Positions 1 through 21,544 of a DNA stretch of 21,544 bases are shown here, in pieces. The stretch is taken from assembly GCA_963815195.1 (NCBI GenBank), contig CAWFGE010000025.1:1-21544 (forward strand), written 5' to 3'. A model generated the notes under the pieces. It searched no databases and was not told where the DNA came from. It was given only the letters and a program-made list of their open reading frames with translations. Position numbers and translations under genes: made by a program. Source of the stretch: an uncultured Planctomycetaceae bacterium. Lineage in GTDB: Bacteria > Planctomycetota > Planctomycetia > Planctomycetales > Planctomycetaceae. How positions within the stretch are numbered: the first letter of the stretch is position 1; each line of letters starts with the position of its first letter.

Positions 1-1117
1 CGGCCCAAAGCGGTTCCTGGTAATGCTGGCCCCATTCGCGGCCGTAATGATCGAAGGCCACTTTCGGGGTGTCGCCCATCAACTCGGCGAGCGTTTCGAT
101 GGAGCATCCCACTCCCTCGTTCCAAAAACCAGCCAGCATGCGGTGAGCAAACGTGTGCCGGCAGGTGTAGCAGGAGTAATTTTTCCGCGCGGGTTCTTGA
201 TCCCAGCCGAGTTCGCGTTTGATCTTCCGAAAACGGGCGCCGCCGGTGACTTTCTTCCAGGGGCGGCCCTGCGGATTGCGAAAGACAACGGCCCCGGACT
301 CTCCCGCGGTCGGGGAAATCAAATCCCGAGTCAATTCCGCGACCTCCGATCGCACCGGAATTTTTCGCGTCTTCTTGGTCTTCGAAGAGTAAACCCGCCA
401 CATCATCCCGCGCTCGGTTTCCTCCACATCTGCGACCGTCAAACGTGCCAATTCGCAAAACGGCCGCAGGCCCGTCTGAATTGCGGCAAAGAGAAAATTG
501 GCGAATGCCTCATCCGTCGCGGAATAGAGGAGGGCCTCTTCCTCAGGATCAATGGATTGCAACCGCGGTTTTTGCGGCGGCTTTTTGAGCCCCGTCAGCG
601 GGTTCGGCACGTCGTACATATCCTGAGCATGATTGAAGGCGCCCAACACGATCGTCATTGCATTTCGCTTCGTGACCGGGGATTTCCAAGTGGAGCGGCT
701 TTCGACCCAATGCTGCACGTGCCCTTTTCGTAAGTCATTCACCGGCAGCGCCCCACAGTAGCCACAGAAATCGTTTAGATAACGCACGACCTCTTCATGG
801 TATTCCATTCGAATCATTTCCTTGGTCGCTCGCTGTTCACAATAATCGATGAAATGTGAACACACTTTCGCCACGACCCACTGGTCTTCGCTGGCCTGTT
901 CCGCGGAGGGGCGCCAGTTGCCCGCGGCTTTCACGCGAGCCAGAGCCAGTTCCGCGGCGGGCCGATTTTCCTTGCCCCGGATCGGATCCCCCGCTTCATC
1001 ATACAGCCGCACGCGGCCTTTGGTTCCCGGTGGAGTGAAATACCAGCTGTCGGTCTGTTTCCAATACCAGGCTTTCCCGCGAGATCGCCGTTGACGGCCC
1101 GTGTTGTTGTTTGTCAT
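1..1117 (-). CDS. Tyrosine recombinase/integrase, paralog B (3' end runs off the window)
   Basis: Not in the ORF track. Translated by hand from ATG 1117 (ATGA overlap with the stop of paralog A): MTNNNTGRQRRSRGKAWYWKQTDSWYFT...TGLRPFCELA...SSKTKKTRKIPVR...YSCYTCRHTFAHRML...LAELMGDTPKVAFDHYGREWGQHYQEPLWA. Open for 372 codons to the window edge. Confidence 0.9.
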   Translation of the reverse strand, partial: MTNNNTGRQRRSRGKAWYWKQTDSWYFTPPGTKGRVRLYDEAGDPIRGKENRPAAELALARVKAAGNWRPSAEQASEDQWVVAKVCSHFIDYCEQRATKEMIRMEYHEEVVRYLNDFCGYCGALPVNDLRKGHVQHWVESRSTWKSPVTKRNAMTIVLGAFNHAQDMYDVPNPLTGLKKPPQKPRLQSIDPEEEALLYSATDEAFANFLFAAIQTGLRPFCELARLTVADVEETERGMMWRVYSSKTKKTRKIPVRSEVAELTRDLISPTAGESGAVVFRNPQGRPWKKVTGGARFRKIKRELGWDQEPARKNYSCYTCRHTFAHRMLAGFWNEGVGCSIETLAELMGDTPKVAFDHYGREWGQHYQEPLWA

Positions 1118-2412
1118 GCCTTCGACTTTCTCCTTGGGGGTGAGGCGGCTCGCTTTTGCTTTTTCTGAGTCGCCGACTTCGAGGCCGAGCGGGATTTTTT
1201 ATCGTGCGGTCGGCCGGATTTCGAGCGGCTTTTCGCCGAGGTTTTTTCGTCGGCTGCATTGGACTCGGCTTTGGCGTCTCCGTCGCGGGCTTCCCCGATG
1301 GCGTTCCAGAGCGGATCCTGATAATGCTGGCCCCACTCCCTGCCGTAATGCTCAAAAGCCACCTTCGGCGTATCGCCGATGAGTTCCGCCAGGGTTTCGA
1401 TGGAGCAACCCACTCCGTCCGTCCAATACCCGGAAAGCATCCGATGAGCAAAGGTATGGCGGCAGGTGTAACAGGAATACTTCCCCTTAATGGGATCCTG
1501 GTCCCAGCCCAACTTCTTTTTGATCGCGATAAACCGCACCACGCCGGTGGTCCGCTTCCAAGGATTGCCTTGGGTGTTCCGAAGGAGGGGCAATCCCGAG
1601 CCCTTGGGGGCCGTTTCCATCAAAGTTCGCGTCAACTCGGCCACCTCCGGCCGCACGGGGATCTTCCGTGTCTTTTTGGTCTTGGACGAATAGACCCGCC
1701 ACATCATCCCCCGCGGCGTCTCTTCCACGTCATCCGCTGTCATTTTCGCCAACTCGCAAAACGGTCGCAGGCCGGTATGGATGCTGGCGAACAGGAACTC
1801 CTTAAAACGGGGTTCGGTGGCTTCATAGATCGCCTGTTCCTCTTCCGGCGTCAGGGATGCCAATCGCGGTTCCGCCTTGGGTTTCTTCAATCCTTTGATC
1901 GGATTCGGAATCCCAAACATCTCGGCAGCCCGATTGAACGCTGCCAAGACAATGGCAATCACCCCGGAGCGCGTGGCAGGGCTCCGCCAGGTCGGATGGT
2001 TATCCAACCACTTTTGAACGTGCCCCTTCTTGAGCTGAGCCACCGGAAGGGCTCCGCAGTATCCGCACAAATCGTTCAGCCAGGCGGCGGAGTTATTTCG
2101 ATGCCCCAGGCTGATCGTGCCTTTCGCCAATCCCCGCTCGCAATACTCCAGATACTCGGAACAAACGCGGGCCACGATCCATTGGCCCCCGGCATCTCCG
2201 CCTGCGGGTTCCCGTTCCCAGGTCAATTTTTCCCGAGCCAGTGCGATCTCCGCGGCTTGCCGATTTTCCTTGCCCCGGATTCGTTCCCCTTGCTCATCGA
2301 ACAGCGGCACGCGTTGTTTCGTGCCGGGTCGGGTGTAATACCAACAGTCAGTTTGTTTCCAATGCCACGCGGACCCGTGCGACTGCCTGCGTTTTTTGGA
2401 TTTTCTTCCCAT
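1114..2412 (-). CDS. Tyrosine recombinase/integrase, paralog A (432 aa from the likely start), with a basic C-terminal tail
   Basis: Motifs HTGLRP (Arg I), SSKT (Lys), YTCRHTFA (Arg II) and LIGDT...EHY (Tyr nucleophile). The ORF track starts at 2511, but ATG 2412 follows an AAGGA Shine-Dalgarno and aligns with the start of paralog B. Confidence 0.92.
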   Translation of the reverse strand: MGRKSKKRRQSHGSAWHWKQTDCWYYTRPGTKQRVPLFDEQGERIRGKENRQAAEIALAREKLTWEREPAGGDAGGQWIVARVCSEYLEYCERGLAKGTISLGHRNNSAAWLNDLCGYCGALPVAQLKKGHVQKWLDNHPTWRSPATRSGVIAIVLAAFNRAAEMFGIPNPIKGLKKPKAEPRLASLTPEEEQAIYEATEPRFKEFLFASIHTGLRPFCELAKMTADDVEETPRGMMWRVYSSKTKKTRKIPVRPEVAELTRTLMETAPKGSGLPLLRNTQGNPWKRTTGVVRFIAIKKKLGWDQDPIKGKYSCYTCRHTFAHRMLSGYWTDGVGCSIETLAELIGDTPKVAFEHYGREWGQHYQDPLWNAIGEARDGDAKAESNAADEKTSAKSRSKSGRPHDKKSRSASKSATQKKQKRAASPPRRKSKA

Positions 2413-2433
2413 CGTCCTTTCCGTCCTTTCCGT
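2413..2433. repeat. 9-bp tandem repeat (CGTCCTTTC x2 + CGT) duplicating the recombinase ribosome-binding site
   Basis: Minus strand reads ACGGAAAGG ACGGAAAGG ACG ATG. Confidence 0.7.
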
Positions 2434-2534
2434 GCTCTGCGCCGTATCGCCGCCATTGACCCGCCGCCCGGCGCGATTGATACTAAAGCGGAGTTTTCGA
2501 TATGCCAGCATCAGCCCCTTTGGGAGGCCAGCTC

Positions 2535-4157
2535 ATGTTCTTCTCGCGACGTTTTCCCTTGAATGGATTCCCTGCCCATTTACTACACAAATTTGCTACA
2601 TTCATTCTTATCCTCGGACCAGCCATTTTGTCAATAGGCACTTGCAAAAAAGGGGTATCAGCGGATAATAAGCGTGTACCTAATATTGTACTAATACTTG
2701 CGGACGATTTGGGCTACGGCGATGTGGGCTGCTTCAATCGGGATTGCCCGTTCAAAACGCCCCGCCTCGACCAGATGGCGGCGGAAGGGGCCCGGCTGAC
2801 GAACTTCTACGTCCCCACGCCTTACTGCGCTCCGTCGCGCGGCACGATTTTGACGGGGCGGTATCCGTTCCGGCATTCGGTCGTGAGAAACCCCGCCCCG
2901 GACGTGGGGGCCTCCAACTTCGGCTTGCCGCCGTCGGAGATTACGATCGCGGAACTCCTCAAGTCCGCCGGCTACGCGACGGCGGCTTACGGCAAATGGC
3001 ACCTCGGCCACAAAAAAGACTGGCTGCCCCGCACGCAGGGCTTTGACGAGTACGTCGGCATTTTGTATTCGAACGACATGTTCCCGGTGCAACTCGTGCG
3101 GAACGAGGCCGTCGTCGAATACCCCGTCGTGCAGGCGGAACTCACCCAGCGGTATACGAACCTGGCGATGCGGTTTATCCAGCAGAACAAGGACCAGCCG
3201 TTCTTTCTGTACTTGCCGCACGCGATGCCGCACAAGCCGCTCGCGGCTTCGGACAACTTCTACACCCCCGGAACCCCAGACAATTTGTACGCCGACGTGA
3301 TGTCCGAGTTGGACGACGGCATCGGGCAGGTGCTCGATCTGCTCAAGAAGTTGTCGCTCGACGAAAAGACGCTCGTGATTTTCACCTCGGACAACGGCCC
3401 GTGGTACGGCGGCTCGACGGGTGGGCTGCGGGGGATGAAAGGCCGAACCTGGGAAGGCGGCCTCAGGGTGCCGATGATTGCCCGCATGCCGGGCACGATT
3501 CCTCCGGGCGTCGTCAACGATTCCCCCGCCGGGACGATCGACATTCTGCCCACGGTGTGCAAGCTGGCGGGGGTGGACGTTCCGAGCGACCGCGTGATCG
3601 ACGGCCGCGACGTTTTGTCCATGCTCAAAGATGCCAAAGCCCCCAGCCCGCACGAGGCGATCTTCGGCATGCAGGGCCAGTCGCTGGCGACGATTCGCGC
3701 CGGCCAATGGAAGCTGCACGTCCGCAATCCCGGCCCGCCGCGGTTTATCAATCTTTCCAAGGACGAGCTCGAGAAGTGGGTCGATCCCCGCGGTCCCGAC
3801 GGCGTGATTTTGCTTGCCCCCTACGAGCAAGCCAAGCCGACCCAATACCCCGGCCTGACCACGGGCGATCCGCCGAAAGCGATGATGCTCTTCGACCTCG
3901 CCGCCGACCGGGGCGAGCAGCACGATGTCTCCGCCGAGCATCCGGACGTGGTGAAGCGCCTGCTCGCGATATTCGACAAAGTGAAAGCCGATGTGCCCGA
4001 CTTCCCCGAACCGAAGTCCGATTATCTCTTCAAGACGCCGGCGAAAGGGCCCCGGCCTTTGATGCGGTTGATCGGCGGCGAACTCCGCTACGACCGCATC
4101 CCCAAGCCGCAGGAGCACCTTCTGAAGGAACCTCTTAAGAATTCCAAGGAAGAATGA
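2535..4157 (+). CDS. Formylglycine-dependent sulfatase (arylsulfatase A-like)
   Basis: PNIVLILADDLGYGD, CAPSR (CxPxR), LTGRYP, GKWHLG and FTSDNG motifs. GGGAGG Shine-Dalgarno at 2522-2527 favours ATG 2535 over 2502. Confidence 0.95.
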   Translation: MFFSRRFPLNGFPAHLLHKFATFILILGPAILSIGTCKKGVSADNKRVPNIVLILADDLGYGDVGCFNRDCPFKTPRLDQMAAEGARLTNFYVPTPYCAPSRGTILTGRYPFRHSVVRNPAPDVGASNFGLPPSEITIAELLKSAGYATAAYGKWHLGHKKDWLPRTQGFDEYVGILYSNDMFPVQLVRNEAVVEYPVVQAELTQRYTNLAMRFIQQNKDQPFFLYLPHAMPHKPLAASDNFYTPGTPDNLYADVMSELDDGIGQVLDLLKKLSLDEKTLVIFTSDNGPWYGGSTGGLRGMKGRTWEGGLRVPMIARMPGTIPPGVVNDSPAGTIDILPTVCKLAGVDVPSDRVIDGRDVLSMLKDAKAPSPHEAIFGMQGQSLATIRAGQWKLHVRNPGPPRFINLSKDELEKWVDPRGPDGVILLAPYEQAKPTQYPGLTTGDPPKAMMLFDLAADRGEQHDVSAEHPDVVKRLLAIFDKVKADVPDFPEPKSDYLFKTPAKGPRPLMRLIGGELRYDRIPKPQEHLLKEPLKNSKEE

Positions 4158-4738
4158 TGAGCGAGCACGCCCGGACTTTCGTGGCCGTGGAGATTTCTTT
4201 GCCCGCGGAGTTGCGGACGATACTCCGGCAGTTTCGGGAGATGGGGCGGGCGGTGAAAGCCGCGGACTCGGCCGCGATGCACATCACGCTCAAATTCCTG
4301 GGCGACACACCGATGGAGGAACTCGCCAAGATCGCTAAGGCCGTGGAGTCGGCCTTGGGAAATTGCGAGGCGTTCGAGTTGGAGTCGAAGGGCATCGGGG
4401 CATTCCCGCATTGGGGCCGGCCGCAAGTCGTTTGGGCCGGCGTCGTCCCGGAGGAGCCGCTCGTCCAGATCGCCGACGCTTTGGAAAACACCCTCGAACC
4501 CTTGGGCTTTCCGAAAGAACGGCGGGCGTATCATCCGCATCTCACCTTGGCCCGCATCAAAGCCAAGCCGCCGGCCGAGCTCAAACAAATTGCAGACGCT
4601 CACGAAACACAATCTTTCGGCACGCAAATCATCGACACGGCAATCTACTACCAATCCGAACTCGAACCCACGGGGGCCGTTTACACGCCGCTCTCCACGA
4701 TCCGATTCGAGGGCGGCGCGGATGCGGATAAAAGCTGA
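4154..4738 (+). CDS. thpR: RNA 2',3'-cyclic phosphodiesterase (2H phosphoesterase, LigT/ThpR)
   Basis: RTFVAV N-terminus, two HxT motifs (MHITLKFLG, PHLTLAR) and C-terminal SEL.P.GAVY. ATGA overlap with the sulfatase stop. Confidence 0.92.
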   Translation: MMSEHARTFVAVEISLPAELRTILRQFREMGRAVKAADSAAMHITLKFLGDTPMEELAKIAKAVESALGNCEAFELESKGIGAFPHWGRPQVVWAGVVPEEPLVQIADALENTLEPLGFPKERRAYHPHLTLARIKAKPPAELKQIADAHETQSFGTQIIDTAIYYQSELEPTGAVYTPLSTIRFEGGADADKS

Positions 4739-4823
4739 GCGCGGCGAAACCGTGCCCCGCGGCATTGACCAACGGGGCGAAAAATTCTTTGAGTTCCCTT
4801 TCAAGATGCAGGATGCGTTCAAA

Positions 4824-5310
4824 ATGTCTCACGACCTGGCCCTCATGTTGGCGACATTGGCGCTGGTGTTGAGTTCTTCTTCGAAATCCCTCGATCCGCC
4901 AAAGGACGTGCGGGCGGCTCTGCTGGACTCCGCCGAAAAAAGCGATCCCGATCAACCCGACGGCCGCACGGTGCTCTTGACGCACTTCTCCCATCTCGGC
5001 CGCTTGACCACCTCCAAGGGCAAGACGATCTATGTCGCAGACCGCCGCGCGGTGATCGCCGGCATGCTGGCTCCTGCGCGGCCGGAACGCCATTTTGTTT
5101 TTCGACGGCGAGTTTCGCTTTTTGGGAAAAGTCGGCTACGTCGCCAGCCGGCCGCTTTGGTGCGAGAAGGGCAAGCTGTATTTGTTCGGGGACTTGGATG
5201 GCTTCGCCACCGGATTGTCCGGGAATGTGATTGATGTAACGGAGGGTTACGAGAGCCTCAAAGCCTATCATGCCCATGCTTATGGAAGCTCGGGCGGCAT
5301 CGAGGAATGA
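4824..5310 (+). pseudogene. Secreted hypothetical protein split by a +1 frameshift (about 161 aa if repaired)
   Basis: The signal-peptide-like start MSHDLALMLATLALVLSSS...VIAGMLAP continues naturally as RGRNAILFFDGEFRFLGK...YGSSGGIEE* in the 5095..5310 frame. A TGA at 5053 in that second frame puts the shift after 5055, most plausibly at ~5075. Confidence 0.6.
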
Positions 5311-5315
5311 GATCA

Positions 5316-5342
5316 TTGACGACGCCAGCCGGCGGTTATAAT
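5316..5342 (+). promoter_or_regulatory. Candidate sigma70 promoter
   Basis: TTGACG (5316-5321) and a perfect TATAAT (5337-5342). The 15-bp spacer is short. The predicted start site at ~5349-5351 coincides with the 5' end of the rod structure. Confidence 0.45.
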
Positions 5343-5351
5343 CTTCTATTG

Positions 5352-5537
5352 ACTCAAACGGTAAGCGTGTGGGTGGCTGGGGCGCAAATCCCCTTTGAAT
5401 AAGGCTTAAACTGCGAATGCTGGGGCTGTCACCAGGCGAGAAAAATCTGACACGGCCCCAGACCTCCAATCTCCTTTTTCCTCGGAACACTTCTTTGCGC
5501 CCAGCCACCCCCTCCACTTTCGACTTGCAGTTTGAGT
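5352..5537 (+). ncRNA. Candidate structured RNA: 186-nt rod with internal bubbles (6S RNA-like, or kinase 5' leader)
   Basis: Nested stems found by eye: 5352-5367/5521-5537, 5371-5388/5494-5510, 5397-5404/5473-5480 and 5420-5431/5448-5461. A G.U wobble favours the + strand. Confidence 0.5.
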
Positions 5538-5541
5538 ATTT

Positions 5542-8277
5542 ATGGTGATATGCCCATCTTGCGCAACCCGGCAAACCCAAGCGAGCGAATTCTGCTCCGC
5601 GTGCGGGGTCGCGCTCGGGCCGGAACTTGCGGCCACGGTGATGCACAACGCCAGTGCCCCACCGTCCAAGAGCAGTGTTCCGCCCTCTTCGTCGGTTTCA
5701 TCCCATCATGGACGGTTTCTGCCCGGCACGAAGGTCGCCGACCGCTACCGCATCGTCTCGCTGGTCGGCAAAGGCGGCATGGGTGAAGTTTACCGCGCCG
5801 ACGACCTCAAACTTGGTCATACCGTCGCATTGAAGTTTCTCCCCAAGGAACTCGCCGGCGATCCCCAAAGGCTGGAATACTTTCTCAGCGAGGTCCGGCT
5901 CACGCGGCAAATCAGCCATCCGAACGTTTGCCGGGTGTACGACATCGGCGAGGCCGACGGCCAGCATTTTCTGTCGATGGAGTATATCGATGGCGAGGAT
6001 CTGCGGGTTCTCCTGCGACGCATCGGCAGGCTGCCAGAGGGCAAGGGGATCCAAATCGCTCAGCAACTCTGCGCCGGGCTCGCCGCGGCCCACGAGAAAG
6101 GCGTCCTGCACCGAGACCTCAAACCGGCCAACATCATGCTCGACGGCCGGGGACAGGTGCGAATCACCGATTTCGGCCTGGCGAAGCTGGCCGGGGAGGC
6201 GGCGGAGGGCGAGATTGCCGGCACGCCGGCTTACATGGCTCCCGAACAACTCACGCGGGGGCAGACGACGATTCAAAGCGATCTCTATTCGCTGGGGCTG
6301 ATTCTTTACGAGGTGTTCACGGGAGAGGCGGCCCGAAAAACGAGTTCGCTCCCGGAACTCATCCGGGCCAACGAAGAGTCGTCTTTGTCGCAGACGTTAC
6401 AATTGCCGGACGGCATCAACCCGGCGGTGCAACGGACGATCTCGCGGTGTTTGGAACGGGAACCGCACGAGCGACCGATTTCCGCGAACGCGGTGGCCGC
6501 GAGCCTGCCGGGCGGCGATCCCCTGGCGGCGGCGTTGGCGGCGGGAGAAACACCGTCGCCTGAACTCGTCGCCGCCGCGGGCGGGAGCGGCTTGCTGTCG
6601 CTGAGGACGGCTACGATCTATCTCGCGGTGACACTCATCGGATTGGCGCTGGTCATCCACTTCAATGGAGCGGTGTCGCCGTCCAAAACTTTGAAACCCG
6701 GTGCCGTGGAAATCTTCGCCGGTAAGGCGCGCGAACTCCTCAAGGATTTGCGGCATGACGTTTCGGAGTATGAGAAATACCGGTTCGACCTGGTCAAATA
6801 CAAGGATGAGGAAGAAAGGCGCCTCGAATTCTGGTATCGGAGCAGCCCGAAGCACCTTTTCCAGGAAGAGACCACCGAACACATGTTCCAATGGTGGAGA
6901 AGGGTCGAATTGACCAATCCGCCGCTTGTGGTCCCGCGAATGACGGCCGTCGTGCTCAACGGCGATCAGGCTCTTCGCAAACTCTATGTTGTGCCGGACG
7001 CGACACGAGAGGGTGCCGATCGGCTTGCCAACATCAAGCACGAATACATGAAAGCGGACGGCCAATCGGAGGACGAGGCGAAAAAGGCAGCTGAAACTCG
7101 CTTCCTGCAAAATCTTATCGCGATTGCTGGCCCGGCCTTCAAAGCGGCAAAATTGCCGATTCCTGATGGGGATGAAAAGGACGGTTCGCTCTCCGAGCCG
7201 TTTCCATACTCCGAGGTTCTGTCTCCCAAGACCCGGCCTCCGTTTGCCGTGGATGATTATTTTGTCTTTGAACCGAAGCGAGACAACGATCTGCCGGATG
7301 TTCGCCACATCGAACTGGCCTTGGCTGAGCGAAAGCTCGTTTACTTCAATGTTGTACGCCATCCGACTGTTGGCGAGAAGGAAAGAGGGAATCTCATTGC
7401 CTGGATGGTCAGCCTGTTGATTCTTCCCGTGTTGATGGTCCTCGCTTGGCGAAATACCAGTCGCGGTCGCAGCGATCGGAGAACGGCCTGGCGGGTGGCG
7501 GTGACGATTTTTTTTGTCACACTGCTGGAGCGGCGGCTCAATTGCGGGTTGACCCTCGAGATGTTCCGCTACAGCCTGCTGTTCTCGGCAGGAATGGCAT
7601 TTCAATACTGGGTGTACTATCTCGCTCTCGAGCCGATCGTCCGCAAATTCTGGCCGGGCATTCTGACCGCGTGGAGCCGGGCCATGACGGGACGTTGGCG
7701 CGATCCCAGCCTGGGGCATTCATTGCTCGTGGGCGCAATGATGGGCACCCTAATCCCCTCACTCTACTTCATCCTGGTGGGGGACTCGAAAGATTTTCTT
7801 CAAGCGTCTGCATTCTCCGGCAACACCGAATTATTGGCGCTCGTCCTGCGCCTGATTCGATTTTTCTCGGGCTGGGGCATCTATGTCACGATCATCCTGG
7901 TTCTCTGTCGGATGGTCGTCCGGAGCAATCGGCTGGCTGCCGTGCTGGCGACCGCACTGTTAATGATTTTCTGGATGTTTGACGATGTCGCGGCGCCCAA
8001 TAGATACACGATCGTATTGATCGCCTATTTCATGACCGTGATGTTCTTTTTGATCCGGTTTGGAGTCGTCGCCGCATTTACGTTTTTGTTCTGCCATCAC
8101 TTGCTGATGTGGATTCCTTTCACCGTCGATTTGAAAGGTCCCGATGTGGCGCCGACCCTATTCACGGTGGTCGTCGTGCTCGCGATAGCCGGGTATGGAT
8201 TTTATACGTCCGTCGGAGGACGCAGGTTTTTTGCGAATCTTTTTGCTTCGCAATCTTCCCCCAGTTCAGCTTATTAG
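5542..8277 (+). CDS. Hanks-type Ser/Thr protein kinase with N-terminal zinc ribbon, extracytoplasmic domain and multi-pass membrane C-terminus
   Basis: CPSC...CSACG, GKGGMGEV, VALK, HRDLKPAN, DFG, YMAPE and DLYSLG motifs. One TM after the kinase domain, a hydrophilic domain, then many hydrophobic helices. Confidence 0.95.
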   Translation: MVICPSCATRQTQASEFCSACGVALGPELAATVMHNASAPPSKSSVPPSSSVSSHHGRFLPGTKVADRYRIVSLVGKGGMGEVYRADDLKLGHTVALKFLPKELAGDPQRLEYFLSEVRLTRQISHPNVCRVYDIGEADGQHFLSMEYIDGEDLRVLLRRIGRLPEGKGIQIAQQLCAGLAAAHEKGVLHRDLKPANIMLDGRGQVRITDFGLAKLAGEAAEGEIAGTPAYMAPEQLTRGQTTIQSDLYSLGLILYEVFTGEAARKTSSLPELIRANEESSLSQTLQLPDGINPAVQRTISRCLEREPHERPISANAVAASLPGGDPLAAALAAGETPSPELVAAAGGSGLLSLRTATIYLAVTLIGLALVIHFNGAVSPSKTLKPGAVEIFAGKARELLKDLRHDVSEYEKYRFDLVKYKDEEERRLEFWYRSSPKHLFQEETTEHMFQWWRRVELTNPPLVVPRMTAVVLNGDQALRKLYVVPDATREGADRLANIKHEYMKADGQSEDEAKKAAETRFLQNLIAIAGPAFKAAKLPIPDGDEKDGSLSEPFPYSEVLSPKTRPPFAVDDYFVFEPKRDNDLPDVRHIELALAERKLVYFNVVRHPTVGEKERGNLIAWMVSLLILPVLMVLAWRNTSRGRSDRRTAWRVAVTIFFVTLLERRLNCGLTLEMFRYSLLFSAGMAFQYWVYYLALEPIVRKFWPGILTAWSRAMTGRWRDPSLGHSLLVGAMMGTLIPSLYFILVGDSKDFLQASAFSGNTELLALVLRLIRFFSGWGIYVTIILVLCRMVVRSNRLAAVLATALLMIFWMFDDVAAPNRYTIVLIAYFMTVMFFLIRFGVVAAFTFLFCHHLLMWIPFTVDLKGPDVAPTLFTVVVVLAIAGYGFYTSVGGRRFFANLFASQSSPSSAY

Positions 8278-8337
8278 GTGACGGCGTGGATCTCGGAATT
8301 CTCTGCGGGATTTGATGAAGGAAATCCCATAACTCCG

Positions 8338-8374
8338 ATAAAAATGCCCACTTGCGAAAAAATCGCAAGCGGGC
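8338..8374 (-). terminator. Intrinsic terminator for the minus-strand cls/phosphatase run
   Basis: Minus strand GCCCGCTTGCGA-TTTTT-TCGCAAGTGGGC (12-bp stem, one G.U) followed by ATTTTTAT, located between converging genes. Confidence 0.65.
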
Positions 8375-8439
8375 TGGAGTGGAGCCGAAGGAACCCACGA
8401 ACGCCATCCTCTAACCGCACGAGGAGTGGCTCGAACGGG

Positions 8440-9128
8440 TTAATCCAAAAAGCCGGCCCGCGTTTCGCCGGACTCGTTCGCTTGCCAGAAGTCGCCGGTT
8501 TCCACGTCGAGGCAGGTCAGCCAGCCGCCTTTGCAAGCGGCGGTGTCGATGCACACGGCGTGTCCCAGGTTCAAGATCTCGCCGGTCTTTTGCGAGGTGT
8601 GGCCGCAGATCATGGTTTTGCCCGATTGGTGCGGCGAAGTCCATTCGTCAACCCGTTCCCAAAACAGCACGTACTCCGGCTGCTCTTCGAGGGGCAGGTC
8701 AGGATAAAGATTGCCGTGCACGAACAGATGCCGATCCGTTTCGTAATAATCCCGCAACTGATTCTCCAAGTAATCCCAATGCGAGTCGGGGATGTCCGCC
8801 AGCCCGCCTTCATCGGCAAAGTGCGAGTACGAAGCGAGCGTTTTGTCGCCGCCGACGGCCATCCAATATTTGAAGGCTGCGGAACTCTCGCGGGCATTGA
8901 GCATCATCAATTCATGGTTGCCGCGAAGGGGCACCAGCGGCCCCACCTCGTTGCGGTGAATCAGCCAATCGAGCACGGCGTGCGTGTTCGGTCCGCGGTT
9001 CACATAATCGCCCAGAGTAACGAGCGTATCGTCCGGAGTGAGTTTGACGAACTCGACCAGCGTGGACAGCGCCGAAAACAGCCGTGAATATCGCCGATCG
9101 CCAACAGTCGCGGTTTGAAAGCAGCCAT
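8440..9128 (-). pseudogene. PPP-family Ser/Thr protein phosphatase (metallophosphoesterase, PphA/lambda-like) with a -1 frameshift (229 aa if repaired)
   Basis: ATG 9128 after AAGGGG gives MAAFKPRLLAIGDIHGCF. Adding one T to the T4 run (+ strand A 9075-9078) joins SALSTLVEF...LGDYVNRGP, LRGNHE, FVHG, ICGHT and IDT. Confidence 0.85.
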
Positions 9129-9152
9129 CCCCTTACTTTAGAAGCCGGTTGT

Positions 9153-9345
9153 TCAAACGTGCAACCCCAACTTGTCAGCGGACGTTTTCGCGGGTGGATC
9201 GCCCGGCTGGGCCCATGTCTGGCAGAATGCCGCCAGATGCTGACGCGAGTTGCCGTCCAACATCAGTTCATCGCGGACCAAGGCATAAGCATGGCGCGGA
9301 TCGTGCTCCGTTTCGGGAAATTGATATGTTGGCAAGGGGCATCAT
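9153..9345 (-). pseudogene. gad: Glutamate decarboxylase N-terminal remnant
   Basis: [40 protein letters not shown] matches the GadA/GadB N-terminal signature DEL.LDGN.RQNLATFCQTW and then stops. AGGAGA plus ATG ATG CCC CTT upstream is out of frame with it. Confidence 0.85.
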
Positions 9346-9351
9346 CTTCTC

Positions 9352-10908
9352 CTAAAGCAATGGGCTAACGAGACGGACCATGTTTTCCACGAATCGATTC
9401 TTAAAGGGCCGATGTTCCCAATCCGCCGCCTCCAGGCGGTCGGAATCGTTGATATAGGATTGTTGAAGATCGCGCAACGCCTCTGCGAAGTCGTTGTCAT
9501 AGACGAACAGCGCGACTTCATAATTCAACCAGAGGCTTCGCATGTCGAGATTCACCGTGCCAAACATGGCCATCGTCCCGTCCACCATGATGGATTTCGT
9601 GTGGAGCAGCCCTCCGCGATACAAATAAATTTCCACTCCAAAATCCAGCAAGTCGTCGAAGTAAGACCGGCTGGCATACCGCGTCAGAAACGAATCGACG
9701 CGCTCGGGGACAACCAGCCGGACGGCGACTCCCCGGCCCGCCGCGCCGCGCACCGCCCGAAGCAGCGATTCGTCGGGAACGAAATAGGGCGTGGTCATCA
9801 CGAGTTCGGTTTGCGCGGCGTAAATCAGGGACAGGATCATCTGCAGCAGCGCATCGCCGGACTCCCCGGGACCGGAAGGCACGACTTGGATGTCGGTTTT
9901 TCCTTGCGGCTCCACGGGTTTCAGTTTGGCTTGCGACACCATTTCGTGGAGGGTCTTTCCCGTTTCGAAGGTCCAGTCGCCGATCATCGTGGCCGCGAGC
10001 GGAATAACGACGGGACCGTGAAGACGAACCATCGCATCGACCCATTCCCCGACGCCCGCGTCCTGCTTGAAGAACCGCGGATCCACGAGGTTCATGCTTC
10101 CGGTCCATGCGACGCGGCCGTCGATCACGACGATCTTCCGATGCAGCCGCAAATCGGTCCGTCCGACCACCGTCCGAAACAGCCCGACCGGCAGAGCCGG
10201 GCGGAGATGCACGCCCGCCTGCCGAAGCTTATGAGGCTGCTGGCCTTTCCACCAAGGCCTGGCTCCCAGAGCATCAATGAGCAAGCAGCAGAAAACGCCC
10301 CGCTCCGCGGCCCGGATCACGGCCTCCAACACTTCGTCGGCCTGGCCTCCTTCACTCCAGATATAGAACTCCATCAGCAAACTCGACTCGGCTCCGTCGA
10401 TGTCGCGAGCGATGAGGTCCAACATTTCCTCCGTCTTGGAATAAAGCGTATAACTTCCGCCCCGAACCGTGGGCAGGCCGACGGTGGTCCGGCCGAGGTG
10501 GTTGAGCGACGGAGCAGCCGCCGGATGCCCCCGCCAGTCAATCTCCGTCAATCCGTGCCGATCCCCGGCTTCGACGATCTTCTGAAAACTGGCGCGGAAC
10601 GCTTCGATCCGCTCCGCGCGGCTGCGGCGGATTCGGCGTTCTCCGATGAGAAGATACAGCACAGCGCCCGCAAAGGGGGCGATGGTAATCAGCAGCACCC
10701 ACGAAAGCGCCACGCCCGTCGGCGGGCGCTTCATAATCACGCGAATTGACAAGACAAAAACGATCAGCACGTGGCCGATCAGGATGACGTTGGCAGGGTG
10801 GATCACATCGCTCATCGGCGGACCCTGTCGCCGGTCGGCGACTGCGCACGCGCACGCCGTTTGATCAGGCTCGTCTGTCGTCGATGGATCGGGCATCGAT
10901 CTCCCCAT
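9352..10908 (-). CDS. cls: Cardiolipin synthase (ClsA type)
   Basis: Two HKD motifs (HRKIVVID, HTKSIMVD), GSMN and GTVNLDMRS, two N-terminal TM helices and C-terminal LVSPLL. The start is either 10908 (TGATG overlap) or 10815. Confidence 0.95.
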   Translation of the reverse strand: MGRSMPDPSTTDEPDQTACACAVADRRQGPPMSDVIHPANVILIGHVLIVFVLSIRVIMKRPPTGVALSWVLLITIAPFAGAVLYLLIGERRIRRSRAERIEAFRASFQKIVEAGDRHGLTEIDWRGHPAAAPSLNHLGRTTVGLPTVRGGSYTLYSKTEEMLDLIARDIDGAESSLLMEFYIWSEGGQADEVLEAVIRAAERGVFCCLLIDALGARPWWKGQQPHKLRQAGVHLRPALPVGLFRTVVGRTDLRLHRKIVVIDGRVAWTGSMNLVDPRFFKQDAGVGEWVDAMVRLHGPVVIPLAATMIGDWTFETGKTLHEMVSQAKLKPVEPQGKTDIQVVPSGPGESGDALLQMILSLIYAAQTELVMTTPYFVPDESLLRAVRGAAGRGVAVRLVVPERVDSFLTRYASRSYFDDLLDFGVEIYLYRGGLLHTKSIMVDGTMAMFGTVNLDMRSLWLNYEVALFVYDNDFAEALRDLQQSYINDSDRLEAADWEHRPFKNRFVENMVRLVSPLL

Positions 10909-11249
10909 CAGTGCCAGGTGCCGAATTTGGTGAGTTGCACGCGTTTCTTGTCGTAGGGGTTCTCGAGGGACGGCGTCGGGAGATCGATCCCGTAGGAATA
11001 GTAATTCTTACCGGCCGAGTAGGCGGGCAAGTTGGTAAACGGCGTAAGTTTTGCTTTCACTTGAGGTCGATAGCCATAGGCCATCCACTTTCTTTGCTCG
11101 AGCCAAAAGGAGTCCAAATCTTGACTCCGAACCGCCTGGCTCAGATCGTCCGCTCCAAAATTCCCTTCCTCTTGAGCGATGCCCGATGGTGACACGCCGA
11201 ACCAGAACACACATAACAGTGGCAGAACCAGAACACAACGAAGCCGCAT
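10908..11249 (-). CDS. Small secreted hypothetical protein (113 aa)
   Basis: Signal peptide MRLRCVLVLPLLCVFWFGVSPSGIA|QEE. Its stop overlaps the cls ATG. Confidence 0.65.
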   Translation of the reverse strand: MRLRCVLVLPLLCVFWFGVSPSGIAQEEGNFGADDLSQAVRSQDLDSFWLEQRKWMAYGYRPQVKAKLTPFTNLPAYSAGKNYYSYGIDLPTPSLENPYDKKRVQLTKFGTWH

Positions 11250-11328
11250 GGGTCTTTCCTTTCCGATTAAAAGCCCGGAGTTTTTAAGGAATCTTTGCAG
11301 TCAAACAGCAAACGCTCGCATCGTCCAC

Positions 11329-11958
11329 TCAGCGGTTTTCTTTCGTTTTGGCTTTGAGCTCCCGCCGAAGTTCGCTCACTTCCTGGCGAACCGCCAGCAG
11401 GGATCGTTCCAGTCGCTCATTCTGCTCGAACAGCCGGCGAAACATTTCCACCGTGAGGTCCGCCTGACTCACGCCAAGAGATTCGGTGTAGTTGGGATTG
11501 CGCGGATCGCGCCGCCACATTTCGCGAGCATAGTGCTCGTGGAATTCCCGCAAGCTGCCGACGCGGATCTTCAACGAGCGCTTTCGCTCGCCTCGCTGAA
11601 CGATGACGACCATGTCCTGTCCGGGTTTGAGTTTCTCCACGGTCTCGGCAAGCTGTTTTTCGGATCGGATTTTCGTACCGGCGACTTCCAGCAGGACGTC
11701 GCCTTGACGAATCGACGCGAATGCGCTTGGCCCGCCCGGAAAAACATCGGCGACGCGAATCGCATGTTCCGCGTCTTCTTCCACCATGAGCCCGATCCAT
11801 CCGCGATCCGCTTCCGAGGATTTTCCAGCCGGCTGAGTCGGGTCCTTTCGGGTATCCTGGGCGAGCGATGGCTGCGGGATCGGCCCGGTCCAGCGTCCCG
11901 CCAAGCCGGCCATCAGAACGACGCCCAATCCGACCGCTAGGGTTTTCCAATTTCTCAT
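11329..11958 (-). CDS. Exported PDZ-domain protein with C-terminal coiled coil
   Basis: N-terminal hydrophobic segment, GWIGL carboxylate loop, V.PGGPS..A.IRQGDVLLEVAG, and a heptad-rich tail. GGAG Shine-Dalgarno upstream. Confidence 0.85.
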   Translation of the reverse strand: MRNWKTLAVGLGVVLMAGLAGRWTGPIPQPSLAQDTRKDPTQPAGKSSEADRGWIGLMVEEDAEHAIRVADVFPGGPSAFASIRQGDVLLEVAGTKIRSEKQLAETVEKLKPGQDMVVIVQRGERKRSLKIRVGSLREFHEHYAREMWRRDPRNPNYTESLGVSQADLTVEMFRRLFEQNERLERSLLAVRQEVSELRRELKAKTKENR

Positions 11959-12043
11959 TGTGGGACTCCAGTTAAGAGAGGGTTTTCAGAGACGCCAGGT
12001 GTCAGGGGTTCAACGGGGAATGGGAATCGACGCGGGCGCAATT

Positions 12044-12077
12044 AAAAAACCCCACTCGCAGATTGTTGCGAGAGAGG
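12044..12077 (-). terminator. Intrinsic terminator
   Basis: Minus strand CCTCTCTCGCA-ACAATC-TGCGAGTGGGG followed by TTTTTT. Confidence 0.7.
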
Positions 12078-12179
12078 CAGTCGTAGCCGGTTAAATACGA
12101 AAACCGCTGTCATCGGTTTGCCAATCAATGGAAGATAACAGAAGCCATGCGGATTTCAAGAGGCCCCATGCCGTGATTT

Positions 12180-12347
12180 CTACTTCGGCTTCGCAATCAT
12201 GCAGTCGGGAAGGGCTTGGAACAGCTTGATCCATGCGTCTTGGCCGGCTTGGACTCCCAACAAATGCAGGATCAAGATCGTCGCGATCAACGCAAATCGG
12301 AGCAACAAGTTCTTCCCCGTTCGAGAGATTCTGAAAGTCGTGGTCAT
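12180..12347 (-). CDS. Small single-TM protein (55 aa; possibly 85 aa ending at 12091 if a frameshift is repaired)
   Basis: Below the ORF-track cutoff. MTTTFRISRTGKNLLLRFALIATILILHLLGVQAGQDAWIKLFQALPDCMIAKPK*: basic N-terminus plus a hydrophobic helix, upstream of a terminator. Confidence 0.45.
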   Translation of the reverse strand: MTTTFRISRTGKNLLLRFALIATILILHLLGVQAGQDAWIKLFQALPDCMIAKPK

Positions 12348-12492
12348 AGGTTCTATGGTAGTCTTGGAATTGCGGGATCAACAGGCATGCTGCGCGGTTG
12401 CAAACGCCCGGGGCTCTGCGGACAATGCAAACCAAACTTTCGGCGAACACGATCCGGCGAATCACGACCACCACTTTTGAGGAAGCATTACC

Positions 12493-14508
12493 GTGCGGAT
12501 TTCCATTGGCTTGTTGATGATCGGTTTGATTGGAGGAACGTCTGTCGCCTGGGCCGATGGCGAAGGCGACAACCATCCCGAAAACGTCCGGCGGATTCCC
12601 CAATTGGGGATTGAAATCTCGCCGCAGAACCTTAAGGTTCTTCGCGCGGGGCTCGAGGAACTCAACCAGCAAATCGAATCGCTCGAGCGCAAAAAAGATC
12701 CCCGGGTCCAAGAACTGCTGCCGGATGTGATGATCTTCGCCCGCGCAGTCGATGAGGCGCTAACCTATCAAGAGTTCTTCCGCGAGGTCGAAATCCAGGT
12801 CGCGAAACAGCATTTGGAGCGCGGGCTCAAGCGCGCGAAAGATCTCGCCGCCGGCGAGGCCCCGTGGACTCAAGAGACCGGGCTGGTCGTGCGCGGTTAT
12901 GTGTCCAAGCTCGACGGCTCGGTGCAGCCCTACGGTTTGATCGTTCCGGGCAATGACAAGCCGGATCAAATCACGCCCCGCCGGCTGGATATTCGGTTTC
13001 ACGGCCGGGGCGAAACGCTGAGCGAGAACAACTTCCTTGACCAGCGGCTCAAGCAGAAAGGCTATTACGCCCCGAAGGATGCCATCGTGCTGCATCCTTA
13101 CGGGCGGTATTCCAACGCCTTCAAGTTCGCGGGCGAGGTGGATGTGCTCGAAGCCTTGGCCGCCGTCAAAAGGCATTACCCGATCGATGAAGACCGCATC
13201 TCCGTGCGGGGGTTTTCGATGGGCGGGGCCGCGTGCTGGCAGTTTGCGGTGCACTACGCGGGCGACTGGTTCGCGGCCAATCCCGGGGCGGGCTTCGCCG
13301 AGACGCCCGAGTTTTTGAAGTTCTTTCAGAAAGAAGAACTGCATCCGACGTGGTGGGAGAAAAAACTCTGGCACCTTTACGACTGCACCGACTGGTGCCG
13401 CAATCTCGCCCAATGTCCGACGATCGCCTACAGCGGCGAGAACGACACCCAAAAGCAAGCCGCCGACATCATGGCCGGGGCCCTCCAGCGGGAACGCATG
13501 CAGTTGACCCACATCATCGGCCCCAAGATGGGGCACCGCATCGATCCGGGTTCGGTCAAAGTGATTGAATCCCGCATGGCGGACCTGTCCCGCGCGGGCC
13601 GCCGGCGGGTTCCCGACTCGCTGCGGTTCATCACCTACACCCTCAAATACAACCGGCTCAAATGGCTGACGGTCACGGGCATCAAAGAACATTGGGAACC
13701 CAGCAGCGTGCAGGCGAGCATTCAATCGCCGTCGCAGATGAACATCAACACCAAGAACGTCACGGGATTGGAACTCGACTTTCGTCCCGGGGAATGGCCG
13801 CGGGCCGTGGGCAACGTCACCCTCGTGATCGACGGCCAGACGCTGTTCGGGGCCAGGCCGCAAACGGACCGGTCGCTGAACGTCTCGCTCGTTCGAGGCG
13901 ATGCGGGTTGGGAGTTCGGCGAGTTTCCCGAAGACCAGCTCCGCAAACGGCACGATCTCCAAGGCCCCATCGACGATGCGATGATGGATTCCTTCGTGTT
14001 CGTGAAACCGACGGGGACCGCGGCCCATCCGCAGGTGGGAACGTGGGTCGATCAGGAACTGATTCGCGCGGTCGAGCATTGGCGCCGGCATTTTCGCGGG
14101 CACGCGCGCGTGAAGAACGATACCGCGATCACGCCCGAGGACATCCAAAACTCCAACCTGATTCTGTGGGGCGATCCCCAGAGCAACCAGGTGCTGAAAA
14201 AGATCATCGGTAAGCTGCCCATCGGCTGGAATGGCGAGGCCGTCACCGTCGGGGATCGTCAGTTCTCCGCGAAGGATCACGCGCTGATTGCGATCTATCC
14301 CAACCCATTGAACCCCAAGCGATACGTGGTGCTCAACAGCAGCTTTACGTTCCGGGATTACGCGTATCTCAACAACGCCCGCCAGGTGCCGATGCTGCCC
14401 GACTGGGCGGTGGTTGATTTGAAGACGCCCCCAGGCGCCGTCTGGCCCGGCAAGATCGTCGAAGCGGGCTTCTTCGACGAAACCTGGCAATTGAAGCCCG
14501 CGAACTAA
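12493..14508 (+). CDS. Secreted alpha/beta hydrolase (prolyl oligopeptidase/S9-like serine hydrolase)
   Basis: Signal peptide (AWA|D), FHGRG oxyanion region, GFSMGG nucleophile elbow, GEND aspartate and MGH histidine. GTG start after GAGG. Confidence 0.85.
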   Translation: MRISIGLLMIGLIGGTSVAWADGEGDNHPENVRRIPQLGIEISPQNLKVLRAGLEELNQQIESLERKKDPRVQELLPDVMIFARAVDEALTYQEFFREVEIQVAKQHLERGLKRAKDLAAGEAPWTQETGLVVRGYVSKLDGSVQPYGLIVPGNDKPDQITPRRLDIRFHGRGETLSENNFLDQRLKQKGYYAPKDAIVLHPYGRYSNAFKFAGEVDVLEALAAVKRHYPIDEDRISVRGFSMGGAACWQFAVHYAGDWFAANPGAGFAETPEFLKFFQKEELHPTWWEKKLWHLYDCTDWCRNLAQCPTIAYSGENDTQKQAADIMAGALQRERMQLTHIIGPKMGHRIDPGSVKVIESRMADLSRAGRRRVPDSLRFITYTLKYNRLKWLTVTGIKEHWEPSSVQASIQSPSQMNINTKNVTGLELDFRPGEWPRAVGNVTLVIDGQTLFGARPQTDRSLNVSLVRGDAGWEFGEFPEDQLRKRHDLQGPIDDAMMDSFVFVKPTGTAAHPQVGTWVDQELIRAVEHWRRHFRGHARVKNDTAITPEDIQNSNLILWGDPQSNQVLKKIIGKLPIGWNGEAVTVGDRQFSAKDHALIAIYPNPLNPKRYVVLNSSFTFRDYAYLNNARQVPMLPDWAVVDLKTPPGAVWPGKIVEAGFFDETWQLKPAN

Positions 14509-14530
14509 ACTCCCGTTCCTCGGACAGAGC

Positions 14531-15825
14531 CTAACGATCTTCCGCTTGCCCAATCCGCCGCGACCAGTTTGTTTTCAGATCGACTGACAAAATCTGACTC
14601 GCAGCGGATTGCTTGCGGGACTTGACGATCGCGGCCGAGTCGACGCGAACGCCGCCGGCCACAGTCACGCCGCGTCCGCGCCCGCGGCGAATGTTGACGA
14701 GCGTTTCCGCTTTTGTCGGCGTGGAGACTTTGGCGATCGAGTATTGTTTCGGGTCGAGAATCCAACTCATGTCCCAACGGGATTTCGCGGCGAGGTTGTC
14801 TTCGGCAATCAATGTGGCCGCGACGGCCAGGTCGGACAGATTGTGCAAGTCGGCAAAGGCCGGCACCGCGGATTCCAAGCGGGCCATGTGCTCGGTAAAA
14901 TCCTTCGCAAATTGCGCGGCCCCTTCGTTCTTCGTGTCCTGATCCGCCTCCGAGTCGCTGGTTCGAATGCCAGCCCGCGCTGGGGAAGTTGAAAGGTCAA
15001 TCCATCGGGGGACACCAACAGCGGGTCGTAATCGGCCACAAACCAAAAGCGATTGAACAAATGCCCGCGGCCGCTGTGTTCCAGGTAGCTTTTGACGCCC
15101 GCCACGGGCATGCGATCGAGACCCAGGCTGAGCCGTTTCATGAGATAATCGGATTCGACGCACGTCAGCGCGAAACGGGTATCGGTCGGCACGCCGAAGT
15201 ACTGGGCCGTCAACGGGCCGAGCGTTTCTTGGAGGGCCCGGGCAATCCTGTTTTGATCGGAAATGCGTTTCGCGAGAATCTGACGCTGCAACTGGGCCAC
15301 GCGGTCCTCAGCCCCCTTGTCTTGAAGCAGCGTGCAGCCGAAGACTCGGGACCGGCTCGTCGGGCCAAACTGCCGGAGGGCCAGGACCAGATCATCCAAC
15401 TGGATTACGGGCCGGCCCGTTCGCCGGCCGCGGACACGCGAAGGATCGCTTTTATCCCAAGGCTCGGCAGGGCCGGCGAGGATCAAATCGCCTCGATCCG
15501 GCAGCGCATCGATCCGCACGATCTTCACGAGGCCGTCCAAATACAGAAGTTGCTCTGGGATTTCCTGGCCGGCCTCGGTGAGCCGCCGAAGCTCGCTGAA
15601 AAGTTTTGGAAGCGAAATGTAAGCCCATTCGGGGTCGAGACGCCGGTCAAGTTTCATGGGGAGATCGGCGACCTGACGGGATTGCATCACTCCCGCGGCG
15701 TCAATCCGCACCCCTTGGATGGTGATTTGCGCAAAGGCCGAGCCGGTTCGGAGCCCCGTCCACGTTGTGGTGACGCCGATGGCGAGCAGCGTGATGAATC
15801 GGTAGAACATGCCGAGGTCCTTCAT
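14531..15825 (-). pseudogene. DUF1598-like secreted planctomycete protein with a -1 frameshift near 14970 (431 aa if repaired)
   Basis: The N-terminal frame (GVRIDAAG, DLILAGPAE, LDDLVLALR, ESDYLMKRLSLG, RFWFVADY) joins the second frame (IRTSD...FAKDFTEH...PAFADLHNLSDLAVAATLI, AGGV) when one base is added. The family name is from recall. Confidence 0.65.
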
Positions 15826-15835
15826 CGATGAGTGG

Positions 15836-16849
15836 TCAGGCTCCCAGGCGGATTAACAGCGTTTCCAGGACGATCCGCTGCTGTTCGGGCGACAGTGAGC
15901 CTTTGCCGCCGCCCAGGTATTCGCGGGCATCGAGGAGTTGGCCGGGGATGCTCTCCGCGCGGGGCCGGCCGATCCGCCGGAGGTAACGTTCCGCCGCCTG
16001 GATGTTGTTCCGCCAGACCCCCGCCGATTGGAGAGCCGGACCGAGCTTGGTCCCTTGCCGGGCGAGTTCGGTGGCCTGGCTGAATTGGCGAAACTTGAAC
16101 GCCAACCCGCCCAGGATCATCAAGGGGGCTTCGCGGGCGGCGAGCAGTTTATCCAGGCATACCAGGGCCTGGCCGACGTGCCCATCGACCAACGCATCGA
16201 CCATCGCCCAGGTGGTTTCCGCCCGCCAGCCGCCGACGAGTTGGGTGACATCCTCCGTGGTGATGCGGTCCCGGTCGCCCACGTAGGATGCCAGCTTGGA
16301 GAGTTCCTGCTCCAACAGTCCCAGGCTGCTTCCGGCGAGTTCGACCATCAAACTCGCCGCCGGCCGGGCGAGGTTCTTTTCGAACTGGTCTTTGGCCGAT
16401 TCGATCAGCCAGCGGGGGACCTCGGCATCTTTTAAGGGTTCGCAGGACAGGTTCAGGCCGATTTTTTCAACGAGCTTGTACAGGCGGGTCGTTTTTTGCC
16501 ATTTCTTGACGACCAGAAGCAGCACCGATTTTTTGGGCGGTTTTTGCAGGAATTTCTCGAGGCCCGCGCGGTTTTTGGTGACGAAGTCGTCGGCTTCATC
16601 CACCAGCACCAGCCGCTTGTCGCCCCACATGGAAATCATCAACAATTCGTCGAGAACGGCTTTGAGGTCGGCCGATTTCCCCTCAAACCGGGTCAGGCCG
16701 ATTTCGTCGCCTTCTTCGCTGCCCAGCACCTCTCGCATCACCGCCCGTTGGCAACTTTGCTGCAAAAACCGCTCGCCGCCAAAAAGCACGACGACGTGCT
16801 CCGGGGGCTTTTGGCCGGGGTTTTTGAGAAACTCGGTGGCGTGCAACAT
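15836..16849 (-). CDS. holA: DNA polymerase III subunit delta
   Basis: VVLFGGERFL, ISMWGDKRLVLVDEAD, LEQELSKLASY, ITTEDV and WAMVDAL; ~337 aa from ATG 16849. Confidence 0.9.
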   Translation of the reverse strand: MLHATEFLKNPGQKPPEHVVVLFGGERFLQQSCQRAVMREVLGSEEGDEIGLTRFEGKSADLKAVLDELLMISMWGDKRLVLVDEADDFVTKNRAGLEKFLQKPPKKSVLLLVVKKWQKTTRLYKLVEKIGLNLSCEPLKDAEVPRWLIESAKDQFEKNLARPAASLMVELAGSSLGLLEQELSKLASYVGDRDRITTEDVTQLVGGWRAETTWAMVDALVDGHVGQALVCLDKLLAAREAPLMILGGLAFKFRQFSQATELARQGTKLGPALQSAGVWRNNIQAAERYLRRIGRPRAESIPGQLLDAREYLGGGKGSLSPEQQRIVLETLLIRLGA

Positions 16850-16944
16850 GAAAGATCGTTCTTGACCGGGAAAAACGGCTCGCATACAGTCCTGCTCCGC
16901 ACGTTATTTTAACGGAAGACACCACAAAGATTCAGACATGCGGG

Positions 16945-16986
16945 ACCACGAAACACACGAAAAAGTCTTTTCTTTTTCTTCGTGGT
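16945..16986. repeat. Degenerate REP-like inverted repeat (ACCACGAAACACACGAAA ... TTCGTGGT)
   Basis: ACCACGAA/TTCGTGGT arms with an internal CACGAAA duplication, in the holA divergent intergenic region. Confidence 0.4.
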
Positions 16987-17023
16987 TGATCAAATCTCAA
17001 TTTCAACGAAGGTTCGCCGGCCG

Positions 17024-18358
17024 ATGGATTGGCCCACGTTGGACGAGCAGCAATACATCTGCCCGGGGGAGACGCATCCGATTTCGCGGTCGGTGCATCT
17101 TTCGCGGCTGGCTTCGTTCTTTCCCAATTGCCGGGAGTGCCCGTTACGCACGGACACCGGACATCTGCCGCCCCAGACAATCGCCCGCCTGCAAAACGCG
17201 GAACGGCGGGGCGAACGCAAATCGCTATTCACCGAGGAAGGCGTGCGGGGGATTTATCTCAATGAGCTTTCCCGCAAGCAGGCCCATTTGATCGCCGCCG
17301 CGCTCGCCAGCGTGCTCTGGGAGCAAAAGCCGCTCCGCGGGCGGTCGCCGTCGGCCGGAACCATTACCAACCGGTCTTGGCCGACGGTGCTGGTCGGACA
17401 CGATGACCGGCCGGCGTCGCCCGATTTGATCGCAGGCGTCACGTCGGCTCTGCGGCGGATGGGCTGCCAGGTCCTCGATATCGGGTTGGCTTCGAAACCC
17501 TGTTTCTGGTTCGCAGGCGACCATTTGCCGATTCGCGCGGGGATTTATGTCAACGGAGCCGGCTGCCCGCCGTCGGGGATGGCCTTGGATTTCGTGGGCA
17601 CAAACGGCCGGCCGATTTCGCGGGGCTCGCGGTTTCATTCCGGGCCGGGGCACCTCACCCTGAACCGCATCGAAGCCGCGGTCCGGGATCCCTATCACCG
17701 CGCGACCCGAGGGGCCGGTCCCTATCGAACCTTCCGCGCCGCCGTGCCTTACGAAGCGGGGCTTTGGAAGCATTTTCAGGGCCTAAAACCCTTGCGGATT
17801 TGCCTGGGCAGCGGCAGCCGGTTGGTCGAACAGACTCTTTCGCGGATTTACGAGACCCTGCCGGGCGAACTGATTCCCCTCCCATTGCCCCGGCGGGTTC
17901 GCCATCCCTTCGATCCCCGCGATACGGATGTGATTCGCGTCGCGGCCGCGGTCCGGGAACACGGGGCCGATGCGGGAATCCTCATCGACGACGACGGCCA
18001 GCGCTCGGCGGTCTTCGACGAGGCCGGCGGGCTGCTGTCGATCGCCCAGACCACAAGGCTCATCGCGGAGGCTCGCCACGCGGATTACCCGAACGAACCG
18101 ATCGTGCTCGAAGAGTACGCCACCGCCGAAGTGGAGTCGCTTTTGAAGCGGGCCGGGCTGCGCGTGGTGCGGGGCGGGGTGACGGCGGCGGAACTCTCCG
18201 ATTCCATGCGCGGACATCACGGCATCTTCGCCGGCGGGGCCACGGGCCGGTACTGGTTCCGCGAAGCCTTCCCCACCAGCGATGCGATCATCGCCCTCGC
18301 CGCCGTGCTCAGCCGCATCACCCGCGCCGGCGTTCCGCTGTCCCGCCTGGTGGAGTAA
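17024..18358 (+). CDS. Phosphomannomutase/phosphoglucomutase-fold protein, catalytically degenerate, with an N-terminal Cys/His module
   Basis: LFTEEGVRG, VGHDDR, GIYVNGAGCPP (in place of TASHNP), GILIDDDGQR (in place of DGDGDR), GRYWF and SDAI. The start is 17024 (ATG) or 16982 (GTG). Confidence 0.75.
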   Translation: MDWPTLDEQQYICPGETHPISRSVHLSRLASFFPNCRECPLRTDTGHLPPQTIARLQNAERRGERKSLFTEEGVRGIYLNELSRKQAHLIAAALASVLWEQKPLRGRSPSAGTITNRSWPTVLVGHDDRPASPDLIAGVTSALRRMGCQVLDIGLASKPCFWFAGDHLPIRAGIYVNGAGCPPSGMALDFVGTNGRPISRGSRFHSGPGHLTLNRIEAAVRDPYHRATRGAGPYRTFRAAVPYEAGLWKHFQGLKPLRICLGSGSRLVEQTLSRIYETLPGELIPLPLPRRVRHPFDPRDTDVIRVAAAVREHGADAGILIDDDGQRSAVFDEAGGLLSIAQTTRLIAEARHADYPNEPIVLEEYATAEVESLLKRAGLRVVRGGVTAAELSDSMRGHHGIFAGGATGRYWFREAFPTSDAIIALAAVLSRITRAGVPLSRLVE

Positions 18359-18415
18359 CGTGGTAAACCCGAATTTCAGTACTACCAAAAAAACTCAAGA
18401 AGCTTTGGCCTAAAA

Positions 18416-18485
18416 GAGCCGCGCACGAAGTAAGCGGTTTTCAGGGATGCAGACAACGCAAGTCCGCTTACTTCGTGCGCGGCTC
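18416..18485. repeat. Perfect 22-bp inverted repeat (REP/REPIN-like)
   Basis: GAGCCGCGCACGAAGTAAGCGG (18416-18437), 26-nt spacer, CCGCTTACTTCGTGCGCGGCTC (18464-18485). Confidence 0.9.
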
Positions 18486-18636
18486 AGGCCTTTTTGGAAC
18501 GACTGAATTTTGGATTTCGTGCTTCGAAATTCACGGCTCATGTTCTCCCCCGGCCTGACCGGATATAATTGAGGTGATGAGTTTATTCTGCGCTTGAAAA
18601 CATGGTTCAAAGGGAGGCTCCGGCCCGGCCGAGTTC

Positions 18637-20598
18637 ATGCAACGACGAATTATTTCCAGCCGAAGGCGGTTTCGAGACTACCTGAAAGACCTCCGCGAGC
18701 GGCAGCGTGCGGGCAACGGCCGGCCCGGTCCGGAAACGTCCTCCGCCGAAGACAACGGCAAGCTGTTTCACCATCCGCGGGTCCGCTCCTCCTGGGAACT
18801 GGTCCGCCAGTTTTTCCGCTTGATGAGACCCCAGCGCGGGCCGGTGATGTTTGCGCTGGCGACGCTCACCATCTCCACCATCCTCGGACTCATCCCGCCC
18901 GCCGCGACGAAGTTCGTCATCGATTACGTCCTGGGCGGCAAACCCGCCCCAGACTGGCTCACCGATCGGCTGCCCGCCGCCGCGGACCCGTGGCATTTGC
19001 TGCTGTTGATCTCGGCGGCGGCGTTCGGGATTTCCCTCGTCAAAACCTCGATCCATCTCTGGGGCCGCTGGTACGCGACGAGCGCCACGAAGAACATGCA
19101 GATGGCCATTCGCCGGCGGGTGTTTTCCCACGCGATGCGATTGCCGCTGCACCGGGTTTATGAACTCAAATCCGGCGGCGTGGCGAGCATCCTCCGCGAA
19201 GACGCCGGCAGCGTCGGCGATTTGATCTTCGGCATGGTCTATAACCCCTGGCAAGCCGTGATCCAACTCGCCGGCAGCTTGTGCGTGTTGGCCTGGGTCG
19301 ATTGGCGGCTCTTGTTGGGCACGCTGGTGTTGATCCCGGCGGTGTATGTCACGCATCGCACGTGGATCAAGCAAATCCGCCCCCGCTACCGCGATGTCCG
19401 CAACCGCCGGACCGATGTGGACGGCAAGGCCGCGGAATCCTTCGGCGGCATGCGTGTCGTCCGCGCCTTCAGCGGGCAGCGGGCCGAGACCAGCCGATTT
19501 ATGAACACCAACCACCTCATGGGCCGGCAGGAACTCAACACCTGGTGGTGGGCCAGGACGATGGAAGTCATCTGGGGACTTCTGATCCCCGTCGGCTGCC
19601 TGGGCGTTCTCCTCTACGGCGGCAAGCAGGTGCTCGAAGGCCAATTGACCTTGGGCGACTTGATGATGTTCCTCACCTATCTCTTGTTCCTCCTGGAGCC
19701 GCTGACCGTGTTGGCCCAGTCCGCGACGCAGTTTCAAAACAGCCTCTCGGGTCTCGATCGGATTTTGGATCTCTTGGAAGAGCCTCGCGAGATGCCGCCC
19801 TCGCCGAATGCGGTCTCGCTCCAAAAGTCCGAAGTCGCCGGGCAGGTCCGTTTGGAGAACGTGTCTTTCCGCTACGCGGGGAACAACGATTTCGCCCTCC
19901 ACGAAGTGTCGATGATCGCAGAGCCCGGGCAAACCGTGGCCCTCGTCGGACCGAGCGGTGCCGGGAAGACGACGCTCTGTAACCTCGTGGCGAGATTTTA
20001 CGATCCCACCGGCGGGCGGGTGCTGTTGGACGGCCGGGACCTGCGGGAGATCGAAGTCGAAAACTACCGCAGCCATTTAGGCCTCGTCGAGCAGGATGTG
20101 TTCCTGTTCGACGGCACGATCGCCGAGAACATCGGCTATGCGAACAGGCACGCCACCGAAGCAGACCTCCATCGCGCCGCCGAGGTCGCGAATGCTTTGG
20201 AGTTTATCGAACGTTTACCCAATGGGTTTGAGACGATCATCGGCGAGCGGGGCGTGAAGCTCAGCGGCGGGCAGCGGCAGCGGATTGCGATTGCCCGCGC
20301 GGTCCTCGCCGACCCGCGGATTTTGATCCTGGACGAAGCCACGAGCAATCTCGACACGGAAAGCGAACGCCTGATCCAGCAAAGCCTGGAGCAGTTGATG
20401 CGGGACCGCACGTGCTTCGTGATCGCCCACCGCCTGAGCACAATCGCCCACGCCGACAAAATCGCCGTCATCGAAGATGGCCAAATCACCGAAGTCGGCA
20501 ACCACGAACAACTGATGCAAGCGGACGGCCGCTACCGCGAAATGGTCTTGCTACAAGTCAATATGCAAAAACACCTGGTACACTCAGCGAAGGCGTGA
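18637..20598 (+). CDS. ABC exporter, fused permease/ATPase (MsbA/MdlAB-like)
   Basis: N-terminal TM domain, Walker A GPSGAGKT, LSGGQ signature, Walker B ILILDE and IAHR. A TATAAT lies upstream at 18564-18569. Confidence 0.95.
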   Translation: MQRRIISSRRRFRDYLKDLRERQRAGNGRPGPETSSAEDNGKLFHHPRVRSSWELVRQFFRLMRPQRGPVMFALATLTISTILGLIPPAATKFVIDYVLGGKPAPDWLTDRLPAAADPWHLLLLISAAAFGISLVKTSIHLWGRWYATSATKNMQMAIRRRVFSHAMRLPLHRVYELKSGGVASILREDAGSVGDLIFGMVYNPWQAVIQLAGSLCVLAWVDWRLLLGTLVLIPAVYVTHRTWIKQIRPRYRDVRNRRTDVDGKAAESFGGMRVVRAFSGQRAETSRFMNTNHLMGRQELNTWWWARTMEVIWGLLIPVGCLGVLLYGGKQVLEGQLTLGDLMMFLTYLLFLLEPLTVLAQSATQFQNSLSGLDRILDLLEEPREMPPSPNAVSLQKSEVAGQVRLENVSFRYAGNNDFALHEVSMIAEPGQTVALVGPSGAGKTTLCNLVARFYDPTGGRVLLDGRDLREIEVENYRSHLGLVEQDVFLFDGTIAENIGYANRHATEADLHRAAEVANALEFIERLPNGFETIIGERGVKLSGGQRQRIAIARAVLADPRILILDEATSNLDTESERLIQQSLEQLMRDRTCFVIAHRLSTIAHADKIAVIEDGQITEVGNHEQLMQADGRYREMVLLQVNMQKHLVHSAKA

Positions 20599-20657
20599 CG
20601 TCGTTTTTCGGATCGTTGCAGATTACACACATGGTTACCGGCTGCAATCTGTGGAGA

Positions 20658-20692
20658 GTTTGTAGACAAACGCAGGGGTCTCCGGTTACGCT
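20658..20692 (+). promoter_or_regulatory. Candidate intI promoter with a palindromic operator over the -35
   Basis: TAGACA (20663-20668), 18-bp spacer, TACGCT (20687-20692). The palindrome GTTTGT-AG-ACAAAC spans 20658-20671. Confidence 0.4.
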
Positions 20693-20722
20693 CTATGGTG
20701 AGAGTTTTCAGGGGCATTTGTC

Positions 20723-21544
20723 ATGTCAACCCAAAATCGAACGAAAACGCCATTGGGCCTATTCCAAGGCCGCCCGACACCGCGTCTTTACGATGCGGCG
20801 GTCAACGTCTTGCGCGTGCATCACTACAGCCTGCGGACGGAACGAGCTTACCTTGATTGGATTCGCCGATTCATTGTTTTTCACGGCTCTCGGCATCCCC
20901 GCGAATTGTCCGAAGGCGACGTCAACCGCTTCTTGACGCATCTGGCAGTCAAAGAACATGTCGCCGCATCCACCCAGAATCAGGCGCTGGCGGCGATTCT
21001 TTTTCTGTACGAAAAAGTCCTCAAACAACCGCTGGACCGCATTGAAGGCGTCGTTCGCGCCAAACGCCCCAAGCGGTTGCCCGTGGTCTTGACCCAGAAC
21101 GAGATCCGCCGCATTCTCGCCGAAATGAGTGGTGTGCCAAAAACGATCGCCCTGATGTTATACGGCTCAGGACTTCGGCTCCTGGAAAGCCTTCGGCTCA
21201 GGGTCAAAGACGTGGATTTCGAACGGGCGGAATTGACGATCCGCGAAGGGAAGGGGGATAAGGATCGGCGGACGATGCTGCCTGAATCCGTCGCGGAATC
21301 TCTGCGTACGCAAATCGCGAAGGTCCGTATCCAGCACCAGCGCGACTTGGAACGGGGCTTCGGAACCGTCGAATTGCCTTACGCCTTGGAACGAAAACTC
21401 CCAGGCACGGCACGGGAATTTGGCTGGCAATACGTCTTTCCCGCGACGACGATCTCAAAAGACCCTCGCAGCGGAGTTCGGCGACGTCATCACCTCCATG
21501 AATCGGTGATCTCGCGGGCAATTTCCGCTGCGCTTCGGCGAACT
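20723..21544 (+). CDS. intI: Integron integrase (3' end runs off the window)
   Basis: Not in the ORF track. Hand translation is open for 274 codons: HYSLRTERAYLDWIRRF, FLTHLAV...VAASTQNQALAAILFLY, LPVVLT, YGSGLRLLE, GKGDKDR, the IntI-specific insertion VELPYALERKLP...GWQYVFP, and DPRSG.RRRHHLHES. Confidence 0.96.
   Translation, partial: MSTQNRTKTPLGLFQGRPTPRLYDAAVNVLRVHHYSLRTERAYLDWIRRFIVFHGSRHPRELSEGDVNRFLTHLAVKEHVAASTQNQALAAILFLYEKVLKQPLDRIEGVVRAKRPKRLPVVLTQNEIRRILAEMSGVPKTIALMLYGSGLRLLESLRLRVKDVDFERAELTIREGKGDKDRRTMLPESVAESLRTQIAKVRIQHQRDLERGFGTVELPYALERKLPGTAREFGWQYVFPATTISKDPRSGVRRRHHLHESVISRAISAALRRT

Follow-up and report, generated by a model that had tools for sequence, protein, structure and literature searches.

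The 2 tandem tyrosine recombinases at the beginning of the analyzed DNA very probably (probability of about 0.88) mark the right end of a lambda-type integrative element that inserts at the PNIVLILxDD codons of sulfatase genes. In this reading, attR of a lambda/ICE-type element would carry the pair as its recombination module, with the PNIVLILxDD motif at the start of the mature sulfatase domain serving as attB. As judged from sequence comparison, the available genomes contain the two ends of the element and its target, besides an empty site and multiple insertions into different sulfatases of one genome. The window, that is, the whole stretch analyzed here, is an entire contig (C25, CAWFGE010000025.1, 21,544 nt) of the 8.9-Mb genome G000, and its features are listed in Table 1. 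A planctomycete integrative element had been proposed in an earlier, sequence-only reading and is borne out by the ends, the target and the empty site; what that reading overlooked is the main feature, namely the targeting of the sulfatase family with replacement of the 5' end of the target gene.

Table 1. Features of the element right end and of its target in the window
Feature	Position	Strand	Remarks
Integrase B (second paralog)	2..1117	-	372 aa; open at the contig edge
ATGA stop/start overlap of A and B	1114..1117	-	seen in the sequence
Integrase A	1114..2412	-	432 aa; arm-binding, core-binding and catalytic domains, basic tail
Outward sigma70-like promoter match	2456..2484	+	consensus match only, 9/12
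Shine-Dalgarno-like GGGAGG and ATG (2535)	2522..2537	+	also retained in the C13 and G001 scars
Element-encoded sulfatase N-terminus	2535..2700	+	signal-peptide-like leader and PNIVLIL codons
Arm-type direct repeats	2580..2601	+	CTACA at 2583-2587 and 2596-2600; conserved across junctions
attR core	2691..2708	+	element half-site CTAATACTT at 2691-2699; putative 7-bp overlap at 2701-2707
Host sulfatase, 3' part (target gene)	2709..4157	+	CAPSR motif intact; 89% ortholog in G001

Integrases A and B are co-oriented paralogs joined by an ATGA overlap, as originally described, and the identical blocks quoted in that description are all found in both proteins. BLASTP aligned them with 226 of 364 residues identical (62%), and the DNA-level identity is ~66%. 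Both proteins match Pfam Phage_integrase, and the XerC/XerD models reach no more than 18-25 bits, far below their cut-offs of ~330, which places neither protein in the Xer family. The catalytic domain of A carries R216, K244/K247, Y315-x-x-R318, G346-D347 and Y356; the cores of A and B, both of ~375 aa, can be aligned end to end, and both include the catalytic residues. A basic C-terminal tail is present on A and absent from B (median of 48 versus 9 residues in related pairs); judging from these short tails in relatives, the part of B missing at the contig edge is probably only a few C-terminal codons. In the AlphaFold model of A (mean pLDDT 86), 3 strands and a helix at residues ~16-67 form an arm-binding domain (pLDDT ~80-90), and full-length lambda Int is the top fold match, followed by Tn1549 Int. 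Both A and B are predicted to contain an arm-binding domain, unlike Xer. Synonymous sites of the pair are near saturation (pS 0.71, pN 0.26, dS ~2.2, dN 0.31), and a recent duplication and an assembly echo can thus both be dismissed, in agreement with the sequence-only reading.

The 2.7-kb right end (window positions 1 to ~2700) is present in 3 copies in G000, with 99.4-99.6% identity, the other 2 being located at the ends of contigs C8 and C2. The copies are alike through the PNIVLIL codons and, starting from x-Asp-Asp, continue into 3 different sulfatases. In the C2 copy, the B gene shows two gaps of 1 nt each close to the end of the contig (C2:47000-47333), reflecting either sequencing error or decay. 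Among related loci with enough flanking sequence, a divergently oriented sulfatase starts at the PN motif in 62 of 63 metagenome loci, the remaining one carrying a PNIM variant of the motif, and in 28 of 30 genome loci; these loci are kin and partly redundant, so that the counts overstate their independence. The metagenome loci were the best 80 of 262, again partly redundant; the flank was too short in 17 metagenome and 11 genome loci, and one locus yielded no match. The 2 genome exceptions are a truncated fragment (L029) and locus L042, where a single integrase of the family and arm repeats are found next to a non-sulfatase flank, possibly a secondary or switched target. The strict pattern of element end plus target was detected in 21 of the 401 genomes of the class (0 in the reversed control), at 27 loci, 24 of which have an integrase or a fragment of one upstream, 2 are truncated, and the last lacks any integrase sequence within 1.2 kb. 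The sulfatases at other loci share 28-58% identity with that of the window, and G000 contains 49 PN..DD motifs, element junctions included. The 2 aspartates of x-Asp-Asp are metal ligands of sulfatases, and this role would account for the conservation of the target among sulfatase paralogs. A search of viral contigs for relatives returned only 2 distant matches (26-27%).

Left ends were located in G000 at C7:6785, C13:4891 and C14:137998. Each consists of a native sulfatase leader with PNI..xDD, followed by AAGTAT and a common non-sulfatase sequence. This attL pattern was recovered in 10 of the 15 integrase-positive genomes and in none of the 5 others, and the reversed-pattern control gave 0. 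The attL of G053, with an IS66 directly adjacent to it, was located separately; the pattern search found no attL in G359, G424, G017, G282 and G169, nor did an arm-motif search in the stretches examined of the first 4 of these genomes. The arm-repeat doublet of the right end recurs ~120 bp inside the left ends (CTACA doublet in 16 of the 18 left ends listed). Where both ends lie on the same contig, they delimit elements of ~28 kb (G053), 41 kb (G064), 46 kb (G223), 56 kb (G444), 83 kb (G063), and 74 and 137 kb (both G061); complete copies span about 28-137 kb and carry variable cargo. The strongest single result is the empty site: the complete genome G668, from the same genus as G223, contains an uninterrupted sulfatase that aligns with both flanks of the 46-kb G223 copy, at attL with 83% over 1515 nt and at attR with 91% over 2928 nt. 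Two further genomes, G234 and G389, match both G223 flanks; in G291 and G613, only the gene itself has a match.

In G000 itself, all 3 right-end contigs break at the end of B, with the window beginning at base 1 of C25. Backbone-like genes are found at the starts of C14, C10 and C11 and at the end of C3, and the segment following B is therefore probably unassembled. When attL and attR of G000 were paired via genomes G001-G003, the flanks matched in part, and none of the 5 loci examined had the sulfatase start; 3 sequencing runs, available as contigs only, contained no informative joint. The breaks at B and the gapped C2 copy are what one would expect if the sulfatase were cargo or a fixed neighbor of the pair, or if the 3 copies were assembly artifacts. 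We regard this as scarcely credible, given that the sulfatase varies from locus to locus, that orphan native leaders are found at attL, that G061 has 3 element copies on megabase contigs, and that the empty site in G668 contradicts it.

Several additional junctions were encountered. The attP-like junctions in L127, L128, L129 and L135 are chromosomal tandem or re-insertion junctions. The left ends at L128 (G062), L127, L129, L135 and L125 have the element-derived leader as their 5' part, due to either tandem arrays or re-insertion into an earlier attR. At L240-L242 (G444 C26), another sequence resembling a left end, complete with AAGTAG and an arm doublet, lies ~650 bp inward of attL and is preceded by non-sulfatase DNA, a possible case of secondary-site use.

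In the attP order, an arm doublet is followed by CTAATACTT, 9 nt of spacer covering the x-Asp-Asp codons, AAGTATTAG and, oriented the same way, another arm doublet. The putative 7-bp overlap lies on the x-Asp-Asp codons, and the inverted partner of the half-site is the AAGTAT found at attL, a spacing that resembles that of the lambda core with its 7-bp overlap. The target site, attB, is asymmetric and degenerate. In 7 paired elements, GAYGA agrees between both ends, and the 2 bases preceding it differ in 3 of them, which suggests tolerance of mismatches; in 2 of these 3 mismatched pairs, the 5' part comes from an element, and these 2 may represent tandem junctions. The attR half-sites of G444, G053 and G223 are closer to the target than to the element consensus; hence, the crossover position is not uniform. 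The family has the features of an Int/Xis element: core and arm sites at both attL and attR, a relative with an empty attB, an arm-binding integrase and, in relatives, an Xis-like directionality factor.

The right end encodes a replacement N-terminus for the sulfatase whose gene is interrupted. The element-encoded N-terminus is identical or nearly so in the 3 G000 copies, each fused to a different sulfatase, and at all 74 unique junctions the supplied frame is open for 40 codons, as opposed to 21, 1, 0, 37 and 0 of 74 for the 5 other frames. A hydrophobic stretch is present in this frame at 71 of the 74 junctions; one antisense frame is likewise hydrophobic at 58 of 74, so that hydrophobicity partly reflects base composition. 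The arm repeats are dual-coding, reading LLHKFAT in the window and LLHxIAT generally, and in the basal single-integrase clade the leader opens with a twin-arginine-like RRxF motif. A second promoter match lies at 2642-2669 (0.4 matches expected). Two scars, at C13:661088-661414 in G000 and at L090, the G001 ortholog of the window's sulfatase, keep the element promoter, including the sequence of the first promoter match, and the leader, with only ~25 nt of gene A left. The interrupted sulfatase thus appears to gain a promoter, a ribosome-binding site and an export signal from the element, and with these supplied in frame, it is probably still expressed.

In relatives, B is followed by a convergent Xis-like gene with HTH_17 and PHROG excisionase matches; no Xis homolog was found in the G000 assembly. 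Many elements, with a single integrase or a pair, carry behind Xis a module composed of a large serine recombinase, an AAA ATPase, small ORFs, and genes for ubiquitin-like, E2-like/Zn, JAB and ThiF proteins (L079:8912-20000, with equivalents in G061a/b, G065a, G223, G282, G359, G444 and G017); the E2-like/Zn protein is our own reading, made in the absence of a family match. A similar module is present without an integrase pair at C15:274185-286258 of G000. Pfam searches of 193 ORFs from G053, G061a, part of G061c and part of the G000 interiors, a partial coverage with crude ORF calling, detected no relaxase, T4SS or phage structural genes. On contig C14 of G000, RAMP (type III-like) CRISPR genes, CARF, Cas1 and an adjoining reverse transcriptase at ~82-97 kb (L095) apparently lie inside the C14 element copy, and E2/ThiF/JAB genes are located at ~55-57 kb. 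Inside the left end of this contig, a 322-bp direct repeat (C14:62677-62994 and 137455-137772, 78%) surrounds ~75 kb, possibly a nested island; a tRNA-like stretch beside the repeat was not confirmed by ARAGORN or Rfam.

The history of the pair was traced in quick IQ-TREE and FastTree trees. First- and second-position genes separate with 3 changes each, compared to 20-21 after shuffling (73 rows), and with 6-7 changes compared to ~51 in the larger set (167 rows). In 53 related pairs, a set excluding the order-swapped L036 and L197, an independent recent duplication, the 2 proteins of one element are 51-71% identical, no A protein has its own B as the nearest neighbor (0/53), and the distances among A proteins track those among B proteins (Mantel r 0.82). 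Accordingly, the prediction of separate A and B clades that are not each other's closest relatives within a genome was upheld. Purifying selection acts on both proteins (dN/dS of ~0.03-0.15 within clades), and 52 or more of the 53 pairs retain R216, R318 and Y356, in A and B alike. The further prediction that A and B always occur in tandem was not supported. In an even sample of 401 genomes, with 4 candidates scored per genome, 5 have pairs, 7 have a single basal-type integrase at a sulfatase, and 2 have fragments; moreover, elements with Xis and only A (L168/169/171, L158) or only B (L217) were identified. The nearest outgroup consists of tRNA-targeting planctomycete island integrases (25-35% identity), and 6 of 10 scanned distant genome loci have an adjoining tRNA gene. 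The likely order of events would thus be a tRNA target, a switch to sulfatases and then duplication, with the root placed on long branches.

What the second integrase contributes can be considered in light of these patterns. B evolves faster than A (mean distance 0.36 versus 0.29), several copies are frameshifted, and the D adjacent to G347 is replaced by N in 8 B proteins, as might be expected of a redundant duplicate that is retained for dosage and drifts slowly. This is nevertheless very unlikely, because B keeps a dN/dS of ~0.07-0.15 although dS is near saturation, and is retained in most pair-clade elements. Alternatively, the 2 proteins might act separately, one in integration and the other in excision, or on different subsets of sulfatases; the first of these options would be a FimB/FimE-like arrangement. 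The core-binding domains are the most divergent part of the proteins (52% identity between clades versus 69% within A), the basic tail is found on A alone and single-gene derivatives persist, all of which would fit; however, a distinct Xis-like gene is already in place and the catalytic domains are still ~68% identical between clades, and we consider separate roles quite unlikely.

The stoichiometric two-subunit recombinase envisaged in the sequence-only reading corresponds to an obligate XerC/D-like heterotetramer, in which A and B would each occupy one half of the asymmetric core in fixed stoichiometry. An old duplication with conserved gene order and co-divergence, intact catalytic residues in both proteins, an asymmetric, degenerate attB and clade-diagnostic residues (including H12/R, R161/H and R287/K) are compatible with such an arrangement. 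Yet A-only and B-only elements with Xis exist, L036 has the order swapped, a basal single-integrase clade uses the same target, ATGA coupling is found in just 17 of the 53 pairs, and the arm-binding domains predicted in both proteins are unlike Xer. The proposed coupling is not supported, and an obligate heterotetramer appears unlikely. Single-integrase relatives share the sulfatase target and have intact left ends, so that joint action of A and B does not follow from the comparison; our best guess is that the second integrase is an improvement on a one-integrase ancestor rather than a requirement.

In the mechanism that we favor, Int would bind the CTACA arm repeats on both sides and an ACTT-N/7 bp/T-AAGT core, strand exchange would take place across the x-Asp-Asp codons with mismatches tolerated in the first bases, and Xis would set the direction. 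Integration would orphan the native promoter and leader at attL, while the right end would provide the sulfatase with a new promoter, ribosome-binding site and in-frame export signal. As for the duplication, a mixed intasome with divided labor is our best guess, at about even odds: the conserved, ancestral-like A would act on the element sites, and the faster-evolving B would widen the tolerance for degenerate sulfatase targets. A strictly obligate heterotetramer accounts for about half of the likelihood that we give to such a mixed complex. More tentatively, and with the balance somewhat against it, we suggest a new element family that uses the invariant metal-ligand codons of a large enzyme family as a multi-copy attB, has arm sites doubling as signal-peptide codons, and possesses a fixed two-subunit, arm-binding integrase with one subunit devoted to degenerate, protein-constrained targets. 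If so, a given sulfatase would have its promoter and export route rewired as an element inserts, excises or decays, and sulfatase paralogs would exchange leaders when copies recombine with each other.

The element works like lambda/ICE-type Int-Xis elements with 5' gene replacement. The dusA elements (IMEVchUSA3) and SXT/R391 at prfC each use one housekeeping target gene and one integrase, whereas the element described here targets a multigene family, supplies a leader that resembles an export signal and overlaps with the arm repeats, and has 2 integrases; no conjugation genes were seen in the 193 ORFs scanned, with partial coverage. The arrangement of arm-binding, core-binding and catalytic domains is shared with lambda, Tn916 and Tn1549 Int (PMC8138268), as are direct-repeat arm sites. 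Overlap mismatches are tolerated in the coupling sequences of Tn916 (PMC5812530), and apparently also here. However, identity to the lambda, Tn916 and Tn1549 integrases is only 15-19%, Int is duplicated, Y-x-x-R and G-D replace H-x-x-R and G-H, and the specificity is for sulfatase codons rather than for AT-rich DNA or one attB.

More than one tandem tyrosine recombinase, sometimes with short gene overlaps, is also found in RIT, Tn554, SE and GInt (PMC3414803, PMC10214605). The recombinases of those elements belong to distinct families and occur in threes or as long/short pairs accompanied by TnpC/Srap-type partners, and RIT measures ~3.5 kb. The present elements combine 2 arm-binding paralogs of 51-71% identity with Xis in 28-137 kb. 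An ordinary RIT element, which would have refuted the sequence-only reading, is rejected: 2 paralogs followed by Xis are found, and not 3 adjacent recombinases of distinct families within ~3.5 kb. Tn554, SE and GInt are rejected as well, since both paralogs have catalytic cores of ~375 aa that align throughout, in place of one ordinary and one long or non-catalytic recombinase with a TnpC/Srap/GinD partner. The literature searched contained no description of a sulfatase-targeting twin-integrase element; subscription papers and TIGER/'regulated gene integrity' tables, which could list such islands, were outside its scope, and 'sulfatase' had 0 matches in one supplement file of PMC12884075 and in the main text of PMC13626063. 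Relative to known Int-Xis elements, the multigene target, the dual-coding att arms and the long-kept integrase pair are new.

The element lands in many sulfatase genes, apparently without inactivating them, which implies many near-neutral sites per genome and, in turn, permits the multi-copy spread of large cargo, defense-type genes included. Planctomycetes have dozens of sulfatase paralogs with which they degrade sulfated polysaccharides. The scars, which retain the element promoter and leader after loss of the rest, point to permanent rewiring of enzyme leaders. The natural series of single, A+B, A-only and B-only elements lends itself to asking why a second integrase persists, and the element is a candidate integration tool for planctomycetes, a phylum with few genetic tools. 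Elsewhere in the window, an integron integrase (20723-21544, plus strand; TIGR02249, 321 bits, above the cut-off of 265) is cut by the contig end, and 2 dispersed intergenic repeat families (~5340-5540 and 18370-18520) have many copies, 75-95% identical, on most contigs.

Follow-up and report, generated by a model that had tools for sequence, protein, structure and literature searches.

Organization of the locus

The window, by which we mean the whole stretch of DNA that was analysed (21,544 nt), is the entire contig C25 of the genome of an uncultured Planctomycetaceae bacterium, and it begins within the gene of integrase B. Two tandem tyrosine recombinase genes stand head-to-head with a sulfatase gene, which is followed by a phosphoesterase gene. 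In the reading that we favor, the features are as follows.

2–1117 (−): integrase B, the second tyrosine recombinase (PF00589, E 5e-12); its 3' end lies off the contig
1114–2412 (−): integrase A, adjoining the island end (PF00589, E 1e-7); the stop of A overlaps the start of B
2456–2484 (+): predicted outward promoter of the rebuilt sulfatase, TTGACC-17 nt-GATACT, matching the consensus
2523–2537 (+): predicted ribosome-binding site GGAGG and start ATG at 2535; the GAGG and ATG columns are conserved
2535–2700 (+): island-borne sulfatase 5' end; 48 leader codons that include a hydrophobic core are followed by those of PNIVLIL and by one base of the Ala codon, its first
2580–2601 (+): direct-repeat pair TTACTACAC, TTGCTACAT in the leader codons, predicted integrase arm sites
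2694–2699 (+): island-side core arm ATACTT, whose inverse AAGTAT opens the island far end
2701–2707 (+): CGGACGA, putative overlap for strand exchange within the Ala-Asp-Asp codons, marking the boundary of the island
2701–4157 (+): host sulfatase body (PF00884, E 1e-62), in frame with the leader; 540 aa from ATG 2535
4154–4738 (+): LigT/ThpR-like 2H phosphoesterase (PF02834, E 4e-22), overlapping the sulfatase stop

The initial annotation had reported G+C counts of 45/120 at 2581–2700 and 78/120 at 2701–2820 with a switch at the ADDLG codons, and an exact recount returned the same figures. The 120-nt interval lowest in G+C in the whole 21.5 kb lies near 2577 (minimum 44), and counts of 45 or fewer occur in 0.03% of such intervals. 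The third-position bias reverses at 2699–2700. Among the 44 sulfatase starts of this genome that have a C/S-x-P-x-R motif downstream, three island-led copies have the lowest 120-nt counts (45, 45, and 47; median 65, n = 44), and a relic copy on contig C13 is next-lowest (53). The GTAC-N8-GTAC element at 2676–2691 and the CTAATA repeat at 2680 and 2691, both noted earlier, are present in the sequence. The PNIVLIL codons had also been called rare elsewhere in the window; by counts from six window genes this holds for five of the seven (GTA 7/244, CTA 6/380, ATA 3/170, CCT 11/224, CTT 33/380) and not for AAT (27/97) and ATT (52/170). From such features it had been proposed that an element integrated into the conserved sulfatase motif and restored the gene with a replacement 5' end, and the comparative checks reported here supported this proposal.

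Orthologs of the window sulfatase are found in the related genomes G001 (83%) and G008 (69%). The LigT/ThpR-like gene, which would be co-transcribed with the sulfatase, is linked to it in G001 and was matched without that sulfatase in G002 and G003. At the other end of the window (20723–21544, +), a second integrase with a Phage_int_SAM_4 domain is cut by the contig end; we take it to be integron-integrase-like.

Island copies and displaced 5' fragments within the genome

Contigs C8 and C2 each carry, at one end, a copy of window positions 6–2700 with 99.4–99.6% identity. Identity among the three copies stops at 2700, with the first differences at 2701–2702, and each copy then continues in frame into a different sulfatase; an abrupt limit of identity at about 2700 had been anticipated. 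Integrase A is 100% identical in the three copies, and the sulfatase bodies are 30–42% identical (the C8 value comes from 96 residues only). A fourth copy, on C13, covers 2383–2716 at 84% and leads a fourth sulfatase without an integrase. This relic leader (C13:661088-661414, L080) lies about 300 bp from a tRNA-Gln gene.

It seems to us extremely improbable that the three copies are an artefact of assembly or binning, that is, a collapsed repeat or mixed strains. All three are indeed cut off by contig ends, with breakpoints no more than 17 bp apart, and the C8 sulfatase is frameshifted near codon 80–87, but each copy carries private substitutions, three far ends match the three near ends in number, and dozens of other genomes show this arrangement, among them G031 with two island copies on one contig.

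Since the window is a whole contig, the far end was sought on other contigs. The genome holds about 77 sulfatase-like loci, and 58 sulfatase-type starts were returned by a motif scan in six frames. On C7, C13, and C14, one such start each loses sense right after Asp-Asp and enters one common sequence. They are displaced sulfatase 5' fragments of the kind that had been predicted, each ending at the Asp-Asp codons and each on another contig, and a junction scan of the genome found no further sulfatase-type case of the common far-end junction. As for pairing, the C7 and C13 fragments both fit the core of the window's copy. The C14 fragment and the C8 body both read Val-Asp-Asp, likewise the G001 and G003 orthologs, which is only a hint of pairing. 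Synteny in G001–G003 gave no decision on which fragment belongs to which body, and an ortholog of the C2 body was found in none of 5 genomes.

Two side observations concern these contigs. About 200–250 bp inside the C7, C13, and C14 far ends lies a piece like the 3' half of a tRNA (L076:6537-6580), present also near 63,000 on C14. We take it to be Asn-like; ARAGORN and Rfam gave no call on it, and a nested element that targets tRNA genes may have its border here. C1, C3, and C18 start, at contig ends, with several kilobases of degenerate tandem repeats (unit about 70 bp), which are possibly CRISPR arrays.

Distribution in Planctomycetota and conservation of the leader

A species-genome scan, from which the best 80 of 143 relatives were kept, gave 75 integrase loci, all from Planctomycetota except one short contig. 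In this set from the best 80 of 143 relatives, a sulfatase match is found in 63 of the 75 loci, and a PN...DD motif stands head-to-head with the integrase at a distance of at most 600 bp in 67 of the 75. Within the 67, the motif of L055 and L072 runs into a far end with no sulfatase body. Six of the eight motif-less loci have at most 300 bp of upstream sequence; as for the others, the integrase of L029 is truncated at its 5' end and lies inside an island, and in L034 a putative transposase interrupts the locus 42 bp upstream. When 400 other genomes were sampled evenly across the phylum, 6 contained the integrase, and all 6 have a sulfatase bearing the same type of leader. The expectation that homologous recombinase pairs repeatedly sit head-to-head with different sulfatases was borne out by both sets. 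Some of the loci come from the same genomes and genera, and therefore these counts overstate independence.

The targets are diverse. The 48 sulfatase bodies fall into 28 groups at 50% identity, with a median identity of 31%. Integrases that are 92–100% identical repeatedly stand on bodies that are about 30% identical, and some pairs have orthologous bodies. G+C before the junction is lower than after it in 63 of 64 loci.

The leader is conserved as a coding unit. The 45 codons before PN are free of stops in frame in 65 of the 67 loci, compared with 9 and 3 in the other frames, and the two in-frame misses are a slicing artefact at a contig end (L018) and a tandem junction (L055). Both promoter boxes (pattern TTGAC-17-GATACT) are conserved in the alignment of homologous island ends, and 45 of the 67 loci have a ribosome-binding site with an in-frame start. 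The hydrophobic peak of the leaders has a median of 2.3, compared with 2.56 for native leaders, and the leader is predicted to be an export signal. Leaders of the single-integrase branch (L054, L071, L073, L074, L151–L155) have a twin-arginine-like RR(S/T)F motif, which may be a Tat signal.

Complete islands, empty site and cargo

Both ends were found on one contig in five genomes, giving islands of 73.6 kb (G031), 82.7 kb (G034), 90.0 kb (G032), 72.7 kb (G035), and 46.1 kb (G259). The G035 island is followed by a tandem copy. With the patterns used here, the far end was not found in G033, G017, and G351.

An empty site, which had been expected in a relative, was found in G046, a relative of G034. 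There the flank (80%) runs without interruption into the native leader (70%) and the body (89%), parts that stand 82.7 kb apart in G034. The native leader of G046 matches the displaced fragment of G034 with an E value of 2e-10.

Cargo varies between islands. Pfam searches of island ORFs gave respiratory, metabolic, stress, and IS genes as well as serine recombinases. In the G034 island (C2, 1.055–1.138 Mb; L127–L131), we observed a cbb3-type oxidase, multiheme cytochromes, and cytochrome c maturation genes, together with complex I-like subunits and glyoxylate-shunt genes, and the G032 island (C4, L134) contains an F-type ATP synthase gene set. Three islands and the partial C7 end yielded 184 called ORFs, and in the 105 that were searched there were no conjugation, virion, or transfer genes; this set leaves out shorter ORFs and two very long ones and comes from a crude ORF caller that misses genes. 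A test for ICE or prophage character gave no match in plasmids or viral contigs. An excised circle was not shown: a scan of metagenomes for the junction of joined ends gave 7 matches, of which 2 are chance and 0/7 have an integrase match in the available sequence, and public-run contigs at both island ends had low depth and no informative joint. No RNA data set was listed among the public runs containing the sequence. Junctions joining both ends can also be tandem copies or re-hit relics.

Structure of the proposed recombination site

The repeat pair at 2580–2601 starts 121 bp before the overlap and belongs to the most conserved leader columns. A matching arm repeat occurs at +120 to +122 in 8 of the 8 far ends examined and in 3 more. 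At the core, the near end finishes ATACTT-G, and far ends start T-AAGTAT in 7 of 8 cases and AAGTAG in 1. The A at 2696 is found in 45 of 65 island-led starts (about 20 are without it) and in 0 of 41 native starts, and the T at 2699 in 50 of 65 and 3 of 41, respectively. Island-specific third positions end at 2699.

The 7-mer at 2701–2707 is identical at both ends in 4 of the 5 complete islands and has one mismatch in G031. Positions 2700 and 2708 differ between the ends in some islands, including a 2700 mismatch in G032. Since 2701–2707 is common to the ends and island-specific bases stop at 2699, we infer an overlap of about 7 bp (7–9). A direct repeat spanning about 2690–2723, which the initial annotation had expected, did not appear; island ends have in common only about 7–9 bp (2700/2701–2707/2708).

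Judged from its nucleotides, the junction fits a tyrosine-integrase site: an inverted repeat of 6 bp encloses an overlap of about 7 bp, and paired repeats resembling arm sites stand at a distance of 121 bp on both sides. As a sequence pattern, the combination of predicted arm repeats, an inverted-repeat core, and a short overlap at both ends corresponds to that of lambda and Tn916. The exact arm-repeat pattern was also tried for counting relics; it matched this genome only among 401 and was dropped as too strict.

Probable relic leaders and re-used sites

It had been stated that the same AT-rich leader on orthologous sulfatases in genomes lacking the recombinases would speak against integration. 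On the one hand, the G001 ortholog meets this description to the letter, as it carries the leader at 84% with a body at 83%, and integrases A and B had no match in G001. On the other hand, the G001 leader and the C13 copy begin with the first codons of integrase A, and the G008 ortholog has an ordinary leader. Accordingly, we read the leaders of G001 and C13 as relics. As an alternative under the same mechanism, an island may have been present at the window's sulfatase since before the species split with G001.

Of 10 relic leaders, 7 retain the promoter pattern. The idea that relics arise at one defined deletion point was rejected, as their ends vary. In G031, G032, G030, and the metagenome contigs L164–L166, what has been displaced is an island-type leader, with no intact integrase in the available sequence, which indicates that used sites are hit again.

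The same data bear on a reading in which the leader is native or long domesticated, the integrases merely adjoin it, and spread occurred by homologous recombination or gene conversion in the motif. The similar divergence of leader and body in G001, where no integrase is present, would suit this reading, and so would the host-like codons before the junction in some island-led starts. However, the G001 leader starts with a stub of an integrase gene, the G008 leader is ordinary, and an empty site exists. In addition, the displaced fragments stop at one and the same position, where an inverted repeat and a fixed arm spacing are found, and the ends have just 7–9 bp in common, which is too little for ordinary homologous recombination. 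We regard a native or long-domesticated leader as highly unlikely.

Integrases A and B

Integrases A and B are 62% identical. Their PF00589 catalytic-domain scores (32.2 and 46.3 bits) exceed the curated cut-off of 27.1, as for tyrosine recombinases, and an NCBIfam search gave no family above its cut-off. Homologs number 1109 proteins at E <= 1e-10 and are named in cultured species, among them Thalassoroseus pseudoceratinae, Lignipirellula cremea, and Gimesia panareensis.

The catalytic columns of integrase A, assigned via alignment to a PDB integrase, are R216, K244, Y315, R318, D347, and Y356. The set is R-K-Y-R-D-Y in place of the usual R-K-H-R-H-Y and differs from the canonical R-K-H-R-H/W-Y. 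Across 42 integrase sequences, R, K, R, and Y are invariant, and the first His is replaced by an invariant Tyr. At the position of the second His, 90% or more of 53 A and 32 B sequences have Asp, but this residue is absent from the conserved lists of the 42-sequence set. Since two catalytic positions deviate from the usual His, we regard the integrase activity as putative.

For the N-terminal 75 aa of integrase A, a language model gave PF09003 (0.97) and PF02920 (0.95), the arm-binding domains of lambda and Tn916, as look-alikes, and Pfam had no match in this region. By this model, the family appears to have an arm-binding N-terminal domain, which we take as a lead only.

In the tree, A and B fall in largely separate clades, with 31 of the 32 B-position sequences grouped together at a support of 0.92. 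Only one integrase is present in several loci that branch deeply, and therefore two enzymes are not required family-wide. By tblastn, each locus has one or two family members, and no locus shows three members of this family in a row, as the recombinases of GInt and RIT elements stand. In L028 the order is swapped, and a B-type gene adjoins the sulfatase. A minus-strand TTGACA at 2629–2634 was considered as the integrase promoter, and a promoter scan gave no support for it.

These properties also concern the manner of movement. With the same target and the same 5' replacement, the island could move by copy-out, as proposed for SE and GInt elements, in which case the donor site stays occupied. 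In agreement with this, a single genome has several nearly identical copies, there is more than one recombinase, and transfer genes were not seen in 105 of 184 ORFs; the overlap mismatch in G031, the 2700 mismatch in G032, and the fact that no circle was seen would also fit. Nevertheless, the arm-type repeats and the arm-binding-like domain point to the lambda/Tn916 type, the overlap is identical at both ends in 4 of 5 islands, and the SE and GInt gene sets are absent beside the site in the window. Copy-out, as opposed to lambda-like excision, is given about one chance in five by us.

Comparison with known elements

Integrases landing in protein genes usually use one conserved gene. We compared the island with known elements on the basis of parts of their published descriptions.

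The dusA islands are described as inserting in the 5' part of a protein gene and supplying a new 5' end with a predicted promoter, with a replaced first beta strand and the old 5' end at the outer border (PMC4482086, Farrugia et al. 2015). The present island is similar in that an integrase island supplies the 5' end and the displaced native end lies at the far border; the displaced 5' end, the in-frame replacement, and an empty site in a relative were all found here. In contrast to the dusA islands, with dusA and some dusB as targets, the target here is a family of sulfatase paralogs (28 groups at 50% among 48 bodies), and the island has a predicted export leader, mostly two integrases, and two non-canonical catalytic residues.

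GInts are described as islands whose size can reach or exceed 70 kb, whose several tyrosine recombinases stand in tandem at one end, whose cargo varies, and which are transcribed outward; they need ginABCD (three integrases and GinD) and show an RHRHY motif (PMC5385486, Bardaji et al. 2017). Large size, recombinases at one end, variable cargo, and, as predicted here, outward transcription are common to both, whereas the present loci have one or two paralogs (62% identical here) and a gene rebuilt from the island. GInts are set apart here by their description, not by Gin-protein sequence.

SE, RIT elements, and Tn554, with two or three tyrosine recombinases, are likewise mobile elements with multiple recombinases of this kind (PMC10214605, PMC8138268). 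Unlike the island here, SEs are reported to have four core genes, terminal inverted repeats of 13–19 bp, and a size of about 7 kb, and RIT and TnpA recombinases to be without an arm-binding domain (PMC10214605, PMC8138268), which the island integrase family appears to have. An integrase clade of HE-PICI repeatedly targets one class of protein genes, and the general rule is given there as a 7-bp crossover plus a replacement sequence in attP (PMC10111431). The island resembles this clade in its repeated targeting of one protein-gene class, but here a single integrase sequence occurs with several unrelated paralogs and restores them.

A sulfatase-targeting element was not found in the open literature at the level of abstracts, and supplements and the TIGER database could list such islands. 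The main text of PMC12884075 mentions neither sulfatase nor Planctomycetes. Accordingly, 5' replacement is already known from dusA islands, and for the targeting of a whole paralog family no description was found in the open literature as far as abstracts cover it. The end of a gene-restoring island is thus real and well supported here, and what distinguishes it is a paralog family as the target, a predicted export leader that overlaps the site of recombination, a pair of non-canonical integrases, and sites that are used more than once.

Conclusions

In this study, we determined the position of the junction, the many targets, the displaced fragments, islands of 46–90 kb, one empty site, and the conservation of the leader frame. 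On this evidence, we are confident that the AT-rich stretch is the integrase-side end of a mobile island in the Ala-Asp-Asp codons of a sulfatase, likely inserted by the integrases through site-specific recombination, which replaced the gene start with a predicted promoter, ribosome-binding site, and export leader.

In the mechanism that we propose, the site of the free island would have the overlap of about 7 bp at its center, enclosed by the 6-bp inverted repeat; the paired arm repeats, at a distance of 121 bp to either side, would be bound by the N-terminal domain of the integrases. The partner of this site in recombination would be the stretch of codons for the conserved PNxxxxx-x-DD motif. 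As the function of the protein holds these codons similar in dozens of paralogs, a genome would provide many sites. The native 5' end would be moved to the far border, and the island leader would restore a full-length, probably exportable enzyme, so that insertion would cost little. When the island decays, promoter and leader would persist, and the half-site could be hit again.

A further-reaching view is tentative, and we lean somewhat against it: the island may be a leader-swapping machine, in which a two-subunit non-canonical integrase reads the motif via degenerate codons and installs a promoter and export signal on any paralog, relics serve as preferred landing pads, and the expression and export of sulfatases are repeatedly rewired.

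The motif of a large paralog family would give an island many near-harmless sites per chromosome, and a single stretch of 170 bp appears to serve both as the coding leader and as the site of recombination. The island is also a candidate tool for insertions of 50–90 kb in a phylum with few genetic tools. Sulfatases are a hallmark of planctomycete carbon cycling, and the insertion of such islands would be a new route for these enzymes to gain promoters and export signals.
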